Source: an uncultured Muribaculaceae bacterium (GTDB taxonomy: Bacteria; Bacillota_I; Bacilli_A; RF39; UBA660). From it: 64,000 nucleotides of DNA. The stretch spans positions 450 to 64,449 of the forward strand of contig CAYSZU010000001.1 in assembly GCA_964435635.1 (NCBI GenBank). Reading direction: 5' to 3'. Shown piece by piece: positions 1 through 64,000 of the stretch. The notes beneath the pieces are model-generated. The model had not been told where the DNA came from. It saw only the letters and a program-made list of their open reading frames with translations, and made no database searches. Numbering within the stretch: the first letter of the stretch is position 1; each line of letters starts with the position of its first letter. Position numbers and translations under genes: made by a program.

Positions 1-358
1 GACAACCATTGTGTGGAATTGGTGTAACATCATTTATTGCTGTTATTTCTAGTCCGGCTGTTTGTAATGATCTTATTGCATTTTCACGTCCAGAGCCTAA
101 GCCAGTAACAAAAACTTCAACTCTAAGTACGCCATTTTCTTTAGCGGATTGAGCTGCCGCTTCGGCACTTAAACCAGCTGCAAAAGGAGTCTTCTTCTTT
201 GAGCCTTTATAGCCGATTGTTCCTGCTGAAGCCCAACTAATAACATTCCCGTCTTTATCTGTAATAGATACAACAGTATTGTTATAGGTTGAGTGAATAT
301 GAGCTTGCGCTTCCGGTATGTTTTTCTTAACTTTTCTTTTTCTTCTATTATATGCCAT
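1..358 (-). CDS. rpsK: 30S ribosomal protein S11 (C-terminal end runs off window start)
   Basis: Minus-strand translation begins [102 protein letters not shown], a typical S11. It follows rpsM in alpha-operon order. Confidence 0.9.
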
Positions 359-369
359 AATCTAACCTC

Positions 370-744
370 CTATTTGCCTACTTTTTTCTTATTTGCCACA
401 ACTTTACCGCGACCTTTTCGCGTACGTGCATTTCTTGATGTACTTTGACCACGAACTGGTAACCTTTTTTTGTGTCTTACCCCTTGATAGCAGTTTATTT
501 CCATCTTGGTTTTAATGCTCATTTGAACATCACGACGAAGTTCGCCTTCAACAGTGTTTTTATCTACTTCAACACGAAGGGCAGTAATTTCATCGTTAGT
601 TAGGTCTTTAACTTTCTTATCTTGAGCAACTTTTGCTGCATCACAGATTTCGGCGGCTAAATTACGACCTATCCCGTAAATAGCTGTTAAACCAATAACA
701 ACGTGCTTTTCATTAGGTAATTCAATATTTTTAATACGAGCCAT
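370..744 (-). CDS. rpsM: 30S ribosomal protein S13
   Basis: 124 aa starting [27 protein letters not shown]; the position matches alpha-operon synteny. Confidence 0.93.
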
Positions 745-756
745 TTCTTTCTCCTC

Positions 757-870
757 CTAGCCTTGAGTTTGTTTGTGCTTTGGATTTTCACAAATAACCA
801 TAACTTTTCCTTTTCTTTTAATTATCTTGCATTTTGCACAGATTTTTTTAACCGATGGTCTTACTTTCAT
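757..870 (-). CDS. rpmJ: 50S ribosomal protein L36 (zinc ribbon)
   Basis: The ORF track missed this 37-aa gene. My own translation is [37 protein letters not shown], with a C-x2-C...C-x4-H motif. It lies between infA and rpsM as in Bacillus. Confidence 0.88.
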
Positions 871-883
871 AATTTAACCTCCA

Positions 884-1102
884 TTATCTTTTGTTCCATG
901 TAATCCGCCCACGTGTTAAATCATAAGGCGATAGTTCAATGGTGACTGTGTCGCCTGGTAGAATACGAATCATATTAACGCGCATTTTACCAGAAACGTA
1001 GGCTTCTACAGTATAACCATTTGTTAATTGAACCATATAACCTCCGCCCTTAAGGACTTCAGTTACTTTGCCTTCAATTTCAATTTTTTCTTCTTTGGCC
1101 AT
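884..1102 (-). CDS. infA: translation initiation factor IF-1
   Basis: 72 aa with an S1-like fold; sequence runs [17 protein letters not shown]...RILPGDTV. Confidence 0.92.
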
Positions 1103-1105
1103 TTA

Positions 1106-1852
1106 TCATTCTCCTGTCAAATTTAGATAACCATCTTTAGTCACTAGAACAGTGTGTTCAAAATGAGCTGACGGCTGATGATCAGCAGTTACAATAGTCC
1201 AATCATCATCTAACATATATATACTTTTTACCCCGAGATTTAACATTGGCTCTATTGCTAATGTCATCCCTGGTTTGAGTACTATTCCGGTGTTATATTT
1301 CCCATAATTTGGGATGTCAGGATCTTCATGTAATTCTTGGCCAACACCATGACCAACTAACTCTCTAACCACGCTCAAACGATGTTGCTTGGCATGTTTT
1401 TCAATTGCATAACTAACATTTCCTAGTTTAGCTCCAGCCCTCACCTCACTTAGCCCTTTATCAAGAGCTTTTTTCGTGTTTTCGATCAAATGCTGTTTAT
1501 CGCTACTGATCTCACCAACCCCGTAAGTATTAGCTGAATCAGAATGATATCCTTGATAGTTAATCCCAATATCAATTGAGATAATATCTCCGCTTTTTAA
1601 TTTTCGTTTTCCCGGAATACCATGAACAACTTCTTCGTTAATCGAGGTACATATTGAACCGGGATAACCATTATAATTTAAAAATGATGATTCACAATTG
1701 TTTTCTTTTATGAAGTCAGCCGCTATCTTGTTTAATTCGCCGGTCGTAACTCCTGGTTTAATTTTTGATTCAAGAAGGCGGTGACATAAATAATTAATAT
1801 GTCCCGCTTTCTTCATTAAATCAATTTCTTTATCACTTTTAATGATAATCAT
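1106..1852 (-). CDS. map: type I methionine aminopeptidase
   Basis: 248 aa with MetAP metal-binding motifs; secY-adk-map-infA synteny. Confidence 0.9.
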   Translation of the reverse strand: MIIIKSDKEIDLMKKAGHINYLCHRLLESKIKPGVTTGELNKIAADFIKENNCESSFLNYNGYPGSICTSINEEVVHGIPGKRKLKSGDIISIDIGINYQGYHSDSANTYGVGEISSDKQHLIENTKKALDKGLSEVRAGAKLGNVSYAIEKHAKQHRLSVVRELVGHGVGQELHEDPDIPNYGKYNTGIVLKPGMTLAIEPMLNLGVKSIYMLDDDWTIVTADHQPSAHFEHTVLVTKDGYLNLTGE

Positions 1853-2512
1853 TTATTGATCACTACTTAGGATCTGTTCGATCTTTTTGAAGATCTCAGG
1901 TGCTTCAGCATCAACTTTAACGTCATATAGTTTACCAAGATTACGATAATATTCTAATACTGGTTCACAATTTTTAGCCATTGTTTCAAACCTAGTTTTA
2001 AATGTCTCTTCATTATCATCGCTTCTTTGAACAACCAAACTACCACAACTATCACAAATGCCTTCTATTTTAGGTTTAAAAGCTTCAAAGTAGATGTTAT
2101 AATTAGCACCACAATTTGAGCAGCCTCTTCTACCTAAAGTTCTTTGCATTGCTAGTTCATATTCTATGTCTAAATAAATAACAATATAATCAGCTCCGCC
2201 AATTTCTTCTAACATTGCAGTTAAAATCTCAGCCTGCTTGATTGTTCTTGGATATCCATCAAGAATATAACCGTTTGTGATATCAGGTTTTAATAAGCGA
2301 TCCTTTAATAAATCAACAACGATTTCGTCTGGAACTAAAATCCCCTTATCTTGGTATTCAATAATAGTTTTAGCTCGCTCAGAGCCTTCGCTCCTTACGT
2401 CTCGCAATAAGTCTCCGGTTGAAATATGCGTATAGCCATATTTTTCAACTAGTTTTTCACTTTGCGTTCCTTTTCCTGCTGCTGGTGGAGCAACAAATAT
2501 TATATTTTTCAT
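1853..2512 (-). CDS. adk: adenylate kinase
   Basis: P-loop GxPGAGKGTQ and a zinc-lid segment CxxC...CxxC. Confidence 0.92.
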   Translation of the reverse strand: MKNIIFVAPPAAGKGTQSEKLVEKYGYTHISTGDLLRDVRSEGSERAKTIIEYQDKGILVPDEIVVDLLKDRLLKPDITNGYILDGYPRTIKQAEILTAMLEEIGGADYIVIYLDIEYELAMQRTLGRRGCSNCGANYNIYFEAFKPKIEGICDSCGSLVVQRSDDNEETFKTRFETMAKNCEPVLEYYRNLGKLYDVKVDAEAPEIFKKIEQILSSDQ

Positions 2513-3768
2513 GTTCTCAATCCCCTTCTATGGTTTCTACTTACTAAACTACTTTCAATTTGTTTATATGTTTCAATTGCAACCCCAACAACAATTAACA
2601 GTCCTGTTCCTCCGATTGTCACTTGACTAGAAAGACTAAATATCTTCGAAAAGATAATTGGCAATCCCGCAACGACGACTAGAAACAAGGCTCCAATAAT
2701 AGTTAGTTTACCAATTGAATTTGATAAGTAATCGGTTGTTTCTTTTCCTGGTCTTACTCCCGGAATATAAGCTCCGCTTTTATTCAAGTTTTTTGACATA
2801 TCTTCTGGGTTCATTTGTAAGAAAGTATAAAAATATGCAAAGAACATTATCAGAATAATATATAGAATAAAACCGGTATTTGAAGTATACATAATATACT
2901 TATTAACAAAATCAACGGCGCTTTGGTTTTTTAAAAATTGGACAATTGTCACCGGAATTGTAATTAATGTTGAAGCGAAGATGACAGGTATTACTCCGGC
3001 GGAGTTCAATTTAATTGGTAGAAAGTTTTGTCTTCCTCCATAAGCACTATTGGTTCGATTAGAATATTGAATTGGAATTCTTCTTTCAGCCAACTGAATC
3101 CATATTATCCCAACAATAATTGCTAGGTAAACAAGAATGAAGAGAGTGTAGAAGATGCTTCCGATTGTAGCGCTAAAAATTGTTCCTTTTACTAAGGTAT
3201 CAAACGCTACTACAAAGATGGTTGGCATTGATTTTATAATCCCCGCCATAATTAGTAATGACATTCCATTACCAATTCCCTTACTTGTTATTTGATCTCC
3301 TAACCATAATAGGAAAGCCGTACCGGCTGTTATTACTAAAGTTGTCTTTAGAATAACAATCACATCGGTTGAACCTAAATATGCAATTGAGAACACATAA
3401 CCTTGAATGAAAGCAAATAATATTCCTAAGTAACGATTAATCTTGTTGATTTTTTGCTGTCCAGTATAACCTTGTTCTTTTAAATCTTTAAAATATGGAA
3501 TGATATCCATTTGAAGTAACTGAGTAATAATCGAAGCAGTAATATATGGTGTTACTCCTAAAGCAAAGATGGAAAAGTTTTGTAAACCGCCACCTGACAT
3601 TAAATTGAATATTTCTAGAAAACCTAGTTCTTCATAAACAACTGAAGCCCAAGGAACCGTAATATTACAACCTAGAATAAAGATGGCTAAACACATTAAG
3701 GTAAAATAGATTCTTTTCCTTAAGTCTTTATTAGATGGGCTAATTAGTTGTTTAAGTTTCCCAAACAT
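2509..3768 (-). CDS. secY: preprotein translocase subunit SecY
   Basis: 419-aa multipass membrane protein sitting between rplO and adk. Confidence 0.92.
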   Translation of the reverse strand: MFGKLKQLISPSNKDLRKRIYFTLMCLAIFILGCNITVPWASVVYEELGFLEIFNLMSGGGLQNFSIFALGVTPYITASIITQLLQMDIIPYFKDLKEQGYTGQQKINKINRYLGILFAFIQGYVFSIAYLGSTDVIVILKTTLVITAGTAFLLWLGDQITSKGIGNGMSLLIMAGIIKSMPTIFVVAFDTLVKGTIFSATIGSIFYTLFILVYLAIIVGIIWIQLAERRIPIQYSNRTNSAYGGRQNFLPIKLNSAGVIPVIFASTLITIPVTIVQFLKNQSAVDFVNKYIMYTSNTGFILYIILIMFFAYFYTFLQMNPEDMSKNLNKSGAYIPGVRPGKETTDYLSNSIGKLTIIGALFLVVVAGLPIIFSKIFSLSSQVTIGGTGLLIVVGVAIETYKQIESSLVSRNHRRGLRT

Positions 3769-4212
3769 CTAAATCACCTCAGCTTTTCCGCCAGCACTTT
3801 CAATTTTAGTTACAGCAGCGGTTGAAAATCTCTGCGCTTTGATGGTTAATTTTTTTTCTAAATTACCAGTTGCTAAGACTTTTACCCCATTTAACTGCTT
3901 TTTAATTATTCCATTTTCTTTTAATAATTCCGGAGTAACTACGTCTCCGTCTTTAAAATATTTATTTAAATCATTTAGGTTTATTGTTGCATATCTAATG
4001 GTGAAACGAGCGTTATTAAAACCTCTTTTAGGAAGACGGCGATACAAAGGAGATTGCCCACCTTGAAACCAAGCTGGAATACTTGATCCACTACGAGCTT
4101 TTTGTCCTTTTTCTCCTCTAGTTGATGTTTTTCCCATGCCACTTCCGGTACCACGACCAACTCTTTTTCGAGCTTTAGCTTCTGGAGATTTTTCCAATAA
4201 GTTTAATTTCAT
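3769..4212 (-). CDS. rplO: 50S ribosomal protein L15
   Basis: The ORF extends to 4251, but the ATG at 4212 (MKLNLLEKSPEAK...) has a GAGGAG RBS and gives a normal 147-aa L15. It lies 1 nt after the rpsE stop. Confidence 0.85.
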   Translation of the reverse strand: MKLNLLEKSPEAKARKRVGRGTGSGMGKTSTRGEKGQKARSGSSIPAWFQGGQSPLYRRLPKRGFNNARFTIRYATINLNDLNKYFKDGDVVTPELLKENGIIKKQLNGVKVLATGNLEKKLTIKAQRFSTAAVTKIESAGGKAEVI

Positions 4213-4213
4213 C

Positions 4214-4717
4214 TTATAACTCCTCAACTTTCTTTCCGCGTAGAGCAGCAATTCTTGTTGCTGTTCTTTGCATTCTAAGAGTTTCTAATGTTGCTTTTGC
4301 AACATTAATTTTAGTGTTTGATCCTAGGGATTTAGATACTATATCTTTAATCCCGGCTAACTCAAGAACAGCTCGAGCAGCGCCACCGGCTATAACTCCT
4401 GTACCTTCTTTAGCTGGTTTAATCAATACTTCTGAACGTCCTACTTTAGCTTTTGCTTCGTGTGGAATTGTTCTATTATCAATTAAAGCGACTTTTGAAA
4501 CGTTTTTATTAGCGCTTTGAATCGCCTTCTTAATCGCTTCTGGTACTTCGTTTGCTTTGCCCGTTCCTATCCCAACTAAACCCTTGCGATTTCCTACAAC
4601 AACAGTTGCTGAAAATCTAAAATGACGGCCTCCCTTAGTTACTTTGGTAACGCGACTAATTGAGACAACTTTTTCTTCAAGTAATTTTTTCTTAGGATCC
4701 ATTTCCTGTTTCTGCAT
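4214..4717 (-). CDS. rpsE: 30S ribosomal protein S5
   Basis: 167 aa with the dsRBD + S5 C-terminal fold. Confidence 0.92.
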
Positions 4718-4732
4718 ATGTTTACCTCCCTC

Positions 4733-5089
4733 TTAGAATTCTAGGCCGTTTTTACGAGCAGCATCAGCTAATGCTTTAACTCGTCCGTGATAAAGGTATC
4801 CACCTCTATCAAAAACGACTTTTTTAATTTTGCTAGCTTTTGCTTTAGCGGCAATATCTTTACCTACAACAGCTGCTCCTTCAACGTTTCCACCATTTTT
4901 AATTTTTAATTCAACTGACGAAGAGCTCACTAAGGTAACTCCTTTTACATCGTCAATTATTTGCGCAAATATTTGATTATTTGATCTAAAAACATTTAAT
5001 CTAGGACATTCAGCAATTCCACTTATTTTTGCGCGAATTCTTTTATGTCTTAATTTGCGTGTATCATTTTTTGATTCTTTTTTTATCAT
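4733..5089 (-). CDS. rplR: 50S ribosomal protein L18
   Basis: 118 aa; spc operon order. Confidence 0.9.
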
Positions 5090-5110
5090 ACTCTTGACTC
5101 CTTTACCTTA

Positions 5111-5647
5111 TTAAGCTGCTTTCTTTCCTTCTTTACGACGAATATGTTCATCTTTATAACGAATACCTTTACCTTTATAAGGCTCTGGTTGACGTATTTT
5201 ACGAACATTAGCCGCAAATTCAGATACTTTTTGTTTATCTATTCCAAAAATAGATATTTCTGTGTTACTAATTGATTCAACTTTCAAATCACTAGGAACA
5301 ATTACTTCAACGGGGTGTGAAAAACCAGCACTAATAGTGATTTTTGATCCCGTTACAATAAACTTATACCCAACCCCAACTGCTTCAAGATTTTTTGAGT
5401 AACCAACGGTTACGCCAATAATCATGTTGTTAATTAACGAGTTAGTTGTTCCGTGTAATTGTTTTGCTTGTTTCGTTTCATTGATTCTAGTAGTAAAAAT
5501 TTTTCCTTCTTTTTCCTCAACTTCAACTAACTCACGATAGTTAAATGTTAATTCTCCTTTTGGGCCTTTAACAATAACTGTTGGTTTATTAATTGTAACT
5601 GTTACTCCTTCTGGAATAACTAATTCTCTTTTTCCAATTCTACTCAT
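5111..5647 (-). CDS. rplF: 50S ribosomal protein L6
   Basis: 178 aa starting MSRIGKRELVIPEGVTV. Confidence 0.92.
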   Translation of the reverse strand: MSRIGKRELVIPEGVTVTINKPTVIVKGPKGELTFNYRELVEVEEKEGKIFTTRINETKQAKQLHGTTNSLINNMIIGVTVGYSKNLEAVGVGYKFIVTGSKITISAGFSHPVEVIVPSDLKVESISNTEISIFGIDKQKVSEFAANVRKIRQPEPYKGKGIRYKDEHIRRKEGKKAA

Positions 5648-5659
5648 TAGCTTTTTTCC

Positions 5660-6055
5660 TTACCAAATATAGGCAAGTACTTCTCCTCCTAGGCCTGCTT
5701 CACGAGCCTCTTTATCGGTCATTAAACCTTTTGAAGTTGAAATGATAGCAATTCCCAGTCCGTTAAGAACACGAGGAATTTCATCACTTTTGGCATAAAC
5801 TCGAAGTCCTGATTTACTAATTCTTCTTAACCCGATAATAACTCTTTCTTTTTTCTCACCATATTTTAGTGTTAAAGTTAATCTATCACCAGTCGTATTC
5901 TTAGTATATTCAAAATCTGCTATATAACCTTCGCGCTTTAGTATTTCAGCAATACCTAAAGTCATTTTTGAACCCAATACTTCAACCTTTTCATATTTCA
6001 TTTGATTCGAATTACGAATCCTTGTTAGCATATCTGCTATTATATCTCCAACCAT
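5660..6055 (-). CDS. rpsH: 30S ribosomal protein S8
   Basis: 131 aa ending ...GGEVLAYIW. Confidence 0.92.
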
Positions 6056-6074
6056 AATTTAAACTCCTCCTTTC

Positions 6075-6260
6075 TTACCAACTAGATTTTTTCACGCCAG
6101 GTATTTGACCTTTATTTGCTAATTCTCTAAAGCAAATACGGCATAATTTAAACTTGCGAAGTACGCCATGAGGACGTCCACATCTTTCGCAACGAGTATA
6201 TGCTCTAGTCTGAAACTTTGGCGTTCTTTGTTGTTTAACAACCATACTTTTCTTTGCCAT
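6075..6260 (-). CDS. rpsN: 30S ribosomal protein S14 type Z (zinc-binding)
   Basis: 61 aa with [20 protein letters not shown], a C4 zinc ribbon. Confidence 0.92.
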
Positions 6261-6278
6261 AAAATATTTCCTCCTCTA

Positions 6279-6818
6279 CTACTTCTTGAAAGGCATTTTA
6301 AATGCGCTCAATAAGCTTAATGCCTCTTCATTTGTTTTAGCGGTAGTTACAAAAATAATATCCATTCCTCTGATTTTTAAAACACTATCGTATTCTATCT
6401 CAGGGAATATCAATTGTTCTTTAATTCCTAAAGTGTAATTACCCTTACCGTCAAAAGATGTTTTTGGAATTCCTCTAAAATCTCTTACTCTAGGAAGAGC
6501 AACACGAACAAGTTTTTCCATAAAGTTATACATGTTTTCTCCACGTAGGGTAACTTTAGTTCCAATTAATTGTCCTTCTCTTAGTTTAAATCCAGCTATT
6601 GACTTACGAGCTTTGTTAACAACTGGTTTTTGACCAGAAATTATTTCTAAATCTTTAACTGCAGCCTCGATGAATTTTGAATCATGCGAAGCTTCACCAA
6701 CACCCATATTTATTACTATTTTATCTAGTTTTGGTACTTCTGTGATTGAACTATATTTAAATTCTTTCATCATTTTACCAACGATTTCTTTGTTATAAAG
6801 TTCTTTAAAATTACTCAT
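6279..6818 (-). CDS. rplE: 50S ribosomal protein L5
   Basis: 179 aa. Confidence 0.92.
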
Positions 6819-6829
6819 TCACATCACCC

Positions 6830-7141
6830 CTAACTAACTTTCTTTTCGGTTTTTTTAGCTACTGGTTTTTTAACAACCTTTGGTGCTTTTTCAACCTTCG
6901 CTTTTTTTTCTGGTTTAGTAGCATTTGCTATTACTTTAACGTTTGATGCATGAATTGGGGTTTCAATATCAAAGATACCTCCCTTTTCATTTGTGTTATT
7001 CGGCTTAGAATGCTTTTTCGCCATATTTAATCCTTCAATTAGAACCTTATTAATATCTCTAAAAGTTTTAACTACTTTTCCTTCTTTGCCTTTGTCTTTT
7101 CCAACAAGTATTTTAACTTGATCGCCAACTTTTATTTTCAT
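6830..7141 (-). CDS. rplX: 50S ribosomal protein L24
   Basis: 103 aa with a KOW motif and a lysine-rich tail. Confidence 0.9.
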   Translation of the reverse strand: MKIKVGDQVKILVGKDKGKEGKVVKTFRDINKVLIEGLNMAKKHSKPNNTNEKGGIFDIETPIHASNVKVIANATKPEKKAKVEKAPKVVKKPVAKKTEKKVS

Positions 7142-7149
7142 AAGACCTC

Positions 7150-7518
7150 CTATAACACTTCATTAGCTAAAGAAATAATTTTCATAAAATCTTTATCACG
7201 TAATTCTCTGGCCACTGGCCCTAATACTCTTGATCCAAGAGGACTTTTGTCTTCTTTGATTAAAACACAAGCATTATCATCGAATTTAATAAATGATCCG
7301 TCTTTTCTTCTCGCTCCTGAAACAGTTCTAACAATAACTGCTTTTACTACTTTACCTTTTTTTATATTGCTATTCGGAATAGCTTTTTTTACTGTTCCCA
7401 CAACGATATCACCGATATTGCCACTTTTAACAGTTGATCCACCTAATACTCTGATAACAAGTAATTCTCTTGCGCCAGAATTATCGGCAACTTTAAGTCT
7501 TGATTCTTGCATTACCAT
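7150..7518 (-). CDS. rplN: 50S ribosomal protein L14
   Basis: 122 aa. Confidence 0.93.
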
Positions 7519-7529
7519 AATGATACCTC

Positions 7530-7790
7530 CTAAAGGATTACAGCTTCGACAATTACTTCGATTAATTCAAAATGTTTAGATTTTGATAATGGTCTAGTAC
7601 TTGCAATTTTAACTGTATCTCCCTCTTTTGCTTTATTCATTTCATCGTGAGCTGCATACTTCTTTGAGTATTTTACTCTTTTGCCATAAAGACGACTTTT
7701 TCGATATGTTTCAACTAAAACAGATATCGTTTTGTCAGCTTTAGCGCTAACTACTTTTCCGATTAATTCCTGTCTCTTGGTTTCAGCCAT
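7530..7790 (-). CDS. rpsQ: 30S ribosomal protein S17
   Basis: 86 aa. Confidence 0.92.
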
Positions 7791-8008
7791 TATTGATCGC
7801 CTCCATTTTCTAATTCTCTTTCACGAATAATTGTTTTCATTCTTGCGACATCTTTACGTAATTCGCGCATTCTTGATGGCTTTTCTAGTTGCCCGGCCGC
7901 TTGTTTTAATCTTAAATCAAACAATTCTTTTTTAGATTCTGTAATTTTCTTATTTAGATCTTCAATTGTGAGAGATCTTAATTCTTTAATTTTCATTTGC
8001 GTCACCAC
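7790..8008 (-). CDS. rpmC: 50S ribosomal protein L29
   Basis: 72 aa. Confidence 0.88.
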
Positions 8009-8417
8009 TTTGTTCTTTCGTTACGAATTTACATTTGATTGGTAATTTATGTTGGGCTAAACGAAGTGCTTCACGAGCTATTTCTTCAGTAACGCCACCA
8101 ATTTCAAACATAATCTTCCCTGTTTTAACAACTGCAACCCACTCTTCAATACTTCCTTTTCCTTTTCCTTGACGCGTTTCTAAAGGCTTCTTAGTTAAGG
8201 GTAGGTGAGGGAAAATGTTTATCCAAACTTTTCCACCACGTTTCATATAACGAGTCATCGCAATACGAGCCGCTTCTATTTGACGAGCACTTATCCAAGC
8301 GCCCTCTTTGGCTTGCAAACCATATTCGCCAAAATGTAATTCGGTATTTCCCCTGGCGTGTCCGTCATACGAAACGCGATGAGATTTACGATATTTAGTT
8401 CGCTTCGGAATTAACAT
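7986..8417 (-). CDS. rplP: 50S ribosomal protein L16
   Basis: The true start is the ATG at 8417 ([11 protein letters not shown]...). It is preceded by AAAGGAGAGG and overlaps the rpsC 3' end by 23 nt. The ORF-track extension to 8531 is out-of-frame S3 coding. Confidence 0.85.
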
Positions 8418-9075
8418 CCTTAACCTCTCCTTTCGATTGCTTTTTGGCAGGAAGAATTTCTCCTTTATAGATCCATACTTTAACGCCAATTTTTCCATAA
8501 GTTGTATTTGCTTCAGAATGAGCATAATCAATGTCCGCTCTTAGGGTGTGCAGTGGAACAGTTCCTTCGGTATAATGTTGAGAACGAGCCATTTCAGCGC
8601 CGCCTAAACGACCAGCTACAAGAGTTTTCACTCCCTTAGCACCAGCTTTCATTGTATTTCTAATTGCTCTTTTTTGAGCACCACGAAATGGTGCGCGGTT
8701 AGAAATTTGAGCAGCGATATTATCAGCTACTAATTTAGCATTTAAATCAGGGTTTTTAACTTCAACGATTGAAATATATATTTCTTCGCTAACTAATTTC
8801 TTTAGAGCGTTTCTAAGCTTTTCGATGTCTTCACCACCACGGCCAATGATTACTCCTGGCTTAGCAGTAATAATTTTAACGTCTGTTCTTTTTTTATTAC
8901 GTTCAATAATAACTGAGGCAATAGCAGCGTCTTTTAATTTATTAGCAATAAATTTACGGATTTTTATATCTTTATTTAATAAAGTACCAAAATCTTTATT
9001 TGATGCGAACCACTTTGATTCCCAATCTTTAGTTATTCCTAATCTAAATCCAATTGGATTTACTTTTTGTCCCAT
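8395..9075 (-). CDS. rpsC: 30S ribosomal protein S3
   Basis: 226 aa with a KH domain. Confidence 0.92.
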
Positions 9076-9420
9076 TTATTTTGCCTCCTTTAAGTCAGTA
9101 ACTTTTATTGTTATATGACTTGTTCTTTTATCTCTTCGGTCAACTTTTGTTCGACTGCCGAATTTAACTCTTTTATAAATAGGCCCCGGATTAATAAAGC
9201 ATTCAGAGATGATTAAATCTTGTTCCTTAGCGCCATTATTATTTACCGCGTTAGCAACTGCAGAGTTTAATACTTTTATAATTAAACGACTTCCTTTGGT
9301 ATTAGTATTTTCTAAAATACCTTGAGCTACCTTAATACTTTTACCTCTTACTAAATCAAGAGTCATTCTCGCTTTACGAGGAGCTATCATTGCACTTTTA
9401 TGTATTGCATATGCTTCCAT
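9076..9420 (-). CDS. rplV: 50S ribosomal protein L22
   Basis: 114 aa. Confidence 0.92.
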   Translation of the reverse strand: MEAYAIHKSAMIAPRKARMTLDLVRGKSIKVAQGILENTNTKGSRLIIKVLNSAVANAVNNNGAKEQDLIISECFINPGPIYKRVKFGSRTKVDRRDKRTSHITIKVTDLKEAK

Positions 9421-9436
9421 TATTTATTCTCCCCTC

Positions 9437-9700
9437 CTACTTTTTGCCAGCATGTCCGCCGAATTTACGAGTTAACGCAAACTCACCAAGTTTATGACCA
9501 ACCATATCTTCTGTAATGTATACCGGAATAAATTCCTTACCATTATGAATAGCGATTGTATGGCCGATAAAATCAGGATAGATTGTTGAACGGCGTGACC
9601 AAGTTTTTGTAACTTCTTTTTTTTCGTTTTTATTTAAGGTTTGGATCTTTTTTAATAGTCTATCAAAGACATAAGGTCCTTTTTTAATACTTTTTGCCAT
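9437..9700 (-). CDS. rpsS: 30S ribosomal protein S19
   Basis: 87 aa. Confidence 0.93.
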
Positions 9701-9711
9701 CTTATTCCCTC

Positions 9712-10545
9712 CTATTTTTTCTTTTTACGGCTTATTATTAACTTGCCGGATGCTTTCTTTTTGTTTCTTGTCTTATAGCCAAGCGCCGGTTTACCCCAAG
9801 GAGTAACTGGTGCCTTACGGCCAATTGGTGCTCTTCCTTCACCACCACCATGTGGATGGTCATTTGGATTCATAACTGAACCACGAACCGTTGGTTTAAT
9901 TCCCATGTGACGTTTACGACCTGCTTTACCAAGATTTATTAATTCGTAGTCTTCATTACCAACAGATCCGATAGTTGCCATACAAGTTCCGAGAACATTT
10001 CTTGTTTCTCCCGACTGTAATCTTAACATAACGTATTTACCTTCTCGGCCAAGTATTTGGGCACTAGTTCCAGCACTTCGAGCAATCTCTGCTCCTTTGC
10101 CTGGTTTTAGTTCAATACAATGAACGTTGGTTCCTACTGGAATATTCTTAAGTGGTAACGCGTTACCTACCTTAATATCAGCTTTTTCTCCGTTTCCAAT
10201 AATCATGCCCACTTTTAAATCTTTGGGAGCAATAATATATTTCTTTTCACCATCACGGTAATAAACAAGAGCGATATTTGCATTACGATTTGGATCGTAT
10301 TCAATTGTCATAACTTTGCCAGTTACATCAAGTTTATTTCTTTTAAAATCAATTAGCCGATATTTTCTTTTTACCCCGCCACCGATATGTCTAACTGTCA
10401 ATTTCCCTTGGTTATTTCGACCACCACTTTTGTTTTTAGCAACTAAAAGCTTTTTTTCAGGAACTGATGAAGTTATTTCTTCGTTGACTAGCGTAGTCAT
10501 ATCTCGACGGCCATTAGTCGTCGGCTTATATTTCTTTATTGCCAT
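9712..10545 (-). CDS. rplB: 50S ribosomal protein L2
   Basis: 277 aa. Confidence 0.94.
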
Positions 10546-10555
10546 AATATCACTC

Positions 10556-10831
10556 CTATAAATCTATACTTTCGCCATCTTTAAGCGCGACGATTGCTTT
10601 TTTATATGTTTTAGTTTTTCCTGTATATTTACCAACTTTTTTATCTTTAGGTTTTGTATTCAACGTTCTTACATCTTCAACCTTAACGCTAAAAGCCGCT
10701 TCAATTGCTTTCTTAATCTCAATTTTATTAGCAGACTTAGCAACTTTAAAAGTGTAAACGTTATTCTTTGATGCTTGAGCTGATTTTTCGGTAATAACAG
10801 GAGCAATAATAATATCTGTATAATCTTTCAT
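10556..10831 (-). CDS. rplW: 50S ribosomal protein L23
   Basis: 91 aa. Confidence 0.9.
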
Positions 10832-11454
10832 TATTTAAGCGCCTCCTCTATTGCTTCAATAGCAGCTTCATCACAAACTAAAGTATCAGAATTAACAATG
10901 TCGTAAACATTTATTTCGTTTGCTAAAATTACATAAGCGTTATCAGTATTTCTTGTAGCCATAAATAAATTTTCATTATCTTCAGCAGTTACAAATAATA
11001 CCTTTCCTTTTAAGTTCAACACATTATATACTTCAATAAAATCTTTTGTCTTTAATGTCGGTAAATTAAGGTTGTCTATAACAACTAATTCTTTATCGTT
11101 AGTCTTATGCGTTAAAGCGCTTTTTAATGCTAGCATTCTTTCTTTTTTATTAATTTTAAAACTATAGCTTCGTGGGGTTACACCAAAAGCAACACCACCA
11201 CCGCGCCATTGCACAGCACGAATTGAACCTTGACGAGCACGACCAGTACCTTTTTGTTTCCAAGGTTTTTTTCCCCCGCCTGAAACCTCAGCACGAGTTT
11301 TTGTTTTCGCTGTTCCTTGTCTTGTTGCAGCCAGTTGTAAATCAATCGCTTTTTTTAAAACAATATCATTTACATCAATATTCCAAACAGTATCATTTAA
11401 TGTTAAGTCTTTAATAGTTTCATTTTTTAAATTTTTAACTCTTATTTTTGTCAT
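10831..11454 (-). CDS. rplD: 50S ribosomal protein L4
   Basis: 207 aa. Confidence 0.92.
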   Translation of the reverse strand: MTKIRVKNLKNETIKDLTLNDTVWNIDVNDIVLKKAIDLQLAATRQGTAKTKTRAEVSGGGKKPWKQKGTGRARQGSIRAVQWRGGGVAFGVTPRSYSFKINKKERMLALKSALTHKTNDKELVVIDNLNLPTLKTKDFIEVYNVLNLKGKVLFVTAEDNENLFMATRNTDNAYVILANEINVYDIVNSDTLVCDEAAIEAIEEALK

Positions 11455-11481
11455 CTTAAATCACCTTTCTAAGCGAAGCAA

Positions 11482-12345
11482 TTACTTGCTTTCCCCTTCG
11501 GTTTCTTTTTCCTCTTCGCTTGAAACTTCGATATTGCTATCTTCTGTGGTTTCTTCAACAACGACAGGTTCATTAATTTCCTCAACATTTTCTACTACTT
11601 CCGAAGTTTCTTCTTGAACTTCCACTTCAATAGTTTCAATTGGTTCTAATACTGTTTCTTCAATTACTTCATCTATTACCGACTCAGTTTGATAATTAAT
11701 TAAGTCTTTTGCTGTAGTTGGTTTAATATTTTTGATTGCCGATTTAATTAATACTAATCCTTTTTTCGGTCCAGGAACGTTACCGCTTATCATCAAATAA
11801 TTTTCAGCAACATTCACTTCGATAATTTCTAGGTTCTGAATAGTTTTTGTCTCATTACCCATATGTCCAGGCAACTTCTTACCTTTTAAAACGTGCATTG
11901 GCAACATTGTTCCCATTGAACCAGGGCGACGATGAAAACGAGATCCGTGAGTCATTGGGCCACGAGATTGATTGTGGCGCTTAATAACACCTTGCATTCC
12001 TTTTCCTTTACTTGTCCCAGTAACATCAACATACTCTCCTGGGGTAAAAACATCTGCGCCAATTTGATCTCCTAAGTTATAAGTAGCATCAACATCTCTT
12101 ATCTCTTTTAAGAAGCGCTTAGGAGTGGTCCCAGCTTTTTTAGCGTGACCAATACTAGCTTTGCTAGCGTTTTTTTCTTTTTTGTCAAATACGCCTAATT
12201 GAATTGCGCTGTAACCATCATTTTCTTTTGTTTTAACTTGAGTAACAACATTTGGCTCAACTATAACGATTGTGACAGGAATAACTTTTCCTTCTTTTGT
12301 AAAAGTTTCAGTCATTCCGACTTTACGTCCTAAGATTCCTTTCAT
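11482..12345 (-). CDS. rplC: 50S ribosomal protein L3 with an ~80-aa acidic C-terminal extension
   Basis: The ATG at 12345 ([15 protein letters not shown]...) is preceded by GGAGGA. The canonical L3 core of ~210 aa is followed by a D/E/V/T-rich tail. Confidence 0.88.
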
Positions 12346-12369
12346 AATATCCTCCATTTAATTATTGTT

Positions 12370-12675
12370 TTATTTTATATTGATATCAACGCCACTTGGT
12401 AAATCCAAATGCGTCAAAGCTTCAATAGTCTCTTTGCTAGGGTCTTTGATTTCGATTAATCTTTTATGCGTACGCATTTCAAATTGTTCTCGTGAATCTT
12501 TGTACTTATGTACAGCCCTAATAACGGTAACCTTACCAATTTCTGTTGGTAGAGGTACTGGACCAGAAACTATTCCTCCAGTTCTCTTAACAGTTTCAAC
12601 TATTTTCCCAGCAGCTTGATCCAATACTCGATGGTCATAAGCCTTTAGGTTAATACGAACTTTGTTATTTGACAT
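12370..12675 (-). CDS. rpsJ: 30S ribosomal protein S10
   Basis: 101 aa; first gene of the S10 operon. Confidence 0.93.
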
Positions 12676-12807
12676 ATTGACATGTCCTCCTTTCGCCTAT
12701 ATCTAGTATAGACTTGCTCCGTCCAAATTACCTGATTGGTTATCACTGTGAGCAACAACTCCTAGTGTATCAGCAACCTTGCACATCATCGCAGTCATAC
12801 AACGCTC

Positions 12808-12836
12808 ATTATAGCAAGTTATTTTTATAAAATCAA
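12808..12836 (-). promoter_or_regulatory. sigma-A-type promoter of the S10 operon
   Basis: Minus strand reads TTGATT-17 nt-TATAAT (the -35 is the rc of 12831-12836, the -10 the rc of 12808-12813). It is followed by a ~125-nt leader before rpsJ. Confidence 0.55.
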
Positions 12837-12840
12837 CCAT

Positions 12841-12887
12841 AATTTAAAGGAAATTAAAAGAATTGTTATCAGTATCAACAATTCTTT
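12841..12887 (-). terminator. rho-independent terminator after gpmI
   Basis: Perfect 11-bp inverted repeat AAAGAATTGTT...AACAATTCTTT at 12857-12887, followed on the minus strand by a T-rich tract. Confidence 0.6.
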
Positions 12888-12905
12888 AAAAATAGGCTTT
12901 ATTTA

Positions 12906-14417
12906 TTATTCGTCTTCAACAAATAACAGTTCTGTTTCTCTCATCTCTTTAGGGATAGAAATATTCATATATTTTAAAATGGTTGGTGCGACCATTGTTA
13001 AATCACCGTTGGCTAATTCCAGTTTATTATCGGTAATAATAAAAGGAACAGGATTTGTAGTATGGGTTGTTATTGGCTTATTGTTTTCATCAATCATGTG
13101 CTCAGCGTTACCATGATCGCCTAGTATAACTAAAGTATAAAAATTGGTGGCTGCTTCTTCAACTAGCTTTCCTAGACAAATATCAACTGCTTGACAAGCT
13201 TTAATGGCCGCTTCCATATTACCAGTATGGCCAACCATATCGAGATTCGCATAATTAACTAAGATAAAATCAAAGTCACTTTCCATACATTTAATTGCCG
13301 TTTTAGTTACAGCAACAGCAGCCATTTCCGGTTTTAAATCAAATGTCGCTACTTCCGGAGAAGGAATATGAAAAGAAGAGCAACCTTGAAGGCGAATTTT
13401 CTGGCCACCATCAAAGAAATATGTAACGTGAGGGTATTTTTCGCTTTCCGCAATTCTTGCTTGTGTTAATCCTAATTGAGAAAGATAAATACCTAAACTA
13501 TTATTAACTTCTACATCTTCAAGAATATTTCTACAATTAAGTTTAGTATCTATTGGACACAATGAATATACTTTTAGATTTGGCAGTTGATAGTGATTAA
13601 ATTCATTAAAGTTTTCATCAGTCAAAGCCTGAATAATTTGCTTGGCGCGATCGCTGCGATAATTCATCCATAATAAACAATCACCATCTTTTATCACTTT
13701 ATCTGAGGCTAACGATATAGGTAAAAGAAATTCGTCGCTAATCTCTTGTGCGTACATTTTCCTGATTGTATCATTAATATTTAATGAAGTCGTGCCCATG
13801 TTCCTTGTAACTAGATCATAATACTTTTTAGTTCGATCCCAGTTTTTATCGCGATCCATGGCATAATAACGGCCACAAACCGAAACTATTTCGCCAACTC
13901 CTAAACCTTTTGTCACAAGAGTTAATTCTTTTATATATTCCATCGCAGCATTTGTTTTGGTATCGCGACCATCGGTAATAACATGAATATAAACTTTTGT
14001 CATTTGATCAAATACTAATTGTTGGAGCATAGCATATACAAAGTTGATATGCGAATGAACTCCGCCATCAGACATTAAGGCCATAATATGAATCGGCTTA
14101 TCATAGCTTTTGGCATAGTTAATCATAGCATTATAATCTTGATTATCTTTAAACTGGTGTTTATTAAAAGCTTCAGCTACTTGAAAGTAACCTTTTTTTA
14201 TTAAACGTCCCGCCCCAATAGTAAGATGGCCAATATCACTATTACCCATTTGACCTTTAGCTAAACCAATCGCTTTTTCTGAAGCTTTTAATAGACAATG
14301 GGGATATTCATCCCATAGTTTAATAAAATTATTCATTTTAGCGAGTTTTATTGCGTTGCCTTTTTCTTCTTCTCTGATTCCAAAGCCGTCTAAAATAATC
14401 ATCATTATTTTCTTCAT
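12906..14417 (-). CDS. gpmI: 2,3-bisphosphoglycerate-independent phosphoglycerate mutase
   Basis: 503 aa; the N-terminus MKKIMMIILDGFG with the metal-binding Asp and overall iPGM architecture. Confidence 0.9.
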   Translation of the reverse strand: MKKIMMIILDGFGIREEEKGNAIKLAKMNNFIKLWDEYPHCLLKASEKAIGLAKGQMGNSDIGHLTIGAGRLIKKGYFQVAEAFNKHQFKDNQDYNAMINYAKSYDKPIHIMALMSDGGVHSHINFVYAMLQQLVFDQMTKVYIHVITDGRDTKTNAAMEYIKELTLVTKGLGVGEIVSVCGRYYAMDRDKNWDRTKKYYDLVTRNMGTTSLNINDTIRKMYAQEISDEFLLPISLASDKVIKDGDCLLWMNYRSDRAKQIIQALTDENFNEFNHYQLPNLKVYSLCPIDTKLNCRNILEDVEVNNSLGIYLSQLGLTQARIAESEKYPHVTYFFDGGQKIRLQGCSSFHIPSPEVATFDLKPEMAAVAVTKTAIKCMESDFDFILVNYANLDMVGHTGNMEAAIKACQAVDICLGKLVEEAATNFYTLVILGDHGNAEHMIDENNKPITTHTTNPVPFIITDNKLELANGDLTMVAPTILKYMNISIPKEMRETELLFVEDE

Positions 14418-14473
14418 AGTTTCACCTTACCTAAATGTTACCACAACTAGTACTTAAATACAAAAACTATCTT

Positions 14474-15223
14474 TTAACTTTCTAGTTTTATTTTATCAAC
14501 AATCGTTGCCAAAAACTCAGAATTAGTTGGTTTTCCTTTTTCCATACTGATGCTGTGACCAAAAATTTCCTCCATTAAATCGTAGTTACCACGACTCCAA
14601 CTAACTTCTATCGCATGCCGAATAGCTCGTTCAACATTAGAAGAAGTAGTATTGTTCTTCGCTGCTATTTGGGGATAAAGATGTTTAGTAACGCTATCAA
14701 AAAGCCTTGGGTTTTCACATATTAAGCAAATGCTTTCTCTTAAATAACGATATCCTTTTATACTAGAGGGAACTCCTAAAGAGTGTAATAACTTGTTTAT
14801 AATTAATATTTCTTTTTGGGGCGAAGGTGGCCAATTAGGGATATGATCTTGAGCCAACTCAATTATTTTTCTTTCAAAGTCAGCAAAATCAAACGGCTTT
14901 AGAAGAAAATAACTTATTTTATATTCACTTAATTTTTTAAAAATATCAGCTTGATTAAAGCTGGTAATTATCATTACTTTTTTATTTATTTTTTGAGCCT
15001 TCATCGTTTCTAAGATAGCGATACCATCCTTTTTAGAGATTATAATATCCATTATAATAACATCATAGTTTAGTTGGTTACTTAGTATTAAGTTAAGTCC
15101 TTCCTCACCATTATACCCCTCGCCAGTTATTTGAATTAATTTATTAATATTAAAATATTCTTTGATCGTCTTAATTAATTTAATACTATCATCAATTATT
15201 AAAACTCTGACAGGCTTTTCCAT
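14474..15223 (-). CDS. spo0A: Spo0A-family response regulator (receiver + Spo0A C-terminal DNA-binding domain)
   Basis: The N-terminal receiver has LIIDDS...VIIMDIIISKKDG. The C-terminus, SVTKHLYPQIAAKNNTTSSNVERAIRHAIEVSWSRGN...KGKPTNSEFLATIVDKIKLE, is near-identical to the Spo0A 0A-box recognition helix region. Confidence 0.88.
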   Translation of the reverse strand: MEKPVRVLIIDDSIKLIKTIKEYFNINKLIQITGEGYNGEEGLNLILSNQLNYDVIIMDIIISKKDGIAILETMKAQKINKKVMIITSFNQADIFKKLSEYKISYFLLKPFDFADFERKIIELAQDHIPNWPPSPQKEILIINKLLHSLGVPSSIKGYRYLRESICLICENPRLFDSVTKHLYPQIAAKNNTTSSNVERAIRHAIEVSWSRGNYDLMEEIFGHSISMEKGKPTNSEFLATIVDKIKLES

Positions 15224-15281
15224 AGATAGCTCCTCGGTTAATTTAAAATTTGTTAGATTTTTTAAAGCAAAAAAAGACTGA

Positions 15282-16007
15282 TTATTTATTTAAAATATCA
15301 ATCATCTTTTGGACTTTGTTTACGTCGAGAGAAGCGGTCCCAATTAAGAAACCTTCTATTCCCTTTATTTTTAGTAATTCATCTATGTTTTCTTCATTTA
15401 TACTGCCGCCATATAATATAGGCAGATTTAATTTATAATAATTTAAAATTATAGTTTTAATAAAAGCAACTATTTCATCTATTTTACATACCTCTGGATT
15501 GTCATATGAATCAATTGCCCAGATTGGTTCATAAGCAATAATAACGTTCTTAATTTCTTCTCGCTTAAAGTCATTTAAAACGGTAGCAAGTTGTTTTTCT
15601 AACGCCATATAAATACCGTTTTTATTCTTTTGTTCAAGGGTCTCACCAACTATTAAAATAGGACGAATTCCAGATTTAAGAAGGTTGGCAACCTTTTCAG
15701 AAATGATTTTGCTATCTTCATTAAAAAATTCTCTTCTTTCACTATGGCCAACTAAAGCATATTTAACATCTAAGCTAGCTAACTGTTTAGCGCTTATTTC
15801 TCCAGTATATGATCCTTCCGGATATCTTGATAAGTCCTGGGCCCCTAAAAAAGAACGACAATCGCGGTAACAAGATAAGAAAGGACTTGATGGGCAAACA
15901 ATTAACTTAACTTTTGTTGGTAAGATTTTTTTTAATTGATGAGCATAATGTTGATGCTCTTCTAAACAAAAATTTTGTTTTAAATTAATAACAATATATC
16001 TATCCAT
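15282..16007 (-). CDS. tpiA: triosephosphate isomerase
   Basis: TIM signature AYEPIWAIDS and the GGS motif. The start is probably the Met at 16007, which overlaps the pgk stop. Confidence 0.88.
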   Translation of the reverse strand: MDRYIVINLKQNFCLEEHQHYAHQLKKILPTKVKLIVCPSSPFLSCYRDCRSFLGAQDLSRYPEGSYTGEISAKQLASLDVKYALVGHSERREFFNEDSKIISEKVANLLKSGIRPILIVGETLEQKNKNGIYMALEKQLATVLNDFKREEIKNVIIAYEPIWAIDSYDNPEVCKIDEIVAFIKTIILNYYKLNLPILYGGSINEENIDELLKIKGIEGFLIGTASLDVNKVQKMIDILNK

Positions 16008-17196
16008 TTTCGACCTCACTAATTGCATCTAAAGCAGGCAAATTGCCATCAACTATATAATCTAGTGTGGCTCCTCCCCCAGTTGATAAAAAGTCAAACT
16101 TTTTTGCTAAGCCAAATTGATGAGCCGCACTAACTGAGTCGCCACCACCAACAACTGAAGCTGCTTTGCTTTTTACTATAACGTTAAATAATTCTTTTGT
16201 GCCATTGGCAAATTTTGGTTCTTCATAAATCCCGGGAGTTCCATTAATAAATACCGTGGCAGATTTTTCAATAGCAGTTTGATATTTATTGATTGTTTTA
16301 AGACCAATGTCACAAATAATATCATCATCCATTAGTTGGTCGATATTTTGATAAGCAATATAGTTACTATCATATATTCGCCCAACAATAGCATCAAGTG
16401 GAAGCATAATTTTATCTTTATGATCAAGTAATAGTTTTCTTAACTTAGCTAAAGTTTCTTGGTCTTTTGTGGCAAGTGATTCACCAATGTTAAAGCCAAG
16501 AACTTTTAAACAACTATTAGCAATCCCTCCAGTTAACAATAAATGATCACAGTTTTCAACTAGTTTTTCAATCAATATAATTTTATCATCAACTTTTGCT
16601 CCGCCGATCATCATTGTAAATGGTCGTTTAGGATTAATGACCAATTTCTCTAAAGCTGCTAACTCAGCTTGCACTAGAAACCCAATACAATTTGGCAATT
16701 TTTTGGCAACACCATATGTTGATGCGTGGCGCCGATGCGCAGAGCCAAAAGCATCCATTACAAATATGTCGGCTAATCCCGCCCAATAATCTGCCAACTG
16801 CGGATCGTTTTTACTCTCTAAATTATGAGGAAAATCTTCAAAACGAGTGTTCTCTAAAAGGATAATTTCCCCAGGTAACATTTCTTTTATTTTTTGATAC
16901 AGCGCTATGTTTCTTGGTTGCTTAGCAAAAATTATTTTAGTGTTAATTTTTTGCCTTAAATATTCAGCTATTGGAGCTAACGAATATTTTTCTTTATCAG
17001 ACTCGCTATTTATCTTGCCTAAATGAGATAAAATTATTATCTTGCATGATTGGCTAATTAGATACTCAATTGTTTTAAAAGAAGAAATAATCTTATTATC
17101 GTCTAAGATTTTATCGTTTTTAATTGGAACATTATAATCACATCTGACTAGAACGGTTTTACCTTTTATATCGATGTCTTGAACTTTTTTATACAT
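16000..17196 (-). CDS. pgk: phosphoglycerate kinase
   Basis: The ATG at 17196 (MYKKVQDIDIKGK...) follows AGGTGG; the track start is an upstream GTG. PGK motifs are present. Confidence 0.9.
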   Translation of the reverse strand: MYKKVQDIDIKGKTVLVRCDYNVPIKNDKILDDNKIISSFKTIEYLISQSCKIIILSHLGKINSESDKEKYSLAPIAEYLRQKINTKIIFAKQPRNIALYQKIKEMLPGEIILLENTRFEDFPHNLESKNDPQLADYWAGLADIFVMDAFGSAHRRHASTYGVAKKLPNCIGFLVQAELAALEKLVINPKRPFTMMIGGAKVDDKIILIEKLVENCDHLLLTGGIANSCLKVLGFNIGESLATKDQETLAKLRKLLLDHKDKIMLPLDAIVGRIYDSNYIAYQNIDQLMDDDIICDIGLKTINKYQTAIEKSATVFINGTPGIYEEPKFANGTKELFNVIVKSKAASVVGGGDSVSAAHQFGLAKKFDFLSTGGGATLDYIVDGNLPALDAISEVENG

Positions 17197-17240
17197 AAAA
17201 ACCACCTATTCTTAATCCCATTATAAACCAAGCGACGACT

Positions 17241-17275
17241 TTAAACAAATAAAAATAGTGTCGCATGACACTATT
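17241..17275 (-). terminator. intercistronic hairpin / partial terminator between gap and pgk
   Basis: Perfect palindrome AATAGTGTC-GCAT-GACACTATT at 17254-17275, followed on the minus strand by TTTTTATTTGTTT. Confidence 0.55.
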
Positions 17276-18281
17276 TGATATTCATTAATACCTTCATTGT
17301 TCTAATCATTTGGGCCGTATAGCCTAATTCATTATCATACCAGGCGACGACTTTTATTAATTGCTTGTCATTGTTTTCAAGAATTGTTGTCAGTTGGAGA
17401 TCAACTAAAGCACCATACCTTTTACCTATTATATCACTTGAGACAATCGGATCGCTCGTTGCTTTTAGGACATCGGTTTGATTGTTTATGAATAAGTTGT
17501 TTATTTCTTCAACCGTCGTATTTCTTTTTGGTTCAATAGTTAAATCTATAACTGAACCATCACTAACTGGGACTCTAAAAGCGGTACCATCAAACCTCCC
17601 TAGCAATTCAGGAATTACTAGACCAATTGCACTTGCAGCACCGGTTGAAGAAGGAACAATGTTCATTGCTGCGGCTCGTCCCCGACGTGAATTAATTCCT
17701 TTTTTGTGAGCAATATCAAGTGTTTCTTGATCGTTAGTATAAGCATGAACAGTTGTCATAAAGCCTTTTTCGATCCCAATATTATCATTTAAAAGTTTAA
17801 CAACTGGTGCCAAACAATTTGTTGTACAACTCGCAGCGGAAATGATCTGCTCACTGCCATCTAAAATTTGTTCATTAACGCCATAGACTATGGTCTTCAT
17901 ATTTCCTTTTCCTGGCGCAGAGATTATTACCTTTTTTGCTCCGGCCGCAATATGCTTAAGTGCCCCTTCTTCATCAGTAAACACTCCGGTACACTCAAGA
18001 ACAATATCAACCGCTAGGTCTTGCCATGGTAAATTACGCGGATCTTTTTCAGCATATACTTTGATTTTCTTTTGGTTATTAATTACTAGGTAATCGTCTT
18101 GAAAACTAATTTTATCTTCATGAAAACTACGATGATTTGTATCATATTTTAATAAATAAGCAATACTTTCAGCATCGGTTAAATCATTGATAGCAACAAT
18201 ATCAAAATCCGTTGTTGTTATCATTTCCCGAAAAGCTAAGCGGCCGATGCGGCCAAATCCGTTTATAGCAACTTTTATCAT
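17271..18281 (-). CDS. gap: glyceraldehyde-3-phosphate dehydrogenase
   Basis: NGFGRIGR Rossmann motif and ASCTTNCLAP active-site Cys. Confidence 0.94.
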   Translation of the reverse strand: MIKVAINGFGRIGRLAFREMITTTDFDIVAINDLTDAESIAYLLKYDTNHRSFHEDKISFQDDYLVINNQKKIKVYAEKDPRNLPWQDLAVDIVLECTGVFTDEEGALKHIAAGAKKVIISAPGKGNMKTIVYGVNEQILDGSEQIISAASCTTNCLAPVVKLLNDNIGIEKGFMTTVHAYTNDQETLDIAHKKGINSRRGRAAAMNIVPSSTGAASAIGLVIPELLGRFDGTAFRVPVSDGSVIDLTIEPKRNTTVEEINNLFINNQTDVLKATSDPIVSSDIIGKRYGALVDLQLTTILENNDKQLIKVVAWYDNELGYTAQMIRTMKVLMNIK

Positions 18282-18290
18282 TTTTCTCTC

Positions 18291-19955
18291 CTATTCAAAC
18301 ATACTTCCGCCAATAAATTCTCTTAAAATCGAATCACTGCTTACATATTCCGAAGGAATTGGGAAGAAGTTTTTCAAAAAATTTATTAGCCTCTGAGCTT
18401 CACTATAGTATGGCGAAGCTATTGGGACGGAATATAATAAAGGTTCAGCATATACTTTTAGAACTCCTAGTTCAAAGACCAAAGAAGTGTTAATAACTTT
18501 ATCTGCTTGGTTCATGTAAGGAAAAATATATTGGCCTTCGCCTTTTCTAACGTTTTGCCAGTAAGCTATGGTGTCTGTAACGTTTGCTCCTCTTTGGCGA
18601 TTATCTCTAATCATTCGTCTTAACATTCTTAAATCAGTAGTCGATATATAATTGTGATGATCAATATTAAGGGGCATAAACGGACTAACATACAATTTAT
18701 ATTTTAGGCTAGCATCAATTTTCGGTGTTAGTTTATCGTTTACACAATGTAACCCCTCTAAAATAATTATCCCATTCTCGCTTAGTTTAATCGGTTTTCT
18801 CGTAAAAATTCTTGAACCACTAATAAAATCATATGTCGGAATCTGCACTTCTTGACCATCTTTTAAAGCTGTTAGCTGTTCATTTAACAACTCAACATCC
18901 ATTGCCTCCAAGCATTCATAGTTATACTTTCCTTCAGCGTCTTTTGGGGTATCCGAACGATTAACAAAATAATCATCAGTAGAAATAGTTAAAGGATCAT
19001 AACCATACGCTTTAAGGATTAATGATATTTTTTTGGCAGAAGTTGTCTTTCCTGAAGAAGAAGGCCCGGCAATCATAATATATTTGGCGTTTTTTGCCTT
19101 TACTTCATCAACAACATCAAGTAATGTTTTTTCGTATTTTATCTCATTTACCCGCATTAAATCTAATATTTTTGAATCTGAAACTAGTTTGTTTACGGCG
19201 GCAATATAAGGAATTTTTAATTGGTTTAACCAAATATTATTTTCTTCAAAGCATTTAATTACTTTTTCATATAATTGGCAATCGTTTTCTGCTAGTTCTT
19301 GAGAAAGCATTAAACCAACTTTGTTCTCCTGCAAATAGATTAAGTCAAAATTCTTTATACAACCAATACTATAAGGCATCTCAGTATAAAAATAATTTAA
19401 ATAGCTATTCATTTTATACATTGTTACTATTTCATTTGTGACATTATGAACATTAATCGATTTTTCTTGATCGTTTATTTGTTGGTAATAATTATATGCG
19501 TCCTTTTTGGAAATGTTAAGCTTGGCAATCTTAGTATCTTGATTAACCAAATCTACCATTTTAGTTTTTAATTCAGCAATCATTTTTTCAACAAAGGGAA
19601 CTTCGCTTATTATGGTAACATGAATCCCATTACCAATCGAATGATTAAAAATAATCTCGCAATCACTTTGATAATTGTTTTTATATAAATCTTTAATTGC
19701 TACTTCAAAAACAAATTTTAATCCCGACTTATATATTTTTGCACCATCAAGATCATCTTTACCAAAAAACTCTAAAACGGAATCTTTACTAATTCTACTA
19801 GTTAATGAAGTTATTTCGTAATTTACTTTAACACCAACAATTTCAAAAGGAAAATCATTTTGAAATTGTTTACTAATATCATAAAAAGTAACGTTTTTAT
19901 CTACTAAGATAGTTTTATCACCACATGTGACTTTAAATTGTTCACTCATATTCAT
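18291..19955 (-). CDS. uridine-kinase/phosphoribulokinase-family P-loop kinase fused to an N-terminal TGS-like domain (554 aa)
   Basis: The C-terminal half carries Walker A AGPSSSGKTT and the IIILEGLH...RDNRQRG udk-family motifs. The N-terminus FKVTCGDKTILVDKNVTFYDISK...VGVKVNY resembles a TGS beta-grasp. The stop TAG is embedded in the gap RBS (TAGGAGAG), so the two genes are translationally coupled. Confidence 0.7.
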   Translation of the reverse strand: MNMSEQFKVTCGDKTILVDKNVTFYDISKQFQNDFPFEIVGVKVNYEITSLTSRISKDSVLEFFGKDDLDGAKIYKSGLKFVFEVAIKDLYKNNYQSDCEIIFNHSIGNGIHVTIISEVPFVEKMIAELKTKMVDLVNQDTKIAKLNISKKDAYNYYQQINDQEKSINVHNVTNEIVTMYKMNSYLNYFYTEMPYSIGCIKNFDLIYLQENKVGLMLSQELAENDCQLYEKVIKCFEENNIWLNQLKIPYIAAVNKLVSDSKILDLMRVNEIKYEKTLLDVVDEVKAKNAKYIMIAGPSSSGKTTSAKKISLILKAYGYDPLTISTDDYFVNRSDTPKDAEGKYNYECLEAMDVELLNEQLTALKDGQEVQIPTYDFISGSRIFTRKPIKLSENGIIILEGLHCVNDKLTPKIDASLKYKLYVSPFMPLNIDHHNYISTTDLRMLRRMIRDNRQRGANVTDTIAYWQNVRKGEGQYIFPYMNQADKVINTSLVFELGVLKVYAEPLLYSVPIASPYYSEAQRLINFLKNFFPIPSEYVSSDSILREFIGGSMFE

Positions 19956-19975
19956 ACCCCTTTAGTATTAATAAT

Positions 19976-20004
19976 ATAATATCAAATATTATCTCCTTTG
20001 TCAC
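19976..20004 (-). promoter_or_regulatory. candidate promoter of the kinase-gap transcription unit
   Basis: Minus strand reads GTGACA-17 nt-TATTAT upstream of the kinase start. Confidence 0.35.
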
Positions 20005-20013
20005 AAAAAGTAA

Positions 20014-20955
20014 TTACAATTTATCCGCTTGATGTCTTTTTTTATGATTATCAACAATCTTTTTAATTTTAATAAAATAGTGATTGATTGCTGATTTGCC
20101 AATATTTTTGTTAGTTTCCATATTAACTATTTGGGCTAATTCCTCAAAAGATGTTTCTGGATATTTTTCGCGATATGCTATCACTACTTTGATTTTAGGG
20201 TCTAATAAATCTAGAAGATCATTTTCTTTTAGATAGGCAATTTCTTTTAGTTGCCTTAAACCAGTCTTAATAATCTTTTCTTGATTTGCAATTTCACAAT
20301 TATTTAGGCGATTAACTGTATTTTTATGATCGCGATAAATACGAATGTCTTCAAAATAAAACATGGCGTTTGTTGCACCTAACAGTTTTAAAAAGTCACT
20401 AATCATGTCGGCGCTTTTTACATAAGTCATATAATTGCTAGTTCTTTTTAATATTCTTGCTGTGATATTAAAACTCTTCAATAAATTCAGAATATAACTA
20501 GCCTCTTTTTTATACTTAGTTGTAAATTCCAAATGATAGCCACTTATTTTCGGATCACTAATACTTCCGCAGGCTAGAAATATCCCTTTTAAATAGGCAA
20601 TTTGTTCTTCGTTACTTGCCAGAAAATATTTTTCAGGCAAAACTTTTGGATCGCTAATATCTATATTTAATTTTTCTAACATCTGGGGTATATTCTCGTT
20701 GATTTCTAATATGTATATCTGCTTAATTCTTAACCTTCTTTGATTTCGAACGATTATTTTAATATTGGTACCAAATAGTTCTTTAATGTTTTTATATACT
20801 CTTTTAGCTACAGTAGCATTTTCAACTGTGATAGTTATTTTATGTTTAGTTATCTGACTATTAAAATGAATATACGCCGATAACTCGCATAGTAATTCAA
20901 TGGCATTGTTTTCGTTATGGGTTATCTCGTCTTTGACAATTGTCGTAAAAGTCAT
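20014..20955 (-). CDS. whiA: sporulation/cell-division transcription factor WhiA
   Basis: LKGIFLACGSISDPK LAGLIDADG-like motif with a C-terminal HTH. The start is probably MTFTTIVKDEIT at 20955. Confidence 0.8.
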   Translation of the reverse strand: MTFTTIVKDEITHNENNAIELLCELSAYIHFNSQITKHKITITVENATVAKRVYKNIKELFGTNIKIIVRNQRRLRIKQIYILEINENIPQMLEKLNIDISDPKVLPEKYFLASNEEQIAYLKGIFLACGSISDPKISGYHLEFTTKYKKEASYILNLLKSFNITARILKRTSNYMTYVKSADMISDFLKLLGATNAMFYFEDIRIYRDHKNTVNRLNNCEIANQEKIIKTGLRQLKEIAYLKENDLLDLLDPKIKVVIAYREKYPETSFEELAQIVNMETNKNIGKSAINHYFIKIKKIVDNHKKRHQADKL

Positions 20956-20987
20956 ATTATCACCACTTAACATTTTACCATTATTAA

Positions 20988-21017
20988 GCAAATAAAAAAA
21001 GAGCTAAGCTCTTTTAT
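20988..21017 (-). terminator. terminator after the ftsE-ftsX-M23 operon
   Basis: AAAGAGC-TAA-GCTCTTT hairpin with an A-run / T-run on both sides; the loop contains the M23 gene's stop codon. Confidence 0.55.
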
Positions 21018-22230
21018 AAAACCAAGTTCCTTTAGGAGGGAAAAATCCCGGGTTAATACTGCTAGAAATAAATCTACTCCATGATGAATAACCACTTGCT
21101 CCTCCACCTAAATAATGACCTTTGGAGATGCCAAAATGAAGATGAGCTCCCGTACTACACTTATCATATGACCTGGTTGATGCTCCACCCCCTACTGTTC
21201 CGATTTTTGTAGCGGCAGTAACTGAGTCGCCGACCGAAACGTTAATTGATAGTAAATGAACATATAGCGAAGTAAAAGCGACCCCATTAATATTATGATG
21301 AATATAAATAACATTTCCTCCACAACTTGATCGAACTGTGATTGCTGCAACCATTCCAGCGGCGGCGGCATAGACCGCTGTCCCCTCTGGGTTCCCGGCG
21401 ATATCAACAGCCGGATGAAAGGAATTAACTTTTCCCGTTATTGGATTAGTTCGATAACCAAATTCGCTTGAAACTACCCCTTTATTCAAAGGCCTATTCC
21501 AGCCGGTATCTGATAATATTGTGACACACTCAGATAGTTTTTGCGTTTCCGAACTACATATTCCTTTATAATAACTAATTAAAGCTTTTTGATTTTTAAT
21601 CTGACTGTCAATATCTTCATTAATCTCATTTAATTCATAAAGCTGATTGCTAAGCGATGCTACAGCAGATGTATAAGTATTAATTGTCGAGTCAAGACTA
21701 ATATTTTTTTGAGCTAGCTCTACTTGTAAATTTTCATTTTGAATAATTAGATCTTTTAACTGATCAAGATCTTTCTGGTTACTTTCAGTTATCTGCTCAA
21801 TTGCTGAAATGCGCATTACTAAATCTGTTATTGATTGAGCTTTGCTAATATACATTAAGTATTCGTTTTCGCCCTCTGACATTTGTAAATATATTAATAA
21901 GGCTTTAGTTTGTTCAGTTAGATCAAGTATCTCTACCTCAGTTTCCGCAATTTTCTTTTTAGCCGTTTCAATATCAAGTTCAATTTGTTCTTTTTGTTTA
22001 TAAGCTGAATAAATGGCATTCTTTTTATTATTAATCTCACCCTGAGTTTGTTTTTTTGAATTTAGTGCCGCATTCTTTTCTCGTTCTAGACCAGCCAGTT
22101 CAACTCTAAGTTCAGCAATGGTGTTTGCTTTTGTTGCAGCAAAAACAAAGATTGGGCTTATAATTAAAGGAAATAATAAAATAGTTATTAAAAGCATTCT
22201 AAAAGATGCTTGGGTAATTCTTTTTATCAT
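21004..22230 (-). CDS. coiled-coil M23 (LytM) peptidoglycan endopeptidase, EnvC/PcsB-like
   Basis: An N-terminal TM segment is followed by a ~200-aa coiled coil and a C-terminal M23 domain (HPAVDIAG...HLHFGI). Confidence 0.82.
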   Translation of the reverse strand: MIKRITQASFRMLLITILLFPLIISPIFVFAATKANTIAELRVELAGLEREKNAALNSKKQTQGEINNKKNAIYSAYKQKEQIELDIETAKKKIAETEVEILDLTEQTKALLIYLQMSEGENEYLMYISKAQSITDLVMRISAIEQITESNQKDLDQLKDLIIQNENLQVELAQKNISLDSTINTYTSAVASLSNQLYELNEINEDIDSQIKNQKALISYYKGICSSETQKLSECVTILSDTGWNRPLNKGVVSSEFGYRTNPITGKVNSFHPAVDIAGNPEGTAVYAAAAGMVAAITVRSSCGGNVIYIHHNINGVAFTSLYVHLLSINVSVGDSVTAATKIGTVGGGASTRSYDKCSTGAHLHFGISKGHYLGGGASGYSSWSRFISSSINPGFFPPKGTWFYKRA

Positions 22231-23126
22231 ATCTTCAAATACTTTCTAACGGCGTTATAACTACCTAGAGTTCCAACAATTGAACCGATAAATAAAACCA
22301 TTGCTGAAATATAGAAAACAAAATAATAAGGATTAACTAAAACTATTAGACGGGAGAAGACTATTCCGTCTAAGTAATCATATAAGAATATATAACCATA
22401 GATTGTCACCATTACCGGAATAATAGAACCAATAATTCCTAAAACTAATCCTTCGAAAATAAATGGCATTTTAATTACAGTATTTGAAGTTCCTACCAAA
22501 CGCATTATTTCTATTTCGCTTCGACGAGAAAAGATTGTTAATTTAATTGTGTTTCTGATTAAGAAGATTGTTACAACAATTAAAGCCCCTACAATTGCAT
22601 ATGTTGTTTTTTCGATAATATCAAATATCGAAATAAATTGTTCAACCATCCCCTCACCATATTTTGCTTCTTTGACTCCTTCAATCTTTTTAATTTGTTC
22701 AGCTGTTTGTTTTAAATTATCTACGTTATCAACATTTACTATTAATGAGTCTAATAAGGGATTTGTTTTTAAATAATCGAGCGTTTTTTGTAACGCTTCC
22801 GATTCTTGTTGGAGTTCTAATTTCCAATCGTTTTTAGATTTTAAAACTACTTTATTAGCGCTTATGTTATCTAAAGCAATGATTTTTTCTTTAATAATTG
22901 TTATTTCTTCTGTTGTAGTATTTTCATTAAGATAGACCACAATGTTTAATTCACCTTCTAGGTCCTTTGTAACAGAATTTACATTAAAAGAAATTATCAT
23001 TGCAATCGCTACTAAAATTAGCGTAATTGTTGTACAAGTAATCGAAGCAATACTAAGACTAAAGTTACGAAAAACACTTTTAAAAGCATATCTAATGTTT
23101 TTATGAACAATTCTAATTACTTTCAT
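22227..23126 (-). CDS. ftsX: cell-division ABC transporter permease FtsX
   Basis: 299 aa with 4 TM segments and a large extracellular loop; its coding overlaps that of ftsE. Confidence 0.82.
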   Translation of the reverse strand: MKVIRIVHKNIRYAFKSVFRNFSLSIASITCTTITLILVAIAMIISFNVNSVTKDLEGELNIVVYLNENTTTEEITIIKEKIIALDNISANKVVLKSKNDWKLELQQESEALQKTLDYLKTNPLLDSLIVNVDNVDNLKQTAEQIKKIEGVKEAKYGEGMVEQFISIFDIIEKTTYAIVGALIVVTIFLIRNTIKLTIFSRRSEIEIMRLVGTSNTVIKMPFIFEGLVLGIIGSIIPVMVTIYGYIFLYDYLDGIVFSRLIVLVNPYYFVFYISAMVLFIGSIVGTLGSYNAVRKYLKI

Positions 23127-23814
23127 TTGATTTATAACTTCCTTTCAAGTAGTCTCCTACTAAAGTTCCGTTCTCAATAACTATTACTCTTTTTTTCATT
23201 CGATTAACAATAACTGAATCATGAGTAACAACAATTACGGTTGTTCCCATTTCTGTGTTTATTGTTTCAATAACTTTCATAATTTCCTTTGATGTTTTTG
23301 GATCAAGGTTTCCGGTTGGTTCATCACATATTAATAGTTTTGGCTCATTGACAATTGCCCGCGCAATACATACTCTTTGTTGCTCTCCACCCGATAACTG
23401 ATTAGGGTAGCTTTTCATTTTTTCCTTTAGTCCTACTCTTTCAAAAGCAGTCATTACCTTCGGCTTAATCTCGTCTTTTTTTAAACCAATCGCTTCCAAA
23501 CCGAAAGCGACATTTTCATACGCCGTTAATTTTGGAAGTAATTTAAAATCCTGAAAAACTATTCCTAATTTTCTTCTTAATTTATATACTCGACCGTTTC
23601 GTAATTTACCAACATTAATTCCCCCGACTATTACTTCACCGCTTGTTGGTTTTTCTTCTCGATAAAGCATTTTTGCTAGGGTCGATTTTCCAGCGGCAGT
23701 TGTACCAATAATAAAAACGAATTCCCCTTTGGCAATACTAAGACTAACATCAGCAACAGCAGTAACACCATTACGATAGACTTTTGAGCAGTTATTTATT
23801 TCGATAAATTTCAT
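23113..23814 (-). CDS. ftsE: cell-division ABC transporter ATPase FtsE
   Basis: Walker A GTTAAGKST, signature LSGGEQQR, Walker B LLICDEPTG. Confidence 0.88.
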   Translation of the reverse strand: MKFIEINNCSKVYRNGVTAVADVSLSIAKGEFVFIIGTTAAGKSTLAKMLYREEKPTSGEVIVGGINVGKLRNGRVYKLRRKLGIVFQDFKLLPKLTAYENVAFGLEAIGLKKDEIKPKVMTAFERVGLKEKMKSYPNQLSGGEQQRVCIARAIVNEPKLLICDEPTGNLDPKTSKEIMKVIETINTEMGTTVIVVTHDSVIVNRMKKRVIVIENGTLVGDYLKGSYKSNESN

Positions 23815-23837
23815 TATTTACCACCCATCTTTCCTTT

Positions 23838-24746
23838 TTATATAAAAGAATATTTGTTTTTTTTCTTTCCCCCGGAAACCTCATAGCAATCATTTATAAC
23901 GATAAAGGCTTGTGGATCAATTGTTAGGATTGATTGTTTAAATCGATAATAATCTCGCGTTGTAACAACACACATTATCATTTTTCCCTTTTCTTTAGTA
24001 TAACCGCCTTCTGTTTTAAACAGTGTAACTCCGGTATTCAAATCATCGGTTATATATTTTTTTACTCGCTCTATTTTCTTAGTATAGATGAAGAACATTT
24101 TGTTATCAGAAATGCCTAATAAAATTTGGTCAATAATAATTCTTCTTATTAATAAAATTAAAGCGGCATAGATTACCTTTGAAGGGCCAAAAACCGCTCC
24201 ACCCGCTAGAATAATAACGATGTTAGTGTAAAAATCTGCTTTCCCAGCCGAAATAGGAATATACTTATTAACAATCTGTCTTACTATATCCATCCCCGCT
24301 GTTGAAAAGCCTGATTTATATATCATTCCATCAGAGATACCACACAATACTCCAGAGATTAAGATTGTTAAAAAAAAGTTTTCAAAAATAATTTTATCAG
24401 CTAGAAAATTTGCAAGTGGTAAAGTGATTGTAACACATAACGGAAAGAAAATTGAGCCGAAAGCATTTTTAAAAGTTTTTCGGCGACCAATAATAAAGTA
24501 ACTTAAAATTATTAAAAAGAAACCCGTTATATAAATAAAAGTAGCCGGTTCTATCCCGGTGAATTTATTAACAATGATTGCTAGACCGCTAGTGCCTCCA
24601 ATTACTAAACTATTTTTAACTAAAAATAAGTTATAATTAAAAGCAACCAATAAGAACCCTAAGGTCATTACTACTAAACGACCTTTAATATTCTTCTTTG
24701 CTACAATTTTTGAAACGTCGCCTATATCTTCGGTCATCTTAATCAC
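23838..24746 (-). CDS. YitT-family membrane protein (DUF161 + C-terminal DUF2179)
   Basis: 302-aa multipass protein with the conserved C-terminal IMCVVTTRDYYRFKQSILTIDPQAFIVI module. It is a paralog of the protein at 40497-41360. Confidence 0.7.
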   Translation of the reverse strand: MIKMTEDIGDVSKIVAKKNIKGRLVVMTLGFLLVAFNYNLFLVKNSLVIGGTSGLAIIVNKFTGIEPATFIYITGFFLIILSYFIIGRRKTFKNAFGSIFFPLCVTITLPLANFLADKIIFENFFLTILISGVLCGISDGMIYKSGFSTAGMDIVRQIVNKYIPISAGKADFYTNIVIILAGGAVFGPSKVIYAALILLIRRIIIDQILLGISDNKMFFIYTKKIERVKKYITDDLNTGVTLFKTEGGYTKEKGKMIMCVVTTRDYYRFKQSILTIDPQAFIVINDCYEVSGGKKKNKYSFI

Positions 24747-24853
24747 CTATTTTTAATTATACAATAACTTTTTGATTTTTCCTATATTATCAAAATGATA
24801 GTGACAAGCAATTGCCAATTTTTTAGATTATTAATAATCATTATCATTTTAAT

Positions 24854-24882
24854 TGTTGAAGTACGAACTTATATGATATAAT
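24854..24882 (+). promoter_or_regulatory. sigma-A promoter of lemA
   Basis: TTGTTG-17 nt-TATAAT with a TG extension (TATGATATAAT), lying 28 nt upstream of the lemA ATG. Confidence 0.5.
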
Positions 24883-24910
24883 TTTTTTAGATAAGAATTG
24901 AGATGATTAA

Positions 24911-25456
24911 ATGGATTTTATTAACGGTTTATTATTTACTATTATTATTTTAGGCGGCTTAGCAATTGTTTATGTTGTTATATATAATAAATTACAGACA
25001 ACTAATAGCAAAATTCAACAAGCAGAATCAATCATTGATGAAACCTTAAGGAATAAGTATGATAGTTTAGCACTTGTTAACAATGTTTATAAAAAGTTTG
25101 CAAAAAACAATAAAGATTATCTAAAAGAAATAGATGATTTAAAAACTAAAAAAATTACTAACTTTGAATTTGATCGGAAATTAAAAGAAATTTTCAATAC
25201 CGTAATGGAATTAAAAAACGATCACAAAGATCTCCAAGATGATAAAGATTTTAAAAAAATTATTAGCGATATAAAAGATACCGATGAGAAGCTGGCTGCA
25301 GCTAAAATATATTACAATAAATATACTAATCTGCAAAACGAAATAGTTAGAAAATTTCCGGCTAACATAATCGGGAGAATCCACGGTTATAAAGTAAGGT
25401 TTTTCTTTGATGGTAAAGATTTAGAAGACGATATTATTAATGACTTTAAATTATAA
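24911..25456 (+). CDS. lemA: LemA-family protein
   Basis: An N-terminal TM helix is followed by the conserved AAKIYYNKYTNLQNEIVRKFPANIIGRIHGYKVRFFF LemA motif. Confidence 0.78.
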   Translation: MDFINGLLFTIIILGGLAIVYVVIYNKLQTTNSKIQQAESIIDETLRNKYDSLALVNNVYKKFAKNNKDYLKEIDDLKTKKITNFEFDRKLKEIFNTVMELKNDHKDLQDDKDFKKIISDIKDTDEKLAAAKIYYNKYTNLQNEIVRKFPANIIGRIHGYKVRFFFDGKDLEDDIINDFKL

Positions 25457-26110
25457 TCTCCAGTCAATAATCGGGAGATTATTTTTTTGAAGAAAATTAT
25501 TAATTTTTGAAAACGGTTTGCTCCCAAAAAATCCTTTATTTGCTGAAAAGGGAGACGGGTGTGGCGCAATTAAAACTAGATGTTTGGAATTAGTAATTAA
25601 TTCCTTTTTACTTTGAGCATATTTGCCCCATAAAACAAAAACAACCGGTTCTTCCTTATCGTTAATAACACTTATGATATGGTCCGTTATTTTCTCCCAG
25701 CCAAGATTTCTATGACTAGCTGGCGAATCTTTTTCGACAGTTAAGATAGCGTTTAATAATAGCACCCCGGCTTTAGCCCATTTAGTTAGGTCGCCACATT
25801 GATTAATATCAATATTCAAGTCGGCTTTTAACTCTTTGAAAATGTTTTTTAAAGATGGGGGGATTTTTACTCCTCGGCGTACTGAAAATGATAAACCATG
25901 CGCTTCGCCCTCACCGTGGTAAGGGTCCTGACCGATAATTACTACTCTTGTGTTTTTATAACTAGTTAGTTTTAAGGCTAGATAAATGTATTCGTTAGAA
26001 GGATAGATTATTTTCCGATTATATTCGATATGTATTTTATTAATGAAAAGCTTGTATTCATCACTTTGATAAACCGATGATAATTTATTATCCCAATCGT
26101 TGCCAATCAT
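25451..26110 (-). CDS. ung: uracil-DNA glycosylase (family 1)
   Basis: GQDPYH water-activating motif and HPSPFS. Confidence 0.92.
   Translation of the reverse strand: MIGNDWDNKLSSVYQSDEYKLFINKIHIEYNRKIIYPSNEYIYLALKLTSYKNTRVVIIGQDPYHGEGEAHGLSFSVRRGVKIPPSLKNIFKELKADLNIDINQCGDLTKWAKAGVLLLNAILTVEKDSPASHRNLGWEKITDHIISVINDKEEPVVFVLWGKYAQSKKELITNSKHLVLIAPHPSPFSANKGFFGSKPFSKINNFLQKNNLPIIDWRL
25455..25490 (+). terminator. bidirectional terminator at the lemA/ung convergent junction
   Basis: AATCTCC-12 nt-GGAGATT hairpin followed by ATTTTTTTG. The stem lies inside the last codons of ung on the opposite strand. Confidence 0.55.
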
Positions 26111-26133
26111 CTTTTCTCCTCCTTAATATTTAA

Positions 26134-27105
26134 TTATTTTATTTCTAAAATTAACCTATTAATCGCTTCCGGCTCTTGTTCAAAACAGCTTTGATATTCT
26201 AAAATCTTCTCTTGATAAATATTCTTTACCGGTCGTTGAAAATTATTGTGGCGAATCATTTTTTGGTGATACGCCGCTTTTTCATCTTCATACCTAGAAA
26301 ACTCGGCAAAGCTTTCAATCACGGGTTGAGTTGGTATCATTAGCGCCAAATTCTCCGGGCGAAAGCTTTCATCAATAATATACTCCGCTGCTGGATTGTC
26401 AGTTATTTCTCTTAAATAAGGCAGAATATCGTTCATCAAGATAGCATTACTTCTTTCACGAATAATTCCTTTATCAACGACGAAGTTTTCTAAAGTTATT
26501 TGAGCCCTAAAATTAAAGTAGTTTCTTGTAGTAAAATATATTTCTAAAAGCTTTTTTTGAATTAATTCGACATCTTCTGGGGTTGGGACATATTCATTTG
26601 GTTTATTAATTAATTTCATGCTTAATAGTGCTTCAATGGCCACCCTTTTTCCTAGTTGGCCCCGATGAACCCTTAATAGTTCTTCACCTCTTAATTTGGC
26701 GTAGTAATAATTGATGTTCATTAAGCTGACAAAATAATCTCCCTGCGTAATCTTGCGACCATTTATTCTTTTGCTGTTGATAATCTTATCAAAAATAATA
26801 TCTTCAATTTCATCGCAAGTTATATATGCCATGAAGCGTTCTTCTCTTTGAATAGTTGGTATTTCTTTAATGTACTCACCGCTTTTATAGGTAACAACTA
26901 AATCGCCACTATCATAATTATTTAAAATATATTTAATAAAAGACGGATGAAAAAGCGCTAAGAATCTTTCTTTTGTATAACTGATTGATGTTATTTTGTC
27001 TATTTCAGGCAGACTATCATTTATAAGAGTGATGAATTCTACTTTGTTCTTTTTTTTTAGTTTTAACTGCAGATAGTACTTTTTTTGTTTTTTTGATTCA
27101 TTCAT
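26134..27105 (-). CDS. hypothetical protein (323 aa, no recognisable motif)
   Basis: Long ORF with a lysine-rich N-terminus. It is operonic with the MBL hydrolase (57-nt gap) and ung (23-nt gap). Confidence 0.5.
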   Translation of the reverse strand: MNESKKQKKYYLQLKLKKKNKVEFITLINDSLPEIDKITSISYTKERFLALFHPSFIKYILNNYDSGDLVVTYKSGEYIKEIPTIQREERFMAYITCDEIEDIIFDKIINSKRINGRKITQGDYFVSLMNINYYYAKLRGEELLRVHRGQLGKRVAIEALLSMKLINKPNEYVPTPEDVELIQKKLLEIYFTTRNYFNFRAQITLENFVVDKGIIRERSNAILMNDILPYLREITDNPAAEYIIDESFRPENLALMIPTQPVIESFAEFSRYEDEKAAYHQKMIRHNNFQRPVKNIYQEKILEYQSCFEQEPEAINRLILEIK

Positions 27106-27162
27106 AATATTACCTCCATCAGTATATTATTTTTAAAACAACGAAACATCTTCTTGATATTA

Positions 27163-27930
27163 TTATATCTTTATTACCTCTGTTTGGCAATTCTGTTCGG
27201 CACAAATAATTTTAGGAAGGACAAGACCATATTCGGCAAAAACCTCGTTTATTGTAGCTAAAGCTATTTGTGGTTTATTATTTTTTTGACTTAAATGAAT
27301 TAAGACAATATTTTTGGTTTTTGGCCCAATTAATTTCGCTAAATAAATTGCTGCATCGCGATTTGAAAGATGACCATAGCTTCCTAAGACTCTTCTTTTT
27401 AACCAAGTTGGATAAGGCCCATTCATTAACATCTCAATATCATGATTGCTCTCAAATAAATATAGTTCTAGATTTTCAAGACGCTTAAAATGTTTTTTAT
27501 TAATATAGCCAGTATCAGTAATATAACCGATTTGCTTTTGACCAGAACTAATAATAAAATTACGGGCGTCATTGCTATCATGTGATGATTTAAAGGAGCT
27601 AATTAATATATCATCTAAGCAAATATCATCCTCATATAGTATTATTTTAGGGTTGTCGATAAATGACGGTATTTCCTTAATCATTTTTTCCGACAGATAT
27701 ATTTTAGCCTTATATTTTTTCATAAAGCTATCAAGACCGCTGATATGATCGGCATGAGTGTGACTAATAATAACCGTATCAATATCAGCAATATCAACTC
27801 CAATATTGTTTAATCGTTTACTTATATTGTTGGTTGTAATTCCTAGATCAATTAATATCTTGTGTTTTTTCGTCTCGATATATGTTGAGTTTCCTTGAGA
27901 ACCACTTGTTAAAACGCTTACCTTCATCAT
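27163..27930 (-). CDS. MBL-fold metallo-hydrolase, YycJ/WalJ-like
   Basis: HTHADH metal-binding motif; N-terminus MKVSVLTSGSQGNSTYIET resembles WalJ. Confidence 0.8.
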   Translation of the reverse strand: MMKVSVLTSGSQGNSTYIETKKHKILIDLGITTNNISKRLNNIGVDIADIDTVIISHTHADHISGLDSFMKKYKAKIYLSEKMIKEIPSFIDNPKIILYEDDICLDDILISSFKSSHDSNDARNFIISSGQKQIGYITDTGYINKKHFKRLENLELYLFESNHDIEMLMNGPYPTWLKRRVLGSYGHLSNRDAAIYLAKLIGPKTKNIVLIHLSQKNNKPQIALATINEVFAEYGLVLPKIICAEQNCQTEVIKI

Positions 27931-27974
27931 AATTCTTCCTTTGTATCTTAATTATAACAAAGAAAATGCCATTT

Positions 27975-28012
27975 ATCTAAAATAATAAAAAAGCATCAGC
28001 TTTAGCTAATGC
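27975..28012 (-). terminator. rho-independent terminator after the LysM-M23 peptidase gene
   Basis: Minus strand reads AAAGCATTAGCTAAAGCTGATGCTTT followed by TTTTTTATTATTTT. Confidence 0.6.
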
Positions 28013-28013
28013 T

Positions 28014-29504
28014 TTATCGATATAATGAACGTGGATTTATCCAATGATAGCTAGTTGAATACGGCACTCCACTAGAAACACCGAAATGTAAATGGGTTCC
28101 TGTTGAATAACCGGTGCTCCCCATTGTCCCTATTTTTTGCCCACGACTTACTGTTTGTCCGACCGAAACTAAGGCCTTAGCTAAATGACCATAGCTGGTA
28201 TAGTAGCCATTAGCATGTTGAATAGCCACGTTTATTCCAGCGTTTGCTCCTAAAATTCCACCTTTTCCAGCGGCAATAACAACCCCATCAAGGGCAGCAT
28301 AAATTGGTGAACCATGTCCGGTTCCGGAAATATCTATCCCATAATGGAAACCGCCCCAACGATAACCATAACTACTAGTTATTACATATGGCGAATTTGT
28401 TGGCCAAGCCCAAGATTGGCCAGTATCAACATATGTACCTTGGTTTCCGGCTCTTCGGCCTCTCACAATTTTCTCGTTTTGAACCGCCCTAATAACTGTG
28501 CTATTAGTAATAATTGCCCCTTGGTTCTCCTCGCCATTTACTACTCTTATTTGTTTTGTAATTCTAGTAATTCCATCAACGCCATCTTGTTCAGTGCTCT
28601 TATAACTTGCTGCCTTAGAATAATCAAATGAAGTTTCTACTTCATAAGGAATTCTTACGTCTTCCACAACTTCCATATCATATACTAAAGTTAAAACTGG
28701 ATTAATCAATGTTACATTTACTTTTTCGCCAATTGCTAAAAGTGCTTCGGCACTCCTGTAATTTGGATTAACGATCAAAAACTCTCTGACATTCAGCTTG
28801 TTATTGAAGGCAATTGTTTCAATTGAATCTCCTGCTTTAACAGCATACTCTTTAGTTATTTCTGCTTCGTTAAATAATAAGTATTTTGTTAAAGTAATAT
28901 CATCTGTATAAATATTATCAGCTACACTAATATATGATTCCTTAATAGTTATTTCTTCCTCAAAACCCATGTAGTTTATTACTGACCCAACATCTGTTAT
29001 CTCTAATTGATTTCCGTTGATATAGGCTTTATATTTGTCCTCAGCAACAAAGGTGGTAATTATATTATTAATTGCCATTTCAAAAACTTCTTTATCTAGA
29101 ACATTGATATATATCGGTTTAAAATCTTCGTCATCATTTCTAATTGTAATAGTATAACCTTTTACAGTAAATTCTTTTTCGTTTTTAATCATATTATATA
29201 TTTCTTGAACGCTTGTGACATTTTCATTAAACGTTGCGTGTTCCATAATATTAAATCCTTTAGGCGGATAAACTTTATCAACATCATAACGATTCTTTAT
29301 TTCAATTTGTTCCTGGTTAATTAAATCATATAGTTCATCCTTGTTTTCGATTAACCCGATCTTTTCACCATCTAAATATATTTGATATACTTTTTCTGGA
29401 TTGCTAGTATCTCTATTAATAAAACCCACACTAAAAACTAAAACACATGATATTAGTGCAACAAAAATAGAAATAAGGGTATTTTTTATTGAGTTGACGC
29501 TCAT
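28014..29504 (-). CDS. membrane-anchored LysM + M23 peptidase
   Basis: An N-terminal TM segment, a LysM-like segment (VKAGDSIETIAFNNKLNVREFLIVNPNY) and a C-terminal M23 domain (HYGIDI...HLHFGV). Confidence 0.8.
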   Translation of the reverse strand: MSVNSIKNTLISIFVALISCVLVFSVGFINRDTSNPEKVYQIYLDGEKIGLIENKDELYDLINQEQIEIKNRYDVDKVYPPKGFNIMEHATFNENVTSVQEIYNMIKNEKEFTVKGYTITIRNDDEDFKPIYINVLDKEVFEMAINNIITTFVAEDKYKAYINGNQLEITDVGSVINYMGFEEEITIKESYISVADNIYTDDITLTKYLLFNEAEITKEYAVKAGDSIETIAFNNKLNVREFLIVNPNYRSAEALLAIGEKVNVTLINPVLTLVYDMEVVEDVRIPYEVETSFDYSKAASYKSTEQDGVDGITRITKQIRVVNGEENQGAIITNSTVIRAVQNEKIVRGRRAGNQGTYVDTGQSWAWPTNSPYVITSSYGYRWGGFHYGIDISGTGHGSPIYAALDGVVIAAGKGGILGANAGINVAIQHANGYYTSYGHLAKALVSVGQTVSRGQKIGTMGSTGYSTGTHLHFGVSSGVPYSTSYHWINPRSLYR

Positions 29505-30854
29505 TTATTTTTCTTCTTTCTCTACTGGAGAATAGTTTCTAAAATTACTCATATTTAATTCGAATAATAAATCAAATTTACCAGTTGATCCTTTACGATG
29601 CTTTGCAATAATTACTTCGCAAGGAACGTTCTTTTCTTTATTAAGTTCACCTTTAGCTTTAAAATAATCATTTCTATTAAGGAAGATAACTAAGTCGGCA
29701 TCTTGTTCAATTGATCCGGATTCTCTTAAATCGGCTAACATCGGCTGGTTATTTTCACGCTTCTCAGCACTTCTTGATAATTGAGCTAAAGCAAGGACAG
29801 GAACTTTTAATTCCATTGCCATCGTTTTTAATGATCGCGATATCTCTGATACTTCTTGCTGTCTTGATTCTGGTCTTTTACCACCAATAGTAACTAACTG
29901 AAGGTAATCGATAACAACTAAGCCTAAGCCTTTTTCCTGACTAGCTAAACGACGGCATTTCGCTCTTATCTCAGAGGTTGTAACTCCGGCATTATCTTCG
30001 ATATATATATTTGTGTCAGCTAGTTGGGACATTGCTTCATTATATCTTTTCCAGTCATTATGTTGGAGTTGACCGGTTTGTAATTTATATGAATCGATCT
30101 GTCCTACCGCACTGATCATTCTATTTACAAGTTGCTCAGCCGGCATCTCTAAATTAAAAATGGCTACTGCTTTTTTAGTGTTTAAAGCCGCATTAGTTGC
30201 AATATTTAATGCTAAAGCTGTTTTTCCCATTCCGGGTCTAGAAGCAAGAATAATTAGTTCTCCTTCATGAAGACCTGATGTTGATTTATCTAAATCATAA
30301 AAGCCTGTTTCGATTCCCGTAATCATACTTTTATTTTGCGCTAATAATTCAAGATTTTCTTGCGCTTTTCGTAGTACTTCGGTAATTGGAACAAACTCGC
30401 TAATATGGCGGGCTTTAATAACATTTAAAATATTCTTCTCCGCATTATCTAGTAGAAGAGTAATATTATCTTCTTCGTATGATCTTGTTACAATTTCAGT
30501 GGCGGTGTTAATAAGATTTCTTACTACTGATTTTTCTTTCACTATTTGAATATAATATTGAAGATTAGCTGCCGTTGCAACTGAATCAATAACCTCACTA
30601 ATATAATCTAAACCACCAATGGCAGATAGATTTTTCTTTTTATCTAGTTCTTCCTTTACTGTTGTTATATCCAAAGGAATTTTATTTTCATATAAAGATT
30701 TAATTGCTTCAAATAATTTTCTATTCGCATCAGAATAAAACATTTCCGGAGATATTTCTTCGCATATTTTACTTAGAGCATCTTTGTTTAAAAAAGCTAC
30801 TCCAAGGACACTCATTTCTGCTTCTAAATTCTGAGGCATTTGTCTTGTCGCCAT
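29505..30854 (-). CDS. dnaB: replicative DNA helicase (DnaB family)
   Basis: Walker A GMGKTA, full DnaB N- and C-terminal domains; follows rplI as in Firmicutes. Confidence 0.92.
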   Translation of the reverse strand: MATRQMPQNLEAEMSVLGVAFLNKDALSKICEEISPEMFYSDANRKLFEAIKSLYENKIPLDITTVKEELDKKKNLSAIGGLDYISEVIDSVATAANLQYYIQIVKEKSVVRNLINTATEIVTRSYEEDNITLLLDNAEKNILNVIKARHISEFVPITEVLRKAQENLELLAQNKSMITGIETGFYDLDKSTSGLHEGELIILASRPGMGKTALALNIATNAALNTKKAVAIFNLEMPAEQLVNRMISAVGQIDSYKLQTGQLQHNDWKRYNEAMSQLADTNIYIEDNAGVTTSEIRAKCRRLASQEKGLGLVVIDYLQLVTIGGKRPESRQQEVSEISRSLKTMAMELKVPVLALAQLSRSAEKRENNQPMLADLRESGSIEQDADLVIFLNRNDYFKAKGELNKEKNVPCEVIIAKHRKGSTGKFDLLFELNMSNFRNYSPVEKEEK

Positions 30855-30862
30855 TTTTTCAC

Positions 30863-31303
30863 CTACTTTTTAAGAGTTACTTTTATGTTACATTCAACTT
30901 GTTTATGAAGCTTGATAACAACGTTATGAACACCTATTTCATCAATTGGTCGTTCAATGCATATTTTCTTTTTATCTATCTCAAATCCTTGTTTTTTTAA
31001 TTCGTCAGCTATATGTTTTGAAGATATTGAACCAAAGACTTTGTCTTCCTTGCCGGTCTTAACAACAAATGATAATTCCACCTTTGCTAATTTAGCCGCC
31101 TTTGATTGACAGTCAGCAATTGTTTGTTCTTCGTTTTTATTACGCTCATTAATTTCCTGACAAAGACGATCCTTGCTGTTTTTTGTATATAAAACAGCTA
31201 ATCCTTTTTTAATTAAGAAATTATTAGCGTAGCCGTCGCTAACATCAATCACTTGATCTTTTTTGCCCTGATTTTTAACATCCTGAAGTAAAATTACTTT
31301 CAT
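30863..31303 (-). CDS. rplI: 50S ribosomal protein L9
   Basis: [34 protein letters not shown]. Confidence 0.9.
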
Positions 31304-31367
31304 CATAATCTCCCCTTCAATAATTAACTATTTGATTATATCAAATATTTAATTAAAATGATACTTT

Positions 31368-31397
31368 TTATAAAATAAAAAAGTATAGAATCTATAC
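31368..31397 (-). terminator. terminator after rpsR
   Basis: GTATAG-AAT-CTATAC hairpin followed on the minus strand by TTTTTTATTTTAT. Confidence 0.5.
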
Positions 31398-31404
31398 CGT
31401 TTTA

Positions 31405-31620
31405 TTATTTAACATATGGTATTAAAGCCATAAATCTTGACCACTTAATTTGTTGTGCAATATGTCTTTGATGTTTAGCACAAGCACCTGTCATTCGACG
31501 AGGCATTATCTTACCTTTTTCATTGATATATTTAGTAACAATCATTACGTCTTTATAATCAACACTTTTGCCAGTGCACATTTGACATATCTTTTTCTTC
31601 TTTCGATAGAATTCAGCCAT
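31405..31620 (-). CDS. rpsR: 30S ribosomal protein S18
   Basis: 71 aa. Confidence 0.92.
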   Translation of the reverse strand: MAEFYRKKKKICQMCTGKSVDYKDVMIVTKYINEKGKIMPRRMTGACAKHQRHIAQQIKWSRFMALIPYVK

Positions 31621-31635
31621 TATTTTTCCTCCTTA

Positions 31636-32082
31636 TTAAAACGGTAAATCATCGTCACTAAGAGCGATTTCTTCACCAAAGTCTTTAAACGGATCTTCAG
31701 TCACATCGGTTGTTACAACATCTTCATTATGATTAGCATAATTTGGTGCTTCACCACCACTACTGCCTTTCGATCCTAAAAAAGTAACGTTATCAGCAAT
31801 AACTTCTGTAACATATTTTTTAGTGCCGTCTTGGGCATCATAACTTCTTGTTTGCATACGTCCTTCAACAGCAACTTGTGATCCTTTCGAACAATATTTA
31901 GCAATGTTTTCGGCTTGTTTTCGCCATGCAACACAGTTAATAAAGTCCGTTTCTCTTTCCCCGTTTTGATTAGTATACGTTCTTGAAACAGCAACGGTAA
32001 ACGAAGTTGTCGCTGTTCCGGTTGTTGTTGTTCTCATTTCAGGATTTTTAGTTAATCTCCCGATTATAATTACTTTATTCAT
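31636..32082 (-). CDS. ssb: single-stranded DNA-binding protein
   Basis: OB fold and an acidic DDDLPF C-terminal tail. Confidence 0.93.
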   Translation of the reverse strand: MNKVIIIGRLTKNPEMRTTTTGTATTSFTVAVSRTYTNQNGERETDFINCVAWRKQAENIAKYCSKGSQVAVEGRMQTRSYDAQDGTKKYVTEVIADNVTFLGSKGSSGGEAPNYANHNEDVVTTDVTEDPFKDFGEEIALSDDDLPF

Positions 32083-32085
32083 TTT

Positions 32086-32376
32086 TTACTCCTCATCTAA
32101 TTTAATAATTAAATGTCTTAATACAGACTCGTCTAATAAAGCTTTTCGATCAAATTCAATGATTGCTTCTTTATTAGCTTCGATTTGCATTAAAAAATAA
32201 TATCCATTAATTTCTTTCTTAATTGGATAAGCTAATCTTTTTTCACCAAGTTCTCTAAACTCAATAATTTTTGATTTGTTATCAGAAATTGTTTTTTTCA
32301 TAGTTTCAACTGCTGCCTTTGATTTCTCGCCATCAATTGTCGCTTTTACTATGAACATTACTTCATATTTGTTCAT
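32086..32376 (-). CDS. rpsF: 30S ribosomal protein S6
   Basis: 96 aa starting MNKYEVMFIV. Confidence 0.92.
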   Translation of the reverse strand: MNKYEVMFIVKATIDGEKSKAAVETMKKTISDNKSKIIEFRELGEKRLAYPIKKEINGYYFLMQIEANKEAIIEFDRKALLDESVLRHLIIKLDEE

Positions 32377-32449
32377 TCGTCCACCTCCTTATGGTCTATT
32401 CGGCCCTAAAATAAATCTAGAGCAAGGAGTAAATTAATACTCGTTTCAT

Positions 32450-32478
32450 ATTATAGCATTGCCGCAAAGTAAAGTAAA
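32450..32478 (-). promoter_or_regulatory. extended -10 promoter of the rpsF-ssb-rpsR operon
   Basis: Minus strand reads TTTACT-17 nt-TGCTATAAT, followed by a ~70-nt leader. Confidence 0.5.
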
Positions 32479-32505
32479 CAAGAACTTACGGCTTGTTTTT
32501 TTGTT

Positions 32506-33609
32506 TTAGGAAACATTAAACCTAAAATGGCAAATATCACCATCAAGCATTTTATACTCTTTTCCTTCAAGACGAAGGCGTCCTGCTTCTTTAACTAGTT
32601 TTTCATTGCCATATTTAACTAAATCTATATAAGACATTACTTCCGCCTTAATAAAACCCCTTTGAAAATCAGTATGAATAATTCCGGCACATTCAGGAGC
32701 TTTCATTCCGTCTTTAAAGGTCCACGCTCTTACTTCATCTGCTCCAACTGTGAAGAATGTCTTTAAGCCGAGAAGGTGGTATGTGGCTGTAATTAATTGA
32801 TCTAATCCACTAATGCTAATACCTAATTCATTAAGGAAATCTTTTTTTTCAAGTTCAACTAACTCCGAAAGTTCACTCTCAATTTTAGCACACATAACAA
32901 CTACTTCTGCCCCTTCTTTTTGAGCGTGAGTTTTTACTATGTTGGCATAATCGTTTCCACCATGAGTAGCATCCTCCTCGTTAACGTTAGCAGCATATAT
33001 AATTGGTTTAAGAGTAATAAAGTTGAAACTTTTAATTATTTCTAACTCTTCTTCATTGTACTCAAGGCCTCTTAGGGCCTGATTATTAGTTAGGGCCACA
33101 TAGGCTTTTCTTAATACCCCTAATTCAATTAATGCGACTTTATCTTTAGTTGTTTCTGCCTTTTTTTCTATTTTACCAATCCTATTTTCTACAATTTCTA
33201 GATCAGCTAAAATTAGTTCAACATTAATAATCTCAATGTCGCGAAGGGGATCTACTTTTCCCTCAACATGAGTTATTTCACTATCATCAAAACATCTAAC
33301 AACTTCAACAATTGCATCTACTTCACGAATATGTGATAAAAACTTATTACCAAGTCCTTCACCTTTAGAAGCACCTTTAACTAACCCAGCAATGTCTGTA
33401 AATTCAAAAGTTGTTGGCACTAGACTTTTTGGTAAATACATTTTTGTTAAAAAATCTAATCGTTCATCAGGTACGATTACTACCCCAACATTCGGCTCTA
33501 TTGTCGCAAACGGGTAATTAGCAATCAGAATATTTTTTTTAGTTATCGCATTAAATAAAGTTGATTTACCAACATTTGGCAACCCAACGATTCCTGCTTT
33601 TAAAGACAT
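32506..33609 (-). CDS. ychF: ribosome-binding ATPase YchF
   Basis: The ATG at 33609 (MSLKAGIVGLPNVGKSTLFNAIT) has a GAGGGTG RBS and a promoter TTGCTA-17-TATAAT at 33632-33660. Confidence 0.88.
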   Translation of the reverse strand: MSLKAGIVGLPNVGKSTLFNAITKKNILIANYPFATIEPNVGVVIVPDERLDFLTKMYLPKSLVPTTFEFTDIAGLVKGASKGEGLGNKFLSHIREVDAIVEVVRCFDDSEITHVEGKVDPLRDIEIINVELILADLEIVENRIGKIEKKAETTKDKVALIELGVLRKAYVALTNNQALRGLEYNEEELEIIKSFNFITLKPIIYAANVNEEDATHGGNDYANIVKTHAQKEGAEVVVMCAKIESELSELVELEKKDFLNELGISISGLDQLITATYHLLGLKTFFTVGADEVRAWTFKDGMKAPECAGIIHTDFQRGFIKAEVMSYIDLVKYGNEKLVKEAGRLRLEGKEYKMLDGDICHFRFNVS

Positions 33610-33669
33610 AATAACACCCTCAATCTGTTGTATTATATTAAAAAACAGTTGAACTAGCAACCGTTTTCT

Positions 33670-35199
33670 TTATAACGATATTGCGCCATTTATTCCAATT
33701 GGCAATCCACTTATATACCAAATTATTAATAGCGCTAACAAGGTTAACCCAATAATAATCGAAAATGGTAATTGATACTTTAAAGTCGTAAATAATGAAA
33801 CCGGTTCTTCCCCTTGGTTATATTTTTCTATATAAGCTAAATATATAACATAATAAGCCATTAAAGGAGTTAAACCCATTGCCATTCCTTCACTAAATCG
33901 AACTGTTAGTTGGGCCAATTCCGGAGTTAAACCAACGTTCATAAATACTGGCACTACTGATCCGGCCATAATAGTCCATCTAGCCACCGCTGAAGGTAAA
34001 AGAATAGAACCTAGCATATTTAAGAAAAAGACCATAATAAGTAGCGGGATTCCCGTAAATGATGAACCACCAATAATATTTGATATTTGAGCGACAAAAA
34101 CGCTACCAATGTTACTCTTTTTCATTATGTTTACTAAAATAGAAGCAAACAAAATTAGTATTAAGATTTTTCCTATGCCATCCAAAGAGTGGCTCAAGTC
34201 ATCGCAAAACTCATTATTATTTTTAATAGTTTTAGCACCGATACCATAGAATAAACCGAATATAATAAATAACACGGTAATAATAAAGACAAAACCGTTA
34301 CTAAAAAAAGAATCAAAACTAAATAATTTATCTATATAAAAGTTTTGTGAATAATCTAGTAGTTTACCCGAAAAAGGAAGACCAGGAATAATGTTGTAAA
34401 GAAATACCAATAAATAAACTGCTCCGGCTGATAAAGCTAAAACAATACCGCGTAATTCTTTTTTATTAACTTTTATTTCTTTTCGTTCTTCTTTAAATTC
34501 ATATTTGTCTACCATATTAACAGTATACTTTTCGGTTATATAAGTAATTATAAACGAACTAATCGCAACAGCAAAAAGCATAATAAAGATATAAGCAAAA
34601 GTCCCTAACTGGTAAGTACTGTCCAAAATTCGCGCACTATTAAGCGTTGAAGTTAGTAAAGCGCTATCAATTGAAGTGAAAAAGATACTAATTCCGCTTC
34701 CGCAAGTTAAGGCGGCAAAGCCGCAGACAATACCAACAATTGGGTTTCTTCGGCCATAAAGGAAAAGTAATGCGCCAAGAGGAATTATAGCAACAAAAAC
34801 TAAATCTCCAGTAATACTAAGTAACATACTGATAAGAACAAAGGTAAAAGTGATCGTCTTACGGCGACTTACCTTAGTTAGTAAGGTAAAAGCTGTTTTT
34901 AAAAAACCGCTTTTTTCCATTATTCCAATCCCTATCAGAGTAATGATTAACATACTTAACGGGGTGAATGCCACAAAATTGGATACTGTTGTACTAAAGA
35001 TGTATTTAATTCCACTAAATGAAGCTAGCGAATTAACACTAACTAATTTTGATGTGAAGTTACTGTTACTACTAACATCTTTATATGTTGCTTCAAATCC
35101 GATTATAGATAGAAAGCCGCTTAAACAGATAACGAAAAGTATTAAAAAAACATAGGTCATTATCGGATCTAATTTAATTTTCGCTTTAAACTTATTCAT
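33670..35199 (-). CDS. AbgT-family membrane transporter
   Basis: ~510-aa multipass membrane protein. The start at 35199 overlaps the stop of the upstream small gene by 8 nt. Confidence 0.6.
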   Translation of the reverse strand: MNKFKAKIKLDPIMTYVFLILFVICLSGFLSIIGFEATYKDVSSNSNFTSKLVSVNSLASFSGIKYIFSTTVSNFVAFTPLSMLIITLIGIGIMEKSGFLKTAFTLLTKVSRRKTITFTFVLISMLLSITGDLVFVAIIPLGALLFLYGRRNPIVGIVCGFAALTCGSGISIFFTSIDSALLTSTLNSARILDSTYQLGTFAYIFIMLFAVAISSFIITYITEKYTVNMVDKYEFKEERKEIKVNKKELRGIVLALSAGAVYLLVFLYNIIPGLPFSGKLLDYSQNFYIDKLFSFDSFFSNGFVFIITVLFIIFGLFYGIGAKTIKNNNEFCDDLSHSLDGIGKILILILFASILVNIMKKSNIGSVFVAQISNIIGGSSFTGIPLLIMVFFLNMLGSILLPSAVARWTIMAGSVVPVFMNVGLTPELAQLTVRFSEGMAMGLTPLMAYYVIYLAYIEKYNQGEEPVSLFTTLKYQLPFSIIIGLTLLALLIIWYISGLPIGINGAISL

Positions 35200-35386
35200 T
35201 TGTATCACCAACAACCTTCTTAAGTTTTTTTTCAAATTCTAATCTGTCCATCATAATTTCTCGGTTACAATTTATACATTTTATTTTTATATCTACCCCG
35301 ACTCTGGTTATTAACCAGTTATTAGTTTGACAAGCATGGGGCTTTTTCATAATAATTTGATCGTTAATTTTATAACTTTTTTGCAT
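35192..35386 (-). CDS. small DUF951-like protein (64 aa, CxxC...CxxC)
   Basis: Sequence MKKPHACQTNNWLITRVGVDIKIKCINCNREIMM; it sits immediately downstream of parB. Confidence 0.55.
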   Translation of the reverse strand: MQKSYKINDQIIMKKPHACQTNNWLITRVGVDIKIKCINCNREIMMDRLEFEKKLKKVVGDTNE

Positions 35387-35387
35387 T

Positions 35388-36272
35388 TTATCCCTCGATA
35401 TTTATTCCCAATATTTCGATAATTCTCTCTAAGTCTTTTTCTGAGTCAAATGGAATTTCAATTTTATGAGAACCAATTTTAACCTTAGTCCCTATTTTTT
35501 CCCGCATAACATTTTCAAAAATATTATAGCGAATATTCGGACTTTTAACTCGATTAATTTTATTAGTCTTACTAAATTCATTATCTCCTGCTAGTTTTTC
35601 AACATCACGAACGCTCAAGTTCTCAGCAATTATTCGATTAGCTAAAGCTTCAGCTTGAAACTCATCAGCCATTTTACTTAAAACTCTGGCATGTCCCATT
35701 GAAATTTTATTTTCAGCAATCATTTTTTTAGTATTATTCGATAGTCTTAAAAGACCAATCATGTTAGTAATATGACTTCGACTTTTACCAAACTTTTTCG
35801 CTAATTCATCTTGGGTCATTCCGGTACTAGCAATAATTGCTTCAAAGGCTCCTGCCTCCTCGATCGGATTAAGGTTTTCTCTTTGAATGTTTTCGACTAG
35901 TGCTATTTCCATCATTTCCTGATCATCAAAATTTCTAATAATAGCCGGAATCTTTTCTAAACCTGCTAACTTTGAAGCTTTTACTCTTCTTTCCCCGGCA
36001 ACTAATTCATAACCCTTTATACTTTGTTTAACTATAATTGGTTGAACAACCCCGTGTTCTTTAATTGAATCAGCCAGTTCAATTAAGGCTTTTTCATCAA
36101 AGTTCTTTCTTGGTTGATAAGGGTTGCTGCGAATCTCAGCTAGATTAATTTCGATTATATCGCCTGGTTTTGTTTTAGTAACAATTTCCTTTTCAAAAGA
36201 ATCGAAATCAATCCTTTCGTTTGAAAATAATTGCTCTAATCCTTTACCAAGTGCTTTTCTTTTAGTTTCCAT
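35388..36272 (-). CDS. parB: chromosome partitioning protein ParB (Spo0J)
   Basis: GERRVKASKLAGL ParB box and HTH; it is adjacent to parA. Confidence 0.9.
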   Translation of the reverse strand: METKRKALGKGLEQLFSNERIDFDSFEKEIVTKTKPGDIIEINLAEIRSNPYQPRKNFDEKALIELADSIKEHGVVQPIIVKQSIKGYELVAGERRVKASKLAGLEKIPAIIRNFDDQEMMEIALVENIQRENLNPIEEAGAFEAIIASTGMTQDELAKKFGKSRSHITNMIGLLRLSNNTKKMIAENKISMGHARVLSKMADEFQAEALANRIIAENLSVRDVEKLAGDNEFSKTNKINRVKSPNIRYNIFENVMREKIGTKVKIGSHKIEIPFDSEKDLERIIEILGINIEG

Positions 36273-37047
36273 TACGACTTATCACTTCCTTTGCCAAATT
36301 TTGGTAGGCTAATGTGGCACGACTTTCTGGATCGTAGTCACTAATTGGTTTGCCATGACTAGGCGCCTCAACCAGTCTTACCAGCCTAGGAATTATAGTG
36401 TTAAAAACTTTGTTTTTAAAATATTTTCGCACCTCTTCAATAACTTCTAAACCAATATTTGTTCTGCCGTCAAGCATAGTTAATAGAACTCCTTCAATTC
36501 TTAAATTCGTGTTCATGTTTGACTGAACCATAATAATTGAATTTAATAATTGGGTGATCCCTTCAAGGGCAAAAAATTCGCATTGAACAGGAATAATCAC
36601 CGAGTCACTAGCAACTAAAGCATTCATCGTTGTAATTCCAAGTGACGGTTGGCAATCAATAATAATATAATCATAATTATCTTTAATAAGAGTTAGCGAC
36701 TTACTTAGTTGTTCGTTTTGTCGAAAGCTATTGTCTTCTAACATTTTTTTAACAAATTCTACATCGACCCCAGCTAGATTTATAGTTGAGGGAATAATTG
36801 AAAGGTTTTTAAATTTTGTTTTTATGATTGTTTTTTCTATCTCAACTACTTCTGTCATAACATCATAAATATCATATTGAAAATCATTAGAACTTAAGCC
36901 TAACCCAGTTGTTGCATTACCTTGAGGATCAAAGTCGATTAAAAGGGTTTTTTTTCCTTCTTTGCCCAAAGCAGAAGCTAAATTTATACTAGACGTTGTT
37001 TTACCAACGCCTCCTTTTTGGTTAACAAGTGAAATTATTTTTGCCAT
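36262..37047 (-). CDS. parA: chromosome partitioning ATPase ParA (Soj)
   Basis: KGGVGKTT deviant Walker A. The ATG at 37047 follows AGGTGG. Confidence 0.9.
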   Translation of the reverse strand: MAKIISLVNQKGGVGKTTSSINLASALGKEGKKTLLIDFDPQGNATTGLGLSSNDFQYDIYDVMTEVVEIEKTIIKTKFKNLSIIPSTINLAGVDVEFVKKMLEDNSFRQNEQLSKSLTLIKDNYDYIIIDCQPSLGITTMNALVASDSVIIPVQCEFFALEGITQLLNSIIMVQSNMNTNLRIEGVLLTMLDGRTNIGLEVIEEVRKYFKNKVFNTIIPRLVRLVEAPSHGKPISDYDPESRATLAYQNLAKEVISRNGN

Positions 37048-37117
37048 ATATACCACCTTTTCAAAGTATTCTTCACTTAAATTATTTTATCACATATAAT
37101 ATTAAATGTCATATCAT

Positions 37118-37150
37118 TTAAACAAAAAAGAAAGAATTCAATCTTTCTTT
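37118..37150 (-). terminator. rho-independent terminator after ftsH
   Basis: AAAGAAAGA-ATTCAA-TCTTTCTTT 9-bp stem followed on the minus strand by TTTTTTGTTT. Confidence 0.65.
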
Positions 37151-39127
37151 TTAAAGGCTGTTTTTTTCTTCGATTGCTTTTTCTAAATCTTCCTTTTTCA
37201 TCTTAGCGTAGCCTTTAATTCCTTTTGCTTTAGCAACCTCTTTTAATTTTAATAAGGTTGGACTAGGTGTAGTTTCTATCTCTGGCACTCTAATTTTCCC
37301 GGTCAAAACCAAACATTCTATTTGCTCTTTAGTTAAAGTCTCGTTTTCAATTAAAGCCGCACTAATAGTTTTAACTAATTTTTCATTTTGACGTAATATT
37401 TTTTGGGCTGCTTCGTAGCATTCCTCAATTATCTTTCGCACTTCTTTGTCTATTTCAAGTGCTACTTGATCGGAGAAGTTTTTCGATTTAGCATAATCTC
37501 TTCCCAAGAAAACTTCTTCGCTTCGATGCTCAAACTGCATTGGGCCAAGTCGACTCATTCCGTACTCGGTAACCATGCTACGGGCCGTCTTCGTTGCTCT
37601 TCTGAAATCGTCTGAAGCTCCAGTAGTAATTTCTCCTAGGAACATCTCTTCGCTTGCTCGTCCGCCAAGAAGACCAATTATTTGAGATTCTAACTCTCCT
37701 TTAGTAATGATTCCAATTTTTTCTTCTTTTGGCAACATCATTGTGTAGCCTCCAGCCATTCCACGCGGAATGATAGTAATCTTATGAACCTCTTGAGCGT
37801 CTGCTACCTTTAATCCAATTACAGCGTGTCCTGCTTCATGAATACTGACTAGAAGTTTTTCTTTGTCGGAAATCTTTCGACTTACTTTTGCAGGGCCAAG
37901 CAATACTCTGTCCGTTGCTTCGTCAATTTCATCCATCGTAATTTCTTGTTTGTTTCTTCGAACAGCTAATAAAGCTGATTCGTTTAATAGATTTTCTAAG
38001 TCAGCTCCACTAAATCCTGGTGTCCTTTGACTAACACTCTCTAAATTAACGCTTTTAGCAAAAATTTTGTTTTTAGCGTGAACGCCTAAAATAGCTTCTC
38101 TTTCCTTTTTATCAGGAAGACTAACGGTTACCTGGCGATCAAATCTGCCCGGCCTTAATAAGGCTGGATCTAAAACGTCGGGACGATTTGTGGCCGCAAT
38201 AATGATTATTCCTTCATTAGCACCGAAACCATCCATCTCTGTTAGTAACTGATTTAAAGTTTGTTCTCTTTCGTCATGTCCGCCCCCTAAGCCAGTTCCT
38301 CTTTGGCGACCAACGGCATCGATTTCATCAATGAAGATTAGACATGGAGCAGTTTGTTTCGCTTGTTTAAACATATCTCTAACACGGCTGGCACCAACAC
38401 CAACAAATAACTCAACAAAGTCTGAACCACTAATATAATAAAAAGGAACGCTTGCTTCTCCAGCTACAGCTTTTGCTAATAAAGTTTTTCCTGTTCCCGG
38501 AGGACCAACAAGTAAAACTCCTTTTGGAATTCTGGCACCCATTTTTTGGAATTTCTTCGGATTTTTTAAAAAATCAATTAACTCAGCGACTTCTTCTTTT
38601 TCTTCTTTAAGTCCCGCAACATCTTTAAAGCTTAGTTTACCACCTTCGTCGCTTAACTTCGCTCTACTGCGGCCAAAATCCATTGATTTATTATTGCCGC
38701 TCGCTAGTTTATTAAATAAATAAAAGGTCGCAACAACTAATAGTATTATCGGCAAAATATTACCAATTATCAATAAAATTGTGCTTGAGCCAGGATCTTT
38801 ATTAGTATCATAAACATCTAATTCGTTTTCTTCAGCGTAGTTTAAGATAACGCTTATTTGCTCAGCAACAAACTTAGCAGAAAACGTCTCAGTTTCTTTA
38901 TAATCTACTAATTTTCCCTCAACATAATAAATACTGTCATTATTATTCGGTGTTATAGTTAATTCTACAACCGTTTCTTTTTCTATCTCCTTAATTAAGT
39001 CGCCTGTTGATAATTCATGAACCTCTTGTTTAGAATAATTAAAATAGTAAAGCGTCCCTAAAATTATCATTAATAGAATAAGATAAGGGAACGAAGTTTT
39101 TATTGTGTTATTTTTTTTCATCTTCAT
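37151..39127 (-). CDS. ftsH: ATP-dependent zinc metalloprotease FtsH
   Basis: AAA+ GPPGTGKT and HEAGHA zinc motif, with two N-terminal TM segments. Confidence 0.94.
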
Positions 39128-39142
39128 ATTTTTCTCCTTTGT

Positions 39143-40456
39143 TTAAACATACTCGATTATTATATCATACTTTTCGCTTTTTGATTTATCAAAATGTGTT
39201 TTTTTTAAGCCCGGTAACCAAACTATTTGACCGTTTGAGTCAATTACAAGGGGCCAATCTTTTCTTTCTCTAAGAGGAACCTTAGCGTCAATAAAGATAT
39301 CTTTAATTTTTTTATGGCCATTCATGTTTTTAATTGATATGAAATCACCATTTTTTTTAGAACGAACTAAGAGTGGCAGTTTAATTTCCTTGTTATTAAG
39401 TCTAGTACAATAATTATTAGTAAGACTTGATGAAGAAACAACTCTAAGGGTTTTTCCGTTTGGTAACATTGTCTCTTCCTCTAAGATCATTTGGTAACTT
39501 TTCCCAACCTTATTTTTAGTAAAAATAAGGTTATCATATTCCTTAACGGCCTCTATTTTATTTGGCAAGAAAATTGAGTCATTGGCATTTTTATTATTAA
39601 TCATTTTTTTAATTAGATCAACATGAGTGCTATTAACTAAGTTTAGATTGTCTTTATAAATGTCAGCCATAATTTTTTCAATGATTTTTGCTTGGATTAA
39701 ATCATCTAGTTTTTTGAGTTTTACTATATTATATTTATTAGTTTGCTTAATGGTTTTCATTTTTTGATTAACAATATTATCGATATAATTACTATATTTT
39801 AATAATTCATTACTAAAATTAATAAATTTTTGATGAACTTTGGGATCTTCTTTCTTTAAAAACGGTAGGACATAATGGCGATATCGGTTGCGGGTATAAT
39901 CGTCTTCATAATTAGAGGAATCTTCAACATAAGGAATATTATCCTTTTGCAAGGAAGAGATTATTTCTTCTTTCGTAATGCCTAAGAGCGGTTTAATTAT
40001 AACTAAGTTGTCTTCTTCGGTTAAGTATTTAAATCCGGCGTAACCCTTTAAATTAGAACCGCGTACAATTCGCATTAAGATAGTTTCAATTAAATCATCA
40101 CCATGGTGGGCTGTTAAAATATATTTAGCTTGATACTTTTCTTTTAGTTGTTTAAAAAACTTGTATCTCTTTTTTCTTAGTTCTGCTTCATTGTATTTAG
40201 GACCATCTTTAATTAATAGACCCTCATATATAATATTAAACTGCTGGCAGTATTCTTTAACAAATGCACTTTCTGCTTTACTAGCAGGACGAAGATTGTG
40301 ATCAACATTAGCACAAACTATTTTTAAAGCCTTAAAGTTGATCCGTAAAAGGTCTAATAAAAACATTGAATCTGGACCACCAGAACAACCAATGATAATT
40401 ATATCATTTTCAAATAAATAACTTTTTAGTTTTGTAATTACTTCTTTTTTCATTGC
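39143..40456 (-). CDS. tilS: tRNA(Ile)-lysidine synthetase
   Basis: PP-loop IIIGCSGGPDS. The track start is a TTG; the start is probably the ATG at 40456 (MAMKKEV), but this is uncertain. Confidence 0.8.
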   Translation of the reverse strand, partial: AMKKEVITKLKSYLFENDIIIIGCSGGPDSMFLLDLLRINFKALKIVCANVDHNLRPASKAESAFVKEYCQQFNIIYEGLLIKDGPKYNEAELRKKRYKFFKQLKEKYQAKYILTAHHGDDLIETILMRIVRGSNLKGYAGFKYLTEEDNLVIIKPLLGITKEEIISSLQKDNIPYVEDSSNYEDDYTRNRYRHYVLPFLKKEDPKVHQKFINFSNELLKYSNYIDNIVNQKMKTIKQTNKYNIVKLKKLDDLIQAKIIEKIMADIYKDNLNLVNSTHVDLIKKMINNKNANDSIFLPNKIEAVKEYDNLIFTKNKVGKSYQMILEEETMLPNGKTLRVVSSSSLTNNYCTRLNNKEIKLPLLVRSKKNGDFISIKNMNGHKKIKDIFIDAKVPLRERKDWPLVIDSNGQIVWLPGLKKTHFDKSKSEKYDIIIEYV

Positions 40457-40496
40457 CATCTCTTCTTTGCTGTTATTGTAACTAAAAATAACTGAT

Positions 40497-41360
40497 TTAG
40501 CAATGATGTTTTTTCTTTCCGGCAAATAGTTTATTATTTTTATTTACCGCCGCATGAGAATCAGTGATTGTAATAAAAGCATTTTTATCTATCGCTAAAA
40601 CTCCGCCTTTAACTTTATAATAATTTTCGGTCTTTACAACACACATAATAATTTGCTTTATCCCACGAGAATCTTTTCTTTCAGCATCGATTAATGTGAT
40701 ATCACAGCGGCAAACCTCCATCAAATACTTTTTAACCTTTACTGGGGCGATTGTATTAATATAAAATATTTTATTATCTCCGATTCCATCAAGCTTTTGA
40801 TTGGCAAATAATAAAATAATGATAAAAATAATGATTGAGTAAGCCATATTTTCTAAACCAAAAACTAAACCGCCGCTAATGACAATTAAGCCATCAACTG
40901 CAAGCGATGATAACCCAAAAGATATATTGAACATTTTACTAAATATTTTATTAATAACATCAGTTCCACCAGAAGTAAAACCGTTATTAAAAATTAAGCG
41001 ATAACCAATGCTAATAACTATCCCAGCAAAAATAGCTTGAGCTAGAAGATCAACATCACCTACTTTAAGATAAGGTGTTAGAAAACTTGTTAGATATACC
41101 ATGATTGGCATTAATATTGCTCCATAAATAGAATTAATGAAATCCTGGCGGTTAATAATAAAATAACTAATTGTCATAATAAATATATTGGCTAGAGCAA
41201 TATAAACCTCAACTCTAATATTCCAAGAATAATTAAAAAGCAGAGCTATACCAGTTACATCTTCAACTACAAAATTGTTTGGCGCTAAAAAGGCATTAAA
41301 GGCTAATGCGATTATTGAGATTCCACATAATAAAGAGGCAATTCTTTTTAATCTTGTCAT
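40497..41360 (-). CDS. YitT-family membrane protein (second paralog)
   Basis: The C-terminal IIMCVVKTENYYKVKGGVLAIDKNAFITI module matches that of the 23838-24746 protein. Confidence 0.7.
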   Translation of the reverse strand: MTRLKRIASLLCGISIIALAFNAFLAPNNFVVEDVTGIALLFNYSWNIRVEVYIALANIFIMTISYFIINRQDFINSIYGAILMPIMVYLTSFLTPYLKVGDVDLLAQAIFAGIVISIGYRLIFNNGFTSGGTDVINKIFSKMFNISFGLSSLAVDGLIVISGGLVFGLENMAYSIIIFIIILLFANQKLDGIGDNKIFYINTIAPVKVKKYLMEVCRCDITLIDAERKDSRGIKQIIMCVVKTENYYKVKGGVLAIDKNAFITITDSHAAVNKNNKLFAGKKKHHC

Positions 41361-42461
41361 TATCCCGCTCTTTTCTCTTCTTTTAATACCGATTCAATTA
41401 TTTCCGTTATTTCCCCATTCAATACTTTATCAACCTGAGCTGTTTCATAATTAGCACGATAGTCTTTTACTAATGTATATGGTTCTAAAACATAACTTCT
41501 AATTTGGCTCCCAAAATTAATACTTTCATTATTATCCTTAAACTTCGATAATTCTTTTTCGTTGCTTTCTAAGTGTAGCTTATATAATTTACTTTTCAAA
41601 ATTTTAAGGGCTTGCTCTTTATTTTTGATTTGGCTCCGCTCATTTTGACAAGTTACAACGATTTTTGATGGTAAGTGGGTAATTCGAACAGCTGAATCAG
41701 TTGTATTTACGTGTTGGCCACCAGCCCCACTACTTCGATAAACATCGATTTTTAAATCTTTTTCATTTATTTCAATATTTATTAATTGTTCAAACTTTGG
41801 GGTAATATTTATTGAAGCAAAAGATGTGTGACGCCTGGAATTAGAATCAAAAGGCGAAATTCTTACTAGGCGATGAACACCAGCTTCGCATTTTAAGTAA
41901 CCATATGCATAAAGCCCGCTAATTAAAAGCATTATATTTTTAATTCCGGCTTCCTCCCCTTTTTGTTCATCGATAATTTCTATTTTAAAGCCATTTTTTT
42001 CGCAAAACTTTAAATACATTCTATAAAGCATTAAAGCCCAATCACAAGACTCTGTTCCACCGGCCCCAGGATGAATTTCTAAGTAGCAACTAAGTTCATC
42101 AAATTCGCCATTTAGTAAAGTTTTTGTTTCAAGTCCCTTTATTTGGTTTTCAATAACATTAAGCATTTGACCAATCTCATCTTCAATTTCTGTTTCGCTA
42201 TTATCAATATTCAAATACTCATCAACTTCATTAAGGTTTATTTCAATAACTTTTACCTCGTCAACAAGCTTTTTTAGACTAGCAATCTTTATATTAGTTT
42301 GGCTAGCATTTTCAATATCATCCCAAAAACTTTCCTGTTTAGTTAATTCTTCTAATTGGTCAATCTCTTTTTCTTTGCTAGCGACGTCAAAGCGTCCTCC
42401 GAAGTTCGCTTATTTTATAAAGACACTTTTCTTTTTGTTGTTTTAATTCATATTTTTCCAT
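41360..42461 (-). CDS. prfB: peptide chain release factor 2, expressed by a programmed +1 ribosomal frameshift
   Basis: Frame 0 runs from the ATG at 42461 (GAGGTAATAAT RBS) and encodes MEKYELKQQKEKCLYKISELRRTL, ending ...CGG AGG ACG CTT TGA C. The in-frame TGA is at 42387-42389. The +1 frame continues FDVASKEKEIDQLEEL... into the 284-aa track ORF, which has GGQ and SPF motifs. Mature product is join(42461..42390, 42388..41360), ~366 aa. Confidence 0.9.
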
Positions 42462-42493
42462 ATTATTACCTCACTTTTATTATACATTAAATT

Positions 42494-42520
42494 ATAAAAA
42501 AAGAAATAACTTAATAGTTA
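42494..42520 (-). terminator. terminator between the PH-domain gene and prfB
   Basis: ATAACT-ATTA-AGTTAT hairpin followed on the minus strand by TTCTTTTTTTAT. Confidence 0.5.
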
Positions 42521-42560
42521 TCTCGTAGAAATAATTTTATAATAAATATTCGCCAAATTA

Positions 42561-43172
42561 TTAACCTTTATATTCGGTATTATAACCATGATTTTCATTT
42601 GGTCTTTTATTATTCGGATACATTATATCTGTATAAATATCTTTTTGTAGTTTTTTAATGATGTTATATACTTCAATATAATTTGAAATGCTATTAATAG
42701 CTATTGAGGCAGTTCCATCACTAATTGTGCGTTGGCTTGATGTAGATATAATGTCACCAACATTAAACATTTGATCAAATATTCCTCGATGTAAATTTAT
42801 TTGTGATAATTCGGCAAACGGTTTAACATCAAACGTTTTTTTAAAAACACCGCCTGATATATATATCGCATTATCCGTAACAATATATTCGGTATTCCTG
42901 TATTTTCTAAAAGTAAGTAAAACTCCGCCTAAGTAAATCCATACCGGCATTAAATGGATAAGCATAAAAGGAATTAAAAAGTATAGTGCTCCCTCATTTC
43001 CTTCCGAAAAAATTGTAAATCCGATAAGACCAAAATCTATTATTGCCCAAATAATTGCAAACGGTAATAACGGATTAAATATGCTTTCGAATACATAACA
43101 TTTTTTATTTGGCTTTCCTTCATATAGAATTTTTTCTTTATCGCCAATTAACTTTTTTAAATCGTTTTTCAT
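42561..43172 (-). CDS. membrane protein with a bacterial PH (YdbS/DUF304-like) domain
   Basis: Two TM helices are followed by a PH-like domain (ILYEGKPNKK...; EYIVTDNAIYISGG). Its own promoter TTTACA-17-TGATATTAT lies at 43195-43223. Confidence 0.55.
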   Translation of the reverse strand: MKNDLKKLIGDKEKILYEGKPNKKCYVFESIFNPLLPFAIIWAIIDFGLIGFTIFSEGNEGALYFLIPFMLIHLMPVWIYLGGVLLTFRKYRNTEYIVTDNAIYISGGVFKKTFDVKPFAELSQINLHRGIFDQMFNVGDIISTSSQRTISDGTASIAINSISNYIEVYNIIKKLQKDIYTDIMYPNNKRPNENHGYNTEYKG

Positions 43173-43329
43173 CTTATATTCCTCTCTATTATCAATAATA
43201 TCATAATTTTAGTTTAATGTAAATATTGAGAGTAGACTTTTTAATCTGTTTACATATAAAGATATGTCTTAATTAAATCCTTTATCAATTATGCTAATTA
43301 TCTTTTAGTTAATATTTTGTTTAACTAGC

Positions 43330-43983
43330 TCATTTAAACAAATCGATAACTTGTGCTAAATCAGCAAATTTTTTATAGATGATTTTTAAGGTTTCTTCCG
43401 AAGGAGTTTTCAAATCAGGAATCAAGATAGCTTTCATTCCGGCATTTACTGCTGATTTAATTCCTAAGTCAGAATCCTCTAAAGCGATTGCCTTCTGTGG
43501 TTTTATCCCCAACATTTCACAACTTTTTAAATATATTTGGGGGCTTGGTTTTGGTTCAGTAATCATGTCGCCACCAATAACATAATCAAAAATGCTAATA
43601 TCTAGGTGCGCTTGGGCAAACCTCTGATGTATTTTTTCAAACCTAGATGATGAGGCGATTGCAATCTTAATGTTTTTTGACTTAAGAAAAGTTAACAGTT
43701 CATTTAAACCTTTTTTTATTCTTAAGCCATTTGTTTTGACGTCTTCATCCATAAATATTTTATTTAATCTTCTAAATTCTATTGGGTCAAAACCATTTCC
43801 TAATTCTGCTTTTAACTTAGCGTCGATTAAATCATTTCTTCTGCCTATGCATTCAATAATTAGATCCAAGGGAACGTTATAACCATAGACTTCATTTGTT
43901 TTCTGAACTGCGTCTAACCAAAGCTTTTCCGTGTCAAACATTAGTCCATCCATATCAAAAACTACCGCTTCAATTTCATTCAT
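43330..43983 (-). CDS. HAD-IA family hydrolase (beta-phosphoglucomutase-like)
   Basis: Motif I VVFDMDGLMFDTE, with conserved motif II/III residues (ASSS, K...ED D). Confidence 0.75.
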   Translation of the reverse strand: MNEIEAVVFDMDGLMFDTEKLWLDAVQKTNEVYGYNVPLDLIIECIGRRNDLIDAKLKAELGNGFDPIEFRRLNKIFMDEDVKTNGLRIKKGLNELLTFLKSKNIKIAIASSSRFEKIHQRFAQAHLDISIFDYVIGGDMITEPKPSPQIYLKSCEMLGIKPQKAIALEDSDLGIKSAVNAGMKAILIPDLKTPSEETLKIIYKKFADLAQVIDLFK

Positions 43984-44025
43984 CTGCTTTTTCCAATCTA
44001 TAAAGGTCTTCGTTTTTCATTTAAT

Positions 44026-46521
44026 TTATTTACCGCAACATACCTTATATTTTTTGCCGCTTCCGCAAGGGCATGCTTCGTTTCTGCCGGTTTTTTGCGC
44101 TTTCTTTGGACTGGCTTTTAATTTTTCTTTACCATCATTAGCAGTACCTTTAATTGTTTGTTTTCTCTCCGTATTTTGCGTAATTTCGGCTTTTAATAAG
44201 AAGACTGAAATCTGTGAATCAATTCCGGCGACTAAATTATCAAAAAGTTCATACCCTTCTAACGTATAAGCTTGTAGGGGATTTGATTGACCATATCCTC
44301 TCAACCCTATTCCTTCACGAAGGTGTTCCATGGCGCTAATATGTTCAATCCAAGAACTATCTATTACTTTTAAAGCGATTGCTTTTTCAAACTCGTTTTT
44401 AATTACTTCGGGAATCTCTTTTGTTTTTGCAATATAATCTTGTTGAACTTTTTCGGTTAAATAATTAGTTACTTCGCTTGTTGTTTTCATTTCGGTGATT
44501 TCTTCTAATTTTATTTTTGTTTTTTTAACCAAGTTAGTATTAATATATTCTATTATTTCTTCTTTATCATTACTTGTTAAATAACCCTCTGGTTCAATAT
44601 GATTATCAACTAAATCGGCAACACTATTATAGAATGTTTTTAAGGTTCTTTCGGAAATGTCTTCTTTATCAAGAATTTCATTTCTTCTTTTATAAATGAT
44701 TTCCCTTTGTTCATTCATTATGTTGTCATAATCTAGTAAACTCTTACGTGCATCAAAATTATTTCCTTCAACTTTTTTTTGAGCCGTTTCAATACTTCTA
44801 GTAAATGTTTTTGATCTAATAGCTTGCGTATCTTCAAGACCTAATCTCAGAAGTAAACCTTTAATTTTATCCGTCCCAAAGCGGCGCATTAAGTCATCAT
44901 CAAACGAAACAAAGAATTGGCTTGTTCCGGCATCCCCTTGTCTTCCTGAACGACCACGAAGCTGATTATCAATTCTTCTTGACTCATGTCTTTCTGTTCC
45001 AATAACACATAAACCACCTAAGGCTTTAACTTCATCACTTAGTTTTATATCCGTTCCACGACCGGCCATATTTGTAGCGATTGTAATCGCTCCTTTTTGA
45101 CCTGCTTTAGCAATAATTTCCGCTTCCCGTTCATGATTCTTAGCGTTTAGAACTTCGTGTTTAAGATTTTCTTTTCTTAAGATTGAACTTAGATATTCGT
45201 TTGTTTCAACCGAGATTGTTCCAACTAATATTGGCTGGCCGGTTTCATGAATTTCTCTAATATAATTTACAATGGATTTATACTTACCGACCGCAGTTGG
45301 ATAAACTAAATCCTGCATGTCAGTTCTAATTAATGGTTTGTTTGTCGGAATTTGAATAACATACATATTATATATGTTAATAAATTCTTCTTCTTCAGTT
45401 TTAGCCGTTCCGGTCATTCCTGATAGTTTATTATACATTCTAAACAGGTTCTGGAAAGTAATAGTTGCCATTGTTCTTGTTTCTTGATTAATTGTAACGC
45501 TTTCCTTTGCTTCAATTGCCTGATGCAAGCCATCACTAAATTGACGCCCATGCATTAAGCGACCAGTAAATTGATCAACGATAATAATGGCGTCTTCTTG
45601 CACAACGTAGTCAACATCTTTTTTAAAACCATAATTTGCTTTTAGTGCTTGATTTAAATGGTGTACTAAAGAAGAGTTATTAATATCATAAAGATTACTT
45701 AGATTAAAAAACTTCTCTACTTTATTACTTCCTTGTTCAGTTAAAGAAACGTTTTTCGTTTTTTCATCAACATTATAATCCTCTTCGGCTTTAAGTTTTT
45801 TAACAGCTCGATCAGCATCAAGGTATAAGTTTACTGAGTCAAAAGAGCCCCCAGAAATAATTAATGGTGTTCTTGCTTCATCGATTAAAATCGAATCGAC
45901 TTCATCAACAATACAAAAATTTAATTTTCTTTGCACCCGATCTTTAGCTTTAACTACCATATTATCTCTTAAATAATCAAAACCAATCTCGTTATTAGTA
46001 GAATATAAAACGTCACACTCATAAGCTTGGCGTTTTTCTTCCGGAGTCATTTCTCTTAAGTTTAACCCAACGCTAAGACCTAGAGATTTAAAAATATTTC
46101 CCATCCATTCTGAATCTCTTTTTGCCAAAAACTCATTAACAGTAACAATGTGGACTCCGTTTCCCGTTAGGGCGTTTAAATAAGTTGGCATTGTTTCGGT
46201 TAAAGTTTTTCCTTCACCCGTTTTCATTTCGGCAATATTACCGTAATGAATGGCTAGGCCGCCTAACAACTGCACATAAAAAGGTTTTTCGCCGATTGTT
46301 CGAAAAGCCGCTTCGCGAACTACCGCAAAGGCCGGAACAACTATATCTTCTAAATTCTTACCCTCAGCTAATAGTTTTTTAAATTCTTCTGTCTTAGCTG
46401 CTAGTTGTAAATCAGATAAGCTAGTCATTTCTTCTTCTAATTTAATTATTTCATCAGCGATTTTTTCAAAGCGCTTTAATTCCTTATATTCTGAATCTAT
46501 TAATTTTCTAAATATTCCCAT
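44026..46521 (-). CDS. secA: preprotein translocase ATPase SecA
   Basis: DEAD motor and a C-terminal zinc tail CPCGSGKKYKVCCG. The ATG at 46521 (MGIFRKLID) follows GGAGGAAAG. Confidence 0.93.
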   Translation of the reverse strand: MGIFRKLIDSEYKELKRFEKIADEIIKLEEEMTSLSDLQLAAKTEEFKKLLAEGKNLEDIVVPAFAVVREAAFRTIGEKPFYVQLLGGLAIHYGNIAEMKTGEGKTLTETMPTYLNALTGNGVHIVTVNEFLAKRDSEWMGNIFKSLGLSVGLNLREMTPEEKRQAYECDVLYSTNNEIGFDYLRDNMVVKAKDRVQRKLNFCIVDEVDSILIDEARTPLIISGGSFDSVNLYLDADRAVKKLKAEEDYNVDEKTKNVSLTEQGSNKVEKFFNLSNLYDINNSSLVHHLNQALKANYGFKKDVDYVVQEDAIIIVDQFTGRLMHGRQFSDGLHQAIEAKESVTINQETRTMATITFQNLFRMYNKLSGMTGTAKTEEEEFINIYNMYVIQIPTNKPLIRTDMQDLVYPTAVGKYKSIVNYIREIHETGQPILVGTISVETNEYLSSILRKENLKHEVLNAKNHEREAEIIAKAGQKGAITIATNMAGRGTDIKLSDEVKALGGLCVIGTERHESRRIDNQLRGRSGRQGDAGTSQFFVSFDDDLMRRFGTDKIKGLLLRLGLEDTQAIRSKTFTRSIETAQKKVEGNNFDARKSLLDYDNIMNEQREIIYKRRNEILDKEDISERTLKTFYNSVADLVDNHIEPEGYLTSNDKEEIIEYINTNLVKKTKIKLEEITEMKTTSEVTNYLTEKVQQDYIAKTKEIPEVIKNEFEKAIALKVIDSSWIEHISAMEHLREGIGLRGYGQSNPLQAYTLEGYELFDNLVAGIDSQISVFLLKAEITQNTERKQTIKGTANDGKEKLKASPKKAQKTGRNEACPCGSGKKYKVCCGK

Positions 46522-46543
46522 CTTGCTTTCCTCCATAAGAACT

Positions 46544-46572
46544 ATTGTAACAAAAGATAACTTAAATATCAA
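46544..46572 (-). promoter_or_regulatory. sigma-A promoter of secA
   Basis: Minus strand reads TTGATA-17 nt-TACAAT, about 20 nt upstream of the secA RBS. Confidence 0.55.
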
Positions 46573-46606
46573 TTTTATTCCAAATGAATAAGGAGTATTT
46601 AACTCC

Positions 46607-47146
46607 TTATTTTGTATTGATTATGCCGTAGCAACCATCTTTTCTTTTATAAATAACTGAGATACAACTTTCTTCGATGTTTTTAAAAACAAAGAAGTCA
46701 TGATTTAATAATTCTGCTTGCAATAAGGCTTCTTCTTCGTCCATCGGTTTCATTTCCATATTTTTTCTTTTAACGATTCTAACATCATCAGCATAACTAA
46801 GTTTTGGCTCTTCTTCAAAATCTAAAACTAAACCTGTACTCCCAACGTTTTTATATTTATCTTTTAGCTTGTCTTTGTTTTTTATAATCTGTCTTTCTAG
46901 TTTATCAACAACAAGATCAACGGCTGCATAAAAGTCTGAATGACTTTCTTCGGCTCTTAGAGTAAACTTCTTTGTTAAAGCTGTTATTTCAATTCTTCTT
47001 TGCAATCCTCCAACCTTTACAATAGCGTTAAAGGTGATATTTTCCGGATTCTCCAAATATTTCTCAAGCTTGGATAATTTTAACTCAATATGAGTGCCCA
47101 TCGCTTTTGTGATTTTAACTTTTTCGCCTCTAATATTTATTTTCAT
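46607..47146 (-). CDS. hpf: ribosome hibernation promoting factor (long HPF / YvyD)
   Basis: The ATG at 47146 (MKINIRGEKVKIT) follows GGAGG. The N-terminal S30AE domain and C-terminal dimerisation domain (PMDEEEALLQAELLNHDFFVFKN) are present. Confidence 0.88.
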   Translation of the reverse strand: MKINIRGEKVKITKAMGTHIELKLSKLEKYLENPENITFNAIVKVGGLQRRIEITALTKKFTLRAEESHSDFYAAVDLVVDKLERQIIKNKDKLKDKYKNVGSTGLVLDFEEEPKLSYADDVRIVKRKNMEMKPMDEEEALLQAELLNHDFFVFKNIEESCISVIYKRKDGCYGIINTK

Positions 47147-47179
47147 TCCATCAACCTCCATCTTCATTTTATCATATGA

Positions 47180-47209
47180 CCAAAAAAAATACTACTTTTA
47201 GCAGTATTT
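47180..47209 (-). terminator. terminator after the small membrane protein gene
   Basis: AAATACT...AGTATTT hairpin followed on the minus strand by a T8 run. Confidence 0.55.
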
Positions 47210-47215
47210 CATTAT

Positions 47216-47413
47216 TTATCTTATCTTACTAACGTTAATAAAATCTACAATAAAATTTGTCATTATATATCCGATAGCAAAACTAAGTAGTAGAACAATT
47301 AACCAAGCTTCATAAGGCCGATTTTTTTTCATTAGTTTGTCAAAATTTATTCCCCCTAAAGCAAAGGCGCCAAGAAGAGTAAAGAATACATATAAATATA
47401 ATTTATAATTCAT
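47216..47413 (-). CDS. small hydrophobic protein (65 aa, 2 predicted TM helices)
   Basis: Sequence MNYKLYLYVFFTLLGAFALGG...WLIVLLLSFAIGYIMTNFIV; its stop overlaps the rpiB start. Confidence 0.5.
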   Translation of the reverse strand: MNYKLYLYVFFTLLGAFALGGINFDKLMKKNRPYEAWLIVLLLSFAIGYIMTNFIVDFINVSKIR

Positions 47414-47859
47414 TATTCGTTGCTTTCTTCGTAACTAATGATTTTTTCAACTCTTCTTTTATGACGACTTTCTAAGGAATACGGGGTGTTAATTAAAGTT
47501 ATTATAAATGATATCGCGTCTTCAAATAACACATCAGACCCAAAAGCTATTGCGTTAATGAAATTATGTTCTTTCGCTGTTTTTACGTCCTCGGCATTAT
47601 CAACAAGAGCGCAGCGGATGCCTTTAACTTTATTAGCCATAATAGACATCCCGATTCCATTACTGCATATTAATACTAAATAATCTTGATTCGGATTAAC
47701 CCTTTTTGCAACATCAACTACAAAATCAGGATAATCATCAAGCGGGTTATTACATAAAGCGCTTTCATAAACAACCATTTTTCTTACTTCGATTAATTCC
47801 TTTTTAATTTCCTCTTTTAATTTTTCGCCGGCATGATCACTTACGATAAATATTTTCAT
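47413..47859 (-). CDS. rpiB: ribose-5-phosphate isomerase B (RpiB/LacAB family)
   Basis: MKIFIVSDHAGEKLK...LICSNGIGMSIMANKVKGIRCAL matches the RpiB active-site region. Confidence 0.8.
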   Translation of the reverse strand: MKIFIVSDHAGEKLKEEIKKELIEVRKMVVYESALCNNPLDDYPDFVVDVAKRVNPNQDYLVLICSNGIGMSIMANKVKGIRCALVDNAEDVKTAKEHNFINAIAFGSDVLFEDAISFIITLINTPYSLESRHKRRVEKIISYEESNE

Positions 47860-48862
47860 TTTTTTCCTCCATTACTTCTTTAAATATTGGTAATAAACCG
47901 ATTCCTTCACTGCGATGTGGTGGCAATTGATATATATCGTGCCCTGGTAAATCGTTTGCCTCAATCAGAAATGGTCCATTTTCATTAATACTAACATCCC
48001 AGCCAACATATCCTACTTCAGGAATTACTTTGGCAGCATTCTCACAAAATCTTTTTATCCGGGGCCATTTAGGAATCTTAAACCATAAAATAGGTTCTTG
48101 AGTTAGTGGGTGTTTTTCGTATTGATTGCCAGCCTTATCTACTGCTAAGTAATCAATTATACCAGTTGAAATATTAATTGGAGCGGCTAGTCCTTGATGA
48201 TTAAAATTATCAACAATATAATCATTATTACCAATTCGCAAAAACGCCACAACAACTTTTTGTTTTAAAGTTACTACTCGCATCGTATTGATTGAACTAG
48301 GGTGCAATCTTTTTAATTCCGGACTTTGCGTAGCAACTTCCTCGATTAATAGTTGCTTGTTTTTTTCTAACTTTTTATATAGTTTTTCTAAATTGTTTTC
48401 TTTTGAAACGTATAATTCTACACCTTTCCCGCAGCTTTCCGATAATGGTTTGGCGATGAATTTTCTCTTTTCTTTAGCAAAGTTTTCAAATTCATTGAAA
48501 TTATGGCCGTTAATTACTATCCATTGACGACCTAAATACTTATTAAATTTTTGATTAAATAATAATTTGTTATTAAAAACCTCAGTATGTTTTTTATTGT
48601 TATACTTTTTAATAATACCATTATTAATTCCTCTAGTAATAATTGTTTGGCGTTGCTTTTTATTTAAACTATACATTTCAAATAGATCATAATCTTTATA
48701 GCCAGCTTGGTATTTTAGACCACAATATATTATATCTAGTAAGACTAACTTGCTATTTTTCTTTGTTTTTAAAGCAATCTTATTAGCAGTTTGAAAAAAA
48801 CTATGATAATTCATTTTTATTATTCTTTGACATAAGTATTTCATTTTACTCATCATAATCAT
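47837..48862 (-). CDS. ATP-grasp-like protein (sugar-transfer-associated ATP-grasp family-like)
   Basis: 341 aa. The central INTMRVVT and C-terminal GWDVSINENGPFLIEAND segments resemble ATP-grasp ligase motifs, but the assignment is tentative. Its 3' end overlaps the rpiB start by 23 nt. Confidence 0.5.
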   Translation of the reverse strand: MIMMSKMKYLCQRIIKMNYHSFFQTANKIALKTKKNSKLVLLDIIYCGLKYQAGYKDYDLFEMYSLNKKQRQTIITRGINNGIIKKYNNKKHTEVFNNKLLFNQKFNKYLGRQWIVINGHNFNEFENFAKEKRKFIAKPLSESCGKGVELYVSKENNLEKLYKKLEKNKQLLIEEVATQSPELKRLHPSSINTMRVVTLKQKVVVAFLRIGNNDYIVDNFNHQGLAAPINISTGIIDYLAVDKAGNQYEKHPLTQEPILWFKIPKWPRIKRFCENAAKVIPEVGYVGWDVSINENGPFLIEANDLPGHDIYQLPPHRSEGIGLLPIFKEVMEEKNENIYRK

Positions 48863-48892
48863 CCCTTAATATTATTATAACTTATTTTTTTA

Positions 48893-48923
48893 AAAAATGA
48901 AAAAAACTGCTTTCAGGCAGTTT
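48893..48923 (-). terminator. rho-independent terminator after rpmE
   Basis: AAACTGC-TTTCAG-GCAGTTT hairpin at 48904-48923 overlapping the rpmE stop codon. The minus strand continues TTTTTCATTTTTT. Confidence 0.65.
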
Positions 48924-49131
48924 ATTTTTCTTGGTTTAAACCATATTTACGATTAAATTTTTCAACATTTCCAGTTCTCTTACCGCGGCCTTGTGTCCCG
49001 GTATAAAACGGATGACACTCACTACAAACTTCAACATTAATTTCGGCTTGAGTTGACTTTGTTTTAAAAGAAGCTCCACAAGCACAAGTGATTGTTGATT
49101 CTTTCATATCTGGATGAATTCCTTTTTTCAT
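48922..49131 (-). CDS. rpmE: 50S ribosomal protein L31 (type A, zinc-binding)
   Basis: 69 aa with CxC...CxxC. Confidence 0.92.
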   Translation of the reverse strand: MKKGIHPDMKESTITCACGASFKTKSTQAEINVEVCSECHPFYTGTQGRGKRTGNVEKFNRKYGLNQEK

Positions 49132-49191
49132 TATAATGCTCCTTCCGCCATATCTAATTAGCTTAAATATAGTAATTTCTTGGTCTTATGT

Positions 49192-49219
49192 ATTATAACA
49201 CATCTTACTATGTTGGCAA
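49192..49219 (-). promoter_or_regulatory. sigma-A promoter of rpmE
   Basis: Minus strand reads TTGCCA-16 nt-TGTTATAAT. Confidence 0.55.
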
Positions 49220-49228
49220 CAGTATTTT

Positions 49229-50482
49229 TTAAATATCTTGAATTTTTATTTTGGCCCCTACATCAGATAGTTTTTGAATGATATTTTCATAACCACGAAG
49301 AATATGTTCCGCTTCATTAACGAACGTTCTTCCTTCGGCAATTAGTCCGGCAAGGACCATTGCTGCCCCTGCTCTTAGATCAGTTGCAATTACTTCCGTC
49401 CCAATTAATTGACGGGGTCCTGTAATAATAGAGCTTTGACCATTAACAGCAATATTAGCACCCATCTTTTGTAAATGTTTTATGTGGCCCATTCTATTTT
49501 CAAAAACTGTTTCTTCAAATACCGAGACGCCATCCGCTTGGGTTAATAGCACGGTAATTGGTTGACCTAGATCAGTAGGAAAGCCAGGATATACTAAAGT
49601 TCTAATATTTATCGGATCAAGGTAATCTGCTTTACTAACTGTAATTTCATTTTCTCGAACAATAATCTTTACATTCATTTCTTTTAACTTTGAAATAAGA
49701 GCTTCTAGATGTTCGGTAATTATGTTGATGATTTTTAAATTTTGCCCAGCTAAAGCTCCGGCAATAATATATGTCCCCGTTTCAATCCGGTCAGGAATCG
49801 CTTCCGCCACTGCCGAGCCTAATTTGGTAACGCCGGTGATTTTTATTTCGCTTGTTCCAGCGCCACTTATTCTTGCCCCCATATTGTTTAATAAAGTTGC
49901 AACGTTTACTATCTCCGGTTCTTTAGCGGCATTAGAGATAATCGTTATTCCTTCGGCTTTTACAGCTGCTAGCATAATATTTATAGTCGCTCCAACGCTA
50001 GCAAAATCTAAATATATTTTGGCGCCGATTAGTTTATCAGCAGTAATTAAAAATTTGTCGCCTTCAACTTTAACTTTAGCTCCTAATCTTTCAAAGCCTT
50101 TTAAATGAAGGTCTATCGGTCTTGAGCCGATATTACAACCCCCAGGAAAAAACATTTCTATATGTTTATATTTACCTAATAACGCCCCCATGAAATAATA
50201 TGAGGCTCTTAATTTATTACTCTTTTCTTCGGGAATTAAAATGTTTTTCATCTTCTCTGAATTAATAATAAGCGTTTCGTCCTTATAATTGTAATCACAA
50301 CCGAGTAATTTTATAATTTCAATCAAAGCAGTTGTATCAGAAATGTCAGGAACATTATAAAGCGTTACTTTTTCATCCGAAAGAATTGCGGCAGGAATTA
50401 AAGCGAGAACGCCATTTTTCGCCCCACTAATTCTAATTGTTCCAGATAGAGTTGCCTTACCATCAATTATTATTTGCTTCAT
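49229..50482 (-). CDS. murA: UDP-N-acetylglucosamine 1-carboxyvinyltransferase
   Basis: 417 aa with an EPSP-synthase fold; a Cys sits in the KNGVLAL...GGCNIG region. Confidence 0.92.
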   Translation of the reverse strand: MKQIIIDGKATLSGTIRISGAKNGVLALIPAAILSDEKVTLYNVPDISDTTALIEIIKLLGCDYNYKDETLIINSEKMKNILIPEEKSNKLRASYYFMGALLGKYKHIEMFFPGGCNIGSRPIDLHLKGFERLGAKVKVEGDKFLITADKLIGAKIYLDFASVGATINIMLAAVKAEGITIISNAAKEPEIVNVATLLNNMGARISGAGTSEIKITGVTKLGSAVAEAIPDRIETGTYIIAGALAGQNLKIINIITEHLEALISKLKEMNVKIIVRENEITVSKADYLDPINIRTLVYPGFPTDLGQPITVLLTQADGVSVFEETVFENRMGHIKHLQKMGANIAVNGQSSIITGPRQLIGTEVIATDLRAGAAMVLAGLIAEGRTFVNEAEHILRGYENIIQKLSDVGAKIKIQDI

Positions 50483-50595
50483 TAAATATTCTTCCTATCC
50501 ATTTTGTTTGCTTTCTATTACAAATATATTATCTTAATGATTTATTGTCAATTTTTTCTCCCGGCTCTTTACACAAAAAGCTATCAAATGATAGC

Positions 50596-51330
50596 TTATT
50601 TATTATCTGAAATAAAGACATAACGGTCTTTGCCGGTTAAATCCTTTTCGATCTCAATCTTGTAGTGAGGAAAATATTTACGGACAATCTTCTTGACTTT
50701 TATGCCTTGACTTTTACCAATTTCAAAAGCTATTAATCCGCCAGGCTTCAGATGGTTAACTGCTTTCTTTGTTATTTCTTCATAGAAGGCTAGACCATCA
50801 TTTTTGGCATAAAGAGCAATCTTTGGTTCATAAGTCGTTTCTAAATCTACTATTTCTCCTTTGCCAACATAAGGGGGATTACTAATAATTAAATCATAGT
50901 GACCTTTAAGGTCACTTTTAAAAATATCTTGTTTTTGCCAATTAATATTAACGTTATTTTGAATTGCATTAGCCTTTGCTACTTTTAAAGCGCGCCGACT
51001 AATATCGGTCGCTGTTATATAGGCCGTTATTTTTTTAGCAAGGCTAATAGAAATACAACCGCTCCCAGTCCCTATTTCTAATATATTTATTAGACCTTCA
51101 TTATCGATTAATCTATTTAAACATTTTTCAACTAGTAACTCTGTCTCAAATCTCGGTATTAAAACGGCTTGATTAACATTTATGTTTAGGCCGCAAAAAT
51201 TAACGTTCCCAATTAAATACTGAACCGGATATTTTTTTTCGATTTTTTTTAATACCCATTTTATCTTCTTTGGATATTTAAGTGTTATTAAATCCCAATC
51301 TTTAGTTGTTGTGTTTAGTGGTTTTGGCAT
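50596..51330 (-). CDS. prmC: release-factor glutamine N5-methyltransferase PrmC (HemK), short N-terminal domain
   Basis: NPPY motif and a SAM-binding GTGSG. It lies immediately downstream of prfA. Confidence 0.85.
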   Translation of the reverse strand: MPKPLNTTTKDWDLITLKYPKKIKWVLKKIEKKYPVQYLIGNVNFCGLNINVNQAVLIPRFETELLVEKCLNRLIDNEGLINILEIGTGSGCISISLAKKITAYITATDISRRALKVAKANAIQNNVNINWQKQDIFKSDLKGHYDLIISNPPYVGKGEIVDLETTYEPKIALYAKNDGLAFYEEITKKAVNHLKPGGLIAFEIGKSQGIKVKKIVRKYFPHYKIEIEKDLTGKDRYVFISDNK

Positions 51331-51334
51331 TTAA

Positions 51335-52387
51335 TTAACCCTGTAACTTAAGTCTTTGATCTTCAATTGTTAAAGCTTCGATAATTGGATCGACGTTGCC
51401 TTCCATTATTCGATCGAGTTCCATTAGTGAAAAATTAATTCGGTGATCAGTTACGCGGTTTTGAGGATAATTATAAGTTCTTATTTTTTCTGAACGATCG
51501 CCAGTTCCAATTTTGTTTTTTCTTTGATTACCAAATTCTTGGTCCTGTCTTCTTTGCATTTCGTCATTTAGTTTGACTTTTAAAATATTCATTGCTTTTT
51601 CCTTATTCTGAAGTTGGCTTCGCTCATTTTGGCAAGTAACAACGATATTAGTTGGGACGTGAGTAATTCTAACTGCTGAATCGGTTGTATTAACATGTTG
51701 TCCGCCAGCTCCACTACTTCGATAAACATCAATTCTTAAATCTGCTTCTTTTACTTCGATATCAACTGTTTCGATTTCCGGTATTACCAAGACGGTTGAT
51801 GTTGATGTGTGAACCCTTCCTTGCGTTTCAGTTGCCGGAATTCGCTGCACGCGATGAGAACCGTTTTCGAATTTTAGTTTAGAATAAACGTTAGCTCCTT
51901 TAATCATAAACTCAATTTGCGCATATCCCCCACTTGTTCCAGCCACTTCACTGATTACTTCAATCTTCCAATTATTCTTTTCGGCAAATCTGGCATACAT
52001 GTGAAAAAGATCACCAGCAAAAATGTTGGCTTCGTCTCCTCCGGCCGCCCCTCTAATCTCCATTATAACGTTTTTTCCATCGTTCTCGTCTTTAGGAATT
52101 AAAAGCTCTTCAATTTCCTTAATAAGGATTTCTTTTTTCAATGTTAATTGTTCGATTTCGGACTTTGCCATCTCGACAAGTTCGTGATCGGTCAACATTT
52201 CATTCGCTTCTTCTATTTCGGTTAATAAATTATTGTATTCTCCATATTTTTCAACTAACGGCAATAAATCTTTTTGTTCTTTAGCTAATATCTTAACTTT
52301 ATTATAGTCAGATAAAACCTCAGGTCTAGATAATTCTGCTGTTAGTTCTTCATATTTTCTTTTAATAATTTCTAGTCGCTCTTTCAT
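51335..52387 (-). CDS. prfA: peptide chain release factor 1
   Basis: GGQ motif, a PxT-type decoding region and no frameshift. Confidence 0.93.
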   Translation of the reverse strand: MKERLEIIKRKYEELTAELSRPEVLSDYNKVKILAKEQKDLLPLVEKYGEYNNLLTEIEEANEMLTDHELVEMAKSEIEQLTLKKEILIKEIEELLIPKDENDGKNVIMEIRGAAGGDEANIFAGDLFHMYARFAEKNNWKIEVISEVAGTSGGYAQIEFMIKGANVYSKLKFENGSHRVQRIPATETQGRVHTSTSTVLVIPEIETVDIEVKEADLRIDVYRSSGAGGQHVNTTDSAVRITHVPTNIVVTCQNERSQLQNKEKAMNILKVKLNDEMQRRQDQEFGNQRKNKIGTGDRSEKIRTYNYPQNRVTDHRINFSLMELDRIMEGNVDPIIEALTIEDQRLKLQG

Positions 52388-52434
52388 ATTGTTAGCACCT
52401 TTCTTAAAAATTATAACATAATTAAAAAGAATCG

Positions 52435-52878
52435 CTAACCTGGGTTATTTATTTCGTCATCATCAGCGATAATAACAAAGTCCTTTAGATCATCATCTGG
52501 TTCATCTTCATTTTCATCAGCAGCATAGAATATTTTTTCTTCCTCTTCTTCTTCAAAATCATCCGAATCATCGGCTAGAGCATCGGCCATTAAATCATCA
52601 TCGTCATCATCTTCTAAAATAATTTTAGCTGAATGTTTAGACTTTAAATCCCAAAAGCCGTTTTTTAACATAATAAATCTTTGATCAGTAGATATTACTT
52701 CGAAAAAGTCAGCAATTTTATTAATAAAATCGTCCTCTGATAATTCTAGCATTGTACATACCTTTTTAAATAAATCGTTGATTTTCATTTTCTTTTTGCC
52801 TTCGACTAATATTTGATAGGCAATATCATCATATGACATCGCTTCAAGTTCCACCTTTGACAAATTTTTTAATTTCAT
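52435..52878 (-). CDS. rpoE: RNA polymerase delta subunit
   Basis: An N-terminal HARE-HTH domain plus a ~70-aa poly-Asp/Glu tail, typical of Firmicute/Mollicute RpoE. Confidence 0.85.
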   Translation of the reverse strand: MKLKNLSKVELEAMSYDDIAYQILVEGKKKMKINDLFKKVCTMLELSEDDFINKIADFFEVISTDQRFIMLKNGFWDLKSKHSAKIILEDDDDDDLMADALADDSDDFEEEEEEKIFYAADENEDEPDDDLKDFVIIADDDEINNPG

Positions 52879-53031
52879 AATTTCCTCCTACATCTTTTCT
52901 AGGGTGATTACCCCGTTTATATTCAACGCTTTTTCTAAGGCGATTCTATCAGCCTTTTTTTGATTCGATTGGCAATATGCTATTTGATATCGCTTAGCGT
53001 TTGTTAATAAATAAACCCTTGTTCCTTCATT

Positions 53032-53394
53032 CTAGTTGCCTTCTTTCTTAATAATAATCTGACTCTCTACTTCATCAGTTTCAAGACAATATTTTATTTC
53101 AATTAATTCCTCACCTATTTCAAAAATTAAATATTTAAACTTTAGTGGCAACTCATATTGCTCTTTAATTAATTTGTAATTCATAGACTTTATATCATTT
53201 TTCTCTTCAATTGTAAATGAAAATTCATCATTATATCGACAAAAATATTTTCTTTGAGGATTACAATCGACTAAATAATTTATATTTTCAATAACAAATG
53301 TGATAACGAAGTGGTCTTTTTCATAAATAACTTGCGGTTCGCTAATAACTTGATCACCATTTTTAATTAATGAAAAAGATAATTCTTTGGTCAT
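53032..53394 (-). CDS. hypothetical protein (120 aa)
   Basis: ORF with no recognisable motif, flanked by 100-150-nt intergenic regions. Confidence 0.45.
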   Translation of the reverse strand: MTKELSFSLIKNGDQVISEPQVIYEKDHFVITFVIENINYLVDCNPQRKYFCRYNDEFSFTIEEKNDIKSMNYKLIKEQYELPLKFKYLIFEIGEELIEIKYCLETDEVESQIIIKKEGN

Positions 53395-53497
53395 TTTATC
53401 ACCTCATTTTTTCTAAGATATTATAGCATAGCCATTTATAATTTGCACTAAATTCCGCGCCGTTTTTTAGGTATTTAAAAAGCCCACAAATGTGAGC

Positions 53498-54841
53498 TTA
53501 TTTATTAATGTTTATTGTTATTTGATACGATGTTGCTAGATCAGCTTCGTCTATCGTTATCTTCGTGCCTTTTTCTAAAAGCGATGTAACAACACTACGA
53601 ACTTCTTTGATTGCCGAACCTAAATTTGCTTGTTGAACTTCTATAATGTTTGGTTTTAAACTTTCATCCAATTTAGCAATTTCAGTTACCGGGTCAACCG
53701 GCGCTATTATTGGTCTTTCCAATTCTGGAGGAATATCGGCTGTTGCTGGAGTGAAAAACCTGTTTTCAGAGCTTACCTTAGGGCCAGTATCCATTCGATT
53801 GAAAAAGCCACTTCCCGCTGCTTCTGGAGTTGAAACCGGTTCAATAAAGCCGGTGGCGTCATTAATAGTTTCATTACCTATTTTAAATGGAGCATCAAAC
53901 ACTTCAACTGGTGGTGGAGTTAACTCTACGGTTTCAGCTTGGGTTGCTTGTTCACTAAAATCCGCGTTGAAATCAAAAAATTTATTGTTTAAAGGCTTCT
54001 CTTCCTTAACTTCCCCAGTATTTAAAGGATTAACCGCCACAAATGGTTGATCAAATGGTTGCGGAACCGTTGGTAATGATTCACTATGTTCAGTCATTAA
54101 GCTTTCTGGCATCATCATGCTTTCAGCACTCGGCCTAATCTCAGGAGCATTTAAATCCATAGCTGTATTCCGAATATTATTTATATTTATTTGGCCATTA
54201 GTGGTTGGCGCCTCTTCAATTTCTTCAGCAACATATCCACCATTAACTTTTTTTAATTCCATATCAAGTTGTCTGACAGTCATTCTTTCATTAATTACTC
54301 GATCAAGCCATTCTATTTGTTCATCTTTATTAGAAAGAGTTAGTAAAGCTCGAGCGTGACGCTCAGATATTTTTCCTTCTAATAATGATTGCTGAACTTT
54401 ATCATCAAGGTTTAATAAACGTAATTTATTAGCGACTGATGATTGAGATAATCCCATTCTTTTAGCTAGCTGATCTTGATTTAAATATCCTTTATCAAGT
54501 AAGTTTTTATATGATCTAGCTTCTTCAATTGGGGTTAAATCTTTCCGTTGAACGTTTTCAACTAAAGCTATTTCAGCACTCGTATTATCATCAATATTAG
54601 AAATAACAGCAGGGACAGTTGTTAATCCAGCCATTGTTGCAGCTTTAAATCTTCGCTCCCCAGCGATTATCTCGAACTTGTCACCAAGCTTTCTTAAAAC
54701 TAGTGGTTGAATTATTCCATGCTCTTTGATTGAATCAGAAAGCTCTTTCAACCCTTGTTCATCAAATGATAAACGCGGTTGAAATCGATTTGGAATTATA
54801 TCCTCAAGATGGACTTGAAGAATCTCAGATTCTATTTTCAT
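53498..54841 (-). CDS. noc: Noc-like ParB-family protein with a long disordered insert (447 aa)
   Basis: IIPNRFQPR...GERRFKAA ParB box; HTH ...KISERHARAL. The C-terminal domain IKEVRSVVTSLLEKGTKITIDEADLATSYQITININK resembles the Noc/ParB C-terminal domain. It is adjacent to rsmG, as Noc is in Bacilli and Clostridia. Confidence 0.8.
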   Translation of the reverse strand: MKIESEILQVHLEDIIPNRFQPRLSFDEQGLKELSDSIKEHGIIQPLVLRKLGDKFEIIAGERRFKAATMAGLTTVPAVISNIDDNTSAEIALVENVQRKDLTPIEEARSYKNLLDKGYLNQDQLAKRMGLSQSSVANKLRLLNLDDKVQQSLLEGKISERHARALLTLSNKDEQIEWLDRVINERMTVRQLDMELKKVNGGYVAEEIEEAPTTNGQININNIRNTAMDLNAPEIRPSAESMMMPESLMTEHSESLPTVPQPFDQPFVAVNPLNTGEVKEEKPLNNKFFDFNADFSEQATQAETVELTPPPVEVFDAPFKIGNETINDATGFIEPVSTPEAAGSGFFNRMDTGPKVSSENRFFTPATADIPPELERPIIAPVDPVTEIAKLDESLKPNIIEVQQANLGSAIKEVRSVVTSLLEKGTKITIDEADLATSYQITININK

Positions 54842-54895
54842 GTTCGTGTCCCCTTTTAATTCTTTTCTATTCTATTTAATATTAACCTATATTTA

Positions 54896-55615
54896 TTATT
54901 TTTTCAATGAATTTTTGATTATTTTATCGTATCTTCTTGGATATATCTTATTTGTTACTTTCTTTTTATGCACTTTAATCAACATTCGCTGGCTTTCTTC
55001 AAAAGGTAAGATATATTCTATTTTTTCTTCGACTAGACCGCCAAGTTCTTTTATAGCAAACTTGCCTTGTTCAAAATCTTCCTCATTTTTGCCTTTCATT
55101 GCGACAAAATAACCGCCTACTTTAACAAAAGGAATTGATAACTCTGCCAAAATGTTTAACGGAGCAACTGCTCGAGCGGTAACAAAGTCAAAGGCTTCTC
55201 GCTTCTCAGAACAATAATCCTCGGCTCTTTTGTTAACTACTTCTAAATCAGATAATTGAAGTAAAGAACTAACTTCACGAAGAAAACTGGCTTTTTTGCC
55301 ATTTGGTTCTAAGAGAGTGACTTTTAATTCTGGAAATATTATTTTGATTACTATTCCTGGAAAACCTGCCCCACTACCTATATCAAGAAGACTGGTAATT
55401 TGATCAGAATTTAAAGCCTTGATCAAGCAAAGTGAATCATAAAAATGTTTTAAAAAAACTTGGTTATAATCTTTTATGCTAGTTAAGTTAGTAATTTGAT
55501 TGACGGCAATTAAGTGTTTCGCATACTTATCAAATTTTAGATATTGCTCTTGATTTAAATCAATCCCAAGGTTTTTAACGGCTGATATAAACTCTTCTTT
55601 ATTCATTCTTTCCAT
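54896..55615 (-). CDS. rsmG: 16S rRNA m7G527 methyltransferase RsmG (GidB)
   Basis: SAM motif DIGSGAGFPG. Confidence 0.92.
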   Translation of the reverse strand: MERMNKEEFISAVKNLGIDLNQEQYLKFDKYAKHLIAVNQITNLTSIKDYNQVFLKHFYDSLCLIKALNSDQITSLLDIGSGAGFPGIVIKIIFPELKVTLLEPNGKKASFLREVSSLLQLSDLEVVNKRAEDYCSEKREAFDFVTARAVAPLNILAELSIPFVKVGGYFVAMKGKNEEDFEQGKFAIKELGGLVEEKIEYILPFEESQRMLIKVHKKKVTNKIYPRRYDKIIKNSLKK

Positions 55616-57476
55616 ATTCCTTTCGCAGATAAACTGCCAAGATTGCTAGATCTGAAGGATTTATTCCGCTTATCCTTCCGGCTTGAGCAAGCGTCTTTGG
55701 GCTTACTTGTTTAAGCTTTTGGCGTGCTTCATTAGCAATGTTTTTTACTTTATCATAATTAATATCATACGGAATTTCTTTTCCTTCTAGATTCAATAAC
55801 TTTGCAACTTCTTGATATGACTTTTTGATATAACCTTCGTATTTAATAAGGATTTCAACAATACTTAATATTTCCTTATCATACTTTAGTGGCACAATAC
55901 TATCTAGGAATGTTATTGATATTTCTGGTCGTTTTAAAAGAGCCGAAAATTTAAGGCCGTTTTCAGGAAGCGGAATTCCTTCCTTTTGAAATAGTTGTTT
56001 TTCTTTTGCTGTAATAGATATTTTTATTTTTGCTAGTTCTTCAATTAGACTAGCTATTTGTTTTTCTTTTTCTAATAATTGTTGATATTTTTGTTCGCTT
56101 ATTAGACCTACTTCATAACCTTTTTTTCTTAGTCTTAAGTCGGCGTTATCATGCCTCAATATTAATCTAAACTCAGCCCGAGAAGTTAGCATTCGATAAG
56201 GTTCGCTAGTTCCTTTTGTAACTAAATCATCTATTAAAACGCCAATATAAGCGTCACTTCTTTTTAAAATTAATGGTTCCTGCTTTTCGATTTTCAATGT
56301 AGCGTTTATACCGGCCATTAATCCTTGGGCAGCGGCCTCTTCATAGCCGCTTGTCCCATTAATTTGACCAGCGGTGAATAAGTTAGAGATTAATTTCGTT
56401 TCTAAACTCGGGAATATCTGTAACGGATTAATCGCGTCATATTCAATGGCATAAGCGTTTTTAGTAATAATCGCCTTCTCTAACCCATTTAAACTATGAA
56501 CCATTTGTTCTTGAATAGCAACTGGCATACTTGTTGAAAAACCTTGGAGATACCATTCATCATAATAGATACTTTCAGGTTCTAAAAATAGTTGGTGGCG
56601 CTCTTTATCACTAAAACGGACTATCTTGTCTTCAATAGATGGACAATAACGTGGTCCTACCCCCTCAACAAAACCACCATACATGCTTGATTGAGTTAAG
56701 TTATCTTTAATAATTTTATGGGTTGAATCGTTTGTATATAGCAAATAACATTTTTGTTGTTCCTTAATATCATATTGTGGTTTACTATCAAAACTGAAGG
56801 TGTAATATACTCGGTCTCCTTCTTCAACAATTAGTTTACTAAAGTCTATGCTGCTCGCCTTAATTCTTGGCGGGGTACCAGTTTTAAGCCGTTGAATTAT
56901 AAAACCTTGTTTTTTTAGATTGTCACTTAAATAATTAGATCTTTCTTCTCCGTGAGGACCACCATCAATTTTAGAATTTCCAACTAAAATACTACTTTTT
57001 AGATAAGTCCCGGTTGTTAAAATCGTACATTGACTTGTAATTGTCTCACCACTATTTAAACAAACCCCTCCAACGTTTTTTTCCTTAATAATTAAATCTT
57101 CGACTGTTCCTTCAATAATATTCAAATTTTTTAGTTTAGCCAGAGCTTCCTTCATCTTTTTTGGATAAACTACTTTATCAGCCTGTGCTCTTAAGGAACG
57201 AACAGCTGGTCCTTTTGCATTATTTAACATCTTTATTTGAAAATGAGCAGCATCTGCTATTTTGCCCAATATTCCACCTAAAGCATCAATTTCTCTTACA
57301 ATTATTCCTTTTGCAGTTCCACCAATTGAAGGATTACAAGGCATATCTGCTATATTATTTATATTGGTTGTTATTAGAGCAACCTTATATCCTTTTTGGG
57401 CTGTAGCATAGGCTGCTTCACAGCCAGCGTGGCCACCACCAACAACGATAATATCATAGTTCATCATATCACTCAT
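55599..57476 (-). CDS. mnmG: tRNA uridine-5-carboxymethylaminomethyl modification enzyme MnmG (GidA)
   Basis: FAD-binding VVGGGHAGCEAA at the N-terminus; 625 aa. Confidence 0.94.
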   Translation of the reverse strand: MSDMMNYDIIVVGGGHAGCEAAYATAQKGYKVALITTNINNIADMPCNPSIGGTAKGIIVREIDALGGILGKIADAAHFQIKMLNNAKGPAVRSLRAQADKVVYPKKMKEALAKLKNLNIIEGTVEDLIIKEKNVGGVCLNSGETITSQCTILTTGTYLKSSILVGNSKIDGGPHGEERSNYLSDNLKKQGFIIQRLKTGTPPRIKASSIDFSKLIVEEGDRVYYTFSFDSKPQYDIKEQQKCYLLYTNDSTHKIIKDNLTQSSMYGGFVEGVGPRYCPSIEDKIVRFSDKERHQLFLEPESIYYDEWYLQGFSTSMPVAIQEQMVHSLNGLEKAIITKNAYAIEYDAINPLQIFPSLETKLISNLFTAGQINGTSGYEEAAAQGLMAGINATLKIEKQEPLILKRSDAYIGVLIDDLVTKGTSEPYRMLTSRAEFRLILRHDNADLRLRKKGYEVGLISEQKYQQLLEKEKQIASLIEELAKIKISITAKEKQLFQKEGIPLPENGLKFSALLKRPEISITFLDSIVPLKYDKEILSIVEILIKYEGYIKKSYQEVAKLLNLEGKEIPYDINYDKVKNIANEARQKLKQVSPKTLAQAGRISGINPSDLAILAVYLRKEYGKNE

Positions 57477-58831
57477 TTTCCTAAGCAGAACTTGCTAAAT
57501 ATTGTATCAATTAAGTCATCACGATATGTCTGACCAATTATTTCGCCTAGATAATCCCAACAACTTTTAATATCAATTGCTAGGATATCAATTGGCGAAT
57601 TTAATTCGATTTGGTCAAGACAAGCCTCTATTTGGTTTGTGGCTAGTTTGATTAGTGCAATCTGACGACTGTTAGAAAGATATGTTGGATTCTTTTGTTT
57701 AATTTTATCTAAATTAAATACGCTAACAATCTTTTCTTTTAACTCTATTAAACCCTCAGCTGTGACCGTGTTACCAAATATTATCGGCATGTTATTAAGG
57801 TCTTCTAATTCAAGTTTAGTTGAAAGGTCGGTTTTGTTGATAAATAGTATTTTTTCTTTTGAGCTAATTAACTTAATTAATTTGTTATCTTCAGCCGTTA
57901 ATTTTTCACTATTATTTAAAACTAAGAGAACCAAGTCTGCTTCGTCAATTGCCTTTAAGCTTTTTTTAATCCCAATTTTTTCAATAATATCTTTAGTTGG
58001 TCTAATACCCGCGGTATCAATAAGATTGATTTTAATTCCTTGCAAAACAAAACTAGCCTCAACAATGTCTCTTGTTGTTCCAGGTATTTTAGTAACAATT
58101 GCCTTTTCCTCATTAACTAAAGCATTTAACAAACTGCTTTTGCCAACGTTTGGTCGACCAACCAAAGCGATATTTATACCGTTTTTTATTATCTTGCCGT
58201 TCTGAGTTTCCGCTGTTAATATTTCCAGTTCTTTTTTAATAGCAATCAGCTTTGGTTTTAAAGCCACTGTTGTCATCTGTTCAATATCGTTGTATTCTGG
58301 ATAATCTATGTTTACTTCGATATTTGCTAAAAGCTCACCTATTTTATCTCGTAATGCTTTTATTTTGTTTGATAGTTGCCCAGTTATTTGATTAATTGCT
58401 AAATCGCGCGCAAGATCAGTTTCAGAAGCAATCATATCACTAACCGCTTCAGCTTCTATTAAATCAATTCGACCGTTTAAAAATGCTCTTTTGGTAAACT
58501 CGCCGGGTTCAGCAATTTGACAGCCCCCTTTTATTAAAATTTCCATTATCTTGTTTGTACAAGAAATACCGCCGTGGCAGTTTATTTCAACAATATCTTC
58601 CGTAGTAAATGACTTAGGGCTTCTCATTATCATTACTAACACTTCATCAATAATCTTCTTGTTTTCATCTACAATATGGCCATAATGAATTGTATGACTT
58701 GATGCTTTTTGTAAATTTGTTCCATCAAAAATTCTAGCAACTATTTCTATTGCCGCCGGACCACTTAAACGAATAATTGAGATGGCCCCTACTCCCAAAG
58801 AAGTTGAGATGGCCCCAATTGTTGTTTCCAT
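57473..58831 (-). CDS. mnmE: tRNA modification GTPase MnmE (TrmE)
   Basis: G-domain GRPNVGKSSL and a C-terminal CxGK. Confidence 0.93.
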   Translation of the reverse strand: METTIGAISTSLGVGAISIIRLSGPAAIEIVARIFDGTNLQKASSHTIHYGHIVDENKKIIDEVLVMIMRSPKSFTTEDIVEINCHGGISCTNKIMEILIKGGCQIAEPGEFTKRAFLNGRIDLIEAEAVSDMIASETDLARDLAINQITGQLSNKIKALRDKIGELLANIEVNIDYPEYNDIEQMTTVALKPKLIAIKKELEILTAETQNGKIIKNGINIALVGRPNVGKSSLLNALVNEEKAIVTKIPGTTRDIVEASFVLQGIKINLIDTAGIRPTKDIIEKIGIKKSLKAIDEADLVLLVLNNSEKLTAEDNKLIKLISSKEKILFINKTDLSTKLELEDLNNMPIIFGNTVTAEGLIELKEKIVSVFNLDKIKQKNPTYLSNSRQIALIKLATNQIEACLDQIELNSPIDILAIDIKSCWDYLGEIIGQTYRDDLIDTIFSKFCLGK

Positions 58832-58869
58832 AAATTGCCTCCTTCGCCCGTATTATAGCATAAATTTTT

Positions 58870-58900
58870 TTTAATAAAATTAAAAAGCCTTTCGGCTTTT
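58870..58900 (-). terminator. terminator after jag/khpB
   Basis: AAAAGCC-TTTC-GGCTTTT hairpin overlapping the jag stop codon, followed on the minus strand by TAATTTTATT. Confidence 0.55.
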
Positions 58901-59501
58901 ATTCTTCATTTGGTTTAATAACAATGTGCCTGTTTGGCTCTTCGCCTTCGCTTGTTGAAGTGATTCCCTTAAATTCACTTAAAATATTATGAGCGATTCT
59001 TCTTTCATAAGAGTTCATATTGTCCATATGAATTTCTTTTTTAGTCTTCTGAACTTCAATTGCTAGGTTCTTAGCAAGTCTTTCAAGGTGTCCTTTTTGT
59101 TTATCTTTGTAATTTTCAACATCTAGTAAAATATAAGGATAAAGTCCTATTTTAGCGTATATATATTGTCTAACAACATTTTGGATAGAACTAAGTGTTT
59201 GACCATTTTTACCAATTAAAATAGCATTATTATTAGAATATAATTTAATATTAATTTGGCCTTCTCTAATTTGACTTTCAAAAGTCGGCTCTTCAATATT
59301 CATATTAATTAATAATTCCTGCAAAAAAACTTTTATTTCTTGGCAGATATCACTTATTTCATAAACATAACCTTTTAAGTTATTAGATTTAAACAGACCG
59401 CCTTTTTGTTCAACATATTTTACTAAGTATTCTTTTTCAGCTAAAGCAATCTTTCCTTTTATTTCTTCTTTTGTCTTTCCTTCAAATTCTTGATATTTCA
59501 T
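58899..59501 (-). CDS. khpB: Jag/KhpB RNA-binding protein (Jag_N + KH + R3H)
   Basis: R3H motif in MDNMNSYERRIAHNILSEF; located downstream of yidC. Confidence 0.85.
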   Translation of the reverse strand: MKYQEFEGKTKEEIKGKIALAEKEYLVKYVEQKGGLFKSNNLKGYVYEISDICQEIKVFLQELLINMNIEEPTFESQIREGQINIKLYSNNNAILIGKNGQTLSSIQNVVRQYIYAKIGLYPYILLDVENYKDKQKGHLERLAKNLAIEVQKTKKEIHMDNMNSYERRIAHNILSEFKGITSTSEGEEPNRHIVIKPNEE

Positions 59502-60436
59502 TTTTGATTCCTCTTTTCGCTAAGTTTTTTTATAACTATATTTTGAACGACCGCAAAAACATTAGTTACAATCCAATATAAGGCAATTGCCGTTGGTAAA
59601 CTTAATGAAGCAATACTTATGAAAACTATCATAAATTTTATCATAAATTGCATTTGTTTATTTGTTTCACCAACAGTTTGGCTACTCATAGAATTTCTAA
59701 AAGCAAAATAGGTACTAACTGCAATTAATAGAATTAAAGCAATATAAATATAATTTTGATTACTAATTCCAACCCAAGGTGTCATACCTAATTTCATTCC
59801 TAAAAACGAACCTTGAAAGATTGCTGGTGAACGATTAATTGCCTCTAAGAAAGCAAAGAATAAAGGTAATTGAATTAGAGATAATAGACATCCCGAAACA
59901 GGGTTAATTTTATATTTCTTATAAACTAGCATTGTTTCCTGACTTTTAGCCATCATCGATTCATTATCAGTTTTTCCTTTATATTTTTTTTCAATCTTTT
60001 TTATTTCTGGTTGGGCTTTATTCATTAATTCTGATTGCAAAGCTGTTTTCTTAGATATCGGTAACATTACTAATCTAATTGCTAAACCAACTAACATAAC
60101 AGCAACACCCATATTTTTAACAAAATAACCAAGTTTTAAGATTATAAATGATAACGGTTTTACAAAAACATCCCAAAGATCACTAAATTCATTCTTACTT
60201 AAAGAGTAGTCTCGACAATATGGTAATTTATTTAATTTAATTGTTAACTGGTCTTCGTTGGCTTTATATAAATCATATAAACTACCATTGGCTGGCTTAC
60301 AAATAATATTAGCCGTTAAAGTCTGACCTGTTTCAGAATAAACTACGTTTTTGCCGTCTTTTTGGACATACTTTGTACAACCGGATAATGTGATAATCAT
60401 TATTAATAGAATTAAAATTTTAAGCTTATTATTCAT
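59498..60436 (-). CDS. yidC: membrane protein insertase YidC (SpoIIIJ/OxaA-type lipoprotein)
   Basis: Lipobox LSGC and a conserved five-TM insertase core. Confidence 0.9.
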   Translation of the reverse strand: MNNKLKILILLIMIITLSGCTKYVQKDGKNVVYSETGQTLTANIICKPANGSLYDLYKANEDQLTIKLNKLPYCRDYSLSKNEFSDLWDVFVKPLSFIILKLGYFVKNMGVAVMLVGLAIRLVMLPISKKTALQSELMNKAQPEIKKIEKKYKGKTDNESMMAKSQETMLVYKKYKINPVSGCLLSLIQLPLFFAFLEAINRSPAIFQGSFLGMKLGMTPWVGISNQNYIYIALILLIAVSTYFAFRNSMSSQTVGETNKQMQFMIKFMIVFISIASLSLPTAIALYWIVTNVFAVVQNIVIKKLSEKRNQK

Positions 60437-60774
60437 TATTTATCCCTCTTATTAAGCAACGCAATTACTTGATCTTTTAGAAATTCAAATGAATTGTTTT
60501 TTGCTTCTTTCCTTATCATTATAATATAATCTTGGTTATTTTGAAATAAGTTTTTTGTTTCGTCTAGAATTAAGCGGGTAATTCTTTTATATTTATTTCT
60601 TTCAACAGCATTTCCGAACTTAGTACTAATAGCAATTCCAAAGTTTGGTTTATCGGTTGTTGTATCTTCCTTAATAATTTTATACATAGCGAAATATTTA
60701 TTAGTTATAACATCATTGTTTCTAATAATTTCATTAAATCTTCTTTTATCTTTGACAATTTCTTTTTTTTTCAA
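60436..60774 (-). CDS. rnpA: ribonuclease P protein component
   Basis: TTG start 8 nt after AAGGAGG; RNR motif region FGIAISTKFGNAVERNKYKRITR. Confidence 0.88.
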   Translation of the reverse strand: MKKKEIVKDKRRFNEIIRNNDVITNKYFAMYKIIKEDTTTDKPNFGIAISTKFGNAVERNKYKRITRLILDETKNLFQNNQDYIIMIRKEAKNNSFEFLKDQVIALLNKRDK

Positions 60775-60797
60775 AGGATAACCTCCTTTATAGAATA

Positions 60798-60817
60798 AAA
60801 ACCACGATCCGTGGTTT
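60798..60817 (-). terminator. attenuator hairpin between rpmH and rnpA
   Basis: AAACCACG-GATC-CGTGGTTT hairpin directly after the rpmH stop, followed on the minus strand by TTTATTCTAT. Confidence 0.5.
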
Positions 60818-60938
60818 ATTTACTTAATTTTGCGCGTCCTTTTTTTCTTCTTGATTTTAAAATATTTGTTAATTTTCTAGCAAAAAATCCATGTTTTTTT
60901 GCCTTTTTTCGATTATTTGGTTGAAATGTTCTTTTCAT
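60816..60938 (-). CDS. rpmH: 50S ribosomal protein L34
   Basis: Not in the ORF track. My translation of the minus strand is [40 protein letters not shown], with a GGAGGTG RBS. Confidence 0.9.
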
Positions 60939-61010
60939 TCTTGCACCTCCAGACCTAATTAAGCGCTCTTATTATAATATTATCTTCCTATTAAAGTCAA
61001 TATTTAATCG

Positions 61011-61151
61011 TTATAAACATCAGATTGTTGATATGTTGATAATATTTTATTAACTGTGAATTAAAATATGTTAATAGTGTTGATAAATTGTTTATTTTAA
61101 GTTATTATAACGAACAAGCGTGTGGACAACTTTGTTAATAGGTTGTTCACA
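61011..61151. other. oriC: DnaA-box cluster in the rpmH-dnaA intergenic region
   Basis: TGTTGATAA (rc TTATCAACA) at 61034-61042 and 61078-61086; TGTGGACAA (rc TTGTCCACA) at 61121-61129. Degenerate boxes: TTATAAACA at 61011-61019 and TTGTTCACA at 61143-61151. Gene strand bias flips here. Confidence 0.7.
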
Positions 61152-61229
61152 ACTTTAATTAGAAGTTTTGCTCTTTAATTTTTTGCACAGTTGAGATAAA
61201 ATAAAAGCACTTAGTGGTACGATCGTGGG

Positions 61230-62591
61230 GTGAGGAATTTGAACACTGAAAATTTATGGGAAAATTTTCTTAAAATCATTAGCGAAACAACTAATCCGGT
61301 TTCTTTTAGCGCGTGGTTTTCAAATTTAAAACTAATAAATGTTACTAACAACTCAATTACGATTCAAGTTCCGATGATTATTCATAAGAAGATGCTTGGC
61401 GAAAACTACTATTCTTTAATAGAAAATACTTTTTTTTCACTAACCGGAATTAATTATAATATTGATTTCATATTAGAAAATGAACCGGGATTAGAGAAAA
61501 ACCAAGCTCCTAATGAACAAATTATTAGAAATGATGAATTAGACTTTGATAGTAATTTAATAACACAATATTCTTTTGATAATTTTATTGTTGGTGATAC
61601 TAATCGCTTTGCTAAAACTGCCGCCTTAGCGGTAGCGGAAAAACCAGGTAAAATATATAATCCGCTTTTTATATATGGAAAAAGCGGCTTAGGTAAAACC
61701 CATTTAATGCATGCAATTGGTAATTATATTAATAATAATACCGATTTAAAGGTTTTATATACTACTAGTGATGATTTTAGAAATGATTTTATTGGTATTA
61801 CTAATGCTAATAACGGTGATAATGCTTTTGAATATTCTAGTAACTTTAAAAATAAATATCGTTGTGTTGATGTTTTAATTATCGATGATATTCAATATTT
61901 AGTAGGAGCCGAAAAAACCCAACAAGAATTTTTTCATACTTTTAATGAATTACAAAGAAATAATAAACAAATCATTATAAGTAGTGATCGTTCTCCGGAT
62001 GATTTAAAATTATTAGAAGAAAGATTGCGCTCACGTTTTGCCTGGGGATTAGCAGTTGATATTTATCCTCCTGATTTTGAACTAAGGTGTCGAATTATTA
62101 AAAATAAAATAGATCACACCAGTATAGCTAATCGAATAGAGAATGATGCAATTGAATATATTGCTAATAATTGTGAAAATGATGTAAGAGGAATAGAAGG
62201 AGCAATAAACAGGCTTGTTGCCTATACTGCAATGATTGTTCCTGAAGTTATTAATTTAGAATTTGTTAATGAAGCATTAAAGGACTATGTTAATAAAACA
62301 ATGTTTATAACTAACGATATTATTAATATTCAAAAAGTTGTGGCAGAATATTATAAATTAACTGTGGAAATACTAAAAAGTAAGAAGAGAAGTAATAATA
62401 TTTCTTATCCTCGCCAAATAGCTATGTATTTATCAAGAATGTTGACCGACGAATCGTTTCCTCGCATTGGTTTAGAGTTTGGCGGTAGAGATCATTCGAC
62501 AGTTATTCACGCTTGTGATAAAATAGAAGCAGATCTTAAAGAAAATAATAAATTAAAAGAGATTATTAATGAAATTAAAAATAAATTGTAG
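61230..62591 (+). CDS. dnaA: chromosomal replication initiator DnaA
   Basis: AAA+ GKSGLGKTHL and a C-terminal DnaA-box-binding HTH. The start is either the GTG at 61230 or the TTG at 61239. Confidence 0.93.
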   Translation: MRNLNTENLWENFLKIISETTNPVSFSAWFSNLKLINVTNNSITIQVPMIIHKKMLGENYYSLIENTFFSLTGINYNIDFILENEPGLEKNQAPNEQIIRNDELDFDSNLITQYSFDNFIVGDTNRFAKTAALAVAEKPGKIYNPLFIYGKSGLGKTHLMHAIGNYINNNTDLKVLYTTSDDFRNDFIGITNANNGDNAFEYSSNFKNKYRCVDVLIIDDIQYLVGAEKTQQEFFHTFNELQRNNKQIIISSDRSPDDLKLLEERLRSRFAWGLAVDIYPPDFELRCRIIKNKIDHTSIANRIENDAIEYIANNCENDVRGIEGAINRLVAYTAMIVPEVINLEFVNEALKDYVNKTMFITNDIINIQKVVAEYYKLTVEILKSKKRSNNISYPRQIAMYLSRMLTDESFPRIGLEFGGRDHSTVIHACDKIEADLKENNKLKEIINEIKNKL

Positions 62592-62723
62592 ATAAGTTGT
62601 TAATAAAAATAAGATTATTAACAAGTCAAAACCTCTATTTTTTTGATTAATATATAAGTTATAAACACTATCAGACTTATTATTAATATTATATATAAAA
62701 TAATAAAGAAAGAAGGAAAGTAA

Positions 62724-63842
62724 ATGAAGTTTTCAATTAAGAAGGAAGTTATTCTAGAAAATTTAAACTATGTCTCTAAAGCAATATCTAATAAAAATAT
62801 TATTCCTATTCTAAATGGAATTAGATTTGAACTAAATAGTAAAGGATTATATTTAACAGCAACGGATTCAGAATTAATTATAAAAACATTTATTGATAAA
62901 AAAGAGATTACAAATATAACAACTGAAGGATTAGTTATTATTCAAAGTAAATATCTTTTAGATATTATCAGAAAAATGCCAGGCAAAATAATAGATTTTG
63001 AATTAACAGATAGTTTAAAAATTAATATTGTTTCAGAAAATAGCCAATATAATTTAAATTGTCTAGATCCAAAAGAATATCCCCAAATAAAGATTGAAGA
63101 AAATAAAAATCCTTTAATTATAAAAAGCGATATTTTTAAATTAATTATTAATCAAACGTCTTTTGCAATATCAAATCAAGAATTAAGACCTTTATTAACA
63201 GGGATTAATTTTAAAGTTTCTGGTAAAATAATGGAAGTAATAGCAACGGATTCATATCGTTTGGCAAAGAAAAACATCATATTAGATCAACCAGCTGAAG
63301 ATGAAATAAATATTGTTATTCCTGGTAAAAATATTATTGAATTTGATCGAATTATTACTAATGATGAAGCAATTGAAATGCACATTTTTAATAATAAAGT
63401 AATATTTAAATATAAAAATATTATATTTCAAACAAATTTATTAAATGGAACATATCCAAATACAGCTAATTTAATTCCAAGTGAATTTGAAATTATTATT
63501 AATACCGATTTAAATAATTATTTTGCCGCCATTGATCGAGCAGCATTATTAACTCAAAGTAAAGACAAGAATATTGTAAAAATGAAAATTAAAAATAATT
63601 CAATGATTATTAATTCTTATGCTTCAGAAATAGGCAAAGTAGAAGAAAAATTAAAAATTGAAACATCTAAAGACGCTAATATAGATATCTCATTTAGTTC
63701 AAAATATATGTTAGATGCTTTAAAAACTTTTAAAGAAGAAGAAGTAATTATTTTATTAAATAGTGAAATTAAACCAATTGTCTTAAAATCAGTTAAAGAT
63801 GAATCTTTAATTCAATTAATACTACCAATTAAAACTTATTAA
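62724..63842 (+). CDS. dnaN: DNA polymerase III beta sliding clamp
   Basis: 372 aa with three-domain clamp architecture; located downstream of dnaA. Confidence 0.92.
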   Translation: MKFSIKKEVILENLNYVSKAISNKNIIPILNGIRFELNSKGLYLTATDSELIIKTFIDKKEITNITTEGLVIIQSKYLLDIIRKMPGKIIDFELTDSLKINIVSENSQYNLNCLDPKEYPQIKIEENKNPLIIKSDIFKLIINQTSFAISNQELRPLLTGINFKVSGKIMEVIATDSYRLAKKNIILDQPAEDEINIVIPGKNIIEFDRIITNDEAIEMHIFNNKVIFKYKNIIFQTNLLNGTYPNTANLIPSEFEIIINTDLNNYFAAIDRAALLTQSKDKNIVKMKIKNNSMIINSYASEIGKVEEKLKIETSKDANIDISFSSKYMLDALKTFKEEEVIILLNSEIKPIVLKSVKDESLIQLILPIKTY

Positions 63843-63868
63843 AACTATATTATTATAGTTTTTTTTTG
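63841..63868 (+). terminator. rho-independent terminator after dnaN
   Basis: AAAACTATA-TTAT-TATAGTTTT hairpin that includes the dnaN stop codon, followed by T9. Confidence 0.65.
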
Positions 63869-63954
63869 AAAAAAAATAGTAATCGACAAAATTCGACATA
63901 TTTCGACATTCTTTTTTGATATAAGGTTAAAAATTTATTAAGGAGGAATTTTTT

Positions 63955-64000
63955 TGAATAATTATGAGATATGTCAAGAAACATTATATTTAGAAGCAAG
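63955..64000 (+). CDS. 5' end of an unidentified ORF (runs off the window)
   Basis: AAGGAGG RBS at 63940-63946, then TTG AAT AAT TAT GAG ATA TGT CAA... open to the window end. Confidence 0.35.

Follow-up and report, generated by a model that had tools for sequence, protein, structure and literature searches.

The glycolytic cluster of the window

The stretch of DNA analysed here, 64 kb in length and referred to as the window, carries a cluster of glycolytic genes in which spo0A stands between tpiA and gpmI (Table 1). The genes gap, pgk, tpiA and the phosphoglycerate mutase gene are co-directional, follow one another in this order and show operon-like spacing, with the start of tpiA overlapping the stop of pgk by 8 nt; the same overlap is seen in the related locus L006, where tpiA is called with 241 aa. 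The start position of pgk was set by analogy with its orthologue in the related locus L091.

In B. subtilis, the corresponding operon reportedly runs cggR-gapA-pgk-tpiA-pgm-eno, with an internal promoter before pgk. The window shares with it the gap-pgk-tpiA-pgm order, a hairpin after gap and a TATAAT site before pgk, and differs from it in the absence of cggR and eno, in the insertion of spo0A between tpiA and gpmI, and in the flanks of the cluster, which are formed by whiA and a PRK-like gene upstream and by the S10 ribosomal operon immediately downstream. The PRK-like gene takes the place of cggR upstream of gap, and its position between whiA and gap is conserved across the clade described below. 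Behind gpmI, rpsJ and the S10 operon stand instead of eno, which bears out the remark of an earlier note on this DNA that no eno follows gpmI. Neither eno nor a gene of the SorC/DeoR type is present among the window ORFs read, and the ~60 genes of the window include neither a histidine kinase nor a sigma factor, nor any gene specific to sporulation. The recN-spoIVB context typical of spo0A is likewise missing around the window gene, whose flanks are tpiA and gpmI. Rfam gave no match in the window.

Table 1. Genes and candidate signals at the spo0A locus and behind dnaN in the window
Feature	Position	Strand	Basis
S10-operon promoter-like site, TTGATT-17-TATAAT with TG extension	12808..12836	minus	promoter scan
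Likely operon terminator after gpmI stop, 12-bp AT-rich hairpin then UUUUAAUUU	12857..12887	minus	fold z -3.63
gpmI (cofactor-independent phosphoglycerate mutase), last gene of the inferred unit	12906..14417	minus	NCBIfam TIGR01307, 563 bits
spo0A-gpmI spacer, 56 nt, AAGGTGA ribosome-binding site	14418..14473	minus	sequence; fold z -0.58
spo0A, 249 aa	14474..15223	minus	receiver ~1-125, disordered linker 127-135, Spo0A_C DNA-binding domain ~140-249
tpiA-spo0A spacer, 58 nt, GAGGAG ribosome-binding site	15224..15281	minus	sequence; fold z +0.41
tpiA (triose-phosphate isomerase)	15282..16007/16028	minus	Pfam TIM, E 3e-65
pgk (phosphoglycerate kinase)	16000..17196/17205	minus	Pfam PGK, E 7e-123
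Candidate pgk promoter, TTGTTT-17 nt-TATAAT, 24 nt before pgk ATG	17220..17248	minus	consensus match: perfect -10, weak -35
Terminator/attenuator-like hairpin after gap, 10-bp stem then U tract	17253..17276	minus	spacer fold -19.2 kcal/mol, z -2.4
gap (glyceraldehyde-3-phosphate dehydrogenase)	17271..18281	minus	Pfam Gp_dh_N and Gp_dh_C
PRK/uridine-kinase-like protein, 554 aa	18291..19955	minus	Pfam PRK
Three direct 0A boxes, 10-bp period (ATCGACAaaaTTCGACAtatTTCGACA), candidate Spo0A operator	63882..63908	plus	sequence; between dnaN and the next gene

The Spo0A protein

The earlier note had described an intact receiver and a Spo0A-type DNA-binding domain in the 249-aa ORF, and both are recovered by profile searches. 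Response_reg (PF00072) matches residues 7-119 (E 1.9e-17, 63.9 bits), and the five pocket residues D11, D12, D59, T87 and K109 are all present; Spo0A_C (PF08769) matches residues 142-245 over the whole model (1-104 of 104; E 1.5e-40, 137.8 bits against a cut-off of 25), and the peptides quoted in the earlier note are found in the ORF. In addition, the protein passes the cut-off of the NCBIfam equivalog TIGR02875, "sporulation transcription factor Spo0A" (241.1 bits, cut-off 200; residues 4-248, model 2-258 of 262). Residues 141-248 align without gaps to the C-terminal domain of B. subtilis Spo0A (PDB 1LQ1; E 7e-38), and an AlphaFold model (pLDDT 82.9) superposes on 1FC3/1LQ1 and on 5WQ0/1QMP with TM 0.88-0.92 and an rmsd of 1.4-2.0 Å. 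The six-helix Spo0A_C fold with its helix-turn-helix is thus found by profile, alignment and model alike, and the modelled receiver reaches a TM of ~0.9 to Spo0A-N structures. At the level of sequence and predicted structure, these comparisons confirm the ORF as a genuine spo0A orthologue.

Set against Spo0A of B. subtilis and Geobacillus stearothermophilus (PDB 1LQ1, 1FC3, 1QMP, 9PHZ), the window protein has the same two-domain architecture, a gapless C-domain with ~52-54% identity and TM ~0.9, and shares the VERAIRHAIEV helix, KPTNSEF and the Asp-Asp/Asp/Thr/Lys pocket. It differs in its shorter linker (249 aa in total, against 267 aa in B. subtilis), and its gene lies away from spoIVB/recN, with neither a promoter of its own nor upstream 0A boxes. 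The recognition-helix residues E198, R199 and R202 are kept, and correspond to E213, R214 and R217 of B. subtilis, which we take, from the description of 1LQ1, to be the residues that read the 0A box. On the other hand, the alignment to 1LQ1 places Asn196 at the position of B. subtilis R211, and a conserved Pro four residues past the phospho-acceptor Asp (P60 in B. subtilis) is replaced by Ser (P63S). Since R211E is a null allele of B. subtilis spo0A (PMC13577027), DNA binding by the window protein may be weakened.

No second Spo0A-like sequence is found elsewhere in the window. A homology search with the window Spo0A gave a best match of 54% identity, and the exact protein is present on three short Logan contigs, while the closer relatives L091, L092 and L093 were reached through their GpmI neighbours. 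A search of genome contigs with the Spo0A protein alone returned only an unrelated Flavobacterium receiver.

Transcription signals around spo0A

The distances given in the earlier note, 58 nt on the tpiA side and 56 nt on the gpmI side with all genes on the same strand, are exact. Both spacers fold no better than shuffled sequence, and terminator scans found no terminator-like site in either of them, in agreement with the claim that no strong terminator flanks spo0A. The 58-nt spacer holds neither a 0A box nor a consensus-like promoter, and neither this spacer nor the 200 nt upstream of spo0A contain a TATAAT or a TTCGACA/TGTCGAA, be it an exact copy or a tandem. By contrast with these unstructured gaps, the hairpin after gpmI was not equalled by any of 200 shuffles.

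Co-transcription of spo0A with tpiA and gpmI, which the earlier note had proposed, is probable from the short unstructured gaps and the good ribosome-binding sites, and it is the most economical reading given that no promoter or terminator is recognised on either side. The signals as a whole are consistent with a single pgk-tpiA-spo0A-gpmI unit. The candidate pgk promoter was missed by the promoter scan because its -35 element matches the consensus at just three of six positions, and such consensus scans, including the one that picked up the S10-operon site, perform no better in the AT-rich DNA of the window than on shuffles. A weak internal promoter may lie in the 58-nt spacer or inside tpiA, at its 3' end.

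A conserved location across the clade

The earlier note had treated the position of spo0A as an unusual arrangement and had suggested a synteny comparison, which now shows that the location is not an oddity of one genome but is found clade-wide. In a tblastn survey of 90 loci of 16 kb with the window proteins, keeping the best Spo0A match per locus, nearly every Spo0A with 44% or more identity to the window protein is immediately preceded by glycolytic genes (gap-pgk, with or without tpiA). The synteny recurs in ~30 independent metagenomic loci; the contexts P0003, P0018 and P0037 also have spo0A in the glycolytic cluster, and the close genomes L091, L092 and L093 carry it at the equivalent position. 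In a neighbour-joining tree all Spo0As with glycolytic neighbours fall in one clade, which also includes seven loci where glycolytic genes were not detected (in L022 and L033 other genes precede spo0A, the context check did not extend to L088, and the rest are short contigs).

More distant Spo0As have the canonical recN-spoIVB-spo0A context, as confirmed for six out of ten upstream proteins that were scanned at other loci, with recN and SpoIVB (Peptidase_S55, E ~1e-86) upstream of spo0A in the other clade. The earlier statement that canonical spo0A adjoins spoIVB/recN therefore stands.

Turicibacter sanguinis, [Clostridium] innocuum and Erysipelatoclostridium ramosum are spore-forming Erysipelotrichia with Spo0A, and the Erysipelotrichia, RF39, RFN20, ML615J-28 and Anaeroplasmataceae have been described as having reduced sporulation gene sets in which spo0A is kept and Spo0F/Spo0B are absent (PMC13492147, PMC10868615, bioRxiv 10.1101/2022.02.25.481979). 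The window may belong in this taxonomic neighbourhood. The same three sources give no description of the spo0A neighbourhood, and our full-text literature searches, whose coverage is incomplete, found none of a spo0A inside a glycolytic cluster.

Insulation and autoregulation in related loci

The B. subtilis spo0A gene is driven from the promoters Pv and Ps and carries 0A boxes, and the classical switch rests on positive feedback. Most members of the clade have an upstream terminator, one to three 0A boxes (TTCGACA) and a TATAAT before spo0A, and often a downstream terminator as well. Among the 34 loci with glycolytic context, which include three copies of the window itself, 23 carry one or more exact TTCGACA boxes in the 200 nt preceding spo0A, together with a TATAAT, and 23 of the 39 exact 0A boxes fall in the 1.65% of the sequence that lies upstream of spo0A. 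A terminator precedes spo0A in 20 of 27 loci and directly follows it in ~14 of them. The spo0As at canonical loci likewise carry 0A boxes and TATAAT upstream.

Neither the window nor L091, the relative nearest to it, has a terminator on either side of spo0A, 0A boxes or a TATAAT of its own. Since the insulating elements are common in the clade and missing in these two, co-transcription in the window and L091 looks like a derived state, and true operon-fusion features would be confined to the window's own small lineage. Moreover, an insulated and autoregulated spo0A beside the same glycolytic neighbours means that adjacency alone does not amount to regulatory coupling, contrary to what the earlier note had supposed: most clade copies appear to be separate autoregulated units, and 0A boxes are absent in front of the glycolytic genes.

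Accelerated evolution, and receiver loss in sister lineages

Between the window and L091, Spo0A is 56% identical, against 72-90% for ten neighbouring genes, and its dN is 0.31, against 0.004-0.20 for neighbouring genes; as dS between the two is saturated or undefined, these are dN and identity ratios and do not amount to a proper omega. Spo0A has diverged at nonsynonymous sites 1.6-5 times as much as the neighbouring enzymes and most of the neighbouring ribosomal proteins. The window protein has changed 26 of the 106 columns conserved in at least 90% of the clade, the R211 equivalent among them, compared with 2.4 on average and 12 at most among 50 reference members.

Receivers are broken in sister lineages. 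The core of the receiver is deleted in frame in L092, in L050 the phospho-acceptor Asp is replaced by Ser, L093 has lost the conserved Lys and an Asp, and in L039/L041 the pocket residues are lost in part. In B. subtilis, the in-frame receiver deletion sad67 gives a phosphorylation-independent Spo0A. L092, L050 and L093 can be viewed as natural counterparts of sad67 and of pseudo-receivers, whereas the window Spo0A keeps all five pocket residues and is therefore not a pseudo-receiver itself. Seven deeply diverged lineages carry an intact ORF with its core DNA-binding motifs retained, and IKGY.Y, VERAIRHAIE and KPTNSEF are kept even in relatives devoid of a receiver.

The accelerated evolution of the protein, together with the loss of receivers in sister lineages, points to reductive rewiring and not to an evolved link between sporulation and glycolysis. 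P63S and 24 other departures from the conserved columns could reflect decay instead of rewiring.

0A boxes and a candidate target behind dnaN

Exact 0A boxes occur in the whole window at chance level (8 observed, 6.3 expected). The three direct boxes between dnaN and the next gene form the only tandem in the window, where 0.02 are expected under the null, and each of the 10 other tandems present in related loci totalling 1.02 Mb stands immediately in front of a spo0A gene. Past the triple box come TGaTATAAG (63917-63925), a ribosome-binding site (63940-46) and a TTG at 63954, and the gene behind them extends beyond the end of the window. This arrangement makes the gene after dnaN a candidate target of Spo0A.

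Neither the window nor any of 27 related loci has a 0A box, exact or in tandem, in front of gap, pgk, tpiA, gpmI or the PRK-like gene. A role for Spo0A as a regulator of glycolysis was rejected on this absence from the glycolytic promoters.

Proposed origin and fate of the glycolytic spo0A

The window gene is the orthologous spo0A, probably in single copy, of an uncultured low-GC lineage of the Bacilli. We consider it reasonably probable that its product is a rewired, still functional Spo0A whose gene has been absorbed into a pgk-tpiA-spo0A-gpmI operon in a lineage that is shedding its sporulation wiring. An ancestor of the clade would have moved spo0A from the recN-spoIVB-spo0A site to a place behind pgk-tpiA, close to oriC, and in most descendants the gene would have remained a transcription unit of its own with the classical positive-feedback design. 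In the sub-lineage of the window and L091, the insulating and autoregulatory elements would then have been deleted, leaving the present spacers of 58 and 56 nt, so that spo0A is most likely the third cistron of a pgk-tpiA-spo0A-gpmI mRNA. This mRNA would start at the promoter just before pgk, with additional read-through from gap, and would end at the hairpin after gpmI.

As a consequence, the output of Spo0A would follow growth-phase glycolytic expression and not a self-amplifying stationary-phase switch. Because the phospho-acceptor pocket, the Spo0A_C fold and E198/R199/R202 are kept, phosphorylation and binding to 0A-box-like DNA may still be possible. The window protein would be under relaxed or altered constraint, in sister lineages the receiver has become non-phosphorylatable or been deleted, and Spo0A would be kept as an ordinary DNA-binding regulator with the triple 0A box after dnaN as one candidate target. 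Identity, synteny, the missing signals, the raised rate and the distribution of boxes are direct observations; that spo0A is co-transcribed, that its product is still active, that the switch behaviour is lost and that the dnaN-proximal site is a target are inferred.

More tentatively, Spo0A may have been exapted in a reductive branch of the Bacilli in which endospore formation is being, or has been, lost. Deprived of its autoregulatory promoter, it would be expressed constitutively from a glycolytic operon and serve solely as a DNA-binding regulator of a small set of origin-proximal targets (the triple 0A box beside dnaN) in a post-sporulation role. This possibility extends to the sister lineages, deprived of a working receiver as well, in which it includes natural sad67-like, phosphorylation-independent Spo0A variants.

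It is rather unlikely that spo0A is a decaying relic, a barely functional or non-functional leftover of lost sporulation that was drawn into the operon as a side effect of genome shrinkage by deletion. The disappearance of promoter, 0A boxes and terminators in the window, the fast divergence of the protein, the broken receivers of L092, L050 and L093 and the absence of sporulation-specific genes in the window would all agree with such decay. However, neutral drift would have been expected to disrupt a 750-nt ORF that is intact in seven lineages with saturated synonymous divergence, and a dN of 0.31, combined with a dS above ~1.4 in the neighbouring genes, would place omega well below 1. The survival of the DNA-binding motifs even without a receiver and the persistence of a perfect triple 0A box in the window genome also speak against it.

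The interpretation closest to the earlier note, a functional sporulation switch in a spore-former whose co-transcription is an adaptive tie of sporulation to glycolytic flux, appears improbable. The acid pocket and DNA-binding domain are intact, the packing is tight and operon-like, and the related reduced orders RF39, RFN20 (families CAG-631/449) and ML615J-28 have been predicted from gene content to be possible spore-formers still (PMC10868615). Nevertheless, insulation and autoregulation of most clade copies beside the same neighbours make the adjacency ancestral and not a coupling device, and 0A boxes are absent upstream of every glycolytic gene in 27 loci. The fast evolution of Spo0A and the Asn at the R211 position are further evidence against this reading, and, judging from what is known of B. 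subtilis, expression from a housekeeping operon would take away the positive feedback that the classical switch needs.

That the window copy is a divergent paralogue with another role, the true spo0A residing in a canonical locus elsewhere, is very improbable. In its favour are the long branch, the unusual context and the occurrence of paralogues in ~9% of Spo0A-positive genomes, all of them Clostridiales (Galperin et al., bioRxiv 10.1101/2022.02.25.481979). Against it, the window Spo0A falls in the tree among the clade's positional orthologues, corresponds to the gene found at this site in L091, L092 and L093, scores above the TIGR02875 cut-off and has no second copy in the window, and each 16-kb locus gave one Spo0A match (the best match per locus being kept). 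Finally, a Spo0A that substitutes for the missing CggR as transcriptional regulator of the cluster is scarcely credible, for although no cggR precedes gap and Spo0A is embedded in the very operon to be controlled, the genes of the cluster lack upstream 0A boxes, exact or in tandem, in the window and the 27 related loci.

Biological significance

Spo0A is in use as a marker of the potential of gut Firmicutes to sporulate, and its wiring through recN-spoIVB linkage, sigma-H/0A-box feedback and the phosphorelay is treated as near-universal. A large uncultured clade holds spo0A at a different conserved site, within a glycolytic cluster near oriC. The clade presents a graded series that appears to lead from an insulated, autoregulated gene through the promoter-less operon passenger of the window to receiver-less or non-phosphorylatable variants. 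The triple 0A box beside dnaN offers a concrete and testable candidate target. If the series is real, it would be a natural record of the dismantling or repurposing of a master switch during genome reduction towards Mollicutes-like lifestyles, and the presence of spo0A in a MAG would tell little about spore formation.

Identity and Gene Context of Spo0A

The window's spo0A belongs to a known family and is an ordinary representative of it. Pfam models match the receiver of its product (Response_reg, residues 7–119, E 1.9e-17) and the DNA-binding domain (Spo0A_C, residues 142–245, whole model 1–104/104, E 1.5e-40). Residues 141–248 align without gaps to the C-domains of B. subtilis and G. stearothermophilus (1LQ1, 1FC3; E ~1e-37), and the receiver aligns best with the Spo0A receiver structures 9PHZ, 5WQ0 and 1DZ3. 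The AlphaFold model (mean pLDDT 82.9) predicts a (beta-alpha)5 receiver, a disordered linker (127–135) and a six-helix C-domain, superposing on 1FC3/1LQ1 and 5WQ0/1QMP with target-normalised TM values of 0.88–0.92. All five residues of the receiver pocket are present (D11, D12, D59, T87, K109), while the conserved Pro downstream of D59 is replaced by Ser. In the 1LQ1 alignment Asn196 occupies the position of B. subtilis R211 (offset +15), where R211E alone renders B. subtilis sporulation-null (PMC13577027).

The earlier note had placed spo0A between tpiA and gpmI as a gene probably co-transcribed with them, and everything that could be checked in its description of the locus proved right, the 58-nt and 56-nt spacers and the lack of eno among it. 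Gene calls on L006, a short contig carrying the exact window Spo0A, give a pgk/tpiA overlap of 8 nt. At its right end the window carries rpmH-rnpA-yidC-jag-mnmE-mnmG, with dnaA-dnaN on the opposite strand, and the GC skew turns near 60–62 kb, which places the cluster ~47 kb from oriC.

Features of the spo0A region and the triple 0A box (window positions)
Feature	Coordinates	Strand	Remarks
whiA	20991-20014	minus	
PRK/uridine-kinase-like gene	19955-18291	minus	554 aa
gap	18281-17271	minus	
hairpin after gap	17276-17253	minus	10-bp + U tract
promoter-like site	17248-17220	minus	TTGTTT-17-TATAAT, 24 nt ahead of pgk ATG; read from sequence
pgk	17196-16000	minus	
tpiA	16007-15282	minus	
spo0A	14474-15223	minus	249 aa
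gpmI	14417-12906	minus	
hairpin after gpmI stop	12887-12857	minus	12-bp, AT-rich, + U tract; z -3.6, 0/200 shuffles
S10 promoter-like site	12836-12808	minus	
rpsJ + S10/spc ribosomal operon	after gpmI	minus	
triple direct 0A box	63882-63908	plus	10-bp period, ATCGACAaaaTTCGACAtatTTCGACA; between dnaN and next gene

Both spacers flanking spo0A fold like shuffled sequence (z +0.41 on the tpiA side, -0.58 on the gpmI side), and scans found neither terminator-like nor consensus promoter-like sites in them. Each holds one good ribosome-binding site (GAGGAG before spo0A, AAGGTGA before gpmI). The simplest reading of these signals is that pgk-tpiA-spo0A-gpmI would form one unit, also fed by read-through from gap.

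A ~550-aa protein between whiA and gap is conserved throughout the clade of Spo0As with glycolytic neighbours (window, L002, L009, L018, L025, L029, L032, L050 and L091–L093, the L-numbers denoting related metagenomic loci). It has a C-terminal PRK/uridine-kinase domain and a ~280-aa N-terminal extension without Pfam match, and its slot is that of cggR in Bacillus.

Conservation of the Glycolytic Location

The closest Spo0A homologues in a collection of 5.8 billion proteins are only 50–54% identical, and the first three of their contigs inspected all carry PRK-gap-pgk-(lipid-synthesis genes)-tpiA-spo0A clusters. Across 80 metagenomic Spo0A loci, searched with the window's neighbouring proteins, pgk and/or tpiA directly precede spo0A in the same orientation for nearly all Spo0As at least 44% identical to that of the window, and gpmI or rpsJ-rplC often follow. 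Where identity is 43% or lower, the glycolytic context is absent, apart from three exceptions: L039 and L041 (~40%), and L050 (45%, C-terminal part only). The upstream genes of the non-glycolytic loci (~150, ~565 and ~430 aa) are the canonical argR-recN-spoIVB-spo0A set: six of the ten scanned upstream proteins, encoded by the ~430-aa gene, are SpoIVB peptidase S55 (E ~1e-86), and a 576-aa protein among those scanned resembles RecN.

In a neighbour-joining tree all glycolytic-context Spo0As group together, apart from a second clade of canonical ones; the glycolytic clade also holds seven members without detected glycolytic genes: L022 and L033, which have other genes upstream of spo0A, L088, and the rest, on short contigs. 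Against the rival reading that the window gene is a paralogue, its product scores 241.1 bits on the Spo0A equivalog model TIGR02875 (NCBIfam; cut-off 200). In L033 a 593-aa hybrid histidine-kinase/receiver (HATPase_c + Response_reg; 6098–7879) replaces the glycolytic genes directly upstream of spo0A, and is a possible cognate kinase for the clade.

Window SecA and GpmI have many relatives at 57–86% identity, and the close loci L091–L094 were reached via GpmI neighbours. The closest, L091 (GpmI 78%), reads ftsX-M23-whiA-PRK-gap-pgk-[52-aa ORF, no tpiA]-spo0A (249 aa)-gpmI-rpsJ; L092 (74%) shares this order with a Spo0A of 188 aa, C-domain only; L093 and L094 (62%) read gap-[mrnC-rlmB-sigma factor]-pgk-tpiA-spo0A-gpmI. 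L050, L039 and L041 also belong to the window's long-branch group. The gene tpiA is missing between pgk and spo0A in L091 (6925–7192), L092 (7271–7380), L039, L041 and L050, its place being taken by an HTH/membrane protein gene in L050 and by the 52-aa ORF only in L091. The insert of L093 (2705–4362) and L094 (1230–2887) comprises mrnC (mini-RNase III), an rlmB-like SpoU methylase and a 202-aa sigma-70 region-2 protein. By synteny with the B. subtilis order cysS-mrnC-rlmB-yacP-sigH, this sigma factor may be SigH, then lying 3 kb from spo0A.

Apparent Loss of Insulation in the Window Lineage

Most relatives in the clade carry one to three copies of the 0A box, the Spo0A site (TGTCGAA, or TTCGACA in reverse complement), upstream of spo0A, with a strong TATAAT 40–70 nt further downstream. 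At least one exact TTCGACA lies within 200 nt upstream of spo0A in 23 of 34 glycolytic-context loci, which include three copies of the window itself, and several further loci have one-mismatch copies. Of the 39 exact boxes in 27 loci, 23 are located in the spo0A-upstream 1.65% of sequence (~85-fold enrichment); among these loci, terminator-like hairpins separate spo0A from the upstream gene in 20 and directly follow it in ~14. Therefore, spo0A in those relatives is an insulated, autoregulated unit merely adjoining glycolytic genes. In the window and L091, however, no 0A box, TATAAT or hairpin was found on either side of spo0A, and thus true operon fusion looks like a trait derived within the window's small lineage. 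At L092 neither a box nor a downstream hairpin was found.

In L018 (~7915–7945), L026 (~2320–2345), L032 (~7890–7930) and L034 the 0A box ahead of spo0A sits inside the loop of the preceding gene's terminator hairpin (e.g., agacaagTTCGACAaaacttgtcc followed by a T-run), and therefore Spo0A binding and termination could interfere with each other.

Divergence of the Protein

Neighbouring proteins of the window and L091 share 72–90% identity (rpsJ 99%; dN 0.004–0.20), whereas Spo0A is 56% identical (dN 0.31), dS being saturated. Over 106 alignment columns with conservation of at least 90% across 50 ordinary members of the clade, these members deviate at 2.4 columns on average (maximum 12). The window deviates at 26 (receiver 8/29, C-domain 17/76), as does L091, against 48 in L092, 34 in L093, 22 in L050, and 29 and 30 in L039 and L041. 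In L092 (7380–7946, 188 aa) the receiver core is deleted in frame; L050 (7998–8759) has Ser at the phospho-Asp position; in L093 (7167–7952) Asn-Asp replaces Asp-Asp and the conserved Lys is gone. With Spo0A_C intact in each, these three are natural variants with a predicted non-functional receiver. L039 and L041 have lost the second Asp.

A decaying relic is one rival explanation. The ORF is nevertheless intact in seven of seven lineages despite saturated synonymous divergence, and the C-domain core (IKGY.Y..E, VE.AIR.AIE, KPTNSEF) is kept even in receiver-less variants, which together count against plain decay. In the favoured account constraint has relaxed, both on Spo0A as a whole and, among sister lineages, on its receiver, which fits lost kinase input and lost switch-like behaviour. 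Another rival sees spo0A as a sporulation switch, fully functional and linked adaptively to glycolysis.

0A Boxes and Candidate Targets

Exact 0A boxes in the window are at chance level (8 versus 6.3 expected). None was found in the whiA–gpmI region, nor, in 27 related loci, before gap, pgk, tpiA, gpmI or the PRK-like gene. A role for Spo0A as glycolytic regulator, the remaining rival, is without support, exact 0A boxes being absent ahead of the glycolytic genes in the window and the 27 loci.

The triple box is the sole tandem in the window, against 0.02 per window in first-order Markov simulations; the ten other such tandems, in 1.02 Mb of related loci, are each immediately upstream of a spo0A gene. 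Behind the triple box come an extended -10 (TGaTATAAG), the ribosome-binding site AAGGAGG and a TTG start (63882–63960, plus), opening a gene that begins MNNYEICQETLYLEA and continues past the window end. The boxes and the -35/spacer region of this promoter overlap; repression would be the simplest guess, with spoIIG-type activation also conceivable.

Other Features of the Window

In prfB (41360 to ~42465, minus) a CTT TGA C site preceded by GGAGG is a programmed +1 frameshift site of the classical type, because of which the ORF is listed as the downstream 284 aa only. A parA-parB pair is normal (37056–35388, minus); a second ParB/Noc-like protein of 447 aa (53498–54841, minus) adjoins rsmG, and Pfam matches nothing in its C-terminal half (~250 aa). 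Rfam at gathering thresholds gave no match over 1–64000, be it tRNA, ribosomal-protein leader or riboswitch, although this stretch includes the S10/spc operon and numerous housekeeping genes.

Interpretation

The account with the best support comprises four elements. The window gene is the orthologous spo0A of a clade that would long ago have moved it beside pgk-tpiA; in the window's sub-lineage the gene would have lost its autoregulatory promoter and insulators, becoming an operon passenger; constraint would have relaxed; and the DNA-binding function would still be selected, with the triple 0A box as a candidate target. Three features appear undescribed in the incomplete literature searched: the conserved position inside the glycolytic cluster, the loss of insulation and receiver by degrees, and the orphan triple operator; the synteny itself is plain to any browser of such genomes. 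Related reduced Bacilli orders are reported to have lost sporulation repeatedly and independently, often retaining spo0A (PMC10868615; Galperin et al.), a pattern compatible with this account.

Follow-up and report, generated by a model that had tools for sequence, protein, structure and literature searches.

A Noc-lineage ParB-family protein of uncultured gut Bacilli without the membrane-targeting helix and with a long acidic linker carrying conserved motifs

How might a protein of the Noc lineage deliver its output when the helix that constitutes this output is missing? In the current Noc model (Adams 2015; Jalal 2021), output rests on a single element, an N-terminal amphipathic helix gated by CTP, which draws NBS-marked DNA to the membrane. 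The helix (aa 1-10) is required for function in B. subtilis (PMC4331003, PMC8429893); Adams 2015 (PMC4331003) showed that it is weak and depends on clustering, and that an unrelated helix can take its place. A few hundred natural Noc-lineage proteins keep the clamp, the NBS-reading residues, and the dimerisation domain, yet have no such helix. One of them is encoded in the window, the whole stretch of 64,000 nucleotides analysed here, and a literature search found no account of a long-linker Noc or of a Noc without the membrane-targeting sequence (MTS). The host clade comprises abundant, uncultured, low-GC, genome-reduced gut Bacilli. The gene and its parts are as follows.

53498..54841, minus strand: noc-lineage open reading frame, ParB family, long-linker type without membrane-targeting sequence (447 aa, ATG start, complete)
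54548..54826, minus strand: N-terminal CTP-binding (ParB/Srx) domain, aa 6-98 (Pfam PF02195 ParB_N, E 1.1e-31)
54245..54544, minus strand: HTH DNA-binding domain, aa 100-199 (Pfam PF17762 HTH_ParB, aligned to Geobacillus Noc)
53630..54241, minus strand: acidic intrinsically disordered linker, aa 201-404 (from composition, charge, and pLDDT)
53501..53629, minus strand: C-terminal domain of the Noc dimerisation type, aa 405-447, α-β-β (from AlphaFold, hhalign, and the Noc HMM)

The N-terminus is fixed by the DNA around the start codon. An in-frame TAG lies 11 codons 5' of the noc ATG, no start codon can be read between the two, and an AAAGGGG ribosome-binding site is located 8 nt 5' of the start, so an N-terminal extension of the protein is impossible. 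The protein begins with MKIESEILQV, has no LG[KR]GL ParA-stimulating peptide, and starts 5 residues ahead of the first position covered in alignments with the Noc HMM and the Noc crystal constructs. A sequence-only reading of this DNA had proposed that only 5 residues precede the conserved core and that the membrane-targeting amphipathic helix is absent. Both proposals are borne out by the in-frame stop, and the helix is likewise absent from 79 homologues. It is also missing from remote members of the family.

The folded parts of the protein point to Noc. PNRFQPR and GERRFKAA (aa 61-68) lie within the CTP-binding domain, and ENVQRKDL (aa 95-102) straddles its C-terminal edge into the HTH domain; the residues of all three are invariant in 58 relatives. 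The ParB/Srx domain with its GERRxR and ENxQR boxes is present, and the top Foldseek matches of this domain are the Noc structures 7NFU and 7OL9. The HTH domain, which includes KISERHARAL at aa 157-166, superposes on the Noc DBD-NBS complex 6Y93 with a TM-score of 0.88 (target-normalised) and an rmsd of 1.9 Å. At the C-terminus, AlphaFold predicts a helix at 407-423 and strands at 427-434 and 439-446 with a pLDDT of about 90. Alignment of this 43-aa domain with the canonical Noc C-terminal domain by hhalign gave 97.4% and E 1.6e-11 over 49 columns, and the domain alone matches Noc HMM positions 214-255 as its sole NCBIfam match. A structure search returned no solved Noc C-terminal domain for fold comparison. 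Scanned against Pfam with hits allowed to E 10, the linker and C-terminal domain gave no match, which is uninformative because the true ParB C-terminal domain encoded in the window has no Pfam match either. The ParB/Noc N-terminal domain and HTH earlier recognised in the first ~200 aa from GERRFKAA and KISERHARAL are thus recovered by Pfam at 6-98 and 100-199, and the likeness of the last ~40 aa to a Noc/ParB C-terminal domain holds over ~43 aa in hhalign. The CTP-binding, HTH, and Noc-type dimerisation domains are all intact.

We then asked to which ParB lineage the protein belongs. The Noc HMM TIGR04285 gives it 274 bits compared with 231 bits for the ParB of the window. The curated cut-off of 315 bits is reached neither by the native protein nor after in silico deletion of the linker (285.6 bits), a deletion with which the HMM aligns end to end (1-255/255). 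In a neighbour-joining tree with a small ParB sample of two (the window ParB and B. subtilis Spo0J), the long-linker family and canonical Noc were separated from the ParBs in 98.7% of 300 bootstraps, and the family grouped with its own ParB in 0% of them. The best PDB matches in both sequence and fold are Noc structures. By tree, profile, and structural match the protein is a Noc-lineage member of the ParB family, in agreement with its initial recognition as a Noc-like ParB paralog. Chromosomal ParB/Spo0J (TIGR00180, including the window ParB) shares the fold and the CTP-clamp motifs, and the first 200 aa are about 41% identical. In contrast to ParB, the Noc-like protein carries Q/K/R instead of R/x/G at the specificity positions and has neither an LGKGL peptide nor an adjacent ParA, and the terminal helix assigned by eye to the ParB C-terminal sequence has no counterpart in its C-terminal domain.

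The residues that read DNA are of the NBS type. Q133, K139, and R161 correspond to Noc Q158, K164, and R186, and are invariant in the 58 aligned relatives. N144, conserved in at least 90% of them, stands in for the second Lys (K169 in B. subtilis numbering). The roles of the Noc specificity residues have been described, and for NBS preference it suffices to have Gln and Arg with a Lys at one of the two positions (PMC7383237). We therefore count the NBS-type set as present, with N144 replacing K169. The parS-type residues (Arg at position 173 and Gly at position 201) are replaced by Gln and Arg. The recognition-helix segment is near-identical across 79 genome loci, NBS-bearing and NBS-less alike.

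Between the HTH and the C-terminal domain lies the linker, in which six motifs are conserved to varying degrees.

54149..54208, minus strand: motif M1, aa 212-231 (P-x-x-x-x-x-INI-NNIRNTAMDLN), a short helix (from conservation and AlphaFold)
54080..54121, minus strand: motif M2, aa 241-254 (SMMMPESLMTEHSE), with P245 at least 90% conserved
53957..53989, minus strand: motif M3, aa 285-295 (NNKFFDFNADF), with F289 invariant and F288 at least 90% conserved
53888..53908, minus strand: motif M4, aa 312-318 (VEVFDAP), a conserved block in alignments A1 and A3
53747..53770, minus strand: motif M5, aa 358-365 (SENRFFTP), a second N-[KR]-F-F copy (from conservation)
53663..53698, minus strand: motif M6, aa 382-393 (VDPVTEIAKLDE), a short helix just ahead of the C-terminal domain, with P384 invariant

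Residues 201-395 contain 12.3% E, 11.8% P, and 6.7% F and carry a net charge of -23, and the AlphaFold pLDDT is below 50 for most of aa 205-404. This confirms the disorder and the richness in Pro, Glu, and Phe described in the sequence-only reading, which had put the insert at ~190 aa; its length is about 200 aa. The strong acidity of the linker was not part of that description. Family linkers measure 62-387 aa with net charges of -10 to -82, compared with 8-19 aa and +1 to +7 in canonical Noc. The charge is thus inverted, and the length is roughly ten-fold greater.

The chief linker motif is N-[KR]-F-F, which in many relatives lies inside a longer PNKFFNFLEDExxNM and occurs in 0 to 5 copies per protein across the clade. 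M3 of the window protein is a degenerate copy of the clade-wide PNKFFNFLEDEaANM; the motif is found in most of the 79 genome loci, with a variant NDNKFVNF in remote members. In M5 (subclade consensus LNPNNKFFTP), N360 is invariant, and F362 and F363 are at least 90% conserved in 58 sequences and invariant in the 16-sequence linker alignment (A3). The FF motif is missing altogether from about 10 of the 79 relatives, and one locus, L076, has five [DNS][SG]LF[AGS]xP repeats instead of NKFF. AlphaFold models of the window protein and of P0026, a homologue with a better M3, show no helix at M3 or M5 (pLDDT about 45-55). M1 (family consensus PLVxxxPNIExIKxNAxDIN) has a predicted helix at 220-226 with a pLDDT of about 73; its P212, I223, A227, and D229 are each at least 90% conserved among 58 relatives, and it is retained in the remote members P0390 and P0368. 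M2 follows the subclade consensus SMMxPExxMTEYS, M4 follows LE[IV]FDxP with D316 invariant in A3, and M6 follows [IV]DPMxxV with a predicted helix at 384-393. Four Phe motifs had been singled out by eye, of which FFDFNADF, FDAPFKIG, and RFFTPA fall on conserved motifs and GFFNRMD is not conserved. We set aside an FFAT-like reading of E[IV]FDAP as a chance resemblance of low information content, since the known FFAT receptor is eukaryotic.

The same design, with no N-terminal helix, an acidic linker of 62-387 aa, noc adjoining rsmG, and parAB elsewhere, recurs across uncultured gut Bacilli, in at least 79 species-level genomes and in 387 protein clusters. In 79 of the 80 related species-level loci, noc encodes a full-length long-linker protein (303-629 aa) that has no N-terminal helix; the end of the 80th locus falls inside the noc gene. 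More than 120 homologue clusters of 419-541 aa are full-length at 100% coverage, and every full-length match to a profile of the linker and C-terminal domain begins at about residue 200. The closest relatives share 66% and 62% identity and are 453 and 439 aa long. A protein of this length is therefore present clade-wide, which the sequence-only reading had named as the finding that would make it unremarkable locally, and the architecture is a family trait rather than a local oddity; for the window itself, the feature is ordinary within its clade. The remodelling that had been proposed as lineage-specific is real, with altered origin segregation as a putative part of it, and it characterises a whole large clade of uncultured gut Bacilli rather than this genome.

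This distribution also bears on a possible artefact of annotation or assembly, in which the long ORF would be a neighbouring ORF fused by a frameshift, or else a pseudogene in decay. Apart from the unusual length and the low-complexity middle, nothing speaks for it. The frame is uninterrupted over 53498..54841 (-), the last 43 aa are the C-terminal domain of Noc itself, the architecture is repeated in the clusters and species genomes described above, and a 99%-identical 447-aa protein is present in independent assemblies. Neither tandem DNA repeats nor Rfam families were found in the noc region. Fusion with a neighbour, raised at the outset as a possible explanation of the insert, was accordingly rejected together with decay and misassembly, and we regard the chance of an artefact as negligible.

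The neighbourhood of noc is partly ancestral and partly rearranged.

54896..55615, minus strand: rsmG (gidB), immediately upstream of noc (Pfam GidB, E 5e-50)
53032..53394, minus strand: 120-aa ORF, immediately downstream of noc (no Pfam or NCBIfam match)
36262-37056, minus strand: parA (NCBIfam and Pfam matches)
35388-36272, minus strand: parB (NCBIfam and Pfam matches)

rsmG is the ancestral neighbour of noc, and the adjacency is preserved in nearly all related loci that reach that far; the ancestral ORI cluster has been described (PMC8136486). parA-parB lie 16.4 kb from noc, with ftsH, tilS, prfB, secA, hpf, murA, prmC, prfA, and rpoE between them (prmC and prfA were assigned from ORF translations and synteny matches). 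The sequence-only reading was accurate on these points, having left noc beside rsmG and placed ftsH, prfB, secA, murA, prfA, and rpoE between it and parA-parB. The window ParB has an N-terminal LGKGL peptide (KALGKGLEQLF), an adjacent ParA, and the parS-type residues R and G. Among the 80 related loci, parAB follows noc directly only in L076. Genes that recur downstream of noc are a class A PBP (58 of 79 loci), an ORF of ~115 aa (40), and argS (30). Homologues of the 120-aa ORF are near noc in 40 of the 79 loci and directly 3' of it in the closest relatives. No downstream partner gene is universal among the 79 loci, and the window has the small ORF only.

Binding sites were sought in the window and in the origin-proximal DNA of the 80 related loci. 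The exact 16-bp NBS of B. subtilis, TATTTCCCGGGAAATA, occurs in 17 copies in 12 related loci, where about 3e-4 are expected from base composition. Together with 4 one-mismatch copies, it is found in 14 of the 80 loci (939 kb). Its most frequent position concerns the following feature.

58832..58898, minus strand: jag-mnmE spacer, promoter of the mnmE-mnmG-rsmG-noc string (a terminator, then ATGCTATAAT; no NBS in the window)

An NBS covers the -35 position of this promoter in 13 of the 57 loci that include it (12 exact and 1 one-mismatch). In these related species it sits behind the jag terminator, ends 5-9 nt 5' of an extended -10 element TGnTATAAT, and is the only perfect palindrome of at least 14 bp with at least 4 G/C upstream of mnmE. 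Some relatives have a further NBS between mnmE and mnmG or directly 5' of noc. Since the site lies over the -35 element of the operon that contains noc, the protein probably represses its own operon in the NBS-bearing subset of species. This reading does not apply to the window species, whose promoter carries no NBS. Within the 64-kb window, there is no site within 2 mismatches of the 14-bp NBS core, and the two 3-mismatch hits are below chance expectation; likewise, a search for parS, the B. subtilis NBS (up to 3 mismatches), and de novo palindromes returned nothing above chance, so that the parS/NBS search suggested from the sequence gave no site here. The NBS is also absent from the loci of the two closest relatives, and parS at up to 2 mismatches was found neither in the window nor in the 80 related loci.

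The comparison with canonical Noc (B. subtilis, Geobacillus, Staphylococcus; TIGR04285; 7NFU, 7NG0, 7OL9, 6Y93) can now be drawn. Both have the same CTP-binding domain and HTH, the same NBS-type specificity residues, the same α-β-β dimerisation domain, and a noc gene directly 3' of rsmG near oriC, and the 16-bp NBS within the clade is identical. The long-linker family lacks two canonical helices, the membrane-targeting amphipathic α1 and α2, which in canonical Noc holds α1 in an autoinhibited state. It thus resembles a natural N-terminally truncated Noc, comparable with the N-delta-26 crystal construct. The canonical linker is Lys/Arg/Pro-rich and 8-19 aa long, whereas that of the family is acidic and disordered and bears FF motifs. 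Unlike canonical Noc, the window protein has Asn for the second permissive Lys, scores below the curated cut-off, and is encoded away from soj-spo0J, and some family species carry an NBS on the promoter of noc's own operon.

Where, then, would the output reside? On balance, we favour a Noc-lineage CTP clamp whose effector function has shifted into a multivalent disordered linker. The protein would load at the NBS, close as a CTP-bound clamp, and spread in the manner of Noc and ParB. In B. subtilis Noc, the output step is CTP-gated release of the N-terminal helix onto the membrane; here it would sit in the linker. Clamps clustered on DNA would display many weak aromatic motifs on long flexible tethers, and these would bind their target by avidity. 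As their target we prefer either the cytoplasmic membrane or a division protein close to the membrane, which would keep a nucleoid-occlusion-like role. Direct contact of the linker with the membrane comes close to an even chance without reaching it, and a protein partner as the target is possible, at a probability clearly below even.

The case for the membrane comes from the amphipathic character of M3. Its consensus IPNKFFNFLED has a μH of 0.71 and a mean hydrophobicity of 0.54, compared with 0.50 and 0.59 for the N-terminus of B. subtilis Noc; M3 of the window protein is weaker (0.49 and 0.33). A PSSM built from canonical Noc N-termini found its best match on a linker FF motif, mostly M3, in 48 of 79 proteins. 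These matches are not significant (mean 5.0 bits versus 3.3 bits for shuffled controls; 7.6% of the proteins above the 95th percentile of these controls). The idea of NKFF as a relocated Noc membrane-targeting sequence was kept as a lead only. The motif has a charge of -1 to -2 and the surrounding linker one of -23, and this acidity disfavours binding to an anionic membrane. Moreover, FF cannot be the sole effector element, because about 10 of the 79 relatives are devoid of it. Short amphipathic Phe-rich elements are known from the membrane-targeting segment A, which lies in the disordered C-terminal half of RNase E of E. coli, and from the N-terminal helices of SepF and MinD. The linker resembles them as a Phe-rich element in or next to a long acidic disordered region, with weak, avidity-dependent membrane contact as its putative effect; the likeness is one of analogy and no homology is claimed. 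In addition, [KR]-x-FF followed by acidic residues in the linker resembles Noc MKHSFSRFFGLGEKE. Unlike the elements of RNase E, SepF, and MinD, the linker motif has a negative net charge and no AlphaFold helix.

The same features can be read without any lipid contact. The motifs might be docking peptides for a specific protein partner, making the protein SlmA-like or an adaptor hub that would draw this partner to NBS-marked DNA or hold it off. The conserved polar residues in N-N-[KR]-F-F and E-[IV]-F-D-x-P are typical for peptide-protein recognition, and acidic surroundings fit a basic groove better than an anionic membrane. The Pro directly after FF in M5 (NKFFTP) makes this copy unlikely to be helical, which fits docking as well. 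As for the gene neighbourhood, the class A PBP gene is convergent to noc in 58 of the 79 relatives, but the window has no PBP neighbour, and no gene within +/-6 kb of noc co-varies with the linker motif. The β-clamp-binding consensus is QL[SD]LF. The L076 repeats end like its [SD]-L-F, but the motifs miss the full consensus, with no Q-L at positions 1-2. We consider this docking reading rather unlikely, though worth keeping in mind. FtsZ, FtsA, SepF, a class A PBP, the DnaN sliding clamp, and a ParA/MinD-type ATPase were noted as candidate partners.

Still less probable, in our judgement, is a protein that chiefly represses its own transcription or organises the origin region locally, KorB-like and with no membrane or division function left. 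The linker would then be a largely neutral, fast-evolving spacer that widens the clamp lumen or masks non-specific DNA binding by basic surfaces. The NBS over the -35 element of the mnmE-mnmG-rsmG-noc promoter in 13 species, the loss of the membrane-recruitment helix, the wide variation of the linker in length (62-387 aa) and composition, and the replacement of a basic linker that probably aids non-specific DNA contact by an acidic one are all consistent with such a role. However, the promoter NBS is confined to 13 of 57 loci and does not extend to the window, whereas the conservation of the protein and its recognition helix has no such limit; the survey behind these counts covers origin-proximal DNA. 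The conservation of M1, M3, M4, and M6 also speaks against a purely neutral spacer. KorB of plasmid RK2 (8QA8/8QA9) is a ParB-family CTP clamp and long-range transcriptional repressor that works with KorA. Its loading site lies at promoters, an arrangement that the promoter-sited NBS of the 13 relatives resembles. KorB differs in that it shares only 25% identity with the window protein and uses another DNA site, and the window species has no promoter site.

Returning to the preferred reading of an effector function within the linker, a bolder extension, which we hold to be doubtful, is that nucleoid occlusion was rebuilt throughout an order-level clade of gut Bacilli: Noc would have lost the helix and gained multivalent N-K-F-F 'stickers' on a long acidic tether, while the NBS moved onto the promoter of the protein's own origin-proximal operon. 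Through the stickers, clamps loaded at the NBS would be tied to the membrane or to a protein of the divisome or replisome; alternatively, the stickers would drive condensate formation. If true, this would be a second, mechanistically distinct route by which DNA held by a ParB-family clamp is coupled to the cell envelope or the division machinery. If nucleoid occlusion persists in the clade, the output module of a ParB-family clamp would be movable and rebuildable, and the motifs would hint at a new membrane or protein interface. If it has been lost, the family would show use of the Noc clamp without membrane binding, for example as a promoter-loaded autorepressor. In the source databases, homologues of the protein go by the name of 'hypothetical protein' or by a generic ParB name only.

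The Noc-like gene and the gene of the window's own ParB are as follows:

53498-54841, minus strand: noc-like gene, uninterrupted 447-aa open reading frame (ORF) with an ATG start
35388-36272: the window's own parB, product scoring 231 bits with TIGR04285

Reading upstream of the noc-like gene, we found a ribosome-binding site (AAAGGGG) 8 nt ahead of the start and an in-frame TAG 11 codons 5' of it, with no start codon between. Since rsmG also ends only 54 nt away, a longer N-terminus is impossible, and the suggested absence of an N-terminal amphipathic helix is thereby confirmed. Pfam assigns residues 6-98 to ParB_N and 100-199 to HTH_ParB. With TIGR04285, the NCBIfam Noc model, the protein scores 274 bits, above the window's ParB but below the curated cut-off of 315. 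Among PDB sequences, Geobacillus Noc (7NG0 and 7NFU; E about 2e-56) matches best, with Spo0J ranking behind, and Noc structures are likewise the top fold matches for the AlphaFold model, whose DNA-binding domain superimposes on 6Y93, the Noc-NBS complex, with a target-normalised TM-score of 0.88 and an rmsd of 1.9 A.

Four positions switch ParB specificity from parS to the Noc-binding site (NBS), namely Q158, K164, K169, and R186 of B. subtilis Noc, and Gln, Arg, and one Lys suffice for the switch (PMC7383237, Jalal et al. 2020). The window protein carries Q133, K139, N144, and R161 at these positions. Q133, K139, and R161 never vary among 58 relatives, in at least 90% of which N144 is also conserved; the recognition-helix segment is almost constant among all 79 genome homologues. 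The window's true ParB, which adjoins ParA and has the N-terminal peptide KALGKGLEQLF, carries Arg and Gly at the two discriminating positions. In a neighbour-joining tree (190 columns, 300 bootstraps), the family and canonical Noc were separated from the window ParB and B. subtilis Spo0J, a small sample of ParB, in 98.7% of bootstraps, and the family never joined its own ParB. The description of the protein as a Noc-like ParB paralog is thus upheld by model score, structural matches, and tree.

Glu, Pro, and Phe make up 12.3%, 11.8%, and 6.7% of residues 201-395, where the net charge is -23. AlphaFold, given a 58-sequence alignment, modelled residues 1-200 and 407-447 confidently, whereas most of 205-404 had pLDDT <50, apart from short helices at 220-226, 239-242, and 384-393; a second model, of the related protein P0026, behaved in the same way. 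Composition and pLDDT both bear out the disordered P/E/F-rich insert that the sequence-only reading had described. The final 43 residues fold into a helix followed by two strands. Built from 58 relatives, a profile of this region matched one made from the last 50 residues of canonical Noc (120 proteins; probability 97.4%, E 1.6e-11), in agreement with the proposed dimerisation domain, and the C-terminal 52 residues alone matched only the Noc HMM (positions 214-255). When residues 216-400 were removed in silico, the Noc HMM aligned end to end (1-255/255; 285.6 bits). This alignment and the C-terminal profile match show the insert to be an expanded form of the linker that Noc itself has between its DNA-binding domain and its C-terminus. 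A frameshift-fused neighbouring ORF, raised earlier as an alternative, is ruled out by the end-to-end alignment and the Noc-type C-terminus. Neither tandem DNA repeats nor Rfam elements were found in the noc-like region. Across the family the linker spans 62-387 aa with a net charge of -10 to -82, whereas that of canonical Noc is short (8-19 aa), Lys/Arg/Pro-rich, and charged +1 to +7.

The window protein shares with Noc its descent, fold, DNA-specificity residues, C-terminal domain, and gene position. However, because it lacks the N-terminal membrane helix, one of the functional features that define Noc, and misses the curated HMM cut-off, it is a Noc-lineage ParB-family clamp of distinct architecture, with a long linker and no membrane-targeting sequence, and not a bona fide Noc.

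A database search with the window protein returned >120 clusters of 419-541 aa (100% query coverage, ~50% identity), of which the closest two are 66% and 62% identical and 453 and 439 aa long, respectively. Scanning one genome per species yielded 80 related loci, 79 with a full-length homologue; these 79 derive from MAGs of uncultured gut Bacilli or 'Tenericutes', including Coprobacillus sp. CAG:605, Candidatus Coprovivens, Candidatus Ventrenecus, Clostridium sp. CAG:609, and Firmicutes bacterium CAG:460. The proteins are 303-629 aa long (median 412) and always start a few residues ahead of the conserved core. Searched against 1.84 billion representative proteins, a joint profile of linker and C-terminal domain matched no more than 387 clusters at a cut-off of E <=1e-3; at E <=1e-10 there were 93. 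In full-length proteins the match starts at about residue 200, and none of those inspected, remote members included, carries an N-terminal extension. Source databases name the proteins only 'hypothetical' or generic ParB, and a literature search for long-linker Noc variants without the N-terminal helix found nothing. The gene order is jag, mnmE, mnmG, rsmG, noc, a variable 2-5 kb, rpoE, prfA, prmC, and among the related loci parA-parB directly follow noc in L076 only. What the sequence-only reading observed is confirmed, and its interpretation is partly supported: the remodelling is real, but it belongs to the clade; for the window's genome this architecture is ordinary.

A search for binding sites, also proposed from the sequence, found neither parS (TGTTNCACGTGAAACA) nor NBS within 2 mismatches of consensus in the origin-proximal 64 kb of the window, the interior of parB included; matches at 3 mismatches (three for parS) were at chance level, and there were no recurring palindromes. 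Sites inside parB are frequent in Firmicutes. The window ParB, whose parA-parB pair lies at 35388-37056, has parS-type residues despite this absence. We surveyed the 80 loci, window included (939 kb). Exact copies of the 16-bp NBS of B. subtilis, TATTTCCCGGGAAATA, number 17, spread over 12/80 loci, with 4 further one-base variants, against ~3e-4 copies expected from base composition (0.34^10 x 0.16^6 x 9.4e5), and parS at <=2 mismatches occurs nowhere. Given these counts, the clade appears to retain the canonical Noc-NBS pair. Placement is non-random, mostly in the jag-mnmE spacer downstream of the jag terminator:

L001, L003, L006, L007, L008, L021, L026: jag-mnmE NBS (e.g. L003:1923-1938)
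L028, L059, L064, L066, L073, L074: jag-mnmE NBS (e.g. L073:1960-1975)
L072:1860-1875: NBS within the mnmE coding region

A few further sites are found between mnmE and mnmG, with one more just ahead of noc. In the jag-mnmE spacer the NBS precedes an extended -10 (TGnTATAAT) by 5-9 nt, i.e. it occupies the -35 position, and its flanks often extend the palindrome to at least 20 bp; at this mnmE-mnmG-rsmG-noc promoter the site is often lengthened to ATTATTTCCCGGGAAATAAT. It is the sole GC-containing perfect palindrome of at least 14 bp upstream of mnmE, exact in 12 of the 57 loci covering the region and with one mismatch in 1 more; in L003, L006, and L008 it is present twice, at a distance of 57-282 bp. 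In some of the species, this placement is suggestive of autoregulation or of a dedicated loading site near the origin. The window's mnmE promoter has the same -10 element (ATGCTATAAT) and no NBS, and none was found in the loci of its two closest relatives. Because recognition helices are near-identical between NBS-bearing and NBS-lacking species, the window protein probably reads the same NBS somewhere beyond the 64 kb.

Six conserved linker motifs emerged when relatives were aligned and all 79 genome homologues surveyed (window protein residues):

M1, 212-231: PLVxxxPNIExIKxNAxDIN
M2, 241-254: SMMxPExxMTEYS
M3, 285-295: N-N-K-F-F, F289 invariant
M4, 312-318: LE[IV]FDxP
M5, 358-365: LNPNN[KR]FFTP
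M6, 382-393: [IV]DPM

Three of the four phenylalanine motifs originally quoted coincide with M3, M4, and M5, whereas GFFNRMD is not conserved. Many of the more distant relatives have an M3 of 15 residues, PNKFFNFLEDEaANM, and remote members retain M1 and an NDNKFVNF variant of M3. Each protein has 0 to 5 FF motifs: in L075 (5992-7758) the linker is visibly repetitive, with NN[KE]FF occurring five times, and L076 (4115-5728) has five [DNS][SG]LF[AGS]xP copies in place of NKFF. The ending of the latter resembles the beta-clamp-binding consensus, QL[SD]LF.

Once loaded at NBS, B. subtilis Noc binds CTP and spreads as a closed sliding clamp; its N-terminal amphipathic helix, autoinhibited at first, is thought to be freed when CTP makes the N-domains engage, and such weak helices, clustered, draw DNA to the membrane (PMC4331003, PMC8429893). 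The first residue of the window protein nearly coincides with that of the N-delta-26 Noc crystal construct, and therefore both the amphipathic helix and alpha2 are missing. We infer that loading, closure, and spreading would be retained and the output function relocated to the linker, so that many clamps would display many weak aromatic motifs on long tethers.

The membrane may be the target of these motifs. The M3 consensus is amphipathic (hydrophobic moment 0.71, mean hydrophobicity 0.54; Noc N-terminus, 0.50 and 0.59) and resembles SRFFGLGEKE of Noc in pattern; a PSSM of the Noc N-terminus matched best on a linker FF motif, mostly M3, in 48/79 proteins, and the native helix can be replaced by an unrelated one in B. 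subtilis (PMC4331003). However, the PSSM scores were no higher than those of shuffled controls, M3 is acidic and lies in acidic surroundings, AlphaFold models it without a helix, M3 of the window protein is degenerate, and some relatives wholly lack the FF motif. A protein partner is almost as likely a target, in line with the conserved polar residues of the motifs, the acidic stretches around them, and the Pro that follows FF in M5. As a third possibility, the protein may act mainly as an autorepressor or origin-region organiser, with the linker a largely neutral spacer. The promoter-placed NBS would fit such a role, but most species lack it there and the linker motifs are conserved. As a family these proteins are undescribed, and they allow a direct test of how a ParB-family clamp can work without Noc's membrane helix.

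Other features of the region are listed below:

53032-53394, minus strand: 120-aa ORF, no Pfam or NCBIfam match, homologues in 40 related loci
52435-52878, minus strand: rpoE (RNA polymerase delta subunit), long Asp/Glu-rich C-terminal tail
41360-42214, minus strand: prfB, RF2 model match limited to positions 80-353
61230-62591, plus strand: dnaA
62724-63842, plus strand: dnaN

A convergent gene for a class A penicillin-binding protein (~650 aa) lies immediately downstream of noc in 58/79 loci, e.g. at L027:7233-9281 (minus strand); in the window it is absent from this position. An ORF of ~115 aa, whose counterpart in the window is the 120-aa ORF, lies downstream in 40/79 loci and argS in 30/79. 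In the closest relatives the 120-aa ORF homologue directly follows noc (L081:11396-11758, L083:5167-5541) and is followed by argS, which is not so in the window. Past this variable region, rpoE is a conserved landmark in nearly all relatives. Beside dnaA/dnaN, at 60-64 kb, GC skew changes sign and GC falls to 23-27%, and every gene further left is on the minus strand, consistent with oriC at this end. prfB is well known for a programmed +1 frameshift, and the partial RF2 match is as expected if the N-terminal part lies in another frame.
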